In this document: positions 1 to 64,000 of the stretch, piece after piece | How positions within the stretch are numbered: the stretch's first letter is position 1 | Layout: each line of letters starts with the position of its first letter | Assembly (NCBI GenBank): GCA_963806905.1 | Contig: CAWEAA010000006.1 | Span: 13,640-77,639 of the forward strand | Length of the DNA stretch: 64,000 bases | Direction of reading: 5' to 3' | Origin: an uncultured Verrucomicrobiae bacterium | GTDB taxonomy: Bacteria > Verrucomicrobiota > Verrucomicrobiia > Limisphaerales > UBA11358 | The notes under the pieces: model-generated | Told to the model about the DNA's origin: nothing | Database searches by the model: none | The model's input: the letters and a program-made list of their open reading frames with translations, nothing else | Program-made: the position numbers and the translations under genes

Positions 1-63
1 GGCATTCATAAGTTTTGTCGAGCCTCACCAAGGCTACGCCTGTTCCGGGAAATAGTAAAGCGG

Positions 64-92
64 CAAAAAAGGCCGCGATTGGCGCGGCCTTT
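64..92 (-). terminator. Rho-independent terminator after pal
   Basis: Minus strand reads AAGGCCGCG-CCAAT-CGCGGCCTT followed by a T run. It lies 35 nt downstream of the pal stop. Confidence 0.75.
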
Positions 93-126
93 GAAGTCTT
101 TTGGCACGAGCGCGCGTTGTTAAAAT

Positions 127-726
127 TTACGACCCGGCCTTGGGATGCAGAAGCACGAAATCGTCCCGGCGGTTTTTGGCCCAGGCGGATTCGTCATGGC
201 CCGGATCCGCCGGCTTGTCCTTGCCGAAACTCCGGGTCTCGACCCGCATCGGGTCAACGCCCAGTTTGGCCAGCGCTTCGCGCGCCGCCAGCGCACGGCG
301 TTCGCCGAGCGACCGGTTGTATTCCTCGGTGCCGCGCTCGTCGCAATTGCCCTCGATGAGCAGCTTGGCGCTCGGATCGGAACTCAATGCCTGGGCCACC
401 GCAGCCAGGTTCGCCTTTTCGCTGTTCCGGATTACGGAGCTGTCGTAAGCGAAATGAATCGTGTCCGCCGCCAGCGCCGCGCGGTCGGCTACCATGTTAT
501 CAAACTCTTCCGGCGGGGGCAGTGCCATCGGATTGCTATTTGGGTTTTCATTCGGATTAATCGGCTGAGTGTTTGGCAAAGTGGGGCCGGGTCCCGGCTC
601 GCCAACTTGGGGGGCTGGCCCTGGCAGTTGCGTGACGCCAACCGGCTTATGTGAGTGGCAACCCGTCGTGGCGAGAGTGGCGGCCAGCGCGAGCACCAGT
701 GGAAAAATCAGTTTTGTCGTTTTCAT
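127..726 (-). CDS. pal: Peptidoglycan-associated lipoprotein (OmpA family)
   Basis: 199 aa. Signal peptide with lipobox LATTGC, Pro/Asn-rich linker, C-terminal OmpA-like domain (NCDERGTEEYNRSLGERRA). Last gene of the tolQ-R-A-B-pal order. Confidence 0.9.
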   Translation of the reverse strand: MKTTKLIFPLVLALAATLATTGCHSHKPVGVTQLPGPAPQVGEPGPGPTLPNTQPINPNENPNSNPMALPPPEEFDNMVADRAALAADTIHFAYDSSVIRNSEKANLAAVAQALSSDPSAKLLIEGNCDERGTEEYNRSLGERRALAAREALAKLGVDPMRVETRSFGKDKPADPGHDESAWAKNRRDDFVLLHPKAGS

Positions 727-775
727 ATTTTAGCTTTGGTTAAATTTCAGTTAAAAGTTCGTAAAAAATTCAAAA

Positions 776-1957
776 TCATCTTGCCCAAGCGGGTTGGGAA
801 TCACTTCCCGAAACTCGGGCGATATCTTTGACTTGTTTCGTCGGGGCGTCAAGCAAAGACAACACATACCGGTAGGAAGTGGTGCGCCGCGCATAAATCA
901 GTGTCCGGGAGTTCGGCGCCCATGACGGATCTTCGCCCGGCACCAGGACCGTGACCGTGCCACCGCCCGCCGGCACGATACAAATGTCAAACTCACTACC
1001 CTGTCGCGTAAAGGCGATCCACTTGCCGTCCGGCGACCAGTCTGGCTCGGTCGGGTTCGAGACGCCCGCGGTCGAAATACGCTGCACCGACCCGCCGCCG
1101 GCCGGCACCTTCGCCAGCACCCGGCGCTCATTTATCTTGGTCGCGAAACAAATCCACTGACCGTCCGGCGACCAGCATGGCGATGAATCTTCGCTCGTGG
1201 TCGTTAATTTTTTCAGGCCCATGCCGTCGGCGTTGCAGACATAAACGTTCGGGCTGCCGCCTTTGCTCAGGATCATCGCCACCTTCGTGCCGTCCGGCGA
1301 AACGGCGGCGGCCGTGTTCAAACCGGAATAGCGCGCGATGGCGCGGCGCTGACCGGTGGTAAGGTCGTGATAAAAGATGTCCGGGTTGCCGAGCTTGTAG
1401 GAGGTGTAACACAGCGCGAGCCGGCCGGGCACCCACGCGGGCGCGGCCACGATGTCGCCGTCATGGGTGACGGCCTGCGGATTGTGGCCGTCGAAATCGG
1501 CAACGTAAATTTCGCCGACGCCGTCAGGTGCTTCGTCCTTGAACGCGATTTTCGTCAGCGCGATGCCTTTTTTGCCAGTGACGGCCAGCACGATGTCGTC
1601 GGCGAACGCGTGCGCCTCCCGCCGCAACGACGCGCCGGTGTAGCTGCGCGCGAGCAGCGAACTTTTGGCAAAGCGATCCGTCACCCGGCCCTGCACGTTG
1701 CCGGCGTTGCTGCCGCTGATGAGATATTGCGCGGCGTCGGGACTGACAAAGCTGAACCCTTGCACGTAAAGGTCGAATTTCAAAACATCCAAAGTTTCGC
1801 CGGTGAACCCTTCCAGTGAAACCGGAATTGGTTTCGTCATCCCCATGACGGTGATGTTTTGTTCGATGGTGATTTCGTTCTGGCCGCGCGCAATCACGGC
1901 GGCAAAAAGGAAAACCGGCAGGCAAATTTTAATCAGTTGAAGACAATTCTTTTTCAT
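776..1957 (-). CDS. tolB: TolB-like periplasmic beta-propeller protein
   Basis: 393 aa. Signal peptide and repeated blade motifs (SPDGTKVA, WSPDGQWI, WSPDGKWIAF). The ATG overlaps the upstream stop (ATGA at 1954-1957). Confidence 0.88.
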   Translation of the reverse strand: MKKNCLQLIKICLPVFLFAAVIARGQNEITIEQNITVMGMTKPIPVSLEGFTGETLDVLKFDLYVQGFSFVSPDAAQYLISGSNAGNVQGRVTDRFAKSSLLARSYTGASLRREAHAFADDIVLAVTGKKGIALTKIAFKDEAPDGVGEIYVADFDGHNPQAVTHDGDIVAAPAWVPGRLALCYTSYKLGNPDIFYHDLTTGQRRAIARYSGLNTAAAVSPDGTKVAMILSKGGSPNVYVCNADGMGLKKLTTTSEDSSPCWSPDGQWICFATKINERRVLAKVPAGGGSVQRISTAGVSNPTEPDWSPDGKWIAFTRQGSEFDICIVPAGGGTVTVLVPGEDPSWAPNSRTLIYARRTTSYRYVLSLLDAPTKQVKDIARVSGSDSQPAWAR

Positions 1958-2769
1958 CCCAGCGATCGTTTGGCTTTGAGGTTGAAGTTGATGGTGTAAG
2001 TCCGTTCCGGCTCCGTTGTACCTTCCGGGAACGGCGCGATGAAGGTAACGCGGTCCAGGGTGCGTTGCACGGAGGCATCCACCCCCGCGTCGCCCGACGG
2101 CGTAAGGATGCGGGCGGAATTCACCGTGCCGTCACGGGCGATGGTGACGGTGACCTTGACATTGGCATCGTCGTTTTGGGCGTCGTCCGGCGGCACCCAC
2201 GCCTGTTCATAAACGCTCTTTACCACGGAGGCGTAATTGGCGTAAGCCACGCTGCTGTTGCCCGGCATGTCAATGGTCGTGGTGGAAGTAAGGTTGTTTC
2301 TCAAACTCCGAACGGCGTTTTGGAACGCCTGCTGCCGTAACCGTTGTTGCCGGCGCGAATCATCCGTCGGATTCGTGGTCAGATTTTTCAACGCAGTGCG
2401 CGTGACCAATTGTGTGCTGATTTGAATTTTCGGTTTTTCCGCCGGCTTCGGCTCCGGGGTCAGCGCCTTGACGACCTGCTTGATAATGGGTTCCGGTGTC
2501 TCCACTTTGGGCGGCGCGGGCGGCGTGACGACGGGCTGCGGCGCGGGCGGTTGCGGTGCCGGTTGAACCGCCGGCGGGGGCGGCTGGGCGTTGCGCACAC
2601 CGCTGTTGAACGCCGCGTCAATCAAGTTGGCCGGGATGACATCCAGAATCTGCAGGTCGTCGGCCTTGGGTTTCGGCGCGAAGAAGCCGGGCCCGACGAT
2701 CAAAATCACGAGCAGCAGCAGGTGAAAGCCTGCTGTCGCGATTGCGCATTTTTTTTGCAGTCGGTTCAT
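1954..2769 (-). CDS. TonB/TolA-family energy transducer
   Basis: ORF is open to 2820, but the ATG at 2769 overlaps the tolR stop (ATGA) and gives MNRLQKK. One N-terminal TM helix, a Pro-rich spacer (PPPPAVQPAPQPPAPQPVVTPPAPP) and a TonB-C-like end. Confidence 0.75.
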   Translation of the reverse strand: MNRLQKKCAIATAGFHLLLLVILIVGPGFFAPKPKADDLQILDVIPANLIDAAFNSGVRNAQPPPPAVQPAPQPPAPQPVVTPPAPPKVETPEPIIKQVVKALTPEPKPAEKPKIQISTQLVTRTALKNLTTNPTDDSRRQQRLRQQAFQNAVRSLRNNLTSTTTIDMPGNSSVAYANYASVVKSVYEQAWVPPDDAQNDDANVKVTVTIARDGTVNSARILTPSGDAGVDASVQRTLDRVTFIAPFPEGTTEPERTYTINFNLKAKRSLG

Positions 2770-3179
2770 TTGGCGGGTTCGGTGCGGAGCGAATAGCGCG
2801 TGATGCCGTAACGCTGGCAACCGTCAAGCAGCAATGCGACGTTTTTGTAGGTCCCATCTTCGTCTGCACGAATGGCAACGATGAGGTTTGGGTTGGAGCG
2901 TGATTCCGCCGCCAGCCGCGTGATCAATTCGCTGAATGGCATCCGCTGCTTGTCGAGCGCATAGACGCCCGTGTTGCTGATTTCGACGGTGCGGATGTCG
3001 CGTTTGTTCACCGATTTGTCCGGCTGGCCGCCGCGCGGGAGCTTGAGGTTGATGCTCTGCTCCAGCAGCGGCGTGGTGATGACGAAGATGATGAGCAGCA
3101 CGAACGCAAGGTCGAGCAGCGGCGTGATGTTGATTTCGCTCAACGTCACGAGATAACTGCGTTGTGAAAATCGTCTCAT
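2766..3179 (-). CDS. tolR: ExbD/TolR biopolymer transport protein
   Basis: 137 aa. The N-terminal INITPLLDLAFVLLIIF motif is typical of ExbD/TolR. Directly follows tolQ. Confidence 0.85.
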   Translation of the reverse strand: MRRFSQRSYLVTLSEINITPLLDLAFVLLIIFVITTPLLEQSINLKLPRGGQPDKSVNKRDIRTVEISNTGVYALDKQRMPFSELITRLAAESRSNPNLIVAIRADEDGTYKNVALLLDGCQRYGITRYSLRTEPAK

Positions 3180-3188
3180 GGCTGCAAA

Positions 3189-3923
3189 TCATTCCTCTTC
3201 CAGATACTCCGCCTCCATTTTGGAAACCAGTTCCTGCGCGAAGTTGTCGAGGCCGACGGTGAACACGCGCAGATTGTGCACGAGCCAGTTGTAACCGAAC
3301 ATCGAGGGAATCGCCACCAGCAGGCCCGCGACGGTGGTGATGAGCGCCGCCGCCACGCCGGGCGCCATCGCGGCGAGCGTGGCCGCGCCCTGCGGCGCCT
3401 GCGCAATGCCGCCGAACGCGCTCATCACGCCCCAAACCGTGCCGAGCAGACCGAGGAACGGCGCGCCGCTCACGGCAATGGCCAGCCAGATCAAACCTGA
3501 TTCCAGTTTCAACGATTCCTGCGCGACGACGTTTTCGATGGCGCGTTTGACGTGTTCCATGTTCTTGAGCGTGACGCGTTGCTTGCGCCGGTCGCCGCCG
3601 GGACCGCGCAGCCGCGCGTCCAGTTGCGAGCAGCCCGCCTGATAAACCATGAACAGCGGGCAGCCTTCGACCTGCAGGCTGCGGTCGAAAATTTCCAGCA
3701 CGGATTTCTGGGCGCGAAACTCCGTGGAAAAATACAGGTTCAGCTTCCGGGCGCGGCGCATTTGCATGGCCTTGGACGTCATCACCGACCACGCGATGAT
3801 GGAAAAAACGAAGAGACAGGCGATGACGGCCTTGCCTTCGGGCGTCGCCTGTTTCCAAACGTAGATGAGTTCCGCCTGATTCGAAGCGGCCCCCACGACG
3901 ATAAACGAAAATCCGCTCATCAT
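3189..3923 (-). CDS. tolQ: MotA/TolQ/ExbB proton channel protein
   Basis: 244 aa, three TM segments, conserved C-terminal region (GLLGTVWGVMSAF..AMAPGVAAALITTVAGL). Confidence 0.85.
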   Translation of the reverse strand: MMSGFSFIVVGAASNQAELIYVWKQATPEGKAVIACLFVFSIIAWSVMTSKAMQMRRARKLNLYFSTEFRAQKSVLEIFDRSLQVEGCPLFMVYQAGCSQLDARLRGPGGDRRKQRVTLKNMEHVKRAIENVVAQESLKLESGLIWLAIAVSGAPFLGLLGTVWGVMSAFGGIAQAPQGAATLAAMAPGVAAALITTVAGLLVAIPSMFGYNWLVHNLRVFTVGLDNFAQELVSKMEAEYLEEE

Positions 3924-4094
3924 AACGACTGGTAACTTGGTCGTGAGGAACCGATGTAGCGGCCAAGCGGCAGGCGGTCGAGCCTCTACCTGCCGGACAA
4001 ATTATTAATCGCCGCGCGGGGAATGCCAAGCCTTTTTGCGGGAAAAAATTCTCTGCGCTTGCCGGGCGGGCAAAATGGCTTAAAAAGAACGCCG

Positions 4095-6251
4095 ATGTCC
4101 CGCCTGCGTGGCCGAAGCCAGAACCGCGAAAGCCAGGAAACCTGCCCGGCAGGCGCCGGTGCGGCTTTCCGACACAATCCCTTCCGCCGTCGCCAAGGCT
4201 ATGGCGGACAGGTCGGCGCGGCGAAGGCCCGCCCACGCCTTATCGGTTTGTTGCTCGCGCTGGTCACACTGCTGGTTTATCTGCCGGTGTGCCGCTGCAA
4301 CTTTCTGGTCTATGACGACGACGATTACGTCACCGGGAATCAGGTTGTCCAAAACGGCCTGACCTGGGCCGGCGTCGAATGGGCCTTCACGACTGCACAT
4401 GCGAGCAACTGGCATCCGCTCACCTGGCTTTCGCACATGCTGGATTGCGAATTGTTCGGGTTGAACCCCGGCGCGCAGCATCTGGTCAACGTCCTGTTCC
4501 ATGCAGCCAATGTGGTTTTACTTTTCGCGCTGCTGCGCCGACTGACGAATACGTTGTGGCCAGGCGCGTTCGTTGCCGCGCTGTTCGCATGGCATCCGCT
4601 GCACGTCGAATCCGTCGCCTGGATTTCGGAACGCAAGGACGTGTTGAGCACGTTCTTCGGGCTGCTGACCCTGCTGGCTTATGTGCGCTATGCACAACGT
4701 GTGACAGGTGACAAGTGGCAAGTGACAAGAACCGGCGAACAAGACATGTCACGTGTCATGTGTCACGTGTCACCGTTTTATTGGCTGGCACTGATTTTCT
4801 TCGCGCTCGGTTTGATGTCCAAACCGATGCTCGTCACGCTGCCGTTTGTTATGTTGCTGCTCGACTTCTGGCCGCTCAAGAGAGTGACAGGTGACAAGTG
4901 GCAGGTGGCAGGGGTTCTGCGATTGGTCTTGGAGAAGTGGCCGTTCTTTCTGCTCACCCTCATTTCCTGCATTGTCACTTTTCTGGCGCAGCGACATGGA
5001 GATGCAGTGGTCTCGCTGGCAAAAGTTTCGTTGCGCTATCGCCTGGAAAACGCGCCGGTCGCCGCTGTGCGCTACCTGCTGAAAATGATCTGGCCGGCCG
5101 ATCTCGTCGTCATTTATCCGATGCCGGACAAGATTCCCGTGTTTGCCATCGCAGCCGCAGTTGCGGTTTTGATTTTCCCTTCCCTCGCTGTCTGGCTGGC
5201 ACGGCGGCGCTGGCCGTATTTGCTCGTCGGCTGGCTGTGGTTTTTGGGCACACTCGTGCCGGTCATCGGCCTGGTGCAGGTCGGCGGCGCGGCGCTGGCC
5301 GACCGTTACACTTACCTTCCTTCCATCGGCCTGTTCCTCGCTGTCGCGTTCGGCTTCCGCGAATTGGCAGCGCGCTTTCAATTTCCTCCCATTGCTGTGG
5401 TCGCTGCTGCGGTTTTAATTTTGGGCGGCTGCCTTTTGGCCACGGAGCATCAGTTGCGTTTTTGGCGCAACAGCGAAACGCTCTTTCGCCACGCGCTCGC
5501 CGTGACCCGGGACAACGACATCGCGCATGCCAATCTCGGCGTGGCACTGGAACAGGAGGGGAAACCGGATGAAGCGCTGGCCGAATACCGCGCCGCCGCG
5601 AAGCTCGCGCCAGGGCGCTACCAAACCCACAACAACCTCGGCAACCTGCTCGATAAAATCGGCCGGCCGGAGCAGGCGCTGGCCGAATATCACGAAGCCG
5701 TCCGGCTGAATCCGGAACTGCCGTCTTTGCACGACGGCCTCGGCAGCGTGCTCGCCGAACTCGGCCGGTTCAGCGAAGCCATGAATGAATTTACCAACGC
5801 GGCGCAACTCGACCGCACCTATCCCTGGCCGCATTTTGAAGCGGGCAAAACGCTGCTGAAACAAGGCCGCGATGCCGAAGCAATGGATCAGTTCCACGCG
5901 GCGCTGCGGATTGCCCCGGACAATTTTCAAATCCTTGCCTACACCGCCCATGTGCTGGCCGCCGCCGAAAATCCTGGAATTCGCGACGGGAAAACCGCGC
6001 TTGTGTTCGCGACCGAGGCCAACGCGCTGACCGGCGGCACGCAACCGTTCGTCCTCGACGCGCTGGGCATGGCCTTCGCGGAAACCGGCGATTTCACCAA
6101 CGCGCTGGACGTCACGCAAAAGGCCCTTGATCTCGCCATTACCGCCAAAATGAAAAACCTCGAAGGCATCCAACAACGGCTGCAACTCTACAAAAACCAC
6201 CAGCCGTGGCGGGAATCGTTCTTGTTTACCAACGCGCCGGCGAAAAATTAA
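4095..6251 (+). CDS. Polytopic GT-C/PMT-like membrane protein with C-terminal TPR repeats
   Basis: ORF opens at 4023 and the first ATG is at 4095, so the start is uncertain. YDDDDYV motif after TM1, about 10 TM segments, then multiple TPR units (AEYRAAAKLAPGRYQTHNNLGNLL, AEYHEAVRLNPELP ...). Carries two in-frame repeat insertions. Confidence 0.7.
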   Translation: MSRLRGRSQNRESQETCPAGAGAAFRHNPFRRRQGYGGQVGAAKARPRLIGLLLALVTLLVYLPVCRCNFLVYDDDDYVTGNQVVQNGLTWAGVEWAFTTAHASNWHPLTWLSHMLDCELFGLNPGAQHLVNVLFHAANVVLLFALLRRLTNTLWPGAFVAALFAWHPLHVESVAWISERKDVLSTFFGLLTLLAYVRYAQRVTGDKWQVTRTGEQDMSRVMCHVSPFYWLALIFFALGLMSKPMLVTLPFVMLLLDFWPLKRVTGDKWQVAGVLRLVLEKWPFFLLTLISCIVTFLAQRHGDAVVSLAKVSLRYRLENAPVAAVRYLLKMIWPADLVVIYPMPDKIPVFAIAAAVAVLIFPSLAVWLARRRWPYLLVGWLWFLGTLVPVIGLVQVGGAALADRYTYLPSIGLFLAVAFGFRELAARFQFPPIAVVAAAVLILGGCLLATEHQLRFWRNSETLFRHALAVTRDNDIAHANLGVALEQEGKPDEALAEYRAAAKLAPGRYQTHNNLGNLLDKIGRPEQALAEYHEAVRLNPELPSLHDGLGSVLAELGRFSEAMNEFTNAAQLDRTYPWPHFEAGKTLLKQGRDAEAMDQFHAALRIAPDNFQILAYTAHVLAAAENPGIRDGKTALVFATEANALTGGTQPFVLDALGMAFAETGDFTNALDVTQKALDLAITAKMKNLEGIQQRLQLYKNHQPWRESFLFTNAPAKN
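4701..4773. repeat. In-frame imperfect inverted repeat (GTGACAGGTGACAAGTGGCA family) inside the PMT/TPR gene
   Basis: Left arm 4701-4727 is gtgacaggtgacaagtggcaagtgaca and right arm 4747-4773 is tgtcacgtgtcatgtgtcacgtgtcac (22/27 complementary by hand). Translated as VTGDKWQVTRTGEQDMSRVMCHV. Confidence 0.85.
4884..4910. repeat. Solo arm of the GTGACAGGTGACAAGTGGCA repeat, in frame
   Basis: gtgacaggtgacaagtggcaggtggca is near-identical to 4701-4727. It is again translated VTGDKWQV. No inverted partner follows. Confidence 0.85.
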
Positions 6252-6922
6252 ATTCGGAACAGCGCGCGGAGCGGCCGGCTCACCGCCGGATTTCGGAGAA
6301 CTTGCTCCACCGCAAAATTTCTACCCAGCCACGGCAGGGTGAAAATCTGCTTCGCGTCAAAGAATTCCGCCAGCAGTTTTGTGTTTGAAGCGGTGGCGGT
6401 GTCTGGTTTCCGCGGTGACATCAAAACAACGCGCGCCTTGCGCCGAAAACTTTTCGGCAGGGCTTCAAGGGTGAGCAATATTTGATTCACCGCGCCGAGC
6501 CGGTTCGGGCCGACGACAATCGGCGTCGCGGGCAAGACGGTGAGGAGGTCGCGCGAATCAAAATTTTCACCAAGCGGACTCAGCACACCGCCGGCGCCTT
6601 CGATGAGCAAAACGTCAAAGCGTTTTTGTATCGCGTGAACGTGCGTGAGCACCTCGGCGAGTTTGACGCGCCTTCTTTCGCGGCGCGCGGCAAGCAACGG
6701 AGCGATGGGCGCGCGGAAATGCCACGGATTGATTTCGTCAAGGGCAAGCGCGCCAGCCGACGCGACGCGCAGTATGCGGGCGTCGTCGCGACCGCCGGAG
6801 CAAACCGGTTTGAGCGCAGCCACGTTGGCGCCGCGCTTGCGTAAAAACCGCGCCAGCAGTGCGGTCAGCACCGTTTTGCCGGCGCTGGTGTCCGTGCCGG
6901 TGATGAAAAACATTTGCTTCAT
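6248..6922 (-). CDS. bioD: Dethiobiotin synthetase
   Basis: 224 aa with the N-terminal P-loop FITGTDTSAGKTV typical of BioD. The 3' end overlaps the convergent TPR gene by 4 nt. Confidence 0.85.
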   Translation of the reverse strand: MKQMFFITGTDTSAGKTVLTALLARFLRKRGANVAALKPVCSGGRDDARILRVASAGALALDEINPWHFRAPIAPLLAARRERRRVKLAEVLTHVHAIQKRFDVLLIEGAGGVLSPLGENFDSRDLLTVLPATPIVVGPNRLGAVNQILLTLEALPKSFRRKARVVLMSPRKPDTATASNTKLLAEFFDAKQIFTLPWLGRNFAVEQVLRNPAVSRPLRALFRI

Positions 6923-7027
6923 TCGGCAACATCAAAGCGGAAACCCCACCGGCAAGCCATCAAAACCGTTGACGGAATTGGCTCGATTCACGTAAGCTGC
7001 GCGGCTCGCTGACCAGCGGGAATTATT

Positions 7028-8365
7028 GTGAATGTCACCGTTGAAAATCTGGCCCCGTGCAAAAAACTCGTGCGGGTGGAAGTGGACGCCAAGGCCGTGG
7101 ACGAGGCCTTTGCCGCCGTCACGAAGGATTTCCAGAAACAGGCCTCGCTGCCCGGGTTCCGTCCGGGCAAGGCGCCGCGCGAGCTGGTCGCCAAAAAATA
7201 CGAGGCCGACATCAAGGCCGAAGCCAAGCGCAAACTCATCAGCGATGCGTATCGCAAGGCGGTGGACGAAAAGAAAATCGCCGTGGTCGGCTACCCGGAT
7301 ATCGAGGAAATTCAGTTTGGCCGCGGTCAGGCGCTGCAATTCGCTGCGACCATCGAGACCGCGCCGGAATTTCAAATACCCGATTACAAAGGGCTGCGGG
7401 TCAAACGCGAGGCCAAGTCCGTCGCCGAGGCCGACGTGGAGCGCGCGGTGGAACTGCTCCGGCGGCAGCACACGAAGTTCGAGACGGTCGCGCGCGAGGC
7501 GCATCCGGGCGACATCGCGGTGGTGAATTACACCGGCACGTGCGACGGCAAGCCCATCACCGACACCGCGCCGACGGCGAAGGGGCTGACGGAGCAGAAA
7601 AATTTCTGGGTGGACATCGGGCCGGAGGCGTTCCTGCCCGGTTTTGCCGAGCAACTTACCGGCGCCAGGGCGGGCGACCGGCGTGCGGTCAACGTGGATT
7701 TCCCCGCCGATTTCGTGACGAAGGAACTCGCGGGCAAAAAGGGCGTTTTTGAAATTGAAGTCGTTGAGATAAAGGAAAAAATTTTGCCGCCGGTGGACGA
7801 CGCGCTCGCCAGGCTTTACGGCGCGGAAAACCTGGAGAAGCTCCGCGCCGGCGTGCGGCGGGACCTGGAGAACGAATTGAATTATTCTCAGGCCAGGTCC
7901 ATCCGCACACAGGTCATCCGCGGGCTGCTCGATCGCGTGAATTTTGATCTGCCCGAATCCGCGGTCGCGCAGGAGACGCGCAACGCGGTCTATGACATCG
8001 TGCGTCAAAACACCAAGCGCGGTGCCACCCGCGAGATGATTGAGCAGCAAAAGGAGCAAATCTACTCGGCGGCCACCTACAACGCGAAGGAACGCGTGAA
8101 GCTGTCGTTTTTGATCCAGCGCATTGCGGACAAGGAAGAACTCAAGGTGTCAGAGGAAGAAATTTTGAAACGCGCGCAGTCGCTGGCGGCGTTGTACCAG
8201 ATTCCGCTCGAAAAATTCCTGAAGGATTTGCAGAAGCGCAACGGCGTGCCCGAGCTTTACGAGCAAATCCTGCACGAAAAGGCGCTTGACCTGCTGGAAA
8301 AGAGCGCGGTCATCGAGGATGTCCCGGCATCCGGGTCGCCGGCTCCGGGCGCAAATCCGAGCTGA
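7028..8365 (+). CDS. tig: Trigger factor
   Basis: 445 aa with a GTG start. N-terminal ribosome-binding domain with the GFRPGKAP signature, plus central PPIase-like and C-terminal arm regions. Confidence 0.9.
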   Translation: MNVTVENLAPCKKLVRVEVDAKAVDEAFAAVTKDFQKQASLPGFRPGKAPRELVAKKYEADIKAEAKRKLISDAYRKAVDEKKIAVVGYPDIEEIQFGRGQALQFAATIETAPEFQIPDYKGLRVKREAKSVAEADVERAVELLRRQHTKFETVAREAHPGDIAVVNYTGTCDGKPITDTAPTAKGLTEQKNFWVDIGPEAFLPGFAEQLTGARAGDRRAVNVDFPADFVTKELAGKKGVFEIEVVEIKEKILPPVDDALARLYGAENLEKLRAGVRRDLENELNYSQARSIRTQVIRGLLDRVNFDLPESAVAQETRNAVYDIVRQNTKRGATREMIEQQKEQIYSAATYNAKERVKLSFLIQRIADKEELKVSEEEILKRAQSLAALYQIPLEKFLKDLQKRNGVPELYEQILHEKALDLLEKSAVIEDVPASGSPAPGANPS

Positions 8366-8442
8366 GTCGGAATTAACCAGACGGTTACCTCCGGGCGCGC
8401 CGGCGCGTCTTAGGTTTGACGAATCGCGGCGAAAGCCGCAAC

Positions 8443-10215
8443 ATGCACAGCACCATGAAACGTTTCAGTGTCGTTTTGATTGTTTTCTCCCTGGCCCTGG
8501 CCGCGCAGGCGCAGACGGACACGAATGCGGCCACCGTGCCAGCCGAGACCAACGCACCGGCACTCCAACCGGAGGCCAATACGGTCGCCGTCCAAACAAA
8601 TTCAAACCCGGCCGCCACGCAAACGGACACGAACGCGGCCCCCACGCCGGTCGAAACCAACGCACCCGCCCCGCCTCCCGGGACCAATGCGACCGCCGGC
8701 ACGACCAACACCCCCTTGAGCTACCAGTGGCTGTTCAACGGTACCAAGGCGCAGACGAACGCGACCGCCGGCACAATCAACACCAATGGCCGCGCGATGT
8801 CGTTGAAGGACTGTATCCAGGAAGCCCTCCAGCACAACCTCGACGTGCAGATTGAGCGCTACAATCCGCAAATCCAGCGATACAATTTGAGCGCGGCCTA
8901 CAGCGGTTACGATCCGTTGCTCAACATTTCCGGCCAGCACGATTACGACGTGAGTGGCAGTGTCTTTCAAAATGGGTTTGAATTGCCCGGTTCCATTTCC
9001 GATGAGAACAAATTTAATTCCGATATCGGCGGCACACTGCCGATGGGGTTGCAGTATGATTTCAGCGGGAACGTCAATCAGCAATATGGCACACTAAATC
9101 CAGGGACGACCAACGCCTCGCCCTTTGAAAGCTCTTCGGGTCAGATTCAAGTTCAATTGAAGCAACCGCTGTTGAAGAATTTCTGGATAGACACCACGCG
9201 TCTTAACATTCGCGTTGCCAAGAACCGCTTGAAATATTCCGAGCAGGGCCTGCGGCAGCAAATCATAAACTCGGTCACCGCCGTTGAGAATGCCTACTAC
9301 GAACTCATTTACGCGCTGGAAAACGTAACGGTGCAGCAGGAGGCGCTGGTGCTCGCCCAGACGCAGCTTGACCAGGACAACCAGCGCGTGCAAATCGGCA
9401 CGCTTGCCATCTTGAGTGTCCAGCAGGATGAATCCCAGGTGGCGCAGAGCCAGGCCAATCTGATTGCCGCACAATTTACTCTGGTCACCGACCAAAATAC
9501 GTTGAAGAACCTACTCGCGGACACGAACTACACCCGATGGCACGATACGGACATTCAGCCGCTGGAGACGCTCACCGCGCCCGTGCAAACTTACAATTTG
9601 CAGGACAGTTGGCGGAAGGGCATGACCGAACGACCGGACCTCTTGCAGGCGCAATTGAATGTGGAGCAGCAGGGCATCCAGTTAAAGTATTACCGCAACC
9701 AGCTTTTTCCCGAACTCGATTTGACCGGCACCTACGGTTACAACGGCTCAGGCACGCAATTCAGCGACGAATTCAACCAGTTCAACGAAGGCAACCGGCC
9801 ATTTTACAGCTACGGCGCGCAAATGACGATTCCGCTCAGCAATGTCGGCCCGCGCAATCAATACAAGTCCAACAAGGCAACGTTGCAACAAGTCACGCTG
9901 CAACTGAAACAACTCGAACAAAACGTTTTGGTGGAAATCGATAATGCGGTGAAGCAGGCCCAATCCAACTTCCAAAGCGTGGAGGCCACGAAACAGGCGC
10001 GCATTTACGCCGAGGCCGCGCTGGACGCGGAGCAGAAAACCTACGCTGTCGGCAAGGCCACCACCTTTGAAGTGCTGCAATATCAAAACAGCCTCACCGC
10101 CGCGCGCTCGCAGGAAATTCGCGCGCTGGCCAATTACAACGAGGCGCTCGTCAATCTCGCCGCGCAGGAAGGCAGCACGCTCGAACGCAACAACATCAAC
10201 ATCGAGGCGAAGTAA
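8443..10215 (+). CDS. TolC-family outer membrane efflux protein with low-complexity N-terminal extension
   Basis: ORF opens at TTG 8416, with ATGs at 8443 and 8455. Signal peptide MKRFSVVLIVFSLALAAQA, about 110 aa of Thr/Asn/Ala/Pro-rich sequence, then TolC-type repeats (LKDCIQEALQHNLDVQ ...). Confidence 0.8.
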   Translation: MHSTMKRFSVVLIVFSLALAAQAQTDTNAATVPAETNAPALQPEANTVAVQTNSNPAATQTDTNAAPTPVETNAPAPPPGTNATAGTTNTPLSYQWLFNGTKAQTNATAGTINTNGRAMSLKDCIQEALQHNLDVQIERYNPQIQRYNLSAAYSGYDPLLNISGQHDYDVSGSVFQNGFELPGSISDENKFNSDIGGTLPMGLQYDFSGNVNQQYGTLNPGTTNASPFESSSGQIQVQLKQPLLKNFWIDTTRLNIRVAKNRLKYSEQGLRQQIINSVTAVENAYYELIYALENVTVQQEALVLAQTQLDQDNQRVQIGTLAILSVQQDESQVAQSQANLIAAQFTLVTDQNTLKNLLADTNYTRWHDTDIQPLETLTAPVQTYNLQDSWRKGMTERPDLLQAQLNVEQQGIQLKYYRNQLFPELDLTGTYGYNGSGTQFSDEFNQFNEGNRPFYSYGAQMTIPLSNVGPRNQYKSNKATLQQVTLQLKQLEQNVLVEIDNAVKQAQSNFQSVEATKQARIYAEAALDAEQKTYAVGKATTFEVLQYQNSLTAARSQEIRALANYNEALVNLAAQEGSTLERNNINIEAK

Positions 10216-10224
10216 AAATCATTA

Positions 10225-10295
10225 TCTTAATCCTGCGCTTAATCCTAATCGCCGTACGGAGAGGATTGAGATTGTAATAACGATTAAGATTAAGA
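10225..10295. repeat. Imperfect inverted repeat built from cttaatc-type units between convergent genes
   Basis: Left arm is tcttaatcctgcgcttaatcctaatc and right arm is gattgagattgtaataacgattaagattaaga, followed by A6. May act as a bidirectional terminator. Confidence 0.65.
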
Positions 10296-10303
10296 AAAAA
10301 TCC

Positions 10304-11011
10304 TTACCAGAACTGCCACGCGTGCTTCCAGACAATCCACAAGCCCAGCAATAAATTCGTGATGGCGTGCGCCGTCATCGCATCGCCCAGCCGGTTTTTG
10401 CGCAGCACCAGCCATTGATACGCCGCGCCGCACAAAATGCCCGCCAGCCATTCGTTGTGGGAAAAGCCGAAGACGGCCGCAGTCGCAAAAAATGGCAGCG
10501 GCAAAAATTGATTGAGCGGCACGGATTGGAAATCTGGTTTGGCGATGCAGCGATAGAGAAACGAGCGGTAAAAAGCCTCCTCCAGCGGCGGCACAACAAA
10601 TGTTGAACCAAGAATCCGCGTGGCGATCATCAGCCAAGCCAGCGCTGGGCTGTTGCCAAATTGTTCGTTCGGGTTCCAAAACTTGGGCGAGCTTGCCGGC
10701 GGATGCGTAATGCCGAGTTTCACCCAAAGCGAGGTTTGCGTCGTCCATTCGCCGCTGATGCCAACCCAAATCGCAAAGATTCCAATGCCGACGACGGCGG
10801 CTTCCCAACTGAAGGCCCAGCGCATTTCCGCCACGAACGGGCGCATTTCCCATATCAGCCACACACCGACCAGTGTCTTGGCGAAGTAAAACCAATAAGC
10901 TGACGCCGGGCCGAATTTCCCCTGGCAAAACGTCAGCGCGAAGAAAACTACAAATGGCGCGACCCGGGCGGTGGCCGGCGACACGGCAAATTGTTTTTTC
11001 AGGCAGCGCAC
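10304..11011 (-). CDS. CPBP (CAAX-type) intramembrane glutamic endopeptidase family protein
   Basis: 235 aa, GTG start, multi-TM. Carries the EEAFYRSFLY (EExxxR), FSHNEW and HAITNLLLG motifs. Confidence 0.75.
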   Translation of the reverse strand: MRCLKKQFAVSPATARVAPFVVFFALTFCQGKFGPASAYWFYFAKTLVGVWLIWEMRPFVAEMRWAFSWEAAVVGIGIFAIWVGISGEWTTQTSLWVKLGITHPPASSPKFWNPNEQFGNSPALAWLMIATRILGSTFVVPPLEEAFYRSFLYRCIAKPDFQSVPLNQFLPLPFFATAAVFGFSHNEWLAGILCGAAYQWLVLRKNRLGDAMTAHAITNLLLGLWIVWKHAWQFW

Positions 11012-11032
11012 ACGAAATGATGACGCGGATTT

Positions 11033-11542
11033 TTACTTGTCCAATCCTAATTTCTCCTGCGAACCGTCGGCTTTTTCCAGCGTGACGTTGTGTTGCGAGA
11101 TTTCCTTCACGCGGAATTCGCCAAACCGGTCGCCGACATGAACGGTCTTGCCGTCCACGATCGCCCACGGCTGTGTCGCGGTATAGACAATGCCCTGCAA
11201 CTTCGGTTCGGGCGGCGGCGGCGGCGGTGTTGGCGGTGGTGATGTTGACGGTGGTGGCAGCGGCGCGTTGGGTACGGGAATGGGCGCCGGGTTCACCGGT
11301 TGCGCCGCCGTAAGCCTGGGTTCACGGCGGGTTTTTGTCACGGTGCGGGTGACGAGGGCCATTCCGATAAAAAGGCACGCAGCCACAATCAAAAAACCAA
11401 TCACCCCCGGTAATATCCAGCCGATGACGTTGCCAGGCCTGGATTCAACCGGCAGCAACCTTGGCACTTTTGTGTCGGGCGGCGGCTGGTTTGTTTTCTG
11501 CGCCCGCTGGGCGCGTTTGAGCGCGTCGTTGATGCGGCTCAT
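11033..11542 (-). CDS. GspB/ExeB-like protein
   Basis: 169 aa. MSRINDALKRAQ N-terminus, one TM, a Pro-rich linker and a C-terminal beta domain (LQGIVYTATQPWAIVDGKTVHVGD). ATGA overlap with the upstream exeA-like gene. Confidence 0.55.
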   Translation of the reverse strand: MSRINDALKRAQRAQKTNQPPPDTKVPRLLPVESRPGNVIGWILPGVIGFLIVAACLFIGMALVTRTVTKTRREPRLTAAQPVNPAPIPVPNAPLPPPSTSPPPTPPPPPPEPKLQGIVYTATQPWAIVDGKTVHVGDRFGEFRVKEISQHNVTLEKADGSQEKLGLDK

Positions 11543-12354
11543 AGGTGGATGTTTCCTTCGAGTTCGCGAATGGCGCGTCCCACCATTTGGTAGGTGATGC
11601 GGTCGCTTTGTTCGACAAAACCGGCGAGCAAGGCCTTGTCGCAGACGGCGTTGATGAGCCGGGGGATGCCGTGGCTGTAACCGAAAACGCGCCAGAGGGC
11701 CGGCTGTGTGAAATACGGCACGCCCTGCGCGCCGGCGAGTTCGAGCCGGTGCTGGATGTATTGGCCGACCTCGACCCGCGTGAGCGGCGCGAGATGATAA
11801 CGCACGGTGATGCGCTGGCGGAGCTGGCGCAGGCGGTGGCTGTTGAGGCGGTCGCGCAATTCGGGTTGTCCCAGCAGGACGATTTGCATCAGCTTGCGGT
11901 CATCGGTTTCGATGTTCGAGAGCAGGCGGATTTGTTCGAGCAATTCCTCGGTCAAATTCTGCGCCTCGTCAATGATGAGCACGGTTTCCTTGCCTTGCTG
12001 GACCTGCTTGAGCAGAAATTCGCCGATAAGTGTGATGGTTCCCAACCGGTCGCGTCCCTGGACATCGAGGCCGAATTCGGTCGCAATGGCCTTCATCAGA
12101 CCGTCGGCGTCCAATACCGGGTTGAGGATGAGTGCGGTGGAAAACAGGCCGTTGAGCTGTTCGAGCAACGCGCGGCAAAGCGTCGTCTTGCCCGCGCCGA
12201 CCTCGCCGGTGAGCTGCACGAAGCCCTTGCGCTCGCAGATGCCGTAAAGCAGATGATTGTACGCCTCACGGTGCTGCCGGCTGTGAAACAGAAAACGCGG
12301 GTTCGGCGTGATGTCGAACGGCGCCTGTTTCAATCCGTAGTATTCCAGATACAC
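11539..12354 (-). CDS. ExeA/GspA-type AAA ATPase
   Basis: 271 aa. N-terminal MYLEYYGLKQAPF, Walker A GEVGAGKTT and Walker B VLIIDEAQ. Confidence 0.8.
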   Translation of the reverse strand: MYLEYYGLKQAPFDITPNPRFLFHSRQHREAYNHLLYGICERKGFVQLTGEVGAGKTTLCRALLEQLNGLFSTALILNPVLDADGLMKAIATEFGLDVQGRDRLGTITLIGEFLLKQVQQGKETVLIIDEAQNLTEELLEQIRLLSNIETDDRKLMQIVLLGQPELRDRLNSHRLRQLRQRITVRYHLAPLTRVEVGQYIQHRLELAGAQGVPYFTQPALWRVFGYSHGIPRLINAVCDKALLAGFVEQSDRITYQMVGRAIRELEGNIHL

Positions 12355-12478
12355 GCCGGCTTCTTAGCAGAAATTACACCGGCGGGAAACAAAAAGGGTG
12401 GCACGGGCGTCCCGTCTGTCGTTTTCTGCGTCGCGCCGGGAACAGGCTTTAGAGCCGGAAATTTCCATTGGCTGCGGT

Positions 12479-13621
12479 TCATCCGGCCAAAATTCTCCGC
12501 GCCGCCTTCACCAGCGCCTCCACTTCCGCCGGCGTGCCAATCGTGATCCGCAGGTAATTTTTCACTTCTGGAAAACTGAACCAGCGGACGAGGATTTTCT
12601 GTTCGCGCAATTTGTGCTGCCATTCGTGCGCGGCGAAGCGCGGCGGTCGCGCGAGAATGAAATTCGTCCGGCTCGGAAAAACCCGGAAACCGAGCTTCGT
12701 CAATTCGCGGGCCAGCCACTCGCGCGTGGTGATGATCTTTTTGAAATTCGCGCGGTAATACTTCAAATCGCCCAGCGCCACTTCCGCCGCGATCTGGCCG
12801 AGGCCGTTCACGTTGTAGCTGTCGCGAATCTTGTGCAGCGCAGCGATGAGTTCGGGGTGCCCGACAAAATAGCCGACGCGCTGGAAGCACAGCGAATACG
12901 CCTTGGAAAACGTCCGCGCCACCAGCACATGCGGATATTTCAACGCCAGCTTCAGCGCGTTTTCCTCCGCGAAATCCACATAAGCCTCGTCGAGAATGAC
13001 GACGCCCTTCTGCGCCACACAAAGCTTTTCCAGTTCCGAGGTTTTGTAACCGTGCCCACTCGGCGCGTTGGGTGTTGTGACATAAATCAGCGCGGCGTCA
13101 AATCTCCAAACTCCGCTCCGTTTCAATTCGGCCAGGCTTGGCAAACTGAAATCCGGTTTGAGCGGCACCGGATTTTTTGCTGCGCCATGTATGTCCGCCA
13201 GCACCGGATAGAGCGAATAGCTCGGGAGGAAATATTGGATAATTTGGTAGGGACGCCTCGCCGAGGCGTCCGCGGACACGCGAGGCCGCGTGTCCCTACC
13301 CGAAATCGGCTCTACAAACGCTCGCGTGGCCAGCGCCAGCAATTCATCCGAGCCGTTGCCCACGACGAGGTTGTCCGCGTGGCAGCCGTGCAGCTTCGCC
13401 AGTTTTTCGCGCAACACCTGCGCCGTCGGATTCGGATACAGCCGCAACCGCCCGTCCACCGCCGCCTTGACCGCCGCCAGCACTTTCGGCGACGGCGGAT
13501 ACGGATTCTCGTTCGTGTTGAGCTTGATCAACCCCTTGATTTTCGGCTGCTCGCCATAGAGGTAAGGGTGCAACTCGCTTACCAGCGGGCGGATAAAATT
13601 TTTCAAGCTGGTCTTGTTCAT
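12479..13621 (-). CDS. hisC: Histidinol-phosphate aminotransferase
   Basis: ORF is open to 13738; the ATG at 13621 gives MNKTSLKNF. Motifs LNTNENPYPPSP and TFSKAYSL (PLP lysine). Contains an in-frame palindromic insert at 13246-13300. Confidence 0.88.
   Translation of the reverse strand: MNKTSLKNFIRPLVSELHPYLYGEQPKIKGLIKLNTNENPYPPSPKVLAAVKAAVDGRLRLYPNPTAQVLREKLAKLHGCHADNLVVGNGSDELLALATRAFVEPISGRDTRPRVSADASARRPYQIIQYFLPSYSLYPVLADIHGAAKNPVPLKPDFSLPSLAELKRSGVWRFDAALIYVTTPNAPSGHGYKTSELEKLCVAQKGVVILDEAYVDFAEENALKLALKYPHVLVARTFSKAYSLCFQRVGYFVGHPELIAALHKIRDSYNVNGLGQIAAEVALGDLKYYRANFKKIITTREWLARELTKLGFRVFPSRTNFILARPPRFAAHEWQHKLREQKILVRWFSFPEVKNYLRITIGTPAEVEALVKAARRILAG
13246..13300. repeat. GTAGGG...CCCTAC two-hairpin palindromic element, in frame in hisC
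   Basis: Sequence is ggtaggg-[ggacgcctcg c cgaggcgtcc]-gcg-[gacacgcg aggc cgcgtgtc]-cctacc. Translated GRDTRPRVSADASARRPYQ. Confidence 0.85.
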
Positions 13622-13788
13622 CTCAAGGGAACAACGTGGACTCTCGACTGCGAAAGCAAATGAATTACCATGCGCACAGGATAAACACATTCGCCGGAAT
13701 GAAAAGATTTTCAGCGCAGACAATCGTTCGCAATGCATCTTCTATCGCCGGAAAACGCAGTTGACAATGGTAACATAAATGCTACTAT

Positions 13789-14115
13789 ATGAACGGCTCT
13801 TTCGAGATTCGTGAATACACTGAAGGCGGGCGCTCGCCGTTCGCGGAGTGGTTCGACGATTTGGACGCGGTGACGGCGGCGCGGGTGGACAGATACGTCC
13901 GCTGGCTGGAAGCGGGCAACTTCGGCGCGGCCAAGCCGCTGCGTCATGGAGTGTTTGAACTGCGGCTGGATTTTGGGCCGGGCTACCGCGTGTATTACGG
14001 ACGCGAAGGCCGGACCATCATCATCCTGCTTGGCGGTGGCAGCAAACGCCGGCAGGACGCCGACATCGCCGCTGCGGTGGAACGCTGGAAACGATACAAA
14101 CAGACAAAGGCATGA
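13789..14115 (+). CDS. RelE/ParE-superfamily toxin (HigB-like addiction module killer protein)
   Basis: 108 aa with a family-typical pattern: FAEWFDDLD, GNFGAAKPL, GVFELRLDFGPGYRVYY, IILLGGGSKRRQDADI. Confidence 0.75.
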   Translation: MNGSFEIREYTEGGRSPFAEWFDDLDAVTAARVDRYVRWLEAGNFGAAKPLRHGVFELRLDFGPGYRVYYGREGRTIIILLGGGSKRRQDADIAAAVERWKRYKQTKA

Positions 14116-14116
14116 C

Positions 14117-14440
14117 ATGGCACTGACGCGAGATTACAAGGAAACCGTGGTGGCGCGGATCAAACGCGACCGGAAATTTGCGCGGGCGCTCTACGCCGAA
14201 GCCGTGGGCGCGTTGCTGGAAGGCGAAACTGCCGAAGGACTTTCCATGCTGCGCGACCTGGTTCACGCCGAAATCACCTTCAAGGAACTGGCGCGACAGA
14301 CCGGCCTGGGCGAAAAGACGCTGCACCGGATGCTGAACCGCAACGGCAACCCCACCGCACGCAACCTGGGTGTGATTGTGCGGCACATTGCCGAGGACTT
14401 GCGCATCAAACCGCGCGTGGAAGTGGCCGTGGCGCATTAA
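14117..14440 (+). CDS. HigA-like antitoxin (XRE-type HTH antidote protein)
   Basis: 107 aa, starting 1 nt after the toxin stop. HTH segment FKELARQTGLGEKTLHRMLNRNGNPTARNL. Confidence 0.75.
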   Translation: MALTRDYKETVVARIKRDRKFARALYAEAVGALLEGETAEGLSMLRDLVHAEITFKELARQTGLGEKTLHRMLNRNGNPTARNLGVIVRHIAEDLRIKPRVEVAVAH

Positions 14441-14460
14441 GGCCGCAACCGCGAGAGCTG

Positions 14461-14486
14461 TAGCCGCGCTTGTGAAAGCGCGGCTA
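14461..14486 (+). terminator. Hairpin downstream of the TA pair
   Basis: Stem-loop tagccgcgc-ttgtgaaa-gcgcggcta (9-bp stem), followed by only a weak T tail (ttcc). Confidence 0.4.
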
Positions 14487-14508
14487 TTCCGGCGATTTGC
14501 ATCGGCGG

Positions 14509-14586
14509 CTACATCACCGGCTGCTCGCCATAGACGCAAGGGTGCAACTCGCGCACCGGCGGGCGGATGAATGATGAAACTTTCAT
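14509..14586 (-). pseudogene. Truncated duplicate of the hisC 5' end
   Basis: Reads MKVSSFIRPPVRELHPCVYGEQPVM then stop, versus the hisC N-terminus MNKTSLKNFIRPLVSELHPYLYGEQP. 46/51 nt identical by hand alignment with 13544-13594. Confidence 0.75.
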
Positions 14587-14590
14587 TAAC

Positions 14591-15184
14591 TCAATCGAGA
14601 GAAGGCAATCGGCGCCGTCTTTCTATTTCTTTTGAAACACATTTCTCACAAACACCATAAATCTGATCGGAATAGCATTCGGTCGCCAAAGGCGTGTCTG
14701 CATCAGCGTGAGAACAACGGCTGTTTGGAGTGTAACTTCTGAAAACTACAATACCGTCGCAAGCGGTTTTCTGTTGCAATGCCAAAGCAACACGCTTCAT
14801 ACACGATTCGCAAAACCAAAACAGCTTTGCATCCGGTGGTCTTTCTGCTTTACGACACAAGCAACAACGCAATGTTCTACGGATGCCATCCAATTCCTTC
14901 ACATAGGGCTGTCGTTTCGGAAATGCCAAACAATCCCCAAGCAAATCGTCCATCTTCCACGACGTTTCTTGGGACAGAAGAGCGATTCGAGAAACAATAT
15001 CCATTTTGCGTCTAACGAGTTCAGTGTGAATTATACAAACTTCACGATTGTGTTGTTTCACGCGCTGGCCATTCGGAAGATCGTTATCACAAACTCCAAC
15101 GTGCCGAAGTTCCAAGCAAAGTTCATCCAATAAGTCTAAGTCTGAACGCTCTTGAATCGGTGGTTTCGGTGGCGTGTTGGCCAT
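14591..15184 (-). CDS. Cys-rich protein with zinc-ribbon motif, unknown function (low GC)
   Basis: 197 aa. C-x2-C-x14-C-x2-C (CCLCRKAERPPDAKLFWFCESC) plus a second Cys/His cluster (CSH..C..CEKC). Spot GC of 42-43% versus about 60% in flanking genes. Lies 21 nt after the hisD stop. Confidence 0.6.
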   Translation of the reverse strand: MANTPPKPPIQERSDLDLLDELCLELRHVGVCDNDLPNGQRVKQHNREVCIIHTELVRRKMDIVSRIALLSQETSWKMDDLLGDCLAFPKRQPYVKELDGIRRTLRCCLCRKAERPPDAKLFWFCESCMKRVALALQQKTACDGIVVFRSYTPNSRCSHADADTPLATECYSDQIYGVCEKCVSKEIERRRRLPSLD

Positions 15185-15205
15185 AACAACCAGGTTAAAT
15201 CTGAT

Positions 15206-16498
15206 TCATTTTGAGCGAATTTCCGCGCTTTTTCCGTGCGCGCCCAGGCCTTCAAGTTCGGCGAATTTTTTCACGGTGGGCAGTGCTTTCTTGAGAGCGG
15301 CGCGGTTGTAGTCCACCACGCTTGTGCGGCGCTGGAATTGGTCAACGGTCAGTCCGGCAAACGACACGCCCGCGCCGCCGGTCGGCAGCGTATGGCTCGG
15401 CCCGGCTACGTAATCGCCCAGCACCGTCGGCGACCACGGACCGAGAAAAATCGCGCCCGCCGTCAAAATGCCTTCGGAAACTTTGCGCGGATTGCGCGTC
15501 ATTACCTCACAATGCTCCGGTGCCAGCCGGTTTGCCAAGGCCACGCCGTCATCTAGCGATTTCACCTGAATCAGCCAACCATTGTTTTGCAATGCGCGTT
15601 GAATAAATTCACGGCGCGCCAGTTTCGGCAGTTGGCGCGCGATTTCCCTTTCGACGGCTTTTAAAATTTTGTCCGAGGTTGTCACCAGCCAGACGCGTTC
15701 GTGGCCGGAGCCGTGTTCGGCCTGCGCCAGCAAGTCGGCGGCAACAAATTTCGGGTTGGCCGTGTCGTCCGCCAGCACCAGCACCTCGCTCGGCCCGGGC
15801 AGCAGATCAATCGCGACGCGGCCGACCAGCAATCGTTTGGCCGCGACGACGTACTCGTTGCCGGGACCGAAAATCTTTTGCACACGACGAATCGTCTTCG
15901 TGCCAAAAGCCATCGCCGCAATCGCCTGTGCCCCGCCGACGCGGTAAATCTCCGTCGCGCCCGCCGCGCGCGTGGCGAACAGCAGCGCCGAATTGATTCC
16001 GCCATCCCTGCCGCACGGCGTGCAGGCGACAATCTCCGGGCAGCCCGCGACTTTCGCCAGCGTGATGGTCATCAATGCGGTGGAAGCCAGCGGCGCCTTG
16101 CCGCCGGGGATGTAAACGCCCACGCGCTGGAACGGATCGAACTTTTCGCCGACCGTCGCGCCGTGTGAATTCTTCGTCTGCCAGTTTTTGTGCAGCGATT
16201 TTTTGGCGAAGGCGGCGATGTTTTTCTCTGCCTCGGCCACGGCCTTGCGCAGCGATTCATCGGCGGCGAGCGAGGCATTGAACAATTCCGCCTGTGAGAT
16301 GGCCAGCCGGTCGGCGGCAAGCTTCACGCCGTCGAAGCGTTCCGTGAACTCCAGCAGCGCGGTATCGCCATGCACCTGCACGGCGTCGAGGATGGCGCGG
16401 GTGCGTTGCTCGATTTCCGGATCAAACAGGCTGGAGGCGGCGGTCAGGTCGCGGAGTTTCCCGGCAAAGTTCGCGTCGCTGTGGCGGATGACTTTCAT
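15206..16498 (-). CDS. hisD: Histidinol dehydrogenase
   Basis: 430 aa with conserved blocks IFGPGNEYV, PGPSEVLVLAD and LAQAEHG. Confidence 0.92.
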   Translation of the reverse strand: MKVIRHSDANFAGKLRDLTAASSLFDPEIEQRTRAILDAVQVHGDTALLEFTERFDGVKLAADRLAISQAELFNASLAADESLRKAVAEAEKNIAAFAKKSLHKNWQTKNSHGATVGEKFDPFQRVGVYIPGGKAPLASTALMTITLAKVAGCPEIVACTPCGRDGGINSALLFATRAAGATEIYRVGGAQAIAAMAFGTKTIRRVQKIFGPGNEYVVAAKRLLVGRVAIDLLPGPSEVLVLADDTANPKFVAADLLAQAEHGSGHERVWLVTTSDKILKAVEREIARQLPKLARREFIQRALQNNGWLIQVKSLDDGVALANRLAPEHCEVMTRNPRKVSEGILTAGAIFLGPWSPTVLGDYVAGPSHTLPTGGAGVSFAGLTVDQFQRRTSVVDYNRAALKKALPTVKKFAELEGLGAHGKSAEIRSK

Positions 16499-16542
16499 GC
16501 AGGCAGGCTAGAAAATTCTCGCGGCAAAGTCAAAATTCGCGG

Positions 16543-17295
16543 ATGCACTTTTCTGGAAACTGTGCTTACTTGTGTGCGTCTGTGGCTGACAAACGCAATC
16601 CCATCATTGTCGCGCTGGATGTGCCGACGGCCGGGGCCGCGCTGAAACTCGTGGAGCTGCTGGCCCCGGTTTCGGGCGGTTTCAAGGTCGGCAGCGAGCT
16701 TTTCACCGTCGCCGGACCGGACATCGTGCGCCGGATTCGCGAGCGGGGCGTGATGGTGTTCCTGGATTTGAAATTTCACGACATTCCCAACACGGTCGCC
16801 AAGTCGGTCGCCGCGGCGGTGCAACTGGACGCGCAGATACTCACCGTGCACACCAGTGGCGGCCTGGAAATGCTCAAGGCCGCCGAACAGGCCGCGCAAG
16901 AAACCGCGTGGCGGCTCAGCCACAGTCCGCCGCTCGTTTTGGGCGTGACGTTGCTGACGAGCCTCGACGCCGGGGCGCTGAAGGAAATCGGCCTCGATGC
17001 AAACGTGGATTATCAGGTGCGCCGCCTGGCCACGGTGGCCACCAAAGCGGGATTGCGCGGGCTGGTCTGTTCGCCGCTGGAAGTGGCCAAACTCCGGCAG
17101 GCGATCCCGCCCGCCATGCAACTGGTCACACCCGGCGTCCGCACCGGCGCGGAAAAGGCCGACGACCAGAAGCGCACGCTGTCACCGCGTGAAGCCGTCG
17201 CCGCAGGCGCAAACTGGCTGGTGATTGGCCGTCCGATTTATGCCGCCGAAAATCCGCGCGCGGCGGCGGAGAAAATTCTGGAGTCGCTGGGGTGA
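16543..17295 (+). CDS. pyrF: Orotidine 5'-phosphate decarboxylase
   Basis: 250 aa, with an alternative GTG start at 16582. Motifs IIVALDV, FLDLKFHDIPNT and LVIGRPI. Confidence 0.9.
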   Translation: MHFSGNCAYLCASVADKRNPIIVALDVPTAGAALKLVELLAPVSGGFKVGSELFTVAGPDIVRRIRERGVMVFLDLKFHDIPNTVAKSVAAAVQLDAQILTVHTSGGLEMLKAAEQAAQETAWRLSHSPPLVLGVTLLTSLDAGALKEIGLDANVDYQVRRLATVATKAGLRGLVCSPLEVAKLRQAIPPAMQLVTPGVRTGAEKADDQKRTLSPREAVAAGANWLVIGRPIYAAENPRAAAEKILESLG

Positions 17296-17323
17296 AACGC
17301 GGGGCACGAAGTGCGAGGGGGAA

Positions 17324-17827
17324 TCAATTGACGGGAAAACCCTTTGCGTCTGCTGGATTCACAAAAACCAACTGCTCGGAATGCGGGCCTACGCGAACCA
17401 GCGCCGCCGGCCGCGATGCGACCAACGCCAGAAGTTCGTCGTCGTTGATCGCGCGAAAATTACCGGCGGTGGTTTGAACCATTTCAACCGTTGCAACTGA
17501 CGCGACAAGCTGGCTGGCCGAAAGCGTTTGGGTGGCAACAATCGCGCAGGCGGGCAATGGTTGAGTCCGGACGAGCTGATAACTTTTAACCTCCGCCTTT
17601 GCCGGCGGCATCGGCGCGGCCGGGGGCGGCGGCACGTTTTGGCAGACCAAAAGGGCAAGCAATCCCAGCGCAACGACCAATGCCGCCGCGCGCCGTGTTT
17701 GCCGCCAGCGTCGGCGTCGGCGAGTCAGACACAGCGTTTGGTCAAGCAGCGCCTTGCGAAAATCAGGAGGCACCGCTTCAGCCAGTACGTCATTGAGCAA
17801 CGGTCCGTTGTCAGCTTCTCGATTCAT
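17324..17827 (-). CDS. Putative anti-sigma factor (single-pass membrane protein)
   Basis: 167 aa immediately downstream of an ECF sigma gene. Arg-rich juxtamembrane segment followed by a TM helix (AALVVALGLLALLVC). No family motif recognised. Confidence 0.4.
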   Translation of the reverse strand: MNREADNGPLLNDVLAEAVPPDFRKALLDQTLCLTRRRRRWRQTRRAAALVVALGLLALLVCQNVPPPPAAPMPPAKAEVKSYQLVRTQPLPACAIVATQTLSASQLVASVATVEMVQTTAGNFRAINDDELLALVASRPAALVRVGPHSEQLVFVNPADAKGFPVN

Positions 17828-17854
17828 TGTTCAATTCCGCCAGCACCGCGTCTT

Positions 17855-18433
17855 TCAATTTGCGCCGGACGGGGTCAGTTTTGATTCAACGGCCTTTACC
17901 GTCGTTTGCAATTCGCCCGCAATTTCACGCACGGAACGGCGCGCGGAATATTTTTGCTCCACCAACCGTTGTTCGTCCGGCGGCAGCAACGCGACCTGGC
18001 GTTCCAACAACAGTTTCAGCCGGTCATCAGCTTGATTGCCTTCTGCGCTGTCGAGTTCAACGCTCGCGTCTCGCGTGAAACGGTCGAGAAATAAAAAATA
18101 GCGTCGTCGTTTTTTCGTTTCATCCGCGAAAGCCGTACGCGCCAAAACTGTGAGCCAGCTCCAAAAGACGTTCTCGTCCCTGAAAATTTTGATGTGCCGC
18201 GTCACGCGAATCAAAGTCGCCTGCAAAGCTTCACGCGCGGCGTCCTCATTGCCGGCGGCGACGACCAGCAGGTAACGCCACAGGCGGTCGAAGTAAGCAT
18301 CGTAAAAAGTGCGCCAGGCCATTTCATCACCTTTCGCCATCGCGCGGGTCAACGCCGCCACGTCTGGCGTTTCGCGCGAACTTTTGTCCAGGGCCGCGGA
18401 ACGCGGGCTGGAGGGTTGAATGTTTTCTTCCAA
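17855..18433 (-). CDS. ECF-type RNA polymerase sigma factor (3' end possibly frameshifted)
   Basis: 192 aa with sigma2 and sigma4 regions (RSVREIAGELQTTVKAVESKL). The conserved tail VRRKLKDAVLAEL is encoded in the +1 frame just after 17870. Confidence 0.8.
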   Translation of the reverse strand: MEENIQPSSPRSAALDKSSRETPDVAALTRAMAKGDEMAWRTFYDAYFDRLWRYLLVVAAGNEDAAREALQATLIRVTRHIKIFRDENVFWSWLTVLARTAFADETKKRRRYFLFLDRFTRDASVELDSAEGNQADDRLKLLLERQVALLPPDEQRLVEQKYSARRSVREIAGELQTTVKAVESKLTPSGAN

Positions 18434-18460
18434 GCTGACGCATTAACGGCCGACGGAAAT

Positions 18461-19321
18461 TTATTTTCCAGTCTTTTCTTCGGGCGAAGCAACTGGTTTC
18501 GGCGGCGGAACGGAAATTTTGCTCTTCAGTTGGGCAACCTGATCTTGGAGTTGTTTCATTTGAGAATCCAAGGCGGGCAGGCTGTATTGGGATTGTGGCA
18601 ACGTATTGAGAACATCCTGAATTGTTTGCAGCTTGTCCGGTTCGCCGAACGCAATCAACAACTTGGTTTCCTTGTGATAATTCAACTCCGGCGGGGAAGT
18701 GATGCCCGCCATTTTCCAGCCGGTTTGAATCGCCGTGGTGATGTCGTCCACCGTAAAGCCCCGATCCAGATAAGGGGTCAGAGAGTAAAACCGGCAGACG
18801 TTTTGGGATGAGATTACTGGTGGCAAAGTGGGTTTAACGACGTGGAAATACCAGATTGAATCATCCGACAAATTTCCCGAGGCCGTTCTGAAGCTGTATC
18901 CGGTTGACTGCTGCGAATAAGAGCCAAATTGCTGATTGAAAACGCTTACATCCTTGCGACTGGCCGCTTCCAAAGCTTGAAACAATTGGGCGACATCCAC
19001 ATGGTTCATTTTGAGCGGCGGCAATTGCACATTGGCATCTTCATCGGAAATGATTGTGTTCAACGGCTTGCCCATCGCCTTCTCGATGGCTTTGACCAAC
19101 TCCGCGGGCTTGCCGCCGGGAAAATCGAGATTGAATTTGGTCAAGGCGGGTGGCTGGTTTTGCTCCGGGTTGGCCCGCTGGGTAATGGCTTGCAGCCGTT
19201 GCTGAAAATCGCCGGAGGGCCGGGGCGCAGGAACTGGCGCTGATGGCGGCATTGGTTGTCCCAACGTTGACGTGAAGGCGAATGCAAGCAGACCGGCGGC
19301 GAGGCAGGCGGATTTTTTCAT
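18461..19321 (-). CDS. Secreted hypothetical protein
   Basis: ORF is open to 19375; the ATG at 19321 gives the signal peptide MKKSACLAAGLLAFAFTSTLG. First gene of the ORF-ECF-anti-sigma string. Confidence 0.55.
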   Translation of the reverse strand: MKKSACLAAGLLAFAFTSTLGQPMPPSAPVPAPRPSGDFQQRLQAITQRANPEQNQPPALTKFNLDFPGGKPAELVKAIEKAMGKPLNTIISDEDANVQLPPLKMNHVDVAQLFQALEAASRKDVSVFNQQFGSYSQQSTGYSFRTASGNLSDDSIWYFHVVKPTLPPVISSQNVCRFYSLTPYLDRGFTVDDITTAIQTGWKMAGITSPPELNYHKETKLLIAFGEPDKLQTIQDVLNTLPQSQYSLPALDSQMKQLQDQVAQLKSKISVPPPKPVASPEEKTGK

Positions 19322-19398
19322 AAATTGGCTGGTTTGATTTGTGTTCTTTATACAGAAACACGACGGCCAACGCAAAATCCTTCGCTGAATTTACCGGG

Positions 19399-20772
19399 CT
19401 AACCTGACGAAGCGACCATCTCCAAAATCAGAGGCGTGGCTTTTCCGGGTTTCGCGGAAATTTCAAAAGCGGCCTTCAGGCGGGCGATGGCTGCTTTGGC
19501 CTGATTTGAATCAGCGGCGTGAACGCGGCAAAGTGTCGCGGGTTTTTCCACCCGCTCGCCGGGCTTGGCGATTTGATCAATGCCCACGTCATAATTGATG
19601 ACCGATTCTTTGGTGAGCCGGCCGCCACCCAAATCGCGAATGACTTCGCCGATGAGCCGCGCGTCGCATTTGGAAATGTAACCGGATTTTTCCGCTTTCA
19701 ATTCAACCACGACCGGGGCAGTGGAATCGAGCGCGAGTTTTTTGTTGAACGCCCTCAGATCCGCGCCCTGAGCAACGAGCATTTCGTCCCACTTTTTTCG
19801 CGGGGAGCCGGAGTTCAGACAATTCCAGGCCTGTTGGCGTGCGGCGGCGAGTGATTTCGATTTGCGGGTTTGAACGAGCAGATGCGCGGCGCAGTCGAGG
19901 ACAAGCGTGCGGAGGTCGGATATTTGCCTCTCACCCGACCTTCGGCCACCCTCTCCCCGCCCAGCGGGGAGAGGGCTAGGGCGAGGGGCCTCAAGCACCG
20001 CCACACTTTCCTTCACTTCCAGCCAGTTGCCGGCGGCGCGGCCCAGCGGCGTGTTCATGTCCGTCAAAATCGCGCGGGTGTTCACGCCGCACTCGTTGCC
20101 GAGCGCGACCATGGCCCCGGCAAGTTTGCGGGCATCGGCCCTGGTTGGCATGAACGCGGCGCAACCGAATTTGACGTCGAGCACCAACGCGTCGAGACTT
20201 TCGGCGAGCTTTTTGGAAAGGATGGACGCGGTGATGAGAGGGATGCTCGGCACGGTGCCGGAAGCGTCGCGGAGCGCGTAGATTTTTTTGTCCGCCGGGA
20301 CCATGCGCTCGGTCTGGCCGCAAATGACGCAGCCAACTTTCTGGACTTGCGCTACGATCTTTTCGGCGGGGAGAAGTGTTTTAAAGCCGGGGATGGAATC
20401 GAGTTTGTCGAGTGTGCCGCCGGTGATGCCAAGGCCGCGGCCGGAAATCATCGGCACGCGGAAGCCGAGGCAGGCGAGCAGCGGCGCAAGCGGGAGCGAA
20501 ACCTTGTCACCGATGCCGCCGGTGGAATGTTTGTCCACCAGCGGCCGTTTGTCCTTTGGAAATTTCAATACGTCGCCGGAATCGCGCATGGCGAGCGTGA
20601 GCGCGGTGGTTTCGGCGGTGTCGAGTCCGCGAAAGTAAATGGCCATGAGCATCGCGGCCATCTGATAGTCGGGGATTTTTCCGGTGGTGAATTCGCGGAT
20701 AAAACTTTGAATTTGTCCGCGTGCGAGGGTTTTCCCTTCGCGCTTGTTTTCAATTAGCGAAAGGAAGTTCAC
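19399..20772 (-). CDS. deoA: Thymidine/pyrimidine-nucleoside phosphorylase
   Basis: 457 aa with DKHSTGGIGDKVSL and GRGLGITGGTLDKL motifs. Contains an in-frame palindromic insert of about 20 codons. Confidence 0.88.
   Translation of the reverse strand: MNFLSLIENKREGKTLARGQIQSFIREFTTGKIPDYQMAAMLMAIYFRGLDTAETTALTLAMRDSGDVLKFPKDKRPLVDKHSTGGIGDKVSLPLAPLLACLGFRVPMISGRGLGITGGTLDKLDSIPGFKTLLPAEKIVAQVQKVGCVICGQTERMVPADKKIYALRDASGTVPSIPLITASILSKKLAESLDALVLDVKFGCAAFMPTRADARKLAGAMVALGNECGVNTRAILTDMNTPLGRAAGNWLEVKESVAVLEAPRPSPLPAGRGEGGRRSGERQISDLRTLVLDCAAHLLVQTRKSKSLAAARQQAWNCLNSGSPRKKWDEMLVAQGADLRAFNKKLALDSTAPVVVELKAEKSGYISKCDARLIGEVIRDLGGGRLTKESVINYDVGIDQIAKPGERVEKPATLCRVHAADSNQAKAAIARLKAAFEISAKPGKATPLILEMVASSG
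19927..19988. repeat. GC-rich palindromic element in frame in deoA
   Basis: Core hairpin ctctccccgc-cca-gcggggagag (10-bp stem) with outer arms cctctcaccc / gggcgagggg. Translated RPSPLPAGRGEGGRRSGER. Confidence 0.8.
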
Positions 20773-20775
20773 GGT

Positions 20776-22035
20776 TTAACCCGTAAATTTTTTTGCCGCG
20801 ATGCTGGCGTTGTGGCCGCCGAAGCCGAACGAGTTGTTGATGACGGCGTTCACTTTCAATTCGCGCGCGGTGTTCGGCACGTAATCCAGATCGCATTCGG
20901 GGTCAGGCACCTGGTAATTGATGGTCGGCGGGACGACGCCGTGCTTGATGGCGAGCGCGCAAATGCTCATTTCCACGCCGCCCGCGGCCCCGAGCATGTG
21001 GCCGAGCGCGCCTTTGGTGGAACTGACCGCAATTTTTTTTGCATACTGGCCGAAAACAGCTTTGATGGCCTGCGTTTCACAAGCGTCGCCTTGCGGCGTG
21101 GAAGTGCCATGGGCATTGATGTAGGAAACGTCTTCGAGGTTCAAACCACCGGTTTTCAAGGCCATTTTCATGCAGCGCGCCGCGCCTTCGCCGTCGGGCG
21201 AAGGTGCAGTCAGGTGGTAGGCGTCGGCGGTGTTGCCGTAACCGACAATCTCGCAATAAATTTTCGCACCGCGTTGTTTGGCGTGTTCCAATTCTTCGAG
21301 CACGACGACGCCCGCGCCTTCGCCCATGACGAAGCCGTCACGTTCCTTGTCGAACGGGCGCGAGGCGCGCTTCGGATCATCGTTGCGCCGGCTCATGGCT
21401 TTCATGGCGCAGAAACCGCCGATGCCAATCGAAACCACCGCCGCTTCCGCGCCGCCGGCGAACATCACCTGCGCGTCGCCCATTTTAATGGCGCGCCAGG
21501 CTTCGCCGATGGCGTGGTTGGCTGTCGCACAGGCCGAGCAGGTAGCGAAATTGGGACCACGCAAGTTGTAAAACATCGAGAACAGCCCCGAAGCCATATT
21601 GCTGATGAGCATCGGGATCATGAACGGCGACAGCCGGTCCGGCCCGCGGTCGAGCAGGACTTTGTGCTGTTTGATGGTGGTGGCCAGGCCGCCGATGCCG
21701 GAGCCGATGATGACGCCGATTTCGTCGTGGTTTTCCCGTTCAAGCTCGAGACCGGAATCGAGCAACGCGCGATGCGCGGCGAAGACACCGAATTGGGAGA
21801 AACGGTCGGTATGCCGGACTTCCTTCGGGGACGGAAAGGCGGGCGTGGGGTCAAAAATTTTTACCTCGCCGGCGATTTGCGTGTCGAACGGCGTCGCGTC
21901 GAAGGCGCTGATGCGGTCAATGCCGCATTGCCCGGCGACGAGATGGTTCCAGAAGGCGTCGAGCTGGTGTCCGAGCGGTGTGACCACACCAAGGCCGGTG
22001 ATGACCACGCGGCACTGCGTTGAATGGCTTCCCAT
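20776..22035 (-). CDS. fabF: Beta-ketoacyl-ACP synthase II
   Basis: 419 aa. Active-site Cys context ATCSACATANHAIG, plus HGTSTP and NSFGFGGHN. Confidence 0.92.
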   Translation of the reverse strand: MGSHSTQCRVVITGLGVVTPLGHQLDAFWNHLVAGQCGIDRISAFDATPFDTQIAGEVKIFDPTPAFPSPKEVRHTDRFSQFGVFAAHRALLDSGLELERENHDEIGVIIGSGIGGLATTIKQHKVLLDRGPDRLSPFMIPMLISNMASGLFSMFYNLRGPNFATCSACATANHAIGEAWRAIKMGDAQVMFAGGAEAAVVSIGIGGFCAMKAMSRRNDDPKRASRPFDKERDGFVMGEGAGVVVLEELEHAKQRGAKIYCEIVGYGNTADAYHLTAPSPDGEGAARCMKMALKTGGLNLEDVSYINAHGTSTPQGDACETQAIKAVFGQYAKKIAVSSTKGALGHMLGAAGGVEMSICALAIKHGVVPPTINYQVPDPECDLDYVPNTARELKVNAVINNSFGFGGHNASIAAKKFTG

Positions 22036-22045
22036 AAAATCAAAA

Positions 22046-22081
22046 GGGGCAGATCAAGCTGAGTCCAGCCGAAACTGCCCC
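22046..22081 (-). terminator. Hairpin/attenuator between acpP and fabF
   Basis: On the minus strand, ggggcag...ctgcccc (7-bp stem, long structured loop) is followed by TTTTGATTTT, which abuts the fabF ATG. Confidence 0.45.
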
Positions 22082-22099
22082 GAAGTTTTCACGTCGCGA

Positions 22100-22345
22100 C
22101 TACTTCTGCTGCACGTCTTCGATGTATTTGATGACATCGCCGACGCTTTGAAGTTTCTCGGCCTGCTCGTCGGGCACTTCGATGCCGAATTCCTCCTCCA
22201 GCGCCATGACCAGCTCGACCGTGTCCAGCGAGTCGGCGCCGAGGTCTTCAATAAATTTCGCCTCGAGAGTCACCTGGTCCGCATTCACACCGAGTTGTTC
22301 GACGATGATGTCCTTTACGCGTTGTTCGATAGATTTTTCAGCCAT
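22100..22345 (-). CDS. acpP: Acyl carrier protein
   Basis: 81 aa with the [13 protein letters not shown] phosphopantetheine attachment motif. Confidence 0.95.
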
Positions 22346-22442
22346 GGGTTGCTCCGGTTAAATTTTGAACTGTGTCTATGCTATGATAACGGGGGGCGTC
22401 AAGCCCTGAATCACATTTTTTTCAATTTTATTGTTTGACCCC

Positions 22443-23186
22443 TCACATCACCATCCCGCCGTCCACCGCCAAAACCTGGCCCGTGACATAACGCGCCGCC
22501 GGGCTGGCGAAAAACAACACCGCTTCCGCCACATCCTCCGGCTGGCCCAGACTAGCCAGCGGGATCTGTTTGGTGATGGATTCCTTCTGTTCCTGCGACA
22601 ATTTGTCCGTCATGGCTGTCTGGATGAAACCCGGCGCGATGGCGTTGACGGTGACGCCCCGGCTGGCGAACTCGCGGGCGCACGACTTGGTCAGACCGAT
22701 GACGCCGGCCTTGCTGGCCGCGTAATTACACTGGCCCGCATTGCCAATCAATCCGATGACCGAGGCGATATTGACGATGCGGCCGGACCTCTGTTTCAGG
22801 AGCGCGCGGCTGAGTTCCCGGGTGAACAGGAACGTCCCCTTAAGATTGATGTCCAGCACGGCGTCCCAATCCGCCTCGCTCATGCGCATGACCAGGCCGT
22901 CCTTGGTGATGCCGGCGTTATTCACCAGGATATCCACCCGCCCGGGCTCCTTCAAAATCTGTCCGGCGGCGGCCTCGACGCTGGCGGCGTCCGCCACGTT
23001 GGCCGCAACGGTCCAGGCTTTGCGCCCCAGTTTCCGGGCTTCATCAGACGTTTCCTGTACGAAGTCGGTTTTCAGGTCCACCGCCACGATGTCGGCCCCG
23101 TGGGCAGCCAATTTCAACGCAATGGCGCGGCCAATGCCCCGGCCCGCGCCGGTCACGACGGCAATTTGATTCTCAAGTTGTTTCAT
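22443..23186 (-). CDS. fabG: 3-oxoacyl-ACP reductase
   Basis: 247 aa from the ATG at 23186 (ORF open to 23225). TGAGRGIGRAIA Rossmann motif and YAASKAG catalytic YxxxK. Confidence 0.9.
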   Translation of the reverse strand: MKQLENQIAVVTGAGRGIGRAIALKLAAHGADIVAVDLKTDFVQETSDEARKLGRKAWTVAANVADAASVEAAAGQILKEPGRVDILVNNAGITKDGLVMRMSEADWDAVLDINLKGTFLFTRELSRALLKQRSGRIVNIASVIGLIGNAGQCNYAASKAGVIGLTKSCAREFASRGVTVNAIAPGFIQTAMTDKLSQEQKESITKQIPLASLGQPEDVAEAVLFFASPAARYVTGQVLAVDGGMVM

Positions 23187-23320
23187 GGCGGGCCATTGTT
23201 TAACCGCAAACGGGCCCAAATGCACACAAAAAGTATGGATACACCCCCCCCAATTTATACAAATCTTGGAGACTGCGGTGTCTATTGAACGAAATCGTGT
23301 GACGACAGACGACGCAAAAC

Positions 23321-24673
23321 TTGCAGCGAACCCGGCGGGACTCTCCCGTTTTTTTTCAGAAAGTGGACTGGGTGAGTTTTGGTGTCACGACACTGCTGGC
23401 GCTGGCGGTTTATTTGTTCACGCTGTCGCCGGAAGTTGACCTTGATCATTCAGGCTTCTATTCCACAGCGGCGATGTATCCGGGCGTGTCCATATCTCCA
23501 GGACATCCGCTCTGGGCAATTTACGGCTGGCTTTTCATCAAGCTGCTGCCGTTTTCGAATATCGCGTGGCGATTGGGAGTCGCGTCCGCGGTGGCAGGCG
23601 CTCTAGCGTGCGGTTTGATCGCGTTGATAGTATCGCGTGTTGGAGTTTTGGCGGCGGAAAATATTTCCAGCTTTAAAAATCTCCTTCCGAATGAAGAAAA
23701 GTCGTTGCGCGTAGTTTGCAGTTGCGTCGCGGGATTGGGGTTTGGGTTTGACGGCTGTTTTTGGTGTAAAACGGTGGTGGCTGACACCTGGCCGTTGAGC
23801 CTCCTTCTGTTTGCACTGACGATCTGTCTCATGACGCGATGGTTTTTCGCGCCGCAATGCAGGCGCTTCCTTTACGCGGCAGTATTCGTTCATGGTTTGA
23901 CGTTGAGCGAAAGCCAGGCATTGATTCCGGCAACCTTCGGGTTGCCGTTTTTGTTGGCGATGGGCGAACGCAAACTCGGCCGGGAAATATTTTTTGGAAT
24001 CAGTTTCTTTTTGTGGGGGGTTCTGGTTATGAACATTCATTTGCACCAGTTCGGCTGGTATATCGGCACATCATCGCGGAACATTTTGATTAGTGCAGCG
24101 GTCATTACCACACTCATGTGGGGCATTCTGTCATTCAAAACGCGCCGCTTTTTCAGCGAATGGAAAACATCCTGCCTCTGTGGTGTGTTGTTTCTTACCG
24201 GTATCAGCGCCTATTTTTTATTGCCGATATTTTCCATGACGACCCCACCAATGAATTGGGGTTACCCACGTACGGTTGAAGGCTTCTTTCATGTGATTAC
24301 AAGGGGACAATTTGAATCGCTCAGTCCGACCGACAGCTTCGGCCAATTGATAAAGCAATTGGGAGTTTACGGCAAAATCGCTGACGGCGAATTTGGCATT
24401 ATTTATTTGATAGCGGCTGTGATACCGTTCTGTCTTCTGCACAAAATTTCAGCTTCGACTCGAAAATGGCTGGTCGGGCTTCTGGTCGCTTGGATTTCTA
24501 TCTCTTTGCTAATGTTGGTTGGATTAAATCCGGGTTCCGACAAAGCCAGCGTGGATGTGATCAAACCCTTCTTCGCCGCCTCGCATCTGATTCTTGCCAT
24601 ATTCGCGGGATGCGGCTTGATGTTGGTCGGCGCATTTGTCGGGCCGCCAGCGACCGCAGAATCACGATGCTAA
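23321..24673 (+). CDS. DUF2723-like polytopic membrane protein (GT-C-like)
   Basis: 450 aa with a TTG start (uncertain; GTG at 23363). N-terminal LAVYLFTLSPEV..SPGHPLW pattern and many TM helices. Lies on the opposite strand inside the fab cluster. Confidence 0.65.
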   Translation: MQRTRRDSPVFFQKVDWVSFGVTTLLALAVYLFTLSPEVDLDHSGFYSTAAMYPGVSISPGHPLWAIYGWLFIKLLPFSNIAWRLGVASAVAGALACGLIALIVSRVGVLAAENISSFKNLLPNEEKSLRVVCSCVAGLGFGFDGCFWCKTVVADTWPLSLLLFALTICLMTRWFFAPQCRRFLYAAVFVHGLTLSESQALIPATFGLPFLLAMGERKLGREIFFGISFFLWGVLVMNIHLHQFGWYIGTSSRNILISAAVITTLMWGILSFKTRRFFSEWKTSCLCGVLFLTGISAYFLLPIFSMTTPPMNWGYPRTVEGFFHVITRGQFESLSPTDSFGQLIKQLGVYGKIADGEFGIIYLIAAVIPFCLLHKISASTRKWLVGLLVAWISISLLMLVGLNPGSDKASVDVIKPFFAASHLILAIFAGCGLMLVGAFVGPPATAESRC

Positions 24674-25591
24674 AGTTTTTACTGTTGCTTCCAGACTCGC
24701 CACATCCGACACATTCAACGTCTGCGCATTTTTTTCAATCCGCTTCATGAAACCATTCAAGGCCGTGCCGGGGCCGAGTTCGATGAACCGCGTGAAACCT
24801 TGCGCCAGCAACGTGCGCATGGATTTTTCCCAAAGCACCGGTGACGTGACCTGTTCGACCAGCCGCGCGGAAATTTCCGCCGCGCCGCCGTGCGGTTGCC
24901 CTGTGACATTGGAAATCACCGGCACGAACGGCGATGCGATGGTTATTTTCGCCAACGCCGCCTGTAGCTTCGGCTGTGCGCTCGCCATGAGCGGCGAGTG
25001 ATATGCCCCGGCGACCGGCAATGGTATCGCGCGCTTCGCGCCCCTCGTTTTGGCGAGTTCGACGGCTTTGGCAATTTTGTCCGTTTCGCCCGAAATGACA
25101 AGTTGGCCGGGACAATTCAGATTCGCCAGCATCACGCCAGCCTCGGCGCAGACCCCGCGCGTCGGCGCTTCGTCCAACCCGATGACCGCAGCCATGCCGC
25201 CGCGTGTCGCGTCGCACGCTTCCTGCATGAATTTTCCGCGTTGGCGCACAACGCGCAAGCCGTCCTCAAAACTCATCGCACCCGCGGCCGCCAGCGCCGT
25301 GAATTCGCCGAGCGACAATCCGGCGGTGGCGTCAAATTGGAGCGACGGCGCCTGTTCCTTGAGCAATTGGAACGCGACCCAGCTCACGAGGAAAATGCCG
25401 GGCTGGGCGTTTTCGGTTTTGGTCAATTCGGCGTCGGGGCCATTGAAACAAATCGCGGCGAGGTCATAACCCAGCGCAGCGTTGGCGCGGTCGAACCAGG
25501 CTTTGGCCGGTGGAAATTTATCGGCAAGGTCCTTGCCCATGCCAACGGCCTGCGCGCCTTGCCCGGCGAACAACAATGCAGTTTTGCTCAT
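24662..25591 (-). CDS. fabD: Malonyl-CoA:ACP transacylase
   Basis: 309 aa from the ATG at 25591 (ORF open to 25651). FAGQGAQ motif and GLSLGEF active-site serine motif. Confidence 0.9.
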   Translation of the reverse strand: MSKTALLFAGQGAQAVGMGKDLADKFPPAKAWFDRANAALGYDLAAICFNGPDAELTKTENAQPGIFLVSWVAFQLLKEQAPSLQFDATAGLSLGEFTALAAAGAMSFEDGLRVVRQRGKFMQEACDATRGGMAAVIGLDEAPTRGVCAEAGVMLANLNCPGQLVISGETDKIAKAVELAKTRGAKRAIPLPVAGAYHSPLMASAQPKLQAALAKITIASPFVPVISNVTGQPHGGAAEISARLVEQVTSPVLWEKSMRTLLAQGFTRFIELGPGTALNGFMKRIEKNAQTLNVSDVASLEATVKTLAS

Positions 25592-25643
25592 AAACAGTCG
25601 AAAATGAACCACGAAATGGGTACCAAAGAAAGACTGAAAAATC

Positions 25644-25746
25644 GGAAACATTCAACAACCAACAACCAACATCGAACATTCAATGCCGCTGAGAGCGCAC
25701 ATTGATTGGGTGTTGAGCGTTGAATGTTGAATGTTCGATGTTTTCC
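25644..25746. repeat. aacattc-heptad hairpin repeat (copy 1)
   Basis: Left arm is ggaaacattcaacaaccaacaaccaacatcgaacattcaatg; right arm is cattgattgggtgttgagcgttgaatgttgaatgttcgatgttttcc. Short loop. Confidence 0.85.
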
Positions 25747-25748
25747 GT

Positions 25749-26312
25749 TTATTTCCTCTGATACGTCCCCATCAACTGTCCTTCAGCCAGGACGTGTCCT
25801 TCCATAGCCTTGAGCAAATCCTTTTTCGTCACGGCGGGTTTGAGGTCGAGCACCCGGTCGAGCGCGTATAGCTTGAAAAAGTAGCGATGCGGTTTTCCTG
25901 GAGGCGGACACGGCCCGCCATAACCGAGCCGCCGAAAATCGTTCACCCCCTGTTTGGCATTGCCGGTGATGTTTTGGGTTTTGGCAACGTTCTCGGGTAA
26001 TGCGCTGCTGTCGGCGGGCAAATCATAAAGCACCCAGTGCACCCACGTGCCGACGGGCGCGTCCGGATCGTCGGCGATGAGGGCGAAACATCTGGTGTTC
26101 GCTGGCGCATTCGTCCATTGCAGCGGCGGCGATACGTCATTGCCGTCGCAGGTGTATTTTGCCGGAATCGGCTCGCCGTCGGCAAACGCGGCGCTGGTGA
26201 GCGATGTTTTCATAACGTGTCCTTTGGTGGCTTGGGGTTCCTGCGAGCAACCGGCGGTGACAAAGCCGGCCAGGAACATTGCGGTGAAAATCACTTTTCG
26301 TTGCGCGCCCAT
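25749..26312 (-). CDS. YbhB/YbcL-family PEBP lipoprotein
   Basis: 187 aa with lipobox VTAGC. PEBP motifs DDPDAPVGTWVHW and GGPCPPPGKPHRYFFKLYALD. Confidence 0.85.
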   Translation of the reverse strand: MGAQRKVIFTAMFLAGFVTAGCSQEPQATKGHVMKTSLTSAAFADGEPIPAKYTCDGNDVSPPLQWTNAPANTRCFALIADDPDAPVGTWVHWVLYDLPADSSALPENVAKTQNITGNAKQGVNDFRRLGYGGPCPPPGKPHRYFFKLYALDRVLDLKPAVTKKDLLKAMEGHVLAEGQLMGTYQRK

Positions 26313-26360
26313 GCCCTGTTTTTAACACGCCCCGGCGGATGAGACACGAAAATCTTCCCG

Positions 26361-29108
26361 TCACGGCGCGGACATCACGCGGTAGAATTTCACGGCGGAA
26401 TTTGTGGTGGCGTCGGTAAATTCAAACGCGCCGGTGGTGTTCGTGAGCGTGGTGAACGAACCCCACGCCGGGAGAACCGCCGTCGTTTGCAGCGTGTAAG
26501 TTCCCGTCAGGCCGCTCATCACGAGATTGATTTGATTGCCCGGCAGCAAGGTGATGGATTCAAATTTCAGCGGCGCGGCGTTGAAAAAATTCAGCATGTC
26601 CGCCATGTAAGCGTTGCGCACGCTGGCGCTGGTGACGGTCTCGAACGGAAATCCAAGATAGATGACCTTGCCGCCGCCCGCCGCACCGTTGTAGATGATT
26701 CCGGCCACGCCGCTGGTGAGGTTGCTGTAATTCACGCCCGCCGTTGCGCCGTTGGTGGGCGCAATCAAATCGGGATAGCCGACGAGATAAATTCCCTTCG
26801 AGCCGTCGTCAAAAGAGCCGTTCATGTTGCCGGCGAAAATCGAGTTGGTGACGGCGGTGAAATTCCAGACGCCGGAACTGTCGGCGACGTAAACGGCATG
26901 AAGCTGATTGTGGATGAAATTCTGATCAGCCGTCGTCGAGACGCCCGCGCGGCCCAAATCCCACGCGATTTCCGAGCCGGACGTGAAAAGATTTCTACCG
27001 GCGGCGAGGAACGCCGCGACTTTGGTCTCCTCCGCACTGCTGAAACTTTCATCGGCGGTGGATTCGTTGCCACACGCCCAGATGACGATGGGATAATTCG
27101 TCAGCGCAACGAGATCGTTGGTGATGGCGATGTGCTGGCAGGAATCAAAAGCCACGCCCGCCGCGCTGATGGCCTTGCCGTGCGGCACGACATAGTCGAA
27201 GGAATTGACGCGGCGCGGCAGCACGCGGTCATTGTTGCCGGAGCCGCCGGGCGGAACATAATTTTGCGCAACGAGAAACTGTTTCAGGTCCGTTGTGCGG
27301 TCAAAGCGGTCGAACGCATTCACAAAAAGAATTTTTGCTGACGTGCTAAACAGCGGCGGACGGCAGCCGACAACGGCGGACGGAAATGATTCGCCACCCG
27401 CGTTCGCCGCGGCCACGCGAAAATAATAATCCACGCCCGCCGTAAGATTCGTGATGGTAAAATTTGTCACGTTGCCAACCGAAATCGGGTTGCCGAAACC
27501 GTAGCCGTTCGTGGACTGGTAAATGATGTAGTTCGTCGGCGCGCCGCTGTTGGCGACGCTCACCGGCACCGCCCAGGCGAGCGAGACGATGCCATTGGTT
27601 TTGCCGATGGCGCGGACGTTCGCGGGCGGTTCGGGCAGGAAAATCAGCGGCACGGGATTGTTCGTGTCGAACTGGTTCATGTATTTGACGACCGCGTGCA
27701 TTGCAGCGCGGGCGATGGCGGCGCGTGCTTTCGAGTCGCACAACAGCGCGGCGTCGGTCGCATTGTCGTGATACGCCACCTCGATGATGGTGGCGTCCAT
27801 CACATTCACGAAGTTGTTGTTACTGATCTCGGCGTAGCCGCCGGAATAAGTGATGTTCGTGCCGTTGTCATACCAGGCAAATTCCAGCGGCGGCGAGCCA
27901 AGCGCAACCAGTTCGTCGTTGACGGTCTGGCCGCAAATTCGCGCGAGCGCGGCCTGATTCGGTGTCGGCACGCTGGTGATCAAGGCCTCGTCGCCGCGCG
28001 AAGTGCCGTTGGCGCTGGCGTTCGAGTGGAAACTGATGTGGATGCGCTTGAAAAACGAAGTGCCGTTCGTCTCGGTCATTTCAACCGACATGCGCGGCGG
28101 CGCATACCAACTGTCCTGCTCATCGGTGTAGCCGCTGATGTCGTAAAGCGAAGTGGACTGGCCCTGGGCGAGATTATATTGAATCCAGTAGCGGCAGCTT
28201 TCCTCTTCGCGCGGATAACCGGACACGCCGCCGCCGCGATCAATCGAGCCCATGCCGTCGCCAAAACGAATCGCATCGGCGATGACCACGGAACCGTTGG
28301 TCGAACTGCGCAAATTGCTGATGATGACGGAGCCGTTCGCGGAATTTGAACCGGCGTTGAAATAGTATTCGCCGAGATAAACCCAGCCGTTGCCGACCAG
28401 ATAATGCGGCACACGATACTGCGATTCGCCGCCGGTGTGGCGGATGCGGTAAAGCTGGTCGCCGCGATCCGAGCCATGACGAACCCAGGTATAGACCGGA
28501 TAATAACCGGGGACGGGGATCGTCGGGGTATAAGTCGCCGTGGCTGATTCAGTGTTGTCGAACGCGGCGTAGCGATACGGCACGTCGCCGGGCTTGCCGA
28601 AATAGACTGTCGAAGTGCTATCGCTCCACGCGCCGGCGAACGTGACGCCCGCGTCCACGTTGTCAATCACCACTTCGTTGGTCTGTTGGCCGAGCGGGCG
28701 CATCGAGGCGACAATCGCCCCGGCGTTGAAACAGTAGGCGGCGAAAAAATTCAACTGGTCGAGATTGCCGTAATCCTCGTTCATTGAATTCAATGCCACG
28801 GGCCGTTGCAAATTCCAGCCGTTCGTATACCACGTCCAGCCGTGGCCGGAGTTCATGAACACCACGCGACCCGATAGTGCGCCCGACGGCTGATGCGCGG
28901 AAGGCACGACCGGACTGAACGCCGGAGTTACCGGGGGAAATTGCTGCGCCGATTTCGCCGGCACCGGCTCGCTCCATTCCGGCGTGGTGGAAAAGTCATG
29001 CCATGAAGTGTCATCGCCGACCTGGTCGGTCGGGTCCTCCCCGGCGCGGGCGAGGCCCGCGCACGCAGCCAGCGCGATGGCGGCAAGGCGAACGGTGCGG
29101 GGCATCAT
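26361..29108 (-). CDS. Large secreted N-acetylmuramoyl-L-alanine amidase-domain protein with FN3 domain
   Basis: 915 aa with a signal peptide. Amidase_3-like blocks (VVFMNSGHGW, ISFHSNA, EVAYHDN), an FN3 unit (..YYFRVAAANAGGES) and further C-terminal beta domains. Confidence 0.7.
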   Translation of the reverse strand: MMPRTVRLAAIALAACAGLARAGEDPTDQVGDDTSWHDFSTTPEWSEPVPAKSAQQFPPVTPAFSPVVPSAHQPSGALSGRVVFMNSGHGWTWYTNGWNLQRPVALNSMNEDYGNLDQLNFFAAYCFNAGAIVASMRPLGQQTNEVVIDNVDAGVTFAGAWSDSTSTVYFGKPGDVPYRYAAFDNTESATATYTPTIPVPGYYPVYTWVRHGSDRGDQLYRIRHTGGESQYRVPHYLVGNGWVYLGEYYFNAGSNSANGSVIISNLRSSTNGSVVIADAIRFGDGMGSIDRGGGVSGYPREEESCRYWIQYNLAQGQSTSLYDISGYTDEQDSWYAPPRMSVEMTETNGTSFFKRIHISFHSNASANGTSRGDEALITSVPTPNQAALARICGQTVNDELVALGSPPLEFAWYDNGTNITYSGGYAEISNNNFVNVMDATIIEVAYHDNATDAALLCDSKARAAIARAAMHAVVKYMNQFDTNNPVPLIFLPEPPANVRAIGKTNGIVSLAWAVPVSVANSGAPTNYIIYQSTNGYGFGNPISVGNVTNFTITNLTAGVDYYFRVAAANAGGESFPSAVVGCRPPLFSTSAKILFVNAFDRFDRTTDLKQFLVAQNYVPPGGSGNNDRVLPRRVNSFDYVVPHGKAISAAGVAFDSCQHIAITNDLVALTNYPIVIWACGNESTADESFSSAEETKVAAFLAAGRNLFTSGSEIAWDLGRAGVSTTADQNFIHNQLHAVYVADSSGVWNFTAVTNSIFAGNMNGSFDDGSKGIYLVGYPDLIAPTNGATAGVNYSNLTSGVAGIIYNGAAGGGKVIYLGFPFETVTSASVRNAYMADMLNFFNAAPLKFESITLLPGNQINLVMSGLTGTYTLQTTAVLPAWGSFTTLTNTTGAFEFTDATTNSAVKFYRVMSAP

Positions 29109-29180
29109 GACCCAACTGTGGCACTTTTTTGACGCGGCCGCAAATGGTTTGCATACCGGGTGGCGTCCTGATGGGTTCGG

Positions 29181-30101
29181 TTATGCCCGTGGATGAAACT
29201 TGCGGTGAATGTCACGCAGCCGTTGGCCCGTGACGTGCGTGTAAATTTCCGTCGTGCTGATGTTTGCATGGCCGAGCAGTTCCTGAATCACCCGCAAATC
29301 CGCGCCGTGCTCCAGCAGGTGCGTGGCGAAGCTGTGCCGCAACATGTGCGGCGTGATGTTGCGCGCCACTCCGGCGCGGCGAACCCGATTTTTGATTCGC
29401 AGCCAGAGCGTCACCGCTGCGAACGGCGTGCCGCGTTTCGTCAAAAAAACATTCGCTGGCGAACGCGGCGTGACGAGCTTGGGCCGCCCGGTTTCGAGGT
29501 AGCGATTCAACGCTTCAACCGCTTTGCGACCGACCGGCACGACGCGTTCCTTGTTGCCTTTGCCGATGACGTTGATGAAGCCGGCCTCGAGATGAAGTTG
29601 TTCCAGCCGCAGGTTGCGCAGTTCCGCCAGCCGCAAGCCGGAAGCATAGGCGAGTTCGAGAATGGCCTGGTCGCACAAAATTTCCGGCGTTTCCGGCGGT
29701 TCGGGAGTGAGTAGTTTGACGATCTCCTCGTTCGTCAGCGCTTTCGGCAAACGTTTCCACCGGCGCGGCAAAGACAGATTTTCCGCGACATTCACCGGCA
29801 AAAGTTTTTCCGTCTCGGCGAAGCGATAAAACGCCCGCAGCGCGGCGATTTCCAGATAGACACTCTCGCTGCTCAAACGCCTGGTGGACTCTTTGGGTTC
29901 ATCCACCAGCGGGCGCTCGCGTTCATGCTGGAGAAAGGCCATGAGATGTTTCAGCTCGACCTGTTTCCAGTCGTTCAACCCCTGTTTGCCGGCCCAAGCG
30001 ATGAATTTGCCGAGCAGCGCGGCGTAGGTTTTCTGCGTGTGCTCCGCCTGCCCGCGTTCGTGGCGCAGGTATTGTAGAAAATCTTCGACCAAATTTTGCA
30101 T
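29181..30101 (-). CDS. XerC/XerD-family tyrosine recombinase
   Basis: 306 aa. Catalytic region HMLRHSFATHLLEHGADLRVIQELLGHANISTTEIYTHV. Confidence 0.88.
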   Translation of the reverse strand: MQNLVEDFLQYLRHERGQAEHTQKTYAALLGKFIAWAGKQGLNDWKQVELKHLMAFLQHERERPLVDEPKESTRRLSSESVYLEIAALRAFYRFAETEKLLPVNVAENLSLPRRWKRLPKALTNEEIVKLLTPEPPETPEILCDQAILELAYASGLRLAELRNLRLEQLHLEAGFINVIGKGNKERVVPVGRKAVEALNRYLETGRPKLVTPRSPANVFLTKRGTPFAAVTLWLRIKNRVRRAGVARNITPHMLRHSFATHLLEHGADLRVIQELLGHANISTTEIYTHVTGQRLRDIHRKFHPRA

Positions 30102-30145
30102 GGTTCAAAATGCGGCAATAGCTTCCAGCCTGTGAACGCCCGCGA

Positions 30146-30223
30146 CGTAGCGGCTTTTGCCAGAAAGCCGCAAGCTCTCTGGCTTGTCAGAACAAGTTTC
30201 CGGCGGTCGGCCGACCGCCGCTA
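30146..30223. repeat. GTAGCGGC...GCCGCTAC composite palindromic element (intergenic copy)
   Basis: Outer arms gtagcggc / gccgctac enclose the hairpins gcggcttt-tgccag-aaagccgc and cttgt-caga-acaag and the perfect palindrome ggcggtcggccgaccgcc. Confidence 0.8.
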
Positions 30224-30227
30224 CGAA

Positions 30228-31124
30228 TTAAAGCTTTCTTCCCGTCAGCCGCTCGTAGGCTTCAAGATATTTCGCGCTGGTTTTGGCGATGACCTCCGGC
30301 GGCAGCACCGGGCCGGGCGGGGTTTTGTCCCAATCCAGCGTTTCGAGGTAGTCGCGGACGAATTGTTTGTCGAAGCTCGGCTGGCCCTTGCCCGGCGCGT
30401 ATTGGTCAGCCGGCCAGAACCGCGAGGAATCCGGCGTCAGCACCTCGTCAATCAGGATGAGCTTCCCGTTGTCCAAACCGAATTCGAACTTGGTGTCGGC
30501 GATGATGATGCCGCGCTGGCGCGCGTAATCGCGGGCGAAATTGTAAATCTTCAGGCTCGCCGCGCGGGCCTGCCCGGCCATGTCGTCACCAACGATTCGC
30601 TTTGCCCGTTCGAACGAAATGTTTTCGTCGTGGCCGGTCTCGGCTTTTGTGGCGGGCGTGAAAATCGGTTCGGGCAGTTCGCTGGATTCCTTCAAGCCGG
30701 GCGGCAGTTTGATGCCGCAGACGGTCTGCGATTTCTGGTATTCCTTCCAGCCCGAACCGGCCAGATAGCCGCGCACGACGCATTCGATGGCGAGCGGTTT
30801 CGCCTTTTTCACAATCATGCTGCGGCCGGCAAGCTGGTCGGCGAACGGCTGGAGATTTTTCGGCAACGGCTCGCTTTCCGGGACGCGGGAGATGAAGTGG
30901 TTCGGCTGGAACGATTCCGTTTGCGCAAACCAGAAATAGGAAATCTGTGTCAGCACCTCGCCCTTGCGCGGGATGCCGTTGGGCATGATGACGTCGAAGG
31001 CGGAGATGCGGTCGGTGGCGACGAAGAGCAGGCGGTCGCCCAGATCAAAAATCTCCCGCACCTTGCCGCTCTTGAGTTTTTTGATGCCCGGTAAATCGAG
31101 TTGCAGTATCGGTTCGTTTGCCAT
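30228..31124 (-). CDS. purC: SAICAR synthetase
   Basis: 298 aa. N-terminal [16 protein letters not shown] motif and long-form PurC organisation. Confidence 0.9.
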
Positions 31125-31179
31125 GCGCGCATTATTAAAGTCCCAAGTCCGAAGTTAAAAGTCCAAAGTCGCAATGTTG

Positions 31180-31228
31180 GAGTTCAAGCATCAGCTTGCC
31201 CGACGTAAACAAGCTGAAGCTTGAACTC
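31180..31228. repeat. 19-bp-stem hairpin downstream of ORF 31234-31638
   Basis: Sequence gagttcaagcatcagcttg-cccgacgtaaa-caagctgaagcttgaactc (18/19 complementary). Confidence 0.85.
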
Positions 31229-31233
31229 TAACT

Positions 31234-31638
31234 TCAAGTCACCGCGCGCTGGATGAGTTTGACCAGGAGCGGGATGCTCGCCTGCGATTGGTCGTCAAGC
31301 CGGATGTCCACGGAATACAAGCCCGCCTCGGCGAATCTCAATTGCTGGATGTTCACGACGAAATTGCGCGTGATAAAATGCGCGTCTTCGGGCAGCGCCA
31401 CCGCCACGGGGACATCAATGGGCGGCATGATGGAACGGCCGTCGGCGTTGATGAAATTCAGCGCGAGCTTGTGCTGGCCTTCGTCGCCGGCGGTAAAGGT
31501 GACGCGCAACGCCACGGCGCATTGGGGATGGACGGCGGGGAGTTGCGGCGCGTAAATCGTATCGAACGAGCCGAGCAGGTTGAGCTTGCCGTTGTCGTCC
31601 GTCGCGGCGTCGCACAGAACGGCTACTTGAATGTTCAT
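31234..31638 (-). CDS. Conserved hypothetical protein (beta-rich)
   Basis: ORF is open to 31797; the ATG at 31638 gives MNIQVAVLCDAATDDNGKLNLLGSFDTIY (134 aa). Divergent from padR. No motif I can name with confidence. Confidence 0.55.
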   Translation of the reverse strand: MNIQVAVLCDAATDDNGKLNLLGSFDTIYAPQLPAVHPQCAVALRVTFTAGDEGQHKLALNFINADGRSIMPPIDVPVAVALPEDAHFITRNFVVNIQQLRFAEAGLYSVDIRLDDQSQASIPLLVKLIQRAVT

Positions 31639-31700
31639 GGCGAGATAAAGACACGAATCGCGCGAATTGGCACGCATTTCTTTTATTTCGATTTTTCCGC

Positions 31701-31729
31701 TTGACATACCTACTAACTCTATGTATCGT
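31701..31729 (+). promoter_or_regulatory. Candidate sigma70-type promoter giving a leaderless padR mRNA
   Basis: TTGACA (31701-31706), a 17-nt spacer, then TATCGT (31724-31729). The A of the ATG at 31736 lies 7 nt after the -10. An AT-rich stretch lies upstream. Confidence 0.3.
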
Positions 31730-31735
31730 GTCTCT

Positions 31736-32068
31736 ATGATTCGAAAAGAACTGGTCGCGGCGTCGGCGGAACCGCTGATTTTGTCGCTGCTCGCCAAGGG
31801 CGAGAGTTACGGTTACGCCATCATTCAGGAAGTCAAAGCCCGGTCCGGCGGCAAGCTGCAATGGACGGACGGGATGCTTTACCCGGTTTTGCACCGGATG
31901 GAGCACCGGGGGTTGATCAAGTCGCGCTGGGCGGAAAGCGAGACCGGGCGGAAGCGGAAATACTACTCGCTAAAAAAAGATGGCAAGATGGCGATGGCCA
32001 GGCATCACGAACAATGGTCGCTCGTTCATGGCGTTCTGTCCGGCCTGCGAAAGGAACAATATGTTTGA
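31736..32068 (+). CDS. PadR-family transcriptional regulator
   Basis: 110 aa with the wHTH pattern LILSLLAKGESYGYAIIQEV....W..GMLYPVLHRMEHRGLI. An ATG at 31721 is an alternative start. Confidence 0.88.
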   Translation: MIRKELVAASAEPLILSLLAKGESYGYAIIQEVKARSGGKLQWTDGMLYPVLHRMEHRGLIKSRWAESETGRKRKYYSLKKDGKMAMARHHEQWSLVHGVLSGLRKEQYV

Positions 32069-32888
32069 CCTCGAACAATCAATCGCGGACTGGCGAAGGC
32101 AAATGCTCGCCGCCGGCATCCAAACCCCCGTGCCACTGGAGGAATTGGAAAGCCATTTACAGGAGGACATCGCCAAGCTCTTAAAGGCGGGAAAATCAGA
32201 AGCCGAAGCATTTAAGATCGCCGTCTCACGCGTAGGAAATCCCGGCACTGTGGCGACCGAATTCAGAAAATCAGACGGCGCTGCGGCCACACCTCTGATC
32301 ATCGGCTGGCTGGTCTGGGCAGGCGCGTGTGCCTTGTTGCTAGCAGCGTTGTTTGAGAAGTTGTTTAGCGGTAAACTGAGCCTTCTCCTTGTTACGCACA
32401 TTTTCACTTTGACCGCCGGCTATGGCGCAGCATTTCTAGCCGGTGGTTTCGGCATTTATTACGTTTACTGCTGGCGATTCCGAGACTCATCGTCGGCACG
32501 GGAACAAGTTTTGAGCCGTGCAACGTTTCTATTCACTCAACTTGCCGCCGCCCTTGTTGCTGTGGGTTTTGTCTTGGGAGTGTTCTGGAGCCATCAGAAT
32601 CGCGGGCAATATCTCACTGGCGACCCGCGTGAAATCGGAGCAGCAGTTGCTGCTGTCTGGCTCCTCGCTTTGTTGATGATTCAACGAGTCGGCCTATTAC
32701 GCGACCGCGTTGCACTGCTGTTGAGCATTGTCGGTAATATGATTGTCGGCTTTGCCTGGTTTGGCGCGGGCAGTATGGCTCATGGTTATGGAATTGGAGG
32801 CTATTGGCCACTTAATGTTGTCTTGGGCGCGCATCTCCTTTTCCTAGCGATTGGAATTATACCCATGAAGGAAGCGACCGAAGCATAG
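32061..32888 (+). CDS. Membrane protein: PadR-associated N-terminal helical domain fused to a degenerate CcsA/ResC-like domain
   Basis: 275 aa; overlaps the padR stop by 8 nt. N-terminus MFDLEQSIADWRRQMLAAG. The C-terminal block GVFWSHQNRGQYLTGDPREIGAAV parallels the W-rich WGxYWxWDPKE heme-handling motif, but most of the Trp residues are lost. Confidence 0.6.
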   Translation: MFDLEQSIADWRRQMLAAGIQTPVPLEELESHLQEDIAKLLKAGKSEAEAFKIAVSRVGNPGTVATEFRKSDGAAATPLIIGWLVWAGACALLLAALFEKLFSGKLSLLLVTHIFTLTAGYGAAFLAGGFGIYYVYCWRFRDSSSAREQVLSRATFLFTQLAAALVAVGFVLGVFWSHQNRGQYLTGDPREIGAAVAAVWLLALLMIQRVGLLRDRVALLLSIVGNMIVGFAWFGAGSMAHGYGIGGYWPLNVVLGAHLLFLAIGIIPMKEATEA

Positions 32889-32903
32889 AATAAGAGGGCT
32901 AGA

Positions 32904-33326
32904 ATATTTGATCTCGAACAAGCCATCGCCGACTGGCGGCAACAAATGCTGGCCGCCGGAGTCAAAACGCCCGTGCCGTTGGAAGAACTGGAAAGCCATC
33001 TGCGTGAGGAAATCGAACAGCAGATGAAAGCGGGATTAAACGTGCAACAGGCTTTTGAGATTGCCGTTCGAGAAATTGGAAAACCCGGAATGCTCAAGAG
33101 AGAATTCAAAAAAGTGGAAAGGACGCTTATGAAACGAATTGCGATTATCCTACTGGGAATTTTCGGGGTCTTGTTCGGTCCTGGCATCGTCCTCCCGGCG
33201 CTCGCCAAGCACCGGGATTTGGGGGTGTGGAACAGTGACATAATGACGCCCATTGTGTTGGGAACCATCATCACCCTCGTCGGCTTGGGCGTGGCTGTCG
33301 TCGGCTTTAAACGGCACAAAGCCTGA
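32904..33326 (+). CDS. Paralogous PadR-associated sensor-like membrane protein (probable ATA start)
   Basis: The first ATG is at 32946, but the frame is open from 32889, and IFDLEQAIADWRQQ aligns with the paralog N-terminus. AAGAGGG lies 5 nt upstream of the ATA at 32904. Two C-terminal TM helices. Confidence 0.55.
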   Translation: MFDLEQAIADWRQQMLAAGVKTPVPLEELESHLREEIEQQMKAGLNVQQAFEIAVREIGKPGMLKREFKKVERTLMKRIAIILLGIFGVLFGPGIVLPALAKHRDLGVWNSDIMTPIVLGTIITLVGLGVAVVGFKRHKA

Positions 33327-34085
33327 TTACGCGCCTCGCGAAAGTTTTGCGAAGATTTGGCCGGCTTCTTCGAGCGTCTCCTTGGAGCCGATGTCGAACC
33401 AGATGCCCGGCACGCGCCAGGTGTAAACCGGCGTGCGCGAGTAAAGCCATTGCACGAGGCGTCCGGGTTGGTCGGGATTGTTGCCCTCGGCGATGTATTG
33501 CTTGATGAGCGGGATCGTGGACTTGGGATAATAATACAGCGCGATGCCGGTGAGCGTGCTGGTCGGGTTCTTCGGCTTTTCCTCGAAGAACGTGATGCGA
33601 CCGTTGCCGTCCACGGAAATGGAGTTGTACTTTTTGATTTGTTCCAGGTCGCCCACGTCGTAAAGCGCAAGCACCGGCGCCTCTTTCTCCCGGCAGATTT
33701 TGCCGAAGCCGCCCAGCTTCTCGCTGAACAGATTATCGCCGGCCACCACAATCAAATCGTCCTCCACGTTCTGCGTTTTGAGGACATAATGAATATCGCC
33801 GATGGCGCCGAGTTTGTTCGAGTCGCCGGTTGAACCGTCGTTGACGATGGTGAAGTTCAGTTTCATCCGGGAGGCGCGATAATGGTCCGACCATTTCTGG
33901 AAATGGCTGGCGAACTTGGCGTTGGTCACGACGTAAATCCGGTCAATACCGCCGATGGGTGCGAGGTTGTCGAGGACGTATTCAATCATCGGCCGGCCGG
34001 CCACCGGCAGCAGCGGTTTGGGTTGTGTCAGAGTGAGTGGATACAGCCGCGTCGCGTATCCGGCGGCGAGGATGATGACTTTCAT
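33327..34085 (-). CDS. Sugar-phosphate nucleotidyltransferase
   Basis: 252 aa. N-terminal MKVIILAAGYATRLYPLTLTQPKPLLPV motif (NTP_transferase family). Confidence 0.85.
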   Translation of the reverse strand: MKVIILAAGYATRLYPLTLTQPKPLLPVAGRPMIEYVLDNLAPIGGIDRIYVVTNAKFASHFQKWSDHYRASRMKLNFTIVNDGSTGDSNKLGAIGDIHYVLKTQNVEDDLIVVAGDNLFSEKLGGFGKICREKEAPVLALYDVGDLEQIKKYNSISVDGNGRITFFEEKPKNPTSTLTGIALYYYPKSTIPLIKQYIAEGNNPDQPGRLVQWLYSRTPVYTWRVPGIWFDIGSKETLEEAGQIFAKLSRGA

Positions 34086-35860
34086 GCTTTGTTTTCAAAG
34101 AGGCTCGGCGCCGTTGCGCGCGCCAGGGTTTGGCAGCGGGCCAGAGTTTCCGTGGGCGATTCAGATTGGAGCGCAAACGCGGCCAGTTCGCGGGCTTCAT
34201 TCAACTTCAGCCGGCGGATCATGTATTTGACCGGGGCAATGCCGGTGGGTGCGGTGCTCAATTCATCCACGCCCAGGCCAATCAACAGCGACGCAAGGAC
34301 GGGATCCCCCGCCATTTCGCCGCAAACGGCGGCGCGGATGCCACCTTGGTGTGCGGCATCCACGGTCATTTTGATCAGCCGGATGATCGCCGGATGCGTC
34401 GGCTCGTAAAGATGCGAAACCTTTTCGTTCGTGCGGTCGGCGGCCAGCGTGTATTGGATGAGGTCGTTGCTGCCGATGCTGAAGAACTGCGTGCGGGCCG
34501 CCAGCGCGCCGGCGATGAGCACGGCGGACGGAATTTCGATCATCACACCGATTTCCATTTTTTCGTCAAAGGACTTCCCTTCCACGCGCAATTCGGCCTT
34601 GTATTTTTCGACGAGGGCATTGGCCTGGTTCAATTCGTCCATGCCGGAGATCATGGGATACATCATTTTCACGTTGCCCTCGGCGCTGGCGCGCAGAATG
34701 GCGCGAAGCTGGGCGCGGAACAATTCCGGCTGCGCGAGGCAAAACCGGATCGCCCGCCAGCCCAGAAACGGGTTGATCTCCTGCGCCAGTTGCAGGTGCG
34801 AGGCGAACTTGTCGCCGCCCAGGTCGAGGGTGCGGATGACGACGGGATGCGGCTTTAATGCGGCGGCAACCTGCCGGTAAGCCTGGTATTGCTCCTCCTC
34901 AGTCGGCAGCTTGTCGCGGTTGATGAAGAGAAATTCGGTGCGGAACAGGCCGACGCCATCCGCCCCATGCGCCAGCACGGCCGCGATGTCGCCGGGCGCC
35001 TCGATGTTGGCGGAAAGGTGGATGGATTTTCCGTCCAGCGTGACGGCGGGCTGGTGCTCGATTTCGTGAAGTTTTTCCTCGAGCGAAGCCTTGCGCTTCA
35101 AAAGCTGGCCGTACTCAAAAAGCGTCTGGTCCGTCGGATTGACGATGACGACGCCATTGTAACCATCGAGCAGCGCGTAATCGCCGCTGTTCAATTCCTG
35201 GCTGATGTTCTGCAGGCCGACCACGGCCGGAATGCCCAGTGACCGCGCCATGATGGCCGTGTGCGATGTCTTGCCGCCGATGTCCGTCGCAAAACCCAGC
35301 ACCAGTTTTTTGTCCAGTTGCGCGGTCGTGGACGGACTCAAATCATGGCTGATCAAAATGCACGGTTCGGCGAGCTGATGCAGGCCGAACTGGTCCTTGG
35401 CCTCCAGCAGATTATCCAGCACGCGCGCCGTCAGATCGCGCAGGTCGGCGGTGCGTTCACGGAGATATTCGTCGTTCGCGCCCGCCAGCGCCTCGGTGTA
35501 ACGCTCGGCGACGGCATGAAAAGCGTGGTCGGCATTGACCTTTTGATCGCGGACCAGGCGGATGACTTCGTTCACCAGCACCTGGTCTTCCAGCATCAGC
35601 AGGTGCGCGTCGAATATGTCCGCGTCCGCCGCGCTCAAGTCTTTCAACACCCTGCGCTGCACCTCCAGAATTTGCTGGCGGGTCTGGACCAGGGCCTGTT
35701 CAAAGCGGCTGACTTCGCCGGCGATTTCGTTTTCGGCCAGCTCGCGCCGGGCGATGACGTGGCTGGTGCGATGCAAAACGAGAATGTTCCCGCGGCAAAC
35801 GCCGGCGGAAACGGCGATGCCGCGAAATGTTCGTTCTCCTTTTTGCTGCCGCTCGGCCAT
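34082..35860 (-). CDS. ptsI: Phosphoenolpyruvate-protein phosphotransferase (PTS enzyme I)
   Basis: 592 aa. Phospho-histidine region GGKTSHTAIMARSLGIPAVVG and a C-terminal PEP-utilising domain. Confidence 0.9.
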   Translation of the reverse strand: MAERQQKGERTFRGIAVSAGVCRGNILVLHRTSHVIARRELAENEIAGEVSRFEQALVQTRQQILEVQRRVLKDLSAADADIFDAHLLMLEDQVLVNEVIRLVRDQKVNADHAFHAVAERYTEALAGANDEYLRERTADLRDLTARVLDNLLEAKDQFGLHQLAEPCILISHDLSPSTTAQLDKKLVLGFATDIGGKTSHTAIMARSLGIPAVVGLQNISQELNSGDYALLDGYNGVVIVNPTDQTLFEYGQLLKRKASLEEKLHEIEHQPAVTLDGKSIHLSANIEAPGDIAAVLAHGADGVGLFRTEFLFINRDKLPTEEEQYQAYRQVAAALKPHPVVIRTLDLGGDKFASHLQLAQEINPFLGWRAIRFCLAQPELFRAQLRAILRASAEGNVKMMYPMISGMDELNQANALVEKYKAELRVEGKSFDEKMEIGVMIEIPSAVLIAGALAARTQFFSIGSNDLIQYTLAADRTNEKVSHLYEPTHPAIIRLIKMTVDAAHQGGIRAAVCGEMAGDPVLASLLIGLGVDELSTAPTGIAPVKYMIRRLKLNEARELAAFALQSESPTETLARCQTLARATAPSLFENKA

Positions 35861-35916
35861 ACCCGAGGAATAACCAAAACCGCGGGGGTTGAAAAGTAAT
35901 TACCGCCGTAAATTAA

Positions 35917-35940
35917 GAAAACCCGCGCAGGCGGGCTTTT
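35917..35940 (-). terminator. Candidate terminator after efp
   Basis: On the minus strand, gcccgc-ctgc-gcgggt is followed by TTTCTTAATTT. It lies 35 nt after the efp stop. Confidence 0.5.
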
Positions 35941-35974
35941 ACTCTACATTCGAAATTTGAATCCAAAATTTCCG

Positions 35975-36532
35975 TCAGGCGCGTTCCATGTATTTGCCCG
36001 TGCGTGTGTCCACTTTGATTTTCTCGCCGGTCTTGATGAACAACGGCACTTGAACCGTAATGCCGGTTTCGAGCGTCACCGGCTTTTGCACGTTGTTCGA
36101 TGAATCGCCGCGAATGCCTTCCGGCGCATCCGACACCGTCAACGCCACACTTGCCGGCAATTCGATGGTCACGGCCTTTTCTTCGACAAACGTCACCGTC
36201 ACCTGGCCGTTCTCCACCAGAAAATTCTTCGTGTCACCGACCAATTCCGCCGCGAGCGTGACCGTTTCGTAAGTTTCCGGGTCGGTGAAAACGTAGTCCG
36301 CGCCGTCCTTGTAGCTGTATTCCATTTTCTTGGTGATCATCGGCACCGGCTCGATGCTCTCGGTGGAACTGAACCGCACGTCGGACGATTTGCCGGTGCG
36401 GATGCTGCGGAGCGTGGCCTGCACGAAGGCCCGCAGGTTGCCTGGCGTGCGGTGTTGCATGTCCAGCACCACGCTGATGTCGCCGTTGTAATTGATCGCC
36501 ATGCCGCGGCGGAGATCGTTTGCTGTCGCCAT
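35975..36532 (-). CDS. efp: Elongation factor P
   Basis: 185 aa with a typical EF-P N-terminus (ATANDLRRGMAINYNGD) and three OB-like domains. Confidence 0.93.
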   Translation of the reverse strand: MATANDLRRGMAINYNGDISVVLDMQHRTPGNLRAFVQATLRSIRTGKSSDVRFSSTESIEPVPMITKKMEYSYKDGADYVFTDPETYETVTLAAELVGDTKNFLVENGQVTVTFVEEKAVTIELPASVALTVSDAPEGIRGDSSNNVQKPVTLETGITVQVPLFIKTGEKIKVDTRTGKYMERA

Positions 36533-36729
36533 AAATTCAAAAAATCAGTCGTTCAAGATGGTGTTTCCCGCAAAACGGGAGCGGTGGAGCATAATCAAAA
36601 ATTACTCGAATGCAAGACGGTTTTGGAAGAATGAAGGTATTCCCCGGGATGGATACTTCTTCTGGCCAAGCCTTGACACCCCCAGGTTTTGTATGTTACA
36701 AACGCGTGACCACAATTAGCTGTGGCTTT

Positions 36730-37185
36730 ATGCGCTGCCCAAAGTGCGGTTGTCAGGACGACAAGGTCATTGATTCGCGCGCCTCGCGTGAAGGGGCTAC
36801 GATTCGCCGTCGCCGCCAATGTGCCAAATGCGCTCATCGGTTCACAACTTACGAGGAGATTGAACGCGAAGGATTGATGGTGCTCAAGCGCGACGGGCGG
36901 CGGGAGGAGTTTTCGCGCGAGAAACTTTTGTCCGGCGTCAAGAAAGCCTGCCAAAAACGCCCCATCAGCCCGAAGGCGATGGAAGATTTGGTGGACCACA
37001 TCGTCGCTGTCGTGACTGACGAATACGAAAACGAGGTGCCGGCCGAGTTCGTCGGCAAAATGGTCATGGACGGCCTGCGCAAACTTGACGAGGTCGCCTA
37101 TGTCCGGTTTGCCAGCGTCTATCGCCGGTTTCAGGAAGCCACCGACTTTGTGCACGAGGTCAAAAAACTGGAGGCCCGGCAATGA
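36730..37185 (+). CDS. nrdR: Transcriptional repressor NrdR
   Basis: 151 aa from the ATG at 36730 (ORF open from 36610). Zinc ribbon MRCPKCG..CAKCAHRFTTYE and an ATP-cone domain. Confidence 0.92.
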   Translation: MRCPKCGCQDDKVIDSRASREGATIRRRRQCAKCAHRFTTYEEIEREGLMVLKRDGRREEFSREKLLSGVKKACQKRPISPKAMEDLVDHIVAVVTDEYENEVPAEFVGKMVMDGLRKLDEVAYVRFASVYRRFQEATDFVHEVKKLEARQ

Positions 37186-37748
37186 TCGCCCTGATGTCCG
37201 ATTGTTTGCTCTTCCGGCTCGCCAGCGGCGAAAGTGTTCCGTTTTCGGCGGAAATGATTTCCGTCGAACTCGTCGGCGACGCGGCGGGCAAATTCGATCC
37301 TGAAATCCTGCATCACGCCACGGCCTCCGTTTTTCATTATTTCAAAAATGAACTGGGCCGCGAGACCGTCACCGTGGGTGAATTTGCCGAGGCGTTGGAG
37401 AAGGTGCTGCGCGGCCTGGGGTTCAACGTCTCTTCCGAAGAGACCGCACCACCTCGGCGCGGGCGCCGGGGGATTGTCGAGGCCGATTTGCTGATGCTCG
37501 CGCGCGAATCCGGCGAAAGCCGCGAGTTGTTTTTCTTTCCGCGGCTGCGGGGCGAACTGCGCGCACAACTGCGCCACATACCGCGCCTCGTGCGCTTTCG
37601 CGGCCTGCGCGGTTGCGTCAAGCAACTGGCCGGTGCGCGCCGCTGGAGTTTGCGTTGCGAAAGATTGGAGGAACAAATCGTCGAATACCTCCGCGGATGC
37701 CTGGGTGCCGAACCGGAGCAGGCCGACTGCGCGCTGGTGGTGGAATGA
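37182..37748 (+). CDS. Hypothetical protein co-transcribed with nrdR
   Basis: 188 aa with ATGA overlap on the nrdR stop. No recognisable motif. Confidence 0.5.
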   Translation: MIALMSDCLLFRLASGESVPFSAEMISVELVGDAAGKFDPEILHHATASVFHYFKNELGRETVTVGEFAEALEKVLRGLGFNVSSEETAPPRRGRRGIVEADLLMLARESGESRELFFFPRLRGELRAQLRHIPRLVRFRGLRGCVKQLAGARRWSLRCERLEEQIVEYLRGCLGAEPEQADCALVVE

Positions 37749-37755
37749 AATGAGC

Positions 37756-37831
37756 AACCACGAAATACACGAAATACACGAATAACAAATCAGGAAGAAA
37801 AATTTCGTGTCATTTCGTGTGTTTCGTGGTT
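37756..37831. repeat. cacgaaata-unit hairpin repeat
   Basis: Left arm is aaccacgaaatacacgaaatacacgaa and right arm is ttcgtgtcatttcgtgtgtttcgtggtt (1 mismatch and 1 indel). 21-nt loop. Confidence 0.88.
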
Positions 37832-37841
37832 CAAAAAGACT

Positions 37842-38186
37842 ATGAGCAAAACACTTTTTGAAAAAATCATCGCGCGCGAGATTCCGGCGACCATCGTTTA
37901 TGAAGACGATCTGGTCTTCGCGCTGCGCGACATCAATCCCCAGGCGCCCAAGCACGTTTTGATCATTCCCCGGAAACCCATCCCGCGCATCGCCGAGGCC
38001 GGGCCGGAAGACCACAAGGTCCTCGGCCATCTTTTGCTGAAGGCCGCCGAGGTCGCGGACAAATTGGGACTGAAGGAAAGCGGCTACCGGATCGTTATTA
38101 ACAACGGCCCCGACGCTGGCGAAGCCGTGCCGCACCTGCATGTTCACATCCTTGGTGGACGCCACATGGCCTGGCCGCCGGGGTAA
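37842..38186 (+). CDS. HIT-family nucleotide hydrolase/transferase
   Basis: 114 aa with the histidine triad HLHVHILGG. Confidence 0.9.
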   Translation: MSKTLFEKIIAREIPATIVYEDDLVFALRDINPQAPKHVLIIPRKPIPRIAEAGPEDHKVLGHLLLKAAEVADKLGLKESGYRIVINNGPDAGEAVPHLHVHILGGRHMAWPPG

Positions 38187-38187
38187 A

Positions 38188-38748
38188 TTGTGCTGGCCGC
38201 AAAGTTGGGCATGTTTGAAACCGCGCATTCACATCATTGGCGGTCCCGGCAGCGGCAAGTCTTATATTACCGCGAAACTTGCGGAGCGTTTCGGCGTTCC
38301 TGCCCACGACCTCGATGATCTCTTTTGGGATCGCGCGGCTCTTGGTTACGGCATTCGCGCCAATGCCGCGGATCGCGATCGGCAGCTTGCAACCATCGTT
38401 TCCAAAGATGGTTGGATCATTGAGAGTGTTTATTACCAGTGGCTGGCCCCAAGCTTTGTCGCGGCAGACGTTGTCATCGTACTGACACCTTCGGTCTGGA
38501 CTCGACACTGGCGGGTGGTCAGACGTTTTATTTTACGCAGACTCGGAACAATTCCATCCAAACACGAGTCACTCGCCGATCTCTGGCGCTTACTTCGTTG
38601 GAGTCATGCTTACGACACGGACAACCTTGCTCAGGCGCGCAAGTTCGTAACAGAGCGGGGACGTAAGCTTGTTGAGTGCAAAACATTCAGCCATGTGCTA
38701 GCAGCAACCAAAAACCTGACCGTGACTAAACCGCTTTCTTCGTTCTAA
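38188..38748 (+). CDS. P-loop NTPase (adenylate-kinase/FlaR-like)
   Basis: Walker A IIGGPGSGKS. There is no in-frame ATG after the HIT stop, so I chose the TTG at 38188 or 38215; the start is uncertain. Confidence 0.65.
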   Translation: MCWPQSWACLKPRIHIIGGPGSGKSYITAKLAERFGVPAHDLDDLFWDRAALGYGIRANAADRDRQLATIVSKDGWIIESVYYQWLAPSFVAADVVIVLTPSVWTRHWRVVRRFILRRLGTIPSKHESLADLWRLLRWSHAYDTDNLAQARKFVTERGRKLVECKTFSHVLAATKNLTVTKPLSSF

Positions 38749-40102
38749 GAATTTTTTGTAACACCTGGCCTAGCCGCTTGATGCCTTCGCGGATGTCATT
38801 CTCGCTCGCGCTGCCGAAGCTGATGCGCATTTCGTTGACCGGTTTTGCACGCGACGGATCGTCGGCGTAGCAAAGTTCGCCCGGCACGTAGAGCACGTCG
38901 TTTTTCAACGCCGTCTGGAAAACTTTTGATTTCACGCCTGTCGAAATGTTTTTCGGCAAGCGCGCCCAGAAATAAAGTCCGCCTGCCGGCTCCCACCATT
39001 CGACGGATGGCGGGAAATGTGTTTCAAGTGCCAGCTTCATCACGCGCGCTTTGTGCGCGTAACGCTTTCGCAGCCGCGCGACCTGTTTTTTGTAAGCACC
39101 CGACGCCAGTACGCGAACAAAAAGCTGCTGCAACAAATTCGCCGTGCCGAAATCGTGATTGCCCTTGATATGCCGTATGGCCGTGAACAGCGGTTCCGGC
39201 AGGACGCCGTAACCCACCCGCGCGCCGGTCGCAAACGGCTTGGTGAAAGTGCCCGCGTAAATTACGCGCCCCGCCGCACCGGGAACCGCGAGGGTCGAAG
39301 GTGGCATGGCAGGGACGCGCTGCTGCGCGTCCAGGCTGACCGGCAGGCCAGCCCTACCGGGAAAGTACAATTCGCGATAGGCTGCGTCTTCGAGCAGATA
39401 AATGGGATGTCCCGCCGCGCGTTCGAATTTTCTCAGCAATTTCAGAAGGCCGCGCTTTTTCTCAAAGCTGGTTGTGACGCCGGTCGGATTTTGGAAATAG
39501 CTGACGAGGTAAAACATTTTGACCCGGCGCAAATCCCCGGAACGTTTGAGCGATTGCAGGACCTTTTCGAGATGCATCAGATCCAGTCCGTTGCGTTCAA
39601 GGCGAATGCCGCGCGCACGCAGGCCGCAGCTTTGCAGGATGCTGAGATAAACGAAATAGGTCGGGTCTTCGACGAGCACGATGTCATCTTCGTCGCACAA
39701 GGCCTCGGCGGTCATGTAAAGCAGTTGCTGCGAACCGCTGGTGATGAGCAGGCGTTCGGGTGAATAATTTTCGGGAGGGACGGCGTGCCGCCGTCCCTGA
39801 TTTTTGGGACGCCGACACGGCGTCCCTCCCCAATCAAGTTTCTGGAGATGCTCCGCCGTCAGCCGGCGCAGTTCAGGGTCCCCGGCGGTTGAACCGTATT
39901 GCAACGCGGGCCGGCCGGTTTTAAGCGAACGCAGGATGTGATTCAGTGCCGCTCGGGTTTCAGCGACGGGCAACGAAGGATTGTCAGTGAAGCCGGCGGC
40001 CAGCGAAATGAGCCTGGCCCGCGCCAGCGCCGCCTGCATGAGCCACGAGATGGGCGATTCGCCGGTGCGCTGACCCATTTGGGACAAGCCGGAGTTTCTC
40101 AT
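38726..40102 (-). CDS. PLP-dependent aminotransferase (class I/II)
   Basis: About 458 aa. The ATG at 40102 is preferred over 40114, which lies inside a repeat. Aminotransferase fold blocks are present. Two in-frame palindromic inserts. Confidence 0.8.
   Translation of the reverse strand: MRNSGLSQMGQRTGESPISWLMQAALARARLISLAAGFTDNPSLPVAETRAALNHILRSLKTGRPALQYGSTAGDPELRRLTAEHLQKLDWGGTPCRRPKNQGRRHAVPPENYSPERLLITSGSQQLLYMTAEALCDEDDIVLVEDPTYFVYLSILQSCGLRARGIRLERNGLDLMHLEKVLQSLKRSGDLRRVKMFYLVSYFQNPTGVTTSFEKKRGLLKLLRKFERAAGHPIYLLEDAAYRELYFPGRAGLPVSLDAQQRVPAMPPSTLAVPGAAGRVIYAGTFTKPFATGARVGYGVLPEPLFTAIRHIKGNHDFGTANLLQQLFVRVLASGAYKKQVARLRKRYAHKARVMKLALETHFPPSVEWWEPAGGLYFWARLPKNISTGVKSKVFQTALKNDVLYVPGELCYADDPSRAKPVNEMRISFGSASENDIREGIKRLGQVLQKILRTKKAV
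39308..39358. repeat. GTAGGG...CCCTAC-family element in frame in the aminotransferase (copy 1)
   Basis: The reverse complement is ggtagggctggcctgccggtcagcctggacgcgcagcagcgcgtccctgcc (51 nt). Translated GRAGLPVSLDAQQRVPA. Confidence 0.85.
39773..39831. repeat. Related two-hairpin GC-rich element in frame in the aminotransferase (copy 2)
   Basis: Sequence is gggaggg-[gggacggcg tgc cgccgtccc]-tgattttt-[gggacgcc gaca cggcgtccc]-tcccc. Translated GGTPCRRPKNQGRRHAVPP. Confidence 0.85.
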
Positions 40103-40108
40103 TCGGTT

Positions 40109-40200
40109 AAACATTCAACATTCAACGCCGAACGTCGAACATTCAATTTATTTTGCAGCGCACATTCGATGTTGAATGTTGAGCGTTGAATGTTCGGTGT
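40109..40200. repeat. aacattc-heptad hairpin repeat (copy 2)
   Basis: Left arm is aaacattcaacattcaacgccgaacgtcgaacattcaat and right arm is cattcgatgttgaatgttgagcgttgaatgttcgg. 15-nt loop. Confidence 0.88.
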
Positions 40201-40206
40201 ATTCCC

Positions 40207-40887
40207 TCATTTTGCGCCGAAGACGCTGTCGAGGATGACTTCCTTGGTTTTCCAGATGAGCGCCATGGTCATGGCCAGGGGCAGCAGCGCGAAGAACGTC
40301 AACGCCCAGAAGCCGAGCCGGCTCAGCCAGTCGGAGAAGTTGCCGAGTGCCAGTTGCCACTGCGCAGAGTGAAGGAAAACGACGAAAGCCACGCCAAGAA
40401 ACAAAAGTCCGACGAGCAGCCAGCGGTTGAGCGCGGTGAAGAGGAGCGTTTCGTGCCGGAGCGTTTCGTCCGGCAGCATAGCGCCGAGCTGTTTGAGGAC
40501 GACATTCAGGTTGAACAAAAAAAGCAGCGCGGACAAAACGAGCACAAACACCGCCGCGTTGAAGAACGGTTCTTCCGGCATTTTATTCTGCCAGTAAAGA
40601 AACGGGCAAAGGCCGAAGTTGACGAGACCCAGGAGTTTTGCGCGGTCGAGGGCGTTGCGCCAGGGGCGTTCCTGTTTTTGGAAGTCGCTCATCTGCCAGA
40701 GGCCATAGAGCAGCAAACCGGTGCCGGCCAGTGCCGGGAGAAGGCCCAGCGGCTTGAGCCAGTCGGCCTTGGCGGTTTCGGCGCAAATGACCAACGACGC
40801 GGGCAGTCCCCAAAACAGCGCGGACAGACCGCGGGCAAGGCGTCCGAGTGAGCGGAGCAATTCGGCGTTGGGCGCGGGATTATCCAT
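40207..40887 (-). CDS. Hypothetical polytopic membrane protein
   Basis: ORF is open to 40947, but that extension runs through a hairpin repeat. The ATG at 40887 gives MDNPAPNAELL. About six TM helices. Confidence 0.55.
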   Translation of the reverse strand: MDNPAPNAELLRSLGRLARGLSALFWGLPASLVICAETAKADWLKPLGLLPALAGTGLLLYGLWQMSDFQKQERPWRNALDRAKLLGLVNFGLCPFLYWQNKMPEEPFFNAAVFVLVLSALLFLFNLNVVLKQLGAMLPDETLRHETLLFTALNRWLLVGLLFLGVAFVVFLHSAQWQLALGNFSDWLSRLGFWALTFFALLPLAMTMALIWKTKEVILDSVFGAK

Positions 40888-40907
40888 TAAAGCGAAAATC
40901 AAGGATA

Positions 40908-40958
40908 GAGGATGGAGAATGGCATTTGCAAGCGGCGGAGTTTCCATTCTCCATCCTC
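40908..40958. repeat. Perfect 15-bp-stem hairpin downstream of speA
   Basis: Stem-loop gaggatggagaatgg-(21 nt)-ccattctccatcctc. On the minus strand a T-rich stretch follows, so it may be the speA terminator. Confidence 0.85.
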
Positions 40959-40975
40959 AATCTTCCATTCTCGTT

Positions 40976-42916
40976 TCAAAAACTCAAATAGGTGTAGGCC
41001 TTCAACCCGCGCTCGTAATCATCCAGCAGGCGCATCGCTTCGGACGGCTTCATGCGGTCGGATTTGATGGCCTCGTCCATTTGCGCCTTCATCTGCCGCT
41101 TCAGTTCATTTTCGTCGTATTGCACGGCCGCGAGCGACTGGATAATGGTGTTGCCCTCAATGATTTCCTCGATGTAATAGCCGGTCGGTTCGTCGGGTTC
41201 GAGAAAGACGTGAACCTCGTTGACGCGGCCGAACAAATTGTGCAGGTCGCCCATGATGTCCTGGTAGGCGCCCATCAGGAAGAAGCCGAGGTAGTACGGC
41301 TCCGGCTGGCCGTTGCCGTTGGTGTTGAGCTTGTGCAATGGCAGCGTGTCGCGCACATCGCGCAGGTCAATGAACTTGCTGACCTGGCCGTCGGAATCGC
41401 AGGTGATGTCCACAAGCGTGCCTTCGCGCGTGGGCCGCTCGTTGAGGCGGGCAATCGGCATTATGGGAAATAACTGGTCGAGCGCCCAGTGGTCGAGCAG
41501 CGATTGAAAGACGGAGAAATTGCAGAGGTATTGATCGCTGAGGCTGTCCTCGAGCTTGCGGATTTCCTCGGGCACGTAGGCGTGGCCCTTGTAGTGTTCG
41601 ACCACCGCGCGGCTGATCTGCCAGTAAAGGTCCTCAATCTTCGCCTTGTCGGGCAAATCCAGCACGCCGAGCGTAAACATGTGCTGCGCGTCCTCGCGGC
41701 GTTCGAGCGCGTCGTGATAAGCCTCGAGCCGGTTGAGCTTGGCGAGGTTTTTCCGGATGTCGAGCAGCTCGTTGACGAGCGGATGCTCTTTTTCGCCGAA
41801 TTTCAAAAATTCGCCGGGCCGGATTTTTTCAATCGCGCCGAACACCTCGACAATCAGCACGCTGTGATGCGCGACGATGGCGCGTCCGCTTTCGCTGATG
41901 ATGTCCGGGTGCGGGACGTTTTCGGCGTTGCACACGTCGGCGATGTAATAGACCACGTCATTGGTGTATTCCTGCAGCGTGTAATTCGTCGAGCTGTCAA
42001 ACGCCGACCGGCTGCCGTCGTAATCCACGCCCAGCCCGCCGCCGACGTCGAGGTAGGAAATGGGGAAACCCATTTTGTGCAGCTTGGCGTAAAGGCGCGC
42101 GGCTTCCTGCACCGCCTTTTTCACCGTCAGAATGTCCGGCACCTGCGAGCCAACGTGGAAATGCAGCAGCTTGAAACAGTGGCCGAGATTTTCCGCCTTC
42201 AACATCTCCGTCGCTTCCAGCAGTTCGGCCGTGCTCAGGCCGAACTTTGCGTTTTCGCCGCCGCTGCTGGCCCAGCGGCCCGCGCCCCGGCTCACCAACC
42301 GCGCGCGGATGCCGAGCAACGGTTCGACATTGAGCTGTTTGGAAATCGCAATGATATGCCGCAACTCCTCCAGTTTCTCGACGACCAGGATGATCGTTTT
42401 GCCCAATTTGATGCCGAGCATGGCCATCTTGATGAACTCGGCGTCCTTGTAACCATTGCAAACAATCAGGCTGCCGATTTGATTTTGCAGCGCCAGGCCG
42501 GCGAGCAGTTCCGGTTTACTGCCGACTTCGAGGCCGAAATCAAACGGCTTGCCCGCGTCGAGAATTTCCTCCACCACCTCGCGGAGCTGGTTCACCTTGA
42601 TCGGGAACACACCGCGGTAACGGCCCCGGTAGCCGTATTCCGCAATCGCACTCCGAAAGGACTGGTTCAGCGCCTCGACCCGGTGGCGCAAAATGTCCTG
42701 GAACCGGATGAGCAGCGGAAATTTCAACCCGCGGCCTTTCGCTTCCTCGATGACGTCCGTGATGTCCACCGCCACGCCCGCGTCCTGAAGCGGCTTGGCG
42801 ACGACGTGGCCCTCGTCGTTGATGTCAAAATACTTCGCGCCCCAGCGATGAATGTTATAAAGGTTGCGTGCCGCTTCGATGTCCCACGGTCGCGCCGCCT
42901 CGGTTGAATTGCTCAT
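40976..42916 (-). CDS. speA: Biosynthetic arginine decarboxylase
   Basis: About 646 aa from the ATG at 42916 (TTG at 42928 is possible). N-terminal WDIEAARNLYNIHRWGAKYF and PLP-binding barrel blocks typical of SpeA. Confidence 0.92.
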   Translation of the reverse strand: MSNSTEAARPWDIEAARNLYNIHRWGAKYFDINDEGHVVAKPLQDAGVAVDITDVIEEAKGRGLKFPLLIRFQDILRHRVEALNQSFRSAIAEYGYRGRYRGVFPIKVNQLREVVEEILDAGKPFDFGLEVGSKPELLAGLALQNQIGSLIVCNGYKDAEFIKMAMLGIKLGKTIILVVEKLEELRHIIAISKQLNVEPLLGIRARLVSRGAGRWASSGGENAKFGLSTAELLEATEMLKAENLGHCFKLLHFHVGSQVPDILTVKKAVQEAARLYAKLHKMGFPISYLDVGGGLGVDYDGSRSAFDSSTNYTLQEYTNDVVYYIADVCNAENVPHPDIISESGRAIVAHHSVLIVEVFGAIEKIRPGEFLKFGEKEHPLVNELLDIRKNLAKLNRLEAYHDALERREDAQHMFTLGVLDLPDKAKIEDLYWQISRAVVEHYKGHAYVPEEIRKLEDSLSDQYLCNFSVFQSLLDHWALDQLFPIMPIARLNERPTREGTLVDITCDSDGQVSKFIDLRDVRDTLPLHKLNTNGNGQPEPYYLGFFLMGAYQDIMGDLHNLFGRVNEVHVFLEPDEPTGYYIEEIIEGNTIIQSLAAVQYDENELKRQMKAQMDEAIKSDRMKPSEAMRLLDDYERGLKAYTYLSF

Positions 42917-43056
42917 CTCATGTATCAAATCGACCGAACTATAAAACGCTGCACAAGGAAATCAACAGACAGAATGAAAAATTTTCGCGCCGACGCGCCG
43001 GACAAAAGTTCAACACGCCGCTTTACAGGCTCGCGCGCGGGGACTAAAGTCGTTTC

Positions 43057-43728
43057 ATGGCTGCTGAATACGATACAACCGAATTTGTGGACACCGATTT
43101 TCAAACCCAGAAATCGCCTTACGGAAACCCCGCGCCGGCCGGCGATCCGCTCCGCGCGCCCACGCGCGAGGAGGTGGACCGCAAGGTCGTCGAGGCGCAG
43201 CAAAAGCTCGCCGAACTCAAACGCGCGCAGGAGGGTTTGGAACGCGAACGCGCCGCGCTCGAGGAATTGCGCCGCCGCCAGAATGAATTTCAGACCGGCC
43301 GGCAGGAAATGGTGCACAGCCTCACCCGCGGCCTCGGCCTGCTCGAAGAAGCCGAGTTCAACGCCCGCCGCGACGCCGAGCAAATGGTCAAGACCGTCGC
43401 CGATTTCCGCGACGCCCTCGACAAAATCCAGGGCATCCATGAGGAAACCTGGAACAAGGATAATTTCAGTGTCGAACTCACGCGCGGACTGACCACCATC
43501 GAAAACGCGCGCATGGAATGGAACGCCGCGCGGCTCAAGTTTCCCATCCTGTCCGGCGAAACCCCGGCCAACCCGGAAACCGAAAGCGCGCCGCCGCCTG
43601 CCGCATCACCCTTCGCCACGCACAGCTTCGGCGAGCTGTGCAAGTTCGGCCTGGCGCTGACGTGGCCGCTGGCGCTCGTCGCGTTGCTCGCGCTGGGTTT
43701 GATGCTGGCCGTTTTGTTGCGTCACTGA
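43057..43728 (+). CDS. Hypothetical coiled-coil protein with C-terminal TM anchor
   Basis: 223 aa. Charged heptad-like region (EEVDRKVVEAQQKLAELKRAQEGLERERAALEELRRRQ) and a C-terminal TM (LALTWPLALVALLALGLMLAVLL). Confidence 0.5.
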   Translation: MAAEYDTTEFVDTDFQTQKSPYGNPAPAGDPLRAPTREEVDRKVVEAQQKLAELKRAQEGLERERAALEELRRRQNEFQTGRQEMVHSLTRGLGLLEEAEFNARRDAEQMVKTVADFRDALDKIQGIHEETWNKDNFSVELTRGLTTIENARMEWNAARLKFPILSGETPANPETESAPPPAASPFATHSFGELCKFGLALTWPLALVALLALGLMLAVLLRH

Positions 43729-43741
43729 AAGTTGAAGTCGT

Positions 43742-44260
43742 ATGGCGTTCGCGAAAAAAAAGGCGAAAACGGTTGACCCGATTTCCGACCGCGCACGCAC
43801 CTTGAACGGCCAGATCGCCGCGCTCGAAGCCGAAATCAAAAGGCTCGACACCGAAATTCAGCACAATCCCGCGCCGCGCCTGCGTTCCACCGCCATTCCG
43901 CATGGCGCGACCATTGACCGCACCCACGAACTGCCGCCGTCCCCGCCTGTGCAGGAACCGGTCTTTGAAGAGGTCAAACCGCTCCCGGCCAGCGACGAGA
44001 CTGACGCGCCCGACCAGTTCAACGAGCTCGGCGTGCGCAAATACGATCTGCCCGCGCTCCTCCATCGCCTGCGCAAGCGTTTCAGCCGGCCGACGGCTTC
44101 CAACCCGCGGCTCGTCACCTACTTGGCCGCTGGTGGCGTGCGCGGCTTGCGCCCGTTGCGTTACGAAAAACGCGTGGCGCGGAACCGGTTTATTCTTTTC
44201 GCCGGCGGCCTGTTCCTGCTTCTGCTCGGCACCATCCTGGTCTATCTGCACAACCATTGA
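43742..44260 (+). CDS. Hypothetical coiled-coil protein with C-terminal TM anchor
   Basis: 172 aa. A short coiled coil (LNGQIAALEAEIKRLDTEI) and a C-terminal TM (FILFAGGLFLLLLGTILVYL). Confidence 0.5.
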   Translation: MAFAKKKAKTVDPISDRARTLNGQIAALEAEIKRLDTEIQHNPAPRLRSTAIPHGATIDRTHELPPSPPVQEPVFEEVKPLPASDETDAPDQFNELGVRKYDLPALLHRLRKRFSRPTASNPRLVTYLAAGGVRGLRPLRYEKRVARNRFILFAGGLFLLLLGTILVYLHNH

Positions 44261-44272
44261 CCGAACACGCCC

Positions 44273-44791
44273 ATGAACAATCAACTCTTCCAACTGTCCA
44301 TTGCAACCCGCGCCGGCCAATTCATCGCACGCTACTCCGCCAAAGGACTGGCCGAACTGAAATTCCCGTCGGGTGGTAGGGCCGACCTACTGGTCGGCCA
44401 GGACGCGCGGCAGCGCGTCCCTACCAATAAAGTCCCTGCCCAAATCCTCCGCTGGCATCGGGCGACGGCGGCTGGATTGAAAAGTTCCCTGGCCGGGCGC
44501 AAACCAAAAAATTTGCCGCCGCTCGATTTGGCCGGAACTGAATTTCGGAAACGCGTCTGGAACGCGCTGCGGAAAATTTCCACTGGCCGGACTAAAAGCT
44601 ACGGCGAAATCGCGCAGGCGATTGGCAAGCCCAAGGCCGTTCGCGCTGTGGGCGGTGCGTGCGGGGCGAACCCGGTTCCAATCTTTGTGCCGTGCCACCG
44701 TGTCCTTGCGGCGAACAAAAAACTCGGTGGTTTCTCCGGCGGATTGGATTGGAAACGCAGCCTGCTCAAACGCGAGGGAATTGTATTTTAA
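44273..44791 (+). CDS. ogt: Methylated-DNA-protein-cysteine methyltransferase
   Basis: 172 aa with the active site PCHRVL and the SYGEIAQAIG helix. A 17-codon palindromic insert lies in the N-terminal domain. Confidence 0.88.
   Translation: MNNQLFQLSIATRAGQFIARYSAKGLAELKFPSGGRADLLVGQDARQRVPTNKVPAQILRWHRATAAGLKSSLAGRKPKNLPPLDLAGTEFRKRVWNALRKISTGRTKSYGEIAQAIGKPKAVRAVGGACGANPVPIFVPCHRVLAANKKLGGFSGGLDWKRSLLKREGIVF
44375..44425. repeat. GTAGGG...CCCTAC two-hairpin element in frame in ogt (archetype)
   Basis: Sequence is ggtaggg-[ggccgacc tact ggtcggcc]-a-[ggacgcgc ggca gcgcgtcc]-ctacc, exactly 51 nt. Translated GRADLLVGQDARQRVPT. Confidence 0.9.
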
Positions 44792-44799
44792 TTCCGCAT

Positions 44800-45303
44800 T
44801 TATTTTCCGCGAGCAATATCAATCTGCTGCTGGATGTGTTGATCCAAATGCATAGCAGATTCCGATAGAATATTTCTTATCGCCTCAGTTTGATCCATGA
44901 AGTTCTTATAAAGCATCAGCGCCTTGTGTGGGTCGGTCTCCTTCCGAAGCGAACTGAACCGCCGCTTCCAGCTTGGAATAGGATCTTTCCGATGCTTCCA
45001 GTCGTAGTTATCTTTTATCCATTGAACGTAAGCTCCGACTGTCTTAGCAGCACATTTATTTTCATGCGCAAATGCCTTTCCCTTTTCGGTAAAAGCAAAA
45101 GCCCAAGCCTGAGAATCAATGATAACCTGCTCTCTCGTCCTTGTGACGGGGCCGTCATCCGCCAAAAACTGGATGTTGTGATCTGTTTCTTCGACCGCTG
45201 ACTCAACATGGTCGGCCAAAGTTTTTGGAAGATTCAGCCCGAGGCCTTCGGAAACTTCACGCAGACGCTTACAAGCTAGCGCAAACAATTCAGGGAGCTT
45301 CAC
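44800..45303 (-). CDS. Hypothetical protein, low-GC cassette gene 2
   Basis: 167 aa. The GTG start lies 14 nt inside the upstream ORF. No recognisable motif. AT-rich relative to neighbours. Confidence 0.55.
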   Translation of the reverse strand: MKLPELFALACKRLREVSEGLGLNLPKTLADHVESAVEETDHNIQFLADDGPVTRTREQVIIDSQAWAFAFTEKGKAFAHENKCAAKTVGAYVQWIKDNYDWKHRKDPIPSWKRRFSSLRKETDPHKALMLYKNFMDQTEAIRNILSESAMHLDQHIQQQIDIARGK

Positions 45304-45790
45304 GAACGGGTTTGCCTAAATATTTCTTGGCCCGATGGGGCATGGTGTTCCGGCTTCCCCACGAATAAACCAGCGGCTTATATTGCTCCAAAATGTCGCA
45401 CGCATTCTGAAAGTAAAAGAGTGAAATAGCTGGCAGAATATTCTCGTGAGCGATTCCACGATGATAGACCTCATTTCTGAATGAATGGAGAATGACGATT
45501 GTGTCCTTGACGGTCTTGGAGATGAAACCTGTTTCGGCTGCAAGTTTGGCCTTGTCATCAAAGTTCTGCCCCATTGCTGCTGCGACCAGCTTGGGTGGAT
45601 ACTTTGGTTTCAGCATTCTTCCCCACATTTCATTAGCGGATGATTTGTCGGAAGCATATTGGTGCAGCGTCAGCTCCACCACATTGTCGACAAGCATCAG
45701 GGTGAACCGTTTGTAGTTCACATCATTGACGGCTAACTGGTCTAATGCCAGATCCATCTGCTCGACAACATTGGCGAGGAACTGCGTCAT
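45290..45790 (-). CDS. Hypothetical helical protein with HEPN-like RNxxxH motif, low-GC cassette gene 1
   Basis: 166 aa from the ATG at 45790, which overlaps the epimerase stop (ATGA); the ORF is open to 45850. Carries the motif ILHSFRNEVYHRGIAHE (R-x4-H). Confidence 0.55.
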   Translation of the reverse strand: MTQFLANVVEQMDLALDQLAVNDVNYKRFTLMLVDNVVELTLHQYASDKSSANEMWGRMLKPKYPPKLVAAAMGQNFDDKAKLAAETGFISKTVKDTIVILHSFRNEVYHRGIAHENILPAISLFYFQNACDILEQYKPLVYSWGSRNTMPHRAKKYLGKPVREAP

Positions 45791-46770
45791 GGATTTGTCA
45801 GCCGGATGATATCGCGCAACGGCGTGCGCGGGCGGAACTTCACGAAGCATTCGAGTTTTTTCACCAGCGGCTTGCGCCGCCGCATGTCGTCAAAAGTCGG
45901 CACGCCGCTGACGCCGTAGCCCGTGGACGAAACCGGATACGCCTTGTCATACGGCACGATTTGAATCTTCGATTTTGAGCCGAGGGTTTTGACTACCAGC
46001 CGCGCCAGTTCGAGGATGCTGATTTCCTCAGTGCCGCCGACGTTAAAAATTTCACCGCGCGCCTTCGGACAATTTTGCAGGCGCACCAATGCTTCCACCG
46101 CGTCGCGCACATGGCAAAAACACCGCGTCTGCCTGCCGTTGCCAAAGACTTTCAGCGGTTCGTTCTTTTTCGCCGCCGCGATGAAGCGGGGCAACACCAT
46201 GCCGTAACGCCCGGTCTGGCGCGGCCCGACGGTGTTGAACAGCCGCGCGATGGTGACGGGCAGGTTTTTTTCCCGCGCGTAGGCAAGCGCGAGGAATTCG
46301 TCAGTCAGCTTCGAGCACGCGTAACTCCAGCGTGACTGGCCGGGCGGGCCGATGAGCAAATCGTCGTCCTCGCCGAACGCCGGCTTCGCGCTCTTGCCGT
46401 AAACCTCCGAGGTCGAGGTCAGCAGGAGCGGCGTGCGGTTCGCGGCGGCGGCACGCAGCAAAATCTGTGTTTCGTGGAAGCTTGCTTCCAGAACGTGCAG
46501 CGCCGATTTGACCACGAGTTCAACGCCCACGGTCGCCGCCAGATGAAAAATAAATTCCGCATTTGCGGCCAGTTTTGGCAATTCGGCACACGTGGAAATT
46601 CTGGATTTGACGATTCGCAGCCGTAGATTCGATTTCACCGCCGCAAGATTTTCCAGCCGGCCGGTCGAGAGATCGTCAATGACGACGACGCGTCTGCCGT
46701 CGTTGAGCAGTCGTTCAACTAAATGCGATCCAATAAATCCAGCCCCACCTGTGATAAGGATATATTTCAT
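45787..46770 (-). CDS. NAD-dependent sugar epimerase/dehydratase
   Basis: 327 aa with the Rossmann motif ILITGGAGFIGSHL and a YxxxK context (WSYACSKL). Confidence 0.88.
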   Translation of the reverse strand: MKYILITGGAGFIGSHLVERLLNDGRRVVVIDDLSTGRLENLAAVKSNLRLRIVKSRISTCAELPKLAANAEFIFHLAATVGVELVVKSALHVLEASFHETQILLRAAAANRTPLLLTSTSEVYGKSAKPAFGEDDDLLIGPPGQSRWSYACSKLTDEFLALAYAREKNLPVTIARLFNTVGPRQTGRYGMVLPRFIAAAKKNEPLKVFGNGRQTRCFCHVRDAVEALVRLQNCPKARGEIFNVGGTEEISILELARLVVKTLGSKSKIQIVPYDKAYPVSSTGYGVSGVPTFDDMRRRKPLVKKLECFVKFRPRTPLRDIIRLTNP

Positions 46771-46800
46771 TCGCAGGATGGGTTAAGCTTCCAATTGACC

Positions 46801-46874
46801 GTAGCGGCGCCTCGGCAGAGCGCCGGTAGTTTCAAAAAATTCGAGAATGCGGCTCTCTGCCGAGAAGCCGCTAC
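46801..46874. repeat. GTAGCGGC...GCCGCTAC palindromic element (intergenic copy 2)
   Basis: Left arm is gtagcggcgcctcggcagagcgcc and right arm is ggctctctgccgagaagccgctac (21/24 complementary). Confidence 0.85.
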
Positions 46875-46915
46875 GCCGTCTCCGAATTTCGATTCACCGA
46901 TGCAACGGTTCGTTT

Positions 46916-48004
46916 TCATTTAAGTGCGTTCGCGATTGCTTCCGCCAGTTTCTGCCGGAACTCCGGGGATTCAATCAATTTTGCCTCGTGCGGATTGGAC
47001 AGGTACCCGCACTCGATGAGCACGGCGGGCCGGTGCTGGTCGTGCAGCACCCCGATGAACCGCGCGCGCCGCACCCCGCGGTCTTCCAGACCGGTAGTCC
47101 GCAGCAGTGCCGCGTGCAGGCGGACGGCGAGTTGCAAATTTTCGGCGTCGAAGCCGTTGTTGGAAAAATTATCCGACCAGAAATCGTTGTAACCGCGAAT
47201 CAGGGTTGAAGACATGCCCGTCGGTGTGAGGCAATACGTTTCGAGGCCGGCCTGTTTTTCGTTCGGCGCGGCGGAATTGAAATGCAGGCTGATGAACAAA
47301 TCCGCGTGATGCGCTTCGGCGCACGCGGCGCGGTCGTCCAGCGAAACGTCCACGTCGTTCGTGCGCGTGAGGAAGACCATCCAGCCGTTGGTCGCCAGCA
47401 AGGGCGCGAGCTGCAATGCCAGGTCGAGCGTGAATTCCTTTTCAAACCGGCCGTCGAGCACGCTGTGCGTGCCGGTATTCGACCCGCCATGGCCGGGGTC
47501 AATCACGATGACGCGGTTGGCGCTGAACGTCAGCGGCGGGTCGCACAAAAGCGGTTCAAGGTTTCTCTGCAAATCGAGTTCGTGCAGGAAAATCTGGCCG
47601 TCGATGAGTTGCGGTTCAAAACCGAGATTGATTTCGATGCCGTTCCAGGTCGCTTCGCGGCTGCCGATCTCCAAAATCATCACGCCGCTCGCCGAACCAA
47701 TTGCATACGTGGCCATCGGGAGACTGGACAGCAAATGCGGCGTACCGATTTTGTGTTCGGCAGCCCAGCGGCTGAGTGAGAGCCACGTTGTCACCGGCGC
47801 GGGGCGGACGGCGTTCGTTGGGGGCGGCTTCGGGTAAACGACTGGGGCGCTGGGCCGGGACGGTTGTGGAATTTGCAGTTGTTGAAGTTCATTAGTCGCC
47901 GCCCAGTCGGGCGGCAACGGTTCGTTGGGCGCGCGGTATGGCGTGGTCGCGCAGCCCGCCAAAAGAAATACCGCAATAAAAATGATGCCAGCCGGTTTTA
48001 ACAC
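46916..48004 (-). CDS. N-acetylmuramoyl-L-alanine amidase lipoprotein (AmiC-like)
   Basis: 362 aa with lipobox LLAGC. Amidase_3 blocks VIVIDPGHGGSNTG, LFISLHFNS and ECGYLSN. Confidence 0.85.
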   Translation of the reverse strand: MLKPAGIIFIAVFLLAGCATTPYRAPNEPLPPDWAATNELQQLQIPQPSRPSAPVVYPKPPPTNAVRPAPVTTWLSLSRWAAEHKIGTPHLLSSLPMATYAIGSASGVMILEIGSREATWNGIEINLGFEPQLIDGQIFLHELDLQRNLEPLLCDPPLTFSANRVIVIDPGHGGSNTGTHSVLDGRFEKEFTLDLALQLAPLLATNGWMVFLTRTNDVDVSLDDRAACAEAHHADLFISLHFNSAAPNEKQAGLETYCLTPTGMSSTLIRGYNDFWSDNFSNNGFDAENLQLAVRLHAALLRTTGLEDRGVRRARFIGVLHDQHRPAVLIECGYLSNPHEAKLIESPEFRQKLAEAIANALK

Positions 48005-48050
48005 GCGGCCATTGTGCGGAAGGCAAAGTCAGACTCAAGCTGTTTCCTCA

Positions 48051-48124
48051 TTTACGATTTGCGATTTACGATTGACGTGCGCGCCGGACCAAATCGCGTC
48101 AATCGTAAATCGTATATCGCAAAT
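48051..48124. repeat. tttacga-heptad hairpin repeat between divergent genes
   Basis: Left arm is tttacgatttgcgatttacgattgacg and right arm is cgtcaatcgtaaatcgtatatcgcaaat. The first 16 nt of the stem pair perfectly. Confidence 0.88.
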
Positions 48125-48187
48125 TTGCCGGCACGGAAACTTTGTTGTGCTTGCTGCGAATGGATTGCGCCGTCATCATTTGCGGGA

Positions 48188-48745
48188 GTGAAAATCTTGG
48201 TTGCCATCACCGGAGCCAGTGGCGCGCTTTACGCGCAGCGTCTGCTCGACAACCTCGACCCGCGCCGGCACGAACTGCACGTCGTGATGAGCAATTACGC
48301 GCAACAGGTCATTACCGAGGAATTGCCCGGCGGCCTGCGCCTGCCCGCCGGGGTCAAGACACACAACGTCAAAAGCATGAACGCGCCGTTCGCCAGCGGC
48401 TCGAATCCGCCGGATGCCATGGTCGTCATCCCCTGCACGATGGGCACGATGGGCCGCATCGCGCACGGTTACAGCGAGGACGTTTTGCTGCGCGCCGCCG
48501 ATGTGGTGTTGAAGGAACGGAAAAAGTTGATTCTGGTCCCGCGCGAAACGCCCTTGAGCCTCGTCCATGTCAAAAACATGGAATTGCTGCTGCAGGCCGG
48601 CGCGACGATTCTGCCGGCCAACCCGGGTTTTTATTCGAACCCGAAAACCGTCCAGGAAGTCGTGGACACCGTGGTCGCGCGGGTGCTGGACCATCTGGGC
48701 CTGCCGCAAAAACTTGTTTCGCGCTGGACCGAAGAAAAAGAATGA
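48188..48745 (+). CDS. ubiX: UbiX-family flavin prenyltransferase (MqnL-like in a futalosine-pathway organism)
   Basis: 185 aa from the GTG at 48188 (VKILVAITGASGALYAQRLL). The upstream part of ORF 48014 runs through a repeat and is not family-like. Confidence 0.85.
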   Translation: MKILVAITGASGALYAQRLLDNLDPRRHELHVVMSNYAQQVITEELPGGLRLPAGVKTHNVKSMNAPFASGSNPPDAMVVIPCTMGTMGRIAHGYSEDVLLRAADVVLKERKKLILVPRETPLSLVHVKNMELLLQAGATILPANPGFYSNPKTVQEVVDTVVARVLDHLGLPQKLVSRWTEEKE

Positions 48746-49257
48746 ATATGAAAAACGGGAAACGCTCAACATTCAACATTCAACATTCAACTCCCAAGGA
48801 TTCGGAGGCGAAGGTTTGGAAATTCAATGAAGGCGCAGGAGGAAATCGAAAGTTTGATCTGGAAGACCGGTTGCTGGAATTCGCCTCGGCAATCATTGAC
48901 CTATCCGAAATGCTTCCGGCCACACGCACGGGCAACCATGTGGCGGGGCAAATTTTGCGTTCCGGCACTTCGCCTTATCCCAATCACGGTGAAGCTGAAG
49001 CGGCCGAGTCTCGTGACGACTTTATTCACAAATTGAAGATCTGTCTCAAGGAATTGCGCGAAACCCGTCGCTGGGCAAGGCTGATCAAGCGGAAAGCCTG
49101 GGTGAAAAATGAAACTACACTCCTGTTTGTGCTGGGTGAGTGTGAAGAATTGATCCGCATCTTTCACTCGAGCATCCAGACCGCAAAGCGACATGCGCAG
49201 ACCGAACCGCCGCGGACGGCAGTTCCGTTGCGTCATTTTCCCAGCGCCACCGGCTGA
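48742..49257 (+). CDS. Four-helix-bundle protein (23S rRNA intervening-sequence protein / Avd-like family)
   Basis: 171 aa if started at the ATG overlapping the ubiX stop (ATGA). Family-like core: GQILRSGTSPYPNHGEAEAAESRDDFIHKLKICLKELRETRRW. The first 18 codons cross the repeat arm, so the start is uncertain. Confidence 0.7.
   Translation: MNMKNGKRSTFNIQHSTPKDSEAKVWKFNEGAGGNRKFDLEDRLLEFASAIIDLSEMLPATRTGNHVAGQILRSGTSPYPNHGEAEAAESRDDFIHKLKICLKELRETRRWARLIKRKAWVKNETTLLFVLGECEELIRIFHSSIQTAKRHAQTEPPRTAVPLRHFPSATG
48757..48795. repeat. aacattc-heptad repeat, left arm of a split hairpin
   Basis: Sequence gggaaacgctcaacattcaacattcaacattcaactccc. Its partner arm lies 463 nt downstream. Confidence 0.85.
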
Positions 49258-49258
49258 T

Positions 49259-49308
49259 GCTTCGATGTTGGGCGTTGAGCGTTGAGCGTTGAATGTTGAA
49301 TGTTCTCC
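49259..49308. repeat. aacattc-heptad repeat, right arm of the split hairpin
   Basis: Sequence gcttcgatgttgggcgttgagcgttgagcgttgaatgttgaatgttctcc. It starts 2 nt after the four-helix-bundle stop and contains the ubiA ATG. Confidence 0.85.
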
Positions 49309-50196
49309 TTTGCTAACAAATGGCTTGCCTTTGTGCGTTTCCCGCACACGGTTTTCGCCCTGCCATTTGCGCTGGCGGCGATGATGGTGGCGGCGCGCGA
49401 TAACCGCGGCTGGCCGGGCTGGAAGATTTTCGGACTGATTCTTGCCGCGATGATTTGTGCGCGAACCTGCGCGATGGCTTTCAATCGCGTCGTTGACAGA
49501 AAATTCGATGCGCTGAATCCGCGCACGGCCAGCCGCCACTTGCCGACCGGACAAATCTCGCTGACGAGCGCAATCGCACTCTGCACGCTCTCAGCAGCCG
49601 GTTTGATTGCCGTCAGTTATCTTCTAAATCCAGCGTGCTTTTACCTGTCGCCCATCGCATTGGTGGTGATTTGTTTCTATTCGTTTACAAAACGGTTCAC
49701 AGATTACACGCACGTTTTCCTGGGCCTTTCCCTAGCGCTCGCGCCGATCGGCGCGTGGCTGGCGGTCAAAGGCGCGGACGTTTCCGTTCTGGAAATTGTA
49801 CAGATGACCACGCTCGCGCTGGCCGTGGTGGTGTGGCTGGTCGGGTTCGACATCATTTACGCGCTGCAGGATTACGAGTTCGACAAATCGCACGGCCTGC
49901 ACTCGCTCGTGGTGGCGTGGGGACCGAAGAATGCGCTGGCGGCCGCGTTTCTGGCGCACATGATCATGTGCGGACTGCTGCTGCTGTTCGGATTGCTCTG
50001 CCAGTTCCGCATCGCGTATCTCGCCGGCTGGTTCGTCATCGTTGGCTGCCTGGTGTTGGAGCACTGGATTGCCCGCCGCCGCAGTCTGAACTGGATTAAC
50101 CTCGCCTTTTTCCGGCTCAACGCCCTCGTCAGCGCGGTGTTTTTGATTGTGACCGTGGCCGAAGTGGTGTTTCAGGGCGGATTCAAATTGCGGTGA
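49300..50196 (+). CDS. ubiA: UbiA-family aromatic prenyltransferase (MqnP-like)
   Basis: 298 aa. Motifs FPHTVFALPFA and ARTCAMAFNRVVDRKFDALNPRTASR; about 8 TM helices. Confidence 0.85.
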   Translation: MFSFANKWLAFVRFPHTVFALPFALAAMMVAARDNRGWPGWKIFGLILAAMICARTCAMAFNRVVDRKFDALNPRTASRHLPTGQISLTSAIALCTLSAAGLIAVSYLLNPACFYLSPIALVVICFYSFTKRFTDYTHVFLGLSLALAPIGAWLAVKGADVSVLEIVQMTTLALAVVVWLVGFDIIYALQDYEFDKSHGLHSLVVAWGPKNALAAAFLAHMIMCGLLLLFGLLCQFRIAYLAGWFVIVGCLVLEHWIARRRSLNWINLAFFRLNALVSAVFLIVTVAEVVFQGGFKLR

Positions 50197-50206
50197 GAGG
50201 AAGCCG

Positions 50207-50305
50207 GGGAACATTCAACGCTCAACATTCAACTTCCAACGCCCAACGGGATGCGTGCGAAACAGTTCGATATTGAGCGTTGAATGTTGAACGTTCGATG
50301 TTCCC
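50207..50305. repeat. aacattc-heptad hairpin repeat (copy 4)
   Basis: Left arm is gggaacattcaacgctcaacattcaacttccaacgcccaac and right arm is gttcgatattgagcgttgaatgttgaacgttcgatgttccc. 17-nt loop. Confidence 0.88.
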
Positions 50306-50353
50306 AAAACTTTCCCGGTAACATTTTTCGGGATTTGCTTCTGGGATGGGTGT

Positions 50354-52960
50354 ATGAGTGGCACCAAAATGACCCCGTCCGACATCCCGAAATGTTCGCA
50401 GTGCGGCACGCCGTTGCCGGCGGGCGCGCTCGCCGGGCTTTGTCCCGCGTGCCTGTTGAAACAGGGCGCGGCCGACGAAACCGCCACGGGAGGACAGGCG
50501 CCACCATTCAACCCGCCGCCCCTTGCCGATCTCGCCGCGAAATTTCCCCAGCTCGAAATCCTGGAACTCATTGGCAAAGGCGGCATGGGCGCGGTTTATC
50601 GGGCACGCCAGAAGCAATTGGACCGGATCGTCGCCCTGAAAATCCTGCCCCCCGGCATTGGCGACGATCCCGCGTTTGCCGAACGCTTCACCCGCGAGGC
50701 TAGGGCGCTGGCGAAGCTCAATCATCCCGGCATCGTGACGTTGTATGAGTTCGGCAAAGCCGACGGGTTGTATTTCTTCCTCATGGAATTCGTAGACGGC
50801 GTGAACCTGCGGCAACTGCTTCATGCCGGGCGCATTTCACCGCGCGAGGCGCTGGCCATCGTGCCGCAGATTTGCGACGCGCTCCAATTTGCGCACGATC
50901 AGGGCATCGTCCACCGTGACATCAAACCGGAGAATATTTTGCTCGACCGCCGCGGCCGCGTGAAGGTGGCGGATTTCGGGCTGGCCAAGATTGTAGCGGC
51001 GGTCTGTGACCGCCAGGATTCTGTCGGGGAAGAACAGCGACGGTCGCAGACCGCCGCTACAGGGGAACTCACCGCTGCCGGCAAGGTCATGGGCACGCCG
51101 AACTACATGGCGCCGGAACAGGTGGAACATCCCGACGAAGTGGACAGCCGCGCGGACATTTACGCGCTGGGCGTGGTATTTTACCAGATGCTCACCGGCG
51201 AACTGCCGGGCAAAAAAATCGAACCGCCATCGTCCAAAGTGCAAATTGACGTTCGCTTGGATGAAGTCGTGCTGCGCGCTTTGGAAAAGAAACCCGAATT
51301 ACGCTACCAGCAGGCCAGCGAAGTGAAGACGATGGTGGAGACTATCGTGGCGAACAATCCCAGTCCGATTGCGCCTCCCGTTCAATCTCAACCTTCCACT
51401 CAAACCGTGAACATCATCAAATCGTTTTTGCGCTGGGCGGTCATGTTTGCCGGTGTGACCGCTTGTGCGGCCCTCGCCGTGTTTGCCATCCTGTTCCTTC
51501 TCAAAACGCAAATCATACTCGGACCTTCGGATTCCGATGTGGCAAGCGCCGGCGCAAACTGGATTCCGGACGCGAAAGGTGGAGGCTCCGTGTCGGTTGA
51601 TTTTAACGACCCGGCGACCAAGGGCGGTTATGATTTCGTGCTCTACAACACCAGCAACTTCGTCGCCGGTGTGGAGAATTACGCCGTCTGGCGTTGTCCA
51701 ATTTTTTCCGTCGGCCCCGCCGCTGATGGAGCGAGGCCCATCGCCCTTTCTTTTGCCTACAAGCTCGCGGATCCCGTGGCCGCCGGGAATAACTTGCGTC
51801 TCCAGTTGCGCTTCTGGGATTCCAGCGGCACCAATTTCATGGGGGAACGAAACATTCGTGTAGGTGCCCACACAGGCGATTCGGCCATGACCAGCCACAG
51901 AACGTTGACGATTAACGGCATCACGGCTCCGCTGAATGCCCGGACGATTGATATTGCCATCTACGCCAATGCAAATTCTGACGAACCCTGGGTTTCGGGC
52001 ACCGGACGGTTTGCCAACATTTCCGTCACAACCACGGCGCATTCTTTGCTTTTCAAAGCTAGCGTCGTTGCGGCTGCTTTGATCGGTATTCTCGTTTTGA
52101 TCATGCTGCTGATTCTCTTTTGGCGTCGGAGCACGCCGGCCCTTCCATCCAGTCCGGTTGCACCTCCTGCTCGATCTCAACCTTCCACCCAAACCATGAA
52201 TACAAACATCATCAAATCAATTTGGCGCGGGGCGGTCATGTTTGTCGGTGTCGCCGCTTGCGCGGCCCTCGCTGCATTTGCCATTCTGTTTCTTTTCAAA
52301 CATCAAATGATGCTCGGACCGGCCGATTCCGGCCCATCCAGTGGTGGCGCAAATTGGTTGAGTGGCGCCTATGGTGCCAGCACGGTGTCCATTGATTCCA
52401 GCGATCCCGCCACCAAAGGCGGTTATGATTTAGTGATCAGCAACACGGTTGCCGGCAAAGAAAACAGGTCGGACTGGCGTAGCCTGCCTTTTACGCTCGG
52501 CCCCGCCGCCGGAGGAGCAAGACCAATCACTTTTTCCTTCGCTTATAAACTTATGGATGCTGTGTCGAACGGAAATAATATCCATGTTCAACTGCGTTTC
52601 TTCGATTCGACTGGCACGAAGTTTATATCTGAGAAGGTCATTCCGGTCGGCGCTCAGACGGGCGACTCGACAATGACAAGCTATAAAACATTCACGATGG
52701 GCCGCATCATTGCTCCCCGGAAAGCCCGGACTGCCGATGTTTGGATTGATGCCAATATTTTTAAACCGTGGGTTTCGGGCACAGCGCAATTTGCTGACAT
52801 TTCCGTCACGGCCGCGCCGCCTTCCTTGCTCTTCAAGGCTGGTGTCTTCGCGGCTGTCTTGGCCGCCATTTACGCTTTGATTATGCTACTGGTCCACTTT
52901 TGGCGTCGGAGTGCGCCTTTGCCAGCCGCAGGTGGCCCAACTTTGGAGCAATTGGTTTGA
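50354..52960 (+). CDS. Ser/Thr protein kinase with two tandem TM-ectodomain-TM sensor modules
   Basis: 868 aa. N-terminal Cys pairs (CSQCG..CPACL) and kinase motifs GKGGMGAVY, HRDIKPEN, DFG and APE. Four predicted TM helices flank two paralogous domains of about 190 aa. Confidence 0.88.
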   Translation: MSGTKMTPSDIPKCSQCGTPLPAGALAGLCPACLLKQGAADETATGGQAPPFNPPPLADLAAKFPQLEILELIGKGGMGAVYRARQKQLDRIVALKILPPGIGDDPAFAERFTREARALAKLNHPGIVTLYEFGKADGLYFFLMEFVDGVNLRQLLHAGRISPREALAIVPQICDALQFAHDQGIVHRDIKPENILLDRRGRVKVADFGLAKIVAAVCDRQDSVGEEQRRSQTAATGELTAAGKVMGTPNYMAPEQVEHPDEVDSRADIYALGVVFYQMLTGELPGKKIEPPSSKVQIDVRLDEVVLRALEKKPELRYQQASEVKTMVETIVANNPSPIAPPVQSQPSTQTVNIIKSFLRWAVMFAGVTACAALAVFAILFLLKTQIILGPSDSDVASAGANWIPDAKGGGSVSVDFNDPATKGGYDFVLYNTSNFVAGVENYAVWRCPIFSVGPAADGARPIALSFAYKLADPVAAGNNLRLQLRFWDSSGTNFMGERNIRVGAHTGDSAMTSHRTLTINGITAPLNARTIDIAIYANANSDEPWVSGTGRFANISVTTTAHSLLFKASVVAAALIGILVLIMLLILFWRRSTPALPSSPVAPPARSQPSTQTMNTNIIKSIWRGAVMFVGVAACAALAAFAILFLFKHQMMLGPADSGPSSGGANWLSGAYGASTVSIDSSDPATKGGYDLVISNTVAGKENRSDWRSLPFTLGPAAGGARPITFSFAYKLMDAVSNGNNIHVQLRFFDSTGTKFISEKVIPVGAQTGDSTMTSYKTFTMGRIIAPRKARTADVWIDANIFKPWVSGTAQFADISVTAAPPSLLFKAGVFAAVLAAIYALIMLLVHFWRRSAPLPAAGGPTLEQLV
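50993..51060. repeat. GTAGCGGC...GCCGCTAC element in frame in the kinase activation loop
   Basis: Arms gtagcggcggtctgtgaccg / cggtcgcagaccgccgctac (19/20 complementary) enclose 28 nt. Translated VAAVCDRQDSVGEEQRRSQTAAT, between the DFG and APE motifs. Confidence 0.85.
51362..52939 (+). repeat. Intragenic tandem duplication (2 x 789 nt) in the kinase gene
   Basis: SPIAPPVQSQPSTQT... (from 51362) and SPVAPPARSQPSTQT... (from 52151) align over about 263 codons, roughly 55-65% identical by eye. Confidence 0.85.
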
Positions 52961-53032
52961 CGCGAATGGTGCAAATTTTCCGAATTCCATGCGCCTCAAT
53001 GCGCAGCATTAACCTCAAAGTTTTTCGCAACC

Positions 53033-53812
53033 GTGTCGATTCATGGTAAAAATGATTTCGCTTTGACTTCCGAACATTCAACGCCGGCCTCGACCGCGCC
53101 GGGCGATGTCTTCGCCACGACGCAGTGGACGGTCGTGCTTGCTGCTGGAGAACGCAGCACACCTCAATCCGACCTGGCGTTGGAAGAACTATGCCGCACC
53201 TACTGGTTTCCACTATATGCCTACGTCCGGCGACGCGGCCACACGAAGGAAGATGCCGAGGATTTGACGCAGGCGTTCTTTGCGCGGTTCCTTGCCAAGA
53301 ATTATCTCGAGGGCTTGAGCGCCGGGCGCGGGCACTTTCGTGCGTTCCTGCTCGCGTCGCTGAAGCATTTTCTCACCAACGAATGGAAGAAGTCGCAACG
53401 GCTCAAGCGCGGCGGCGGCGAGACACCGCTTTCGCTCGACTGGCAGACGGCGGACACCCAATTTCAAGTCGCCGCGACGAAAGAGCCGAATCCCGACCAG
53501 GCGTTCGACCGCGAATGGGCGGTGGCATTGCTGGCGAAGGTTATCGAGCGACTGCAAAACGAATGCGCTACCGACGGCAAGGCGGAATGGTTCGAGCAGT
53601 TGAAAATTTTTCTCACCGCTGGCAAAGGCGAACTGTCTCATGCGAAAGCCGCGCAAAAACTCGGCATGGACGAGACCGCCGTGCGGGTGACCGTCCATCG
53701 GCTGCGGAAGCGTTACCGGCAACTGCTCCGCGACGAAATCGCCCAGACCCTGTCCGACCCGGCGCAGGTGGACGAGGAAATACGGGCTTTGTTTAGGGCG
53801 TTTGCAGCGTAA
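53033..53812 (+). CDS. ECF-like sigma factor of the kinase-associated type
   Basis: 259 aa with a GTG start. FATTQWTVVLAA N-terminal motif, then sigma2 and sigma4 (AAQKLGMDETAVRVTVHRLRKRYR). No anti-sigma gene follows. Confidence 0.8.
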   Translation: MSIHGKNDFALTSEHSTPASTAPGDVFATTQWTVVLAAGERSTPQSDLALEELCRTYWFPLYAYVRRRGHTKEDAEDLTQAFFARFLAKNYLEGLSAGRGHFRAFLLASLKHFLTNEWKKSQRLKRGGGETPLSLDWQTADTQFQVAATKEPNPDQAFDREWAVALLAKVIERLQNECATDGKAEWFEQLKIFLTAGKGELSHAKAAQKLGMDETAVRVTVHRLRKRYRQLLRDEIAQTLSDPAQVDEEIRALFRAFAA

Positions 53813-53822
53813 GACAGGCTCC

Positions 53823-56012
53823 CTATCGCCAATTCCGTCGCGAGCGCGCAGCGGGCTTATGTCGGTGCATCGAATCCGATTCACGCCCTTTCGCAGAACG
53901 TGTTGCCCCTTCGTCACCATCCCGGGCCAGCCGGAAATCCACCTGTTTCTTGAAACTGTCCACCTTGGCCACCTGCACCCGCACGTTGTCGCCGAGCCGG
54001 ATGACCCGGCGGGTACGTCGGCCGATGAGATGGCTGCGCGCCGCGTCGAACACATAAAAATCGTCCTCGAGGAAGGAAAGATGCACCAGCCCGCTCATCG
54101 CCAGCCCCGGCACATCCACAAAGAAACCAAAGTTGCGCACGTCAATCACCAGCGCCGGATACGGCGTTGGCCTCGGTGACTTGAGCTGCGCCTTCAGGAA
54201 GGCATACAGCTTCACATCCTTGCTGTCCCGCTCGGCATCGGCGGAATTGCGTTCGGTGTCGGAAATATGCTCGGCGGTTTCCTTTAACGAATGGACCGGG
54301 CCGTGGCTCTTTTGAAACAATGCGCGGTGCACCACCAGGTCGGCATATCGCCGGATGGGCGACGTGAAATGCGTGTATTTGGTCTTGGCCAGGCCGTAGT
54401 GACCGAGCGGCTCGACCGCGTAACGGGCGCGCATGAGTGACCGGAGAAACCCAATCTTGAGCGCCGCGCCGATGGGAATCGTGCCGAGTTTCTGCAGGAG
54501 CTTCTGAACTTCCGGCCGCTTCGTCAAATTCGCGCAGGGCAAGTGATGGCTGAGCACTTCCTCGCGATATTCCTGCAACCGCCGTTCGTCCGGTTCCTCA
54601 TGCACCCGGTAAATCGCCGGCACATTCCGGCCCATCAGCTGGCCCGCCACCGCCTCGTTGGCCAGCAACATGAATTCCTCGATCAACTGATGGGAAACAT
54701 CGTTCTCGACCTTCTCAATGCGCTCCACCCGGCCGCAGTCGTCCAAGCGGATTTTCATTTCAGGAAAATCCAGATCCAGCGAACCCGCCTTGAACCGCAG
54801 ACGCCGGATCCGCTGGGCGAGCATGTTCGTGTCATGCAACATCTGCTCAATCCGGTCGCCTGGTTTCCGCTGCAAAATTGCCAGCACTTCATGGTAAGTG
54901 AACCGGCATTGCGAATGAATCACCGCCGGATAAAACCTCGCCTTTAAGACGTGCCCTTCGTCCGACACCAGAAATTCGACGCATTTGGTCAGGCGATCCA
55001 CATCCGGTTTCAGCGAGCACAACTCGTTGCTCAACGCCTCCGGCAGCATCGGGATCACCCGGTCCACCAGATAAGTTGAATTGCCCCGGCGGCGCGCTTC
55101 GTTGTCCAACGCCGTGCCCGGTTTCACATAATGCGAAACATCCGCAATGTGCACCCACAGTTTCCATTGCCCCGGCGAACCCCGCTGCAGACAAATCGCG
55201 TCGTCAAAATCCTTGGCGTCGTCCGGATCAATAGTGACGACCAGCTGCCGCCGGCAATCTTCACGCCCGGCCAGTTCCGGCGGCGAAATAGCCGTCCCGA
55301 TAGCCCGCGCTTCGTGTAACGCCTCCTTCGGAAAATGCAGCGGCAGGTTGTACTGACGCAGCACCGACAACATGTCCACCCCTTCCTCATCCGGCGAGCC
55401 GAGCACCTCGATGATTTCGCCTTCCGGGTTGGTGTGCCGGGATTCCCATTCGTGCAACTCCACCACGACCTTGTCGCCGACGCGCGCGGGCCGGCCGACG
55501 TCGCGTGGTTGCGGCACATAAATGTCGTGCGGCATGCGCGGGTCATCGGGAATCACGTAAAGAAACTCGCGGCCCCGCTGCAACGTGCCAACCATCTGCG
55601 TCCGCTTCCGTTCCAGGATGCGAATCACCACACCGGTTTCCTGCTCAATGCGCCCGGGGCTCAACCCTTTCGCCCGGACATCGCGCCGCACGAGCACGCG
55701 ATCTTCGTGGAGCGCCGTGGAGGTCGCCCCTTCCGGAATCATGATCTCCTTCAACTCCGGATCGTCCGGTTGCAAAAAGCCTTTCCCCTGGCGATTGATG
55801 CGGATCCGGCCCGGGACAAGGTCCGCCTCGCGCGACAGGATGTAACGATTCCCTTTCGTGCGGGCGATCTGACCGGACTGTTCCAGCCGGCGCAGCACCG
55901 CCTGCAATTCCTGCTGGCGATGGGGCGCCAGCCGGAGATGCCGGAGCAATTCCGGCACATTGGCCGGCGCATAATCCCGCCGGCCCAGTAATCTTAAAAT
56001 CTGCTCTTCCAT
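53823..56012 (-). CDS. rnr: Ribonuclease R
   Basis: 729 aa. N-terminal wHTH, cold-shock-like domains, RNB catalytic domain, S1 domain and a basic tail. Confidence 0.9.
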   Translation of the reverse strand: MEEQILRLLGRRDYAPANVPELLRHLRLAPHRQQELQAVLRRLEQSGQIARTKGNRYILSREADLVPGRIRINRQGKGFLQPDDPELKEIMIPEGATSTALHEDRVLVRRDVRAKGLSPGRIEQETGVVIRILERKRTQMVGTLQRGREFLYVIPDDPRMPHDIYVPQPRDVGRPARVGDKVVVELHEWESRHTNPEGEIIEVLGSPDEEGVDMLSVLRQYNLPLHFPKEALHEARAIGTAISPPELAGREDCRRQLVVTIDPDDAKDFDDAICLQRGSPGQWKLWVHIADVSHYVKPGTALDNEARRRGNSTYLVDRVIPMLPEALSNELCSLKPDVDRLTKCVEFLVSDEGHVLKARFYPAVIHSQCRFTYHEVLAILQRKPGDRIEQMLHDTNMLAQRIRRLRFKAGSLDLDFPEMKIRLDDCGRVERIEKVENDVSHQLIEEFMLLANEAVAGQLMGRNVPAIYRVHEEPDERRLQEYREEVLSHHLPCANLTKRPEVQKLLQKLGTIPIGAALKIGFLRSLMRARYAVEPLGHYGLAKTKYTHFTSPIRRYADLVVHRALFQKSHGPVHSLKETAEHISDTERNSADAERDSKDVKLYAFLKAQLKSPRPTPYPALVIDVRNFGFFVDVPGLAMSGLVHLSFLEDDFYVFDAARSHLIGRRTRRVIRLGDNVRVQVAKVDSFKKQVDFRLARDGDEGATRSAKGRESDSMHRHKPAARSRRNWR

Positions 56013-56162
56013 AAATTCATCCCGCAGCCCATGTAAGTCTTTCGCCTGATAATGAATGATTTTTGGCGCAATACCAGCGCTGACTCAAATGGATTGTCGA
56101 TTCGCGATTGAACCCGTTGCGCAACAAACTCACTTTTCCAAACGTGCATTTGCTGTTAATGG

Positions 56163-57428
56163 TTGTTGGTGAGCTTTTTCGTTCAACGCAGTGAGTTGCG
56201 TGACCTTTATGACAAGGTCGCCGCCGGCGAACGCATTTCCGAGGCTGACGCGCTCCGGCTGTTTGAATCCAGGGATTTGAACGCCGTCGGCGCCATCGCG
56301 GACCTGGCGCGTCAGAAAAAAGTCGGCAACCGCGCCAGCTACATCATCAATCGCTACGTCAACTACTCGAATTATTGCATCCTGTCGTGCCAGTTCTGCT
56401 CATTCGCGCGCAAGAAACGCGACGCCGACGGCTTCGAGTTCACCACCGATCAGATCGTGCAAAAAGCGCGCGAGGCGCTGGCTATCGGCATCACCGAACT
56501 GCACATCGTCGGCGGATTGCACCCATCACTGCCGTTCAGTTATTACACCGACATGTTGAAAGCGCTGCGCGCACTTAACGATGAGGTGGTGGGGAGAGCA
56601 TCCCCGCGAGCCGGCTCGTCAGTAGCCTCGCCCCACCAAGACGGCGGGCAAGGGACTGCCCGCCCTACCCAGCGGTTACACCTCAAATGCTTCACCGCGA
56701 TTGAAATCCTCCATCTCGCCTGGCTCGCGAAAAAATCCGTCGAGCAGACGTTGACTGAATTGAAAGCGGCCGGACTCGATTCACTCACCGGTGGCGGCGC
56801 GGAAATCTTCCGCAAGGAAGTCCGCTCGGCCATCGCCAGGGGCAAGGAATCCGCCGAGGAATATCTGGACGTGCATCGCACGTGGCATCGCATGGGCGGA
56901 CGCAGCACCTGCACGATGCTTTACGGCCATGTCGAAACGCTGGCCGACCGCGTGGACCATCTGCGGCTGTTACGCGCGTTGCAGGACGAAACGCACGGCT
57001 TCGTCGGCTTCGTGCCGCTGGCGTATCAGCCGGAGAACAACGATATTCCGGTCGAAAAACCGCCGACGGGCTTCGATTCGCTGCGCACCATTGCCGTCAG
57101 CCGCGTCTATCTCGACAACTTCGACCACATCACCGCGTATTGGGTCGGCCTGGGCCTGAAACTGGCACAGGTGGCATTGAGCTACGGCGCGGACGATATG
57201 CACGGCACCATCATCGAGGAACACATCTTCCACATGGCCGGCGCGACCTCGCCGCAATTGCAGACCGAGGCGGCCATGCTCAAGGCCATCCGCGAAGCCG
57301 GGCGCACGCCGGTTCAGCGCAACACGTTCTACGAGCCGATAAAAGTGCAGGAAAATCTGCCTGTGCCAGACGCGCGTGAAAATTCTGCACGGTCGAAAGT
57401 GCTCGAAGAAAACCTGGCAACAGCATGA
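56163..57428 (+). CDS. Radical SAM menaquinone (futalosine pathway) enzyme, MqnE/MqnC family
   Basis: 421 aa with a TTG/GTG start at 56163-56169. CxxxCxxC cluster (CILSCQFCSF), next to mqnA. Carries an in-frame GC-rich insert of about 30 codons. Confidence 0.8.
   Translation: MLVSFFVQRSELRDLYDKVAAGERISEADALRLFESRDLNAVGAIADLARQKKVGNRASYIINRYVNYSNYCILSCQFCSFARKKRDADGFEFTTDQIVQKAREALAIGITELHIVGGLHPSLPFSYYTDMLKALRALNDEVVGRASPRAGSSVASPHQDGGQGTARPTQRLHLKCFTAIEILHLAWLAKKSVEQTLTELKAAGLDSLTGGGAEIFRKEVRSAIARGKESAEEYLDVHRTWHRMGGRSTCTMLYGHVETLADRVDHLRLLRALQDETHGFVGFVPLAYQPENNDIPVEKPPTGFDSLRTIAVSRVYLDNFDHITAYWVGLGLKLAQVALSYGADDMHGTIIEEHIFHMAGATSPQLQTEAAMLKAIREAGRTPVQRNTFYEPIKVQENLPVPDARENSARSKVLEENLATA
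56586..56670. repeat. Composite GC-rich palindromic insert in frame in the mqn radical SAM gene
   Basis: Arms ggtgggg...ccccacc enclose the palindrome cgagccggctcg, then the hairpin ggcgggca-aggga-c-tgcccgcc, ending in ctaccc. Translated VVGRASPRAGSSVASPHQDGGQGTARPTQ. Confidence 0.8.
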
Positions 57429-58228
57429 CTAAGGACACGCCAAAATTCCGTCTCGGACCGGCGCACGGTTTCAGCGCCGCGCCAATTTGTTATCTGGTGC
57501 TGTTTCTTTTTTCAACATTGATACTGACCGGCTGCTCAACCGTGACGACGTATAAACCCAAAGCGGCCGCTGGACCGGCAAAGCCGGCTGATTATCCCAT
57601 CCTCGTTTATGCTGAGGACATGACCGTTCCCCGGCCTTGCGAAGTGATCGGGACCGTTTCCGTTGGCGGCGGCCACTTCACGATGCGGGGAGGCTCGGCC
57701 GAAAGCGAGATGCTCAAAGTGATGCAAGCCGCCCGGGAGAAAGGCGCCGATGCCATCCAGATGAAAACCATGGAACAACCGGATTTTGCGAACGCGGATT
57801 TTCGCCTGGTGGCCGATTTGCTCCGCTACACGGATACCTGGGAAACCATCACCATCCCGGAAGGAGAATTCGCCGCCTACCTCAAGGCGAATCAGCGGAG
57901 CCTCGATCCGATTGAAGGCATCTGGAATACGTTCGGACGGGTTCCCCATCGCATCGGCATCATGCGAGACACTTCCAAACCGGGCCGGGACTTTGTTGGT
58001 TTTATTCTTGGCACGGAGAACCCGACTTGGCATGGCGGCTACAAGAAAATTGACATCAAGCGCGGTCTCCAACCCGGGACTTACCTGTTTGTTTACTACC
58101 TCGACAATTTCAGCAAACGGGAAACCACCGTCATCCTGGGCAAAAGTATGACGTTCACACTGACCATTCCGACATCCGACGAAGAAGCCGAGTTGATCAC
58201 TTATTCCAGGAGCCGGTACATCCCTTGA
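57425..58228 (+). CDS. Hypothetical lipoprotein embedded in the mqn operon
   Basis: 267 aa with lipobox ILTGC. ATGA overlap with the upstream mqn gene, and its stop overlaps the next start. Confidence 0.6.
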   Translation: MTKDTPKFRLGPAHGFSAAPICYLVLFLFSTLILTGCSTVTTYKPKAAAGPAKPADYPILVYAEDMTVPRPCEVIGTVSVGGGHFTMRGGSAESEMLKVMQAAREKGADAIQMKTMEQPDFANADFRLVADLLRYTDTWETITIPEGEFAAYLKANQRSLDPIEGIWNTFGRVPHRIGIMRDTSKPGRDFVGFILGTENPTWHGGYKKIDIKRGLQPGTYLFVYYLDNFSKRETTVILGKSMTFTLTIPTSDEEAELITYSRSRYIP

Positions 58229-59019
58229 ACCGTTTATCGCCCGAAATGCCCGCCGCCGAAGCTCCCCAATTCCGCATCGGCTCGGTGCAATATCTCAACG
58301 CCGTGCCGCTCACCCGCGGCATTGAGGACAAGGTCATTTTTGCCACGCCCGCCGAACTCGCCGAAATGCTCCGGCGCGATGAACTCGACGCCGCGCTCGT
58401 CAGCACGGCGGAGGTTTTGCTCACCAACCGCTATGACATTCTCGACGGCATTGCCATCGCGTCGCTCGGCGAGGTTTACAGCGTGCTGCTCGCCCATCGC
58501 CAGCCACTCGCGGAGCTGAAGGAGGTTTATTGCCACACCGCGTCGTTATCGGGCTTGAATCTTTTGAAAGTCCTGCTGGCCGAACGCGGATTGAAACCAC
58601 AGTTCAAGCCGCTGACGGACCCGCAAAGGGCGGCGGAACACGACGCGGTGCTTCTCATCGGCGATCCAGCGATTGACTTCCAACGCGCGCCGCACAAGCA
58701 CGAAATTTTTGATCTTGGCTCGGCCTGGCTCGAACGGACCAATTTGCCATTTGTGTTTGCCGTGTGGGCTTTGCGGCGCGGTGTTGAAAACGCAAAGTTG
58801 CGACAAGAACTTCATGACGCGAAGGATTTCGGGGTGGACACGCTGGATTCGATCGTTCGCAACCGTACCGAATACGACTATGATTTTCGCAAGGATTACC
58901 TCGGTTGGCACGTGCATTACCACTTGGCCTCGGACGAAAAGCGCGGCATCGTGAAATTTGCCGAACTGCTCCGCAAACACGGACTTGGACCGGTGTTTGA
59001 ACCGAAGTTTGTGACTTAA
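58225..59019 (+). CDS. mqnA: Chorismate dehydratase (futalosine pathway MqnA)
   Basis: 264 aa with a TTG start at 58225 (ATG alternative at 58246). N-terminal RIGSVQYLNAVPL motif and a periplasmic-binding-protein-like fold pattern. Confidence 0.82.
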   Translation: MNRLSPEMPAAEAPQFRIGSVQYLNAVPLTRGIEDKVIFATPAELAEMLRRDELDAALVSTAEVLLTNRYDILDGIAIASLGEVYSVLLAHRQPLAELKEVYCHTASLSGLNLLKVLLAERGLKPQFKPLTDPQRAAEHDAVLLIGDPAIDFQRAPHKHEIFDLGSAWLERTNLPFVFAVWALRRGVENAKLRQELHDAKDFGVDTLDSIVRNRTEYDYDFRKDYLGWHVHYHLASDEKRGIVKFAELLRKHGLGPVFEPKFVT

Positions 59020-59146
59020 AAAACTCCAAATTCCAAGCTTCAACATCCAGAGAAGCTCCAATCATCAAGCCTCAAGTTTCACCGGCGTTTTGGAGTTTGG
59101 TTCTTGGAATTTCTCTGGAGCTTGGATGTTGGTGATTGGAGCTTTT
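59019..59146. repeat. ctccaa/ttggag low-complexity strand-switching repeat
   Basis: 59019-59070 is rich in ctccaa, ttccaag and gctccaatca. 59087-59146 holds their complements in the same, not inverted, order. The second half encodes the C-terminal tail of the 59079-59894 protein. Confidence 0.7.
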
Positions 59147-59894
59147 GCGCTTCTTTTTCCAGCTTCGCCAGCGTTTCCGGGTCGCGCACGTCCACCCAGC
59201 GGCCTTGAATCTCCAACCCGGCCAGCCGATGTCCGGCGGCAATCATCGCGCTGATGGCGTCGGTCAATTCATATTCGCCGCGCGGCGACTTTTGCAGCCG
59301 CGCCGTGAAGTCGAACAGCAAGGGGCGGAAAATATAAATGCCCGCGTTGTACCAGACCGGCGTGTTGGGTTTGAGCCAGCCGTCGCGACGCAATTGTTCC
59401 AATTGTTCCGGTGACGGTTTCTCCACGAGCCGTTTCAGACAAAATTGTTCGTCGAAAAAGTTCAACCCGCCTTTCGTCACGTCCTCGCCGCGCGTGACAG
59501 TGATGACGCCGGCAAAATCGCCTTCGCCGAAGCGCCGTAGCATTTGCGGATAGGTTTCCGGTGGAACGAGAATGTCGCCGTACGTCAGCAGGAACGGCGA
59601 GTCGCCAACGAATTCCTTCGCCGCCTCCGGCGCCTTGCCGGTGCCGTCCTGAACGACCTGCCGGCCAAATGCGATGCGCGCATTCCATTTCGAGCCGTCG
59701 CCAAAATGGTTTTCGACAACCTCGGCGCGCCAGCCGGTGACGATGAAGATGTCGCGAACACCCGTCGCCAGGATGCCGGCGACAAGGTGTTCAAGAATTG
59801 GTTTGCCCTGCACGCGGAGCATGGGCTTGGGCAACTCGTCGGTGAGTTCCCGCATGCGTGTGCCCTTGCCGGCGGCCAGAATGACAGCTTTCAC
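59079..59894 (-). CDS. Sugar-phosphate nucleotidyltransferase
   Basis: 271 aa. N-terminal MKAVILAAGKGTRMRELTDELPKPML. The last 25 or so residues (KLQSPTSKLQRNSKNQTPKRR) are encoded by a repeat. Confidence 0.82.
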   Translation of the reverse strand: MKAVILAAGKGTRMRELTDELPKPMLRVQGKPILEHLVAGILATGVRDIFIVTGWRAEVVENHFGDGSKWNARIAFGRQVVQDGTGKAPEAAKEFVGDSPFLLTYGDILVPPETYPQMLRRFGEGDFAGVITVTRGEDVTKGGLNFFDEQFCLKRLVEKPSPEQLEQLRRDGWLKPNTPVWYNAGIYIFRPLLFDFTARLQKSPRGEYELTDAISAMIAAGHRLAGLEIQGRWVDVRDPETLAKLEKEAQKLQSPTSKLQRNSKNQTPKRR

Positions 59895-59944
59895 GGGCGG
59901 AATTTAACCACGGACCTGTCCTCCGTAGCAACACTGCGAAGGAT

Positions 59945-60020
59945 GGATGAACACAGATGAACACGGATTTTTCACGACGGGGAATTGAAAACCCATCTAC
60001 GCAATCCGCGTAATCTGCGG
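59945..60020. repeat. Tandem micro-repeats (gatgaacacN x2; aatcYgcgK x2), partly complementary
   Basis: ggatgaacacagatgaacacggat is followed 26 nt later by atctacgcaatccgcgtaatctgcgg. Only about 13/17 nt are complementary with one gap. Confidence 0.45.
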
Positions 60021-60920
60021 TTAGAACTTCGTCAACTGCTCCAATTCCCTGACGCGCCGGTCAATGTCGGCGCGCTTGATTTTTGTGGTTTGGGTCAGGC
60101 CGAAGCCTTCGCAACAGAAGGACGCCGTGACGCTGCCATAAATCATCGCGCGGCGGAGGTTCGCCTCGATCGGACCGCGTGCCGTAGCCAGATGTCCCAT
60201 CAATCCGCCGGCGAACGAATCGCCCGCGCCGGTCGGGTCCACAAGTTTTTTCAACGGATACGCCGGCGCAACAAACATGCCTTTCGGGGATGACAAAATC
60301 GCGCCGTGTTCGCCCTTTTTGATGATGACGTAACGCGGGCCGAGCTTGTGGAGCCAGGGCAGCGCGGCGATGACGTTGTCTTCCTTCGTCAACTGGTGCG
60401 CCTCGCTGTCGTTGAGGATGAACAGGTCCACGCGTTTGAGCAGGCGCAGCAAATCCGGCAGCGCGATGTTCAGCCACAAATCCATCGTGTCGGCTGCGAC
60501 AAAGCGCGGGCGCGCCATCTGATCAAGCACGTGGTGCTGCAAGGCAGGCGCAATATTCGCCAGCAGGACGAACGACACGCGCCGATGAGATTCCGGCAGC
60601 GTGGGCGTGAAAGTCTCGAAAACGCCGAGTTCGGTTTCGAGCGTGCGGCGGCGATTCATGTTTTCTTCGTATTCGCCCGACCAGTGAAAGGTTTTGCCGG
60701 GGCGGATTTGCAAGCCTTCAAGGTCAATTTTGTGCCGCCGGTAAAGCTGGAGGTATTTCTTTGGAAAATCGTCACCGACGACCCCGATCAATTTGACCGG
60801 GCTGAAAAAGCTCGCGGCCACGGCGGCGTGGCTGGCCGAACCGCCGAGCAGGCGCGGGTTTTCCGCGTTCGGAGTTTTGATGGAATCGAGTGCGGTGGAA
60901 CCGACAATTAAGACGCTCAT
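60021..60920 (-). CDS. PfkB-family carbohydrate/nucleoside kinase
   Basis: 299 aa with the C-terminal signature DPTGAGDSFAGG. Confidence 0.85.
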   Translation of the reverse strand: MSVLIVGSTALDSIKTPNAENPRLLGGSASHAAVAASFFSPVKLIGVVGDDFPKKYLQLYRRHKIDLEGLQIRPGKTFHWSGEYEENMNRRRTLETELGVFETFTPTLPESHRRVSFVLLANIAPALQHHVLDQMARPRFVAADTMDLWLNIALPDLLRLLKRVDLFILNDSEAHQLTKEDNVIAALPWLHKLGPRYVIIKKGEHGAILSSPKGMFVAPAYPLKKLVDPTGAGDSFAGGLMGHLATARGPIEANLRRAMIYGSVTASFCCEGFGLTQTTKIKRADIDRRVRELEQLTKF

Positions 60921-60926
60921 TTGATT

Positions 60927-62417
60927 TTATTGTTTTGACTGCACCCCCGCCGGAGAAAGCACGGTGTTTGAATCGGCAGGTTTCAGGCAGGTTGGCGGTT
61001 CCAGTCCTTCGAGATATGCCTGATATGCTTTCGGGGCCTGGTCCGCCAGGCTGTTGGTGAGGGCTGCCAATTCATCCGGCAAAACCCAGCCATCCCCAAA
61101 ATACATTTTGAAGCAGGAATCCGCCAGTGCCTTGTTTTGTTGTGAAGCCGGCATTTTCTCCAAAACCGAATGAGCGAATTCTAACCCGACATCAATCCGT
61201 TCCTTGTTCAAATCAATTTTTATGACGGTCGCTTGCGGATCAATGTTGTAAACATCAGCCAGAATTTCATTGCGAGTGTCTTCATCTTTTTCCCACAGGG
61301 CTTGAATCATCTCCGGCACGGCAACTTTTGCGGGGGCACCCATTTCGGCCAGATGTTTCGCCGCAATCAACGTTTGATTCGGCTCTTTCAAAGCGGCACG
61401 CAAATCATCCAGCGTGTATGAACCGGATTTCCATTTTTCCGCCCACAGCTCCTCATGCTTTTGTTCTTTCAATGCTTGAGCCACTTCGGGAATTTGCGAA
61501 CCCAACGCCGGCGCAATTTTGGCGACGAGTTGATAAGTGTAACCTTCGTCCGGCAATTTGGCGAAATCCAATAAGTCAGGAGCAAGGAATTGTGCCGCTG
61601 GACCGGCGTCTCCAAGAATTCCCGCCGCCAGCATTTTGTAATATTCATTGAGGCCGTTGTTTGGGCGTTGGAAAAGCGCATGCAAGGCGGAGAAAATTTT
61701 TGGATTACCTGCGCTTGCACTTTTGACCAATGCCAGCGCCGCGCGAAATTGCGTGTTAGGATTGGAATCGTCCAGCAGATTTTCAACGGAAGAAAGATAA
61801 GGTTTTGCAGCGATGGAATTGCTTTCAACGAGTTCGGAAATGGTTTCAGGAACTTTTTTGGTCAAAATATTTCGATCGCAAGCCGGCGAGGAAATTAATT
61901 CGGCCAGAGCCGGAATGTCCTGCGCTTGGAAACCAATTTTTTTGAGAGCGGCAAACGCCATCGAACGATCAATATACTTTCTTGATGGAGAATAAATGAC
62001 ATCCCAAAGAAACGGCTCGATTTCAGGAACCGGTTTGCCCAATTGACCCATTCCATAAAGCGCGCCTGCGCGAACGAAATTGTTGGTGTCAATCCTCCTG
62101 CCGGCATTAACGAGCATATTCGTCTCGTTGCTGGCTTCTTTGAGAACGGCAAAGGCCGTTTCGCGATTGTTACCAAATTCCTGAATCGCTTCGTCTATTT
62201 TAGACGAGTCAAACATCCGGTGAGAGTTTGGGGGTCTTGTGTGCAAGGCGGTTTGCAAGTCCGCCTGTGCCCGGCGAGTTGAACAGCCGGCGCAAAGTCC
62301 GGCACAGACCAAAATCAAACCGGCAAATCCACCGAGCCCCGTCGCCCGGTTTTTTACAGAGGGCAAATGTGAGAACATTCGCATTGCGGACGATACATCT
62401 TTTATTTCAGCAATCAA
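60927..62417 (-). CDS. HEAT/ARM-like repeat lipoprotein, unknown function
   Basis: 496 aa. Signal peptide plus CAGCS lipobox-like site and repeated helical pairs (..RAALALVKS.., ..LAAGILGDAGP..). Confidence 0.55.
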   Translation of the reverse strand: MIAEIKDVSSAMRMFSHLPSVKNRATGLGGFAGLILVCAGLCAGCSTRRAQADLQTALHTRPPNSHRMFDSSKIDEAIQEFGNNRETAFAVLKEASNETNMLVNAGRRIDTNNFVRAGALYGMGQLGKPVPEIEPFLWDVIYSPSRKYIDRSMAFAALKKIGFQAQDIPALAELISSPACDRNILTKKVPETISELVESNSIAAKPYLSSVENLLDDSNPNTQFRAALALVKSASAGNPKIFSALHALFQRPNNGLNEYYKMLAAGILGDAGPAAQFLAPDLLDFAKLPDEGYTYQLVAKIAPALGSQIPEVAQALKEQKHEELWAEKWKSGSYTLDDLRAALKEPNQTLIAAKHLAEMGAPAKVAVPEMIQALWEKDEDTRNEILADVYNIDPQATVIKIDLNKERIDVGLEFAHSVLEKMPASQQNKALADSCFKMYFGDGWVLPDELAALTNSLADQAPKAYQAYLEGLEPPTCLKPADSNTVLSPAGVQSKQ

Positions 62418-62424
62418 CCTCCGT

Positions 62425-62862
62425 TCAGTAGCGGCCTTTGCCCTTTTGAATCAATTCGATTTCGTAACCTTCCGGCGCGTCAATGAACGCGAAAACCGTG
62501 CCGGCGGAAGTGTTCGTCGGGCCGTCGGAATATTTCAGGCCGTGCTTCGCCAGATGTCTGCCGAATTCCTCGAGGCTGTCCACTTCAAACGCAAGATGCG
62601 TGAGGTCGGCCTGCACCTGCACCGGGCCGGCGGCCGGGAAACTGCAGATTTCAATTTCCTCGTCGCCTTCCGGCGCCTTGAGAAAAACCAGTTCCGAACC
62701 GCGCGGCGATTTGTGCCGCTTGATTTCCTGAAGGCCCAGCACGTCGCGGTAAAATTTGATGGTGCGTTCCAGATCGTTCACACGGTAGCGCGTGTGCAGC
62801 AGTTTGTTCACTTTGCTCACGCGGACAAAATAGCGCAGACCCGCCAACGCGCAATTTTTCAT
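62425..62862 (-). CDS. VOC-family protein (glyoxalase I-like)
   Basis: About 145 aa. The ATG at 62862 or GTG at 62820 is preferred over 62910, which would overlap nusB. LLHTRYRVNDLERTIKFYRDVLGL and HLAFEV motifs. Confidence 0.78.
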   Translation of the reverse strand: MKNCALAGLRYFVRVSKVNKLLHTRYRVNDLERTIKFYRDVLGLQEIKRHKSPRGSELVFLKAPEGDEEIEICSFPAAGPVQVQADLTHLAFEVDSLEEFGRHLAKHGLKYSDGPTNTSAGTVFAFIDAPEGYEIELIQKGKGRY

Positions 62863-62902
62863 TTCCCCCACACGATTTTCTGCGGCATGATTGAGTTGAT
62901 TT

Positions 62903-63403
62903 ATGGGCAAACGCCGCGAGGCGCGCGAACGCGCCGTGCAATTTCTGTTTCAGCACGATTTGAATCCACCGGAGGATTTGAATCGGGCGCTCGATGAATT
63001 CTGGGGCACGCAGCGCGCGGCGGCCATCGCCGAGGAAAAAGGCCCGGCGACGTGGGGCCAGCCCCATGAACTGCCGCCGCCGACCGCCGAGGAGGCCGAG
63101 ACGCGATTGTTTGCCGACCCGCTCATTCGCGGCGTCATCGAGCGCCGCGAGGAAATTGACACGCGCATCCGGCAGCACGCGAAAAACTGGGATTTCCATC
63201 GCATCGCCACCGTGGACCGCAATATTATGCGGCTGGCGATTTACGAGATGCTGTTCCGCGAGGACATCCCGCCCGTGGTCAGCATCAACGAGGCGGTGGA
63301 CATCGCCAAAAAGTTCTCCACGCAGGACAGCGGGAAGTTCGTCAACGGAATTCTGGACAAAGTGCGCGGCGAGTTGTTGCGCCCCGCCAGAATTGTGAAA
63401 TGA
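62903..63403 (+). CDS. nusB: Transcription antitermination factor NusB
   Basis: 166 aa. RERAVQFLFQ N-terminus and the conserved block INEAVDIAKKFS..SGKFVNGILD. Confidence 0.9.
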   Translation: MGKRREARERAVQFLFQHDLNPPEDLNRALDEFWGTQRAAAIAEEKGPATWGQPHELPPPTAEEAETRLFADPLIRGVIERREEIDTRIRQHAKNWDFHRIATVDRNIMRLAIYEMLFREDIPPVVSINEAVDIAKKFSTQDSGKFVNGILDKVRGELLRPARIVK

Positions 63404-64000
63404 AATTCGCCGATCTCCATCTGCACACGCATTTTTCCGACGGCACGTTTTCACCGGAGGAACTGGCCGGGCACGGCCAGCGGCTTGGCTTCGCGGCGCT
63501 GGCATTGACGGACCACGATTCGGTCGAAGGCTGCGCGCGCATGGCGGCAGCTTGCGGGGCCGCGGGCATTGAATTTATTACCGGCACGGAACTCACGGCC
63601 GAACACATCGACACCGAGCTTCACCTGCTCGGCTATTTCGTGGATACGCAAAACGAAAAATTGCTCGTGGATATCGCCCGGTTCCAGGCCGTCCGGCAGG
63701 ATCGTATCCGCGAAATGGTGGCGCAGCTCAACAAATTGAATGTGCCGCTGGAGGTGGAAACGGTTTTTGCACTGGCCAATTGCAAATCACCGGGGCGCCC
63801 GCACGTCGCGCGCGCCCTCGTGAAGGCCGGGCTGTGCAAATCACTCGACGAAGCGTTTGAGCGTTTTCTGAAAAAAGGCCGTCCGGCATGGGTCCCGAAA
63901 GCCAAGATGTCCGCGCTCGAAGGCGTCGAGTTGATTCATCAGGCCGGCGGCCTCGCGGTGATGGCGCACCCCGGTTTGAATCGCACGGACGATATCATTC
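63400..64000 (+). CDS. PHP-domain metal-dependent phosphoesterase (partial, runs off the window)
   Basis: The ATG overlaps the nusB stop (ATGA). MKFADLHLHTHFSDG..ALTDHD PHP motifs. No stop before position 64000. Confidence 0.8.
   Translation, partial: MKFADLHLHTHFSDGTFSPEELAGHGQRLGFAALALTDHDSVEGCARMAAACGAAGIEFITGTELTAEHIDTELHLLGYFVDTQNEKLLVDIARFQAVRQDRIREMVAQLNKLNVPLEVETVFALANCKSPGRPHVARALVKAGLCKSLDEAFERFLKKGRPAWVPKAKMSALEGVELIHQAGGLAVMAHPGLNRTDDII

Follow-up and report, generated by a model that had tools for sequence, protein, structure and literature searches.

An inverted heptanucleotide-array cassette carrying a four-helix-bundle gene at the ubiX–ubiA junction of a Verrucomicrobiae bacterium

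Genes and repeat arms at the ubiX–ubiA junction

Between ubiX and ubiA of the window, i.e., the whole 64 kb stretch of DNA analyzed here, lies a gene for a four-helix-bundle (FHB) protein, in a neighborhood consisting of an amidase gene, ubiX, ubiA and a Ser/Thr kinase gene (Table 1). Its assignment to the 23S rRNA intervening sequence (IVS) protein family, made in an earlier note on this DNA, is borne out by scores of 75.6 bits for the TIGR02436 ‘four helix bundle protein’ profile (cut-off 24) and 42.1 bits for PF05635 (cut-off 33.8), and by these profile matches the protein is a member of that family. The profile envelopes place the domain at residues 42–148; the 37 N-terminal residues that precede the conserved domain include the translated left repeat arm. 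Within the domain we find the family motif Q-x-L-R-S-G-T-S...N-x-x-E-A...D-F-I-H-K-L...E-T...W, including all residues of the alignment-invariant columns (Q33, R36, S37, T39, S40, S53, K60, E67, E70, W74), and the motif also matches the GxxRxxxSxxxNxxE pattern described previously (PMC3936711). The protein matches PDB 2RLD with E = 2e-14 (1e-44 with a profile), and homology to 2RLD and 2GSC, for each of which five chains are deposited, predicts a pentameric four-helix-bundle fold. With a dN/dS of 0.105 among orthologues, compared with 0.12 and 0.13 for the host genes, the FHB protein is under purifying selection.

Table 1. Positions of genes, arms and heptad hairpins in the window
Feature	Position	Strand	Evidence or remark
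Gene-less heptad hairpin, between PEBP-family gene and fabD (both genes on the − strand)	25644..25749	.	z = -4.1
Gene-less heptad hairpin, flanked by − strand genes of which the downstream one encodes an aminotransferase	40107..40197	.	z = -3.3
Hairpin of another heptad, ATTTACG/CGTAAAT type, in the divergent amidase gene–ubiX region	48050..48124	.	-34.3 kcal/mol, z = -5.2
ubiX, MqnL-like flavin prenyltransferase (UbiX family)	48188..48745	+	PF02441 156 bits, NF004685 194 bits
FHB ORF (TIGR02436/PF05635), 171 aa	48742..49257	+	profile matches, PDB 2RLD match
Left arm, 6 AACNNNN heptads at 48754-48795, codons 5-19 of the FHB ORF	48754..48797	+	repeat search, parsing, fold
Conserved FHB domain, residues about 38-148	48853..49185	+	HMM envelopes, alignment of relatives
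Right arm, 6 NNNNGTT heptads	49263..49311	+	repeat search, parsing, fold
ubiA, UbiA-family (MqnP-like) prenyltransferase	49300..50196	+	PF01040 161 bits, TIGR01475 272.8 bits
Gene-less heptad hairpin straight after the ubiA stop	50203..50305	+	fold -42.7 kcal/mol, z = -5.3

No catalytic motif was recognized in the FHB protein, and the cassette formed by the gene and its arms encodes no transposase, recombinase or nuclease. The PADLOC and PHROGs profiles gave no match, and these libraries therefore lend no backing to a role in defense or in phages. Beside the gene we found neither a reverse transcriptase nor a template or variable repeat, the heptad arrays being the sole repeats. An Rfam scan of the window at the gathering threshold returned neither rRNA nor any other family, and only chance miRNA-like hairpin matches at E up to 1. 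Scans for terminators and for promoters of the sigma-70 consensus type detected no site in or at the cassette or the hairpins.

Both arms consist of six tandem heptads. Those of the left arm (48754–48795) read AACGGGA, AACGCTC, three times AACATTC, and AACTCCC; those of the right arm (49263–49304), given as reverse complement, read twice AACATTC, twice AACGCTC, AACGCCC and AACATCG. The inverted-repeat search delimited arms of 44 nt each (48754–48797 and 49268–49311) that are 77% complementary and 470 nt apart. In the window, AACATTCAACATTC occurs 20 times at no more than 2 mismatches versus 0.52 expected, a number attained in 0 of 100 shuffles. The outermost unit of the right arm, GAATGTT, contains the ubiA ATG (49300–49302), in agreement with what the earlier note had stated, while its claim that the right arm starts 2 nt after the FHB stop codon (49255–49257) has to be corrected to 6 nt according to the heptad parsing. 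Its expectation that the arms pair in a thermodynamic fold was confirmed: in a 581-nt RNA fold, the long-range arm stem closes the MFE and centroid structures alike (z = -2.95).

At its other end, the FHB start overlaps the ubiX stop TGA (48743–48745) in an ATGA at 48742–48745. The cassette is thus welded to the translation signals of its host genes on both sides: its start codon overlaps the ubiX stop, and the final right-arm heptad contains the ubiA ATG. The UbiA N-terminus MFSxxNKW is kept in relatives; its counterpart at the cassette-free junction of one related locus (L057) is MILTIQKW.

The same genomes contain scattered gene-less hairpins whose arms are built like those of the cassette. 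The three compact ones described before in this window were all recovered (Table 1); altogether we count four AAC-type elements in the 64 kb, and many more across related loci. The hairpin behind ubiA recurs in the same place in many relatives, with orthologous copies at loci L001, L006, L008, L011, L013, L015, L021, L024, L032, L037, L040, L050, L051, L060 and L064. The ATTTACG/CGTAAAT heptad type of the hairpin upstream of ubiX also flanks an FHB gene of Planktothrix. Loop sizes are bimodal, amounting to at most 60 nt in 28 cases and to 381–620 nt in 75. Decayed FHB remnants were sought in loops of intermediate size (61–380 nt), none was found, and the notion that the hairpins are gene-deletion derivatives is therefore unproven. 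In Opitutaceae, the loops of the heptad hairpins contain an unrelated nested palindrome. None of the hairpins coincides with a T-run terminator. We also considered hairpin arms as a general source of the downstream start codon, an idea rejected for fabD, where about 55 nt separate the hairpin from the true start (MSKTALLFAGQ); an arm-supplied start is secure for ubiA alone and ambiguous for the aminotransferase gene.

Gene and arms as one exchangeable unit

The order ubiX–FHB–ubiA is kept in about 55 of 80 related Verrucomicrobiota loci, with UbiX identities down to 72%, and at 73 of 81 related loci the FHB gene has at least three heptads on each side (mode of 5 units), so that the question raised earlier, whether paralogues or orthologues lie between matching arms, can be answered in the affirmative, for distant relatives as well (see below). 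Three of the refuting outcomes named in the earlier note were checked here, namely paralogues never flanked by such arms, relatives with the gene at this site but no repeats, and arms unable to pair in a fold; none of them came about. Across these loci the right arm most often begins 6 nt past the FHB stop, and variant heptad units are sometimes unmirrored between the arms. In Limisphaerales the left arm lies within the FHB ORF, which departs from the non-coding habit of heptanucleotide repeats. In a large Verrucomicrobiota group (Limisphaerales/Pedosphaera-type MAGs), the unit has become a fixed part of the ubiX–ubiA junction, and its insertion there is ancient, not recent. At L057, the ubiX–ubiA junction is without a cassette, which instead follows an MqnC/CofH-like gene, still in the mqn cluster. 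Comparison with this empty junction revealed no recognizable target-site duplication, the sequences having diverged. Lineages of the cassette recur downstream of an MqnC-like gene and also at the junction of HlyD-MFP and AcrB genes, where the ATGA overlap is found again.

The heptad sequence differs between loci, and this ‘flavor’ can be followed on gene trees. In the FHB tree, the nearest neighbor has the same flavor at 39 of 45 loci, compared with 16 of 45 in the UbiX+UbiA tree, where 16.0 ± 3.7 are expected at random. Arms of one element pair better with each other than with arms of another flavor (23.5 versus 19.1 of 28 in ungapped duplex counts, P = 3e-28), and elements as close as 0.9 kb in one genome were found to have different flavors, each matched within itself. 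Heptad parsing and ungapped duplex counts were used here in place of RNAduplex, which on 160-nt flanks yielded -98 for matched and -85 for mismatched arms and discriminated poorly, as long inputs inflated the energies. Since the flavor follows the FHB rather than the host-gene tree, and since the same cassette lineages are found at other operon junctions, gene and arms behave as one exchangeable unit; they are inherited and exchanged together. The mobile cassette postulated in the earlier note receives indirect support, as its lineages do not follow the phylogeny of the host genes and occupy other junctions, but a mobility enzyme or a target-site duplication was not found.

The association extends far beyond Verrucomicrobiota. 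In a sample of FHB loci from many phyla, period-7 arrays were present on both sides of the gene at 83 of 155 loci versus 0 of 153 controls, and an inverted-repeat score of at least 14 was reached at 111 of the 155 versus 0 of the 153, while none of the other periods from 4 to 10 was enriched around FHB genes. The median arm length in this sample is 4.6 units; among all loci compared, some have arrays expanded to 10–34 units. For plasmid-borne FHB genes from five phyla outside Verrucomicrobiota, adjoining heptad arrays were seen by eye in 10 of 10 cases; under a stricter scan of the same set, 8 genes have an adjacent array on one or both sides, and 3 of these have arrays on both. GGGAATC-type repeats flank the FHB genes of Xanthomonas, Pseudoxanthomonas and Rhodanobacter, with only the upstream array evident at one Xanthomonas locus (L091), and cyanobacterial FHB genes lie between STRR-like heptad tandem arrays. 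The arms are still there where the FHB gene is antiparallel to its neighbors (L082, L090), and related cassettes reside in further operons, at HlyD/AcrB, hsdS/hsdR, helicase/methylase and cas genes. The stem-plus-ORF layout of the 23S IVS type within an mRNA operon, as proposed before for this locus, finds strong support and is more general than had been guessed. In the open-access literature we found no published link of FHB/S23p genes in general to heptamer repeats or STRRs, with the exception of a Coxiella IVS paper that records heptamer repeats upstream of its S23p ORF (PMC4990558).

Known relatives and a model for the host transcript

The closest parallel is provided by the 23S rRNA IVSs of Leptospira, Coxiella burnetii and the Xanthomonas-type ‘S23p’, which have the same PF05635/TIGR02436 family in the loop, terminal inverted repeats forming a long stem around the ORF (here predicted by the fold) and a sporadic, selfish-element-like distribution. 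The terminal stem of the Coxiella 23S IVS measures 28 bp; tandem GACAGAT heptamers lie at this stem and upstream of the S23p ORF, and the first repeat is the site of RNase III cleavage (PMC4990558). Unlike in rRNA, the host transcript here is that of an mRNA operon, the flanks being ubiX and ubiA, and the start codon of the downstream host gene lies within an arm; whereas the Coxiella ORF is decaying and probably unexpressed, the window FHB gene is coupled to the gene upstream and maintained by selection. A second relative is Avd of the diversity-generating retroelements (DGRs), with a homologous pentameric four-helix-bundle fold (PMC10053308; bioRxiv 10.1101/2023.10.23.563531), which binds a stem-loop and likewise acts with an RNA in which a cargo is enclosed by the pairing of remote segments; in contrast to Avd, the FHB gene has heptad arrays as its flanks instead of a neighboring reverse transcriptase or TR/VR. 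Owing to the kinship with this binder of structured RNA, we expect the FHB protein to have a nucleic acid as its ligand, perhaps the heptad arms of its own cassette.

On the repeat side, the cyanobacterial STRRs, the Xanthomonas GGGAATC and the Nostoc GGGGA(C/T)T repeats are tandem 7-mers in intergenic DNA as well, and 70–75 convergent (inverted) pairs have been reported for Xanthomonas (PMC4692102). The papers on these repeats treat them as simple-sequence or G-quadruplex elements and tie no gene family to them; the flavor in the window is AAC-anchored. MITE/REP-type hairpins, too, are short inverted-repeat elements that reside in operons in many copies per genome and fold in the transcript; those of the Neisseria Correia elements are transcribed into mRNAs and cut by RNase III. 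They differ from the elements described here in having conserved terminal inverted repeats in place of freely evolving tandem heptad arrays, and one specific conserved gene as cargo sets the present cassette apart. We know of no cognate transposase for heptad-armed elements.

In view of these parallels, we consider it moderately probable that the feature is a copy of a widespread IVS-type cassette inside a protein-coding transcription unit, i.e., a TIGR02436/PF05635 FHB gene between inverted arrays of about 4–5 tandem heptanucleotides, the same module that would build the ORF-bearing intervening sequences of 23S rRNA. No promoter is recognizable in the cassette, which would probably be co-transcribed with ubiX and ubiA. 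The arms could then pair in the transcript as a stem of 35–44 bp that loops out the FHB ORF and places the ubiX stop beside the ubiA start. Paired in this way, the arms are a plausible RNase III substrate, and because the stem resembles the RNase III substrates of rRNA IVSs, processing that separates the ubiX, FHB and ubiA messages appears likely by extrapolation from these. Ribosomes terminating on ubiX or initiating on the FHB ORF would unwind the left arm and so make the ubiA start accessible, which may preserve translational coupling over the insert.

Several findings weigh against the RNA stem in this model. Complementarity in the window is only 77%, variant units are not always mirrored between the arms, and the left arm is translated in Limisphaerales, so that the stem would form solely on ribosome-free RNA. 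Moreover, stem mismatches in the sense strand show no excess of G·U over A·C, neither in Verrucomicrobiota (91 versus 112) nor in the wide sample (106 versus 106). Selection on RNA pairing is therefore unproven, and the arms may instead act as terminal inverted repeats at the DNA level.

Alternatives and what the cassette may mean

The strand-symmetric mismatch spectrum is what one would expect of a DNA-level mobile element, an alternative that we regard as possible, albeit doubtful. Here, the heptad arrays would be terminal inverted repeats serving transposition, recombination or hairpin-templated DNA repair, with the FHB protein as the element's own nucleic-acid-binding factor or cargo; the gene-less hairpins would be MITE-like derivatives or landing pads, and RNA pairing and RNase III cutting would be by-products. 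This would be in line with complementarity by repeat flavor rather than position by position, with lineages that change sites and hosts, with loops that are bimodal (gene or no gene) or, in Opitutaceae, hold another nested palindrome, and with arms that persist around antiparallel FHB genes (L082, L090). It is difficult to reconcile with a cassette that lacks transposase, recombinase and nuclease, with an FHB protein devoid of a recognized catalytic motif and of PADLOC or PHROGs matches, with the absence of a visible target-site duplication relative to the empty L057 junction, and with an ancient insertion in stable synteny.

A rather unlikely alternative focuses on recognition of the repeat by the protein: a pentameric FHB ring might bind the 4–5 heptads of an arm with one subunit on each, in a manner resembling TRAP, which binds spaced triplets, and thereby control stem formation, its own translation or the flanking genes, with the flavor co-evolving with the protein. 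The five chains of 2RLD and 2GSC alike, an arm length held tightly at 4–5 units in unrelated lineages (mode 5; median 4.6), a period that is invariant while the sequence is free, and a flavor that tracks the FHB tree would all fit, as would the binding of a DGR RNA stem-loop by the homologue Avd (bioRxiv 10.1101/2023.10.23.563531). Yet co-inheritance explains the concordance of flavor and protein equally well, arrays of 10–34 units exist at some loci, and gene-less hairpins locally far outnumber the genes.

Very improbable in our view is a host-domesticated accessory of menaquinone biosynthesis, in which the FHB protein would work with UbiX and UbiA and owe its synteny to this function. The ubiX–ubiA position conserved over many genera, purifying selection, translational coupling to ubiX and the residence of the L057 cassette in the mqn cluster, after the MqnC/CofH-like gene, would be consistent with such a role; however, close cassettes occupy unrelated operons (HlyD/AcrB, hsdS/hsdR, helicase/methylase, cas), the cassette does not share the phylogeny of ubiX and ubiA, and the L057 junction does without the cassette. 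Finally, a chance position of the gene between two generic REP- or terminator-like intergenic hairpins, suggested by the fact that gene-less hairpins of this type are common between the genes of the window, has a next to negligible probability given the arms in 73 of 81 relatives, the both-sided arrays at 83 of 155 distant loci versus 0 of 153 controls, the lack of T-run terminators at the hairpins and the constant spacing of the arms to start and stop codons.

Known from the ORF of 23S rRNA intervening sequences since the 1990s, the FHB family is the parent family of DGR Avd, and few ‘hypothetical’ families are as abundant in Bacteroidota, Cyanobacteriota, Verrucomicrobiota and other phyla. 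Heptanucleotide repeats, be it STRRs, the Xanthomonas GGGAATC type or the general excess of 7-mers in bacteria, have been catalogued for decades, to our knowledge without explanation. At most of the sampled loci the FHB gene lies between inverted arrays of 4–5 heptads, which ties the two together; from one gene lineage to the next the heptad sequence changes, whereas period and length are constant. Here may lie an explanation for the heptanucleotide repeats that have long been a puzzle in bacterial genomes. The IVS would then be one habitat of a general cassette that settles within transcription units, among them restriction-modification, CRISPR-Cas, efflux and quinone operons. As a caveat for annotation, start codons of host genes as well as apparent N-terminal extensions may be repeat-arm material.

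A bolder idea, to which we attach only slim credence, is that the FHB family and the heptanucleotide tandem repeats belong together across bacteria as the two parts of a single system, in which the protein makes, maintains or uses the arrays of 4–5 heptads on either side of its gene. It might partner a reverse transcriptase or polymerase that copies a 7-nt template reiteratively and adds the copies to both 3’ ends of a mobile intermediate, whereby inverted arrays of a single flavor would arise without selection on pairing. Thousands of gene-less hairpins (STRRs, Xanthomonas GGGAATC pairs, the hairpins of the window) and the rRNA IVSs would be the footprints of this activity. If true, this would provide a single mechanistic origin for the heptamer excess of bacteria and a function for a very large protein family.

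Architecture of the four-helix-bundle cassette between ubiX and ubiA

[quoted passage not shown] The FHB ATG and the ubiX stop overlap as ATGA (48742-48745). The earlier note had described two repeat arms bracketing the gene, the right one containing the ubiA ATG, and both repeat search (arms of up to 44 nt, 77% complementarity) and parsing into 7-nt AACNNNN units bore this out: the ubiA ATG (49300) lies inside GAATGTT, the outermost unit of the right array. The start of the right arm, placed there 2 nt after the FHB stop, had to be moved to 6 nt by heptad parsing. The arms are also able to pair in silico, as a long-range arm stem closes both the MFE and the centroid structure predicted for a 581-nt RNA segment (z = -2.95). 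The proposed kinship to 23S rRNA intervening sequences (IVSs) and the stem-plus-ORF layout are upheld.

Features of the window related to the cassette and its heptad repeats
Feature	Coordinates	Remark
UbiX-family flavin prenyltransferase gene	48188-48745	upstream neighbour of FHB
FHB ORF, 171 codons	48742-49257	between ubiX and ubiA
UbiA-family, MqnP-like prenyltransferase gene	49300-50196	downstream neighbour of FHB
Left heptad array	48754-48795	inside FHB codons 5-19
Right heptad array	49263-49304	inverted relative to left array; begins 6 nt past FHB stop
Compact AAC-anchored heptad hairpin	25644-25749	
Compact AAC-anchored heptad hairpin	40107-40197	
Compact AAC-anchored heptad hairpin	50203-50305	just after ubiA
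Hairpin of other heptad type, ATTTACG/CGTAAAT	48050-48124	divergent region, amidase gene/ubiX

All three compact heptad hairpins listed by the earlier note were recovered, and the 14-mer heptad motif occurs 20 times in the window against 0.52 expected. The hairpin right behind ubiA is kept at the same position in many relatives' genomes. In the Ser/Thr protein kinase ORF further downstream (50354-52960, 868 aa), a module of ~250 aa is present twice in tandem. Each copy opens with a proline-rich stretch, a ...SQPSTQT... motif and a transmembrane segment, ahead of a similar extracellular-looking domain; this looks like an internal duplication.

Conservation, inheritance and relocation of gene and arms

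A scan of relatives, taking one genome per species, yielded 80 loci, nearly all of them in Verrucomicrobiota MAGs (Limisphaerales/Pedosphaera type). The order ubiX-FHB-ubiA is kept in about 55 of the 80, at identities down to 72% for UbiX and 62% for UbiA. Other FHB genes do have matching arms: counting the window, 73 of 81 loci carry three or more AACNNNN units on each side of the gene, in inverted orientation. Five units is the modal arm length (51/76 left and 49/76 right arms), and the commonest start of the right arm is again 6 nt past the FHB stop. Median dN/dS (FHB 0.105, UbiX 0.120, UbiA 0.128) indicates purifying selection on FHB like that on the host genes. The insertion at the ubiX/ubiA site is old and fixed, and the arms accompany the gene. 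Among loci L001-L064, only 136 FHB pairs had dS < 1.5 versus more than 1000 UbiX or UbiA pairs, implying cassette lineages much older than the divergence of the host genes.

The heptad's four variable bases (its flavour) differ between loci (ATTC, ATCC, ATCG, GCCG, CTTG/TTTG, GCTC and others) but match between the two arms of a cassette. In the best 28-nt duplex, a cassette's own arms form 23.5 Watson-Crick pairs; the figure drops to 19.1 when the partner arm has a different flavour (P = 3e-28). Same-flavour arms from other loci pair as well as its own. Neighbouring elements of one genome can carry different flavours, each internally matched (L037, L064, L032). The FHB protein tree resolves into clean flavour clades, the nearest neighbour sharing the flavour in 39 of 45 loci; in the UbiX+UbiA tree this holds for 16 of 45, indistinguishable from the permutation expectation of 16.0 ± 3.7. 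Loci whose host proteins are 89% identical can differ so far in FHB that only 57% identity is left. Cassettes located elsewhere fall within clades of the ubiX/ubiA site, one set lying between genes for HlyD-type membrane-fusion and AcrB-type pump proteins, again with an ATGA overlap. In locus L057 (326-1801, 2829-4590), the ubiX-ubiA junction is empty, with a 20-nt spacer and a UbiA starting MILTIQKW, and a cassette sits behind an MqnC/CofH-like radical-SAM gene of the same cluster, 2.3 kb away. The MAG of this locus is assigned to an acidobacterial genus, yet its genes share 82-83% identity with their Verrucomicrobiota counterparts, suggesting mis-binning.

Since flavour follows the FHB tree rather than the host tree, and cassettes occur at other sites, gene and arms must have been exchanged or relocated repeatedly. 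The earlier reading as a small mobile cassette thus gains indirect support from its decoupling from the host-gene tree and its recurrence elsewhere, but neither an enzyme for relocation nor a target-site duplication was found at the cassette. The FHB gene, conserved and under selection, is inherited together with its two inverted heptad arrays as a single unit.

Heptad arrays in other phyla and gene-less hairpins

From a plasmid tblastn search, we fetched ten FHB loci (Nostoc, Anabaena, Planktothrix, Pseudanabaena, Gloeocapsa, Euhalothece, Chlorohelix [Chloroflexota], Bernardetia [Bacteroidota], Treponema and Monoglobus [Bacillota]), typically sited within one operon (hsdS/hsdR, helicase/methylase, DUF1156/HEPN, csx2/cas1). 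By eye, tandem heptads of unrelated sequence adjoin FHB in all ten, inverted in most; a stricter scan found period-7 arrays next to the gene on one side or both in 8/10, and on both in 3/10. With the solved Xanthomonas (2GSC) and Bacteroides (2RLD) proteins as seeds, two further genome scans yielded 160 loci spread over many phyla, 155 of them usable. Of these 155, 96 had a period-7 array (at least 17/21 lag matches) upstream and 104 had one downstream; 83 had arrays on both sides and 117 on either side, compared with 0/153 (both) and 8/153 (either) at shifted control positions of the same loci; periods 4-6 and 8-10 were not enriched around these 155 genes. An inverted-repeat score of at least 14 was reached at 111/155 FHB loci versus 0/153 controls. 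Arms have a median of 4.6 units per side (IQR ~4.1-5.4), rarely up to 34. FHB genes are thus usually flanked by inverted heptanucleotide arrays, a family-wide rule. Both neighbours are co-directional in 103/151 loci by a crude ORF call; the cassette resides inside host transcription units.

In 655 kb of sequence from the scan of relatives, the spacing of paired arrays is bimodal, either at most 60 nt (28, gene-less) or 381-620 nt (75, with FHB). In two Opitutaceae hairpins (L075 7224-7442, L077 6802-6998), the loop of 134-149 nt lacks any remnant of FHB and encloses another perfect palindrome, unrelated to the hairpin (GTAGCTACGAGCGTGAGCGAGTGG...CCACTCGCTCACGCTCGTAGCTAC). Heptad hairpin loops seem to accept other inserts. 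The perfect, 20-bp-plus hairpin at 48050-48124 is built from a heptad type that recurs as part of the arms in a Planktothrix FHB cassette (L087). Elsewhere one arm has expanded to 11-19 or more heptads beside a partner of 3-6 (L065 2271-2382; L067 4475-4607; L063 4536-4612; L084 1320-1435; L090 1832-1932), pointing to array-length instability (slippage) on single arms. At a contig end (L074 1-920), an FHB gene is flanked on either side by a long series of AACGTCG/AACTTCG blocks with a recurring AGAAGACAAAGACG-like spacer between them; CRISPR-finding software might mis-call such a higher-order array. At 25590-25651, the longest fabD ORF begins at an ATG within a hairpin arm, ~55 nt before the canonical FabD N-terminus (MSKTALLFAGQ); ATG-bearing arms (GAATGTT) can mislead start-codon calling.

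RNA or DNA as the level of action, and kinship to known systems

No promoter-like site, in a scan for the sigma-70-type consensus only, and no terminator-like site was found at the cassette, which would presumably be co-transcribed with its host genes. In the predicted RNA fold, arm pairing would loop out the FHB ORF and bring the ubiX stop beside the ubiA start. By analogy with rRNA IVSs, the 33-44 bp stem would be an RNase III-type substrate. Ribosomes ending on ubiX or starting on FHB would unwind the left arm, leaving the ubiA start accessible. RNase III processing is plausible but draws no backing from the mismatch spectrum, as sense-strand stem mismatches do not favour G·U over A·C (91 vs 112 in Verrucomicrobiota, 106 vs 106 in the wide sample). 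Variant units are mirrored inconsistently between arms, and the left arm is translated in Limisphaerales. Taken together, these three points mean that the inverted symmetry may be a property maintained in the DNA: slippage plus template switching, or the mobility mechanism, would keep the arms alike as terminal inverted repeats, and RNA pairing would follow from this. Direct binding of the arrays by the FHB protein is an attractive hypothesis, in line with the constant 7-nt period and 4-5-unit length, the pentamer-forming protein and the binding of structured RNA by its homologue Avd.

A DGR Avd role can be set aside for the window gene, since neither a reverse transcriptase nor a pair of template and variable repeats lies near it. 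With MITEs the element shares inverted termini and dispersed gene-less copies, but no transposase is known for it and no target-site duplication was found. The arms belong to the same phenomenon as STRR/heptameric simple repeats. Those of Xanthomonas, Pseudoxanthomonas and Rhodanobacter consist of GGGAATC-type units (in Xanthomonas locus L091 the upstream array alone is evident); GGGAATC is the 'quadruplex-forming' heptamer that a paper silent on the FHB family reported to be strongly enriched in Xanthomonas, where convergent pairs number 70-75 (PMC4692102). The cassette shares the build of the ORF-bearing IVS; there is no rRNA in the window, and the cassette is therefore not an IVS. In the Coxiella 23S IVS, GACAGAT heptamers precede the S23p ORF, the terminal stem measures 28 bp, and RNase III cleaves at the first repeat (PMC4990558). 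The flanking-heptad rule may be new: no open-access paper was found that ties the FHB/S23p family to heptamer repeats in general. The window feature is a four-helix-bundle cassette of IVS type that sits within an mRNA operon. In this lineage it is wired into host translation at both ends, since its ATG overlaps the ubiX stop as ATGA and the ubiA ATG falls in the outermost heptad of the right arm.
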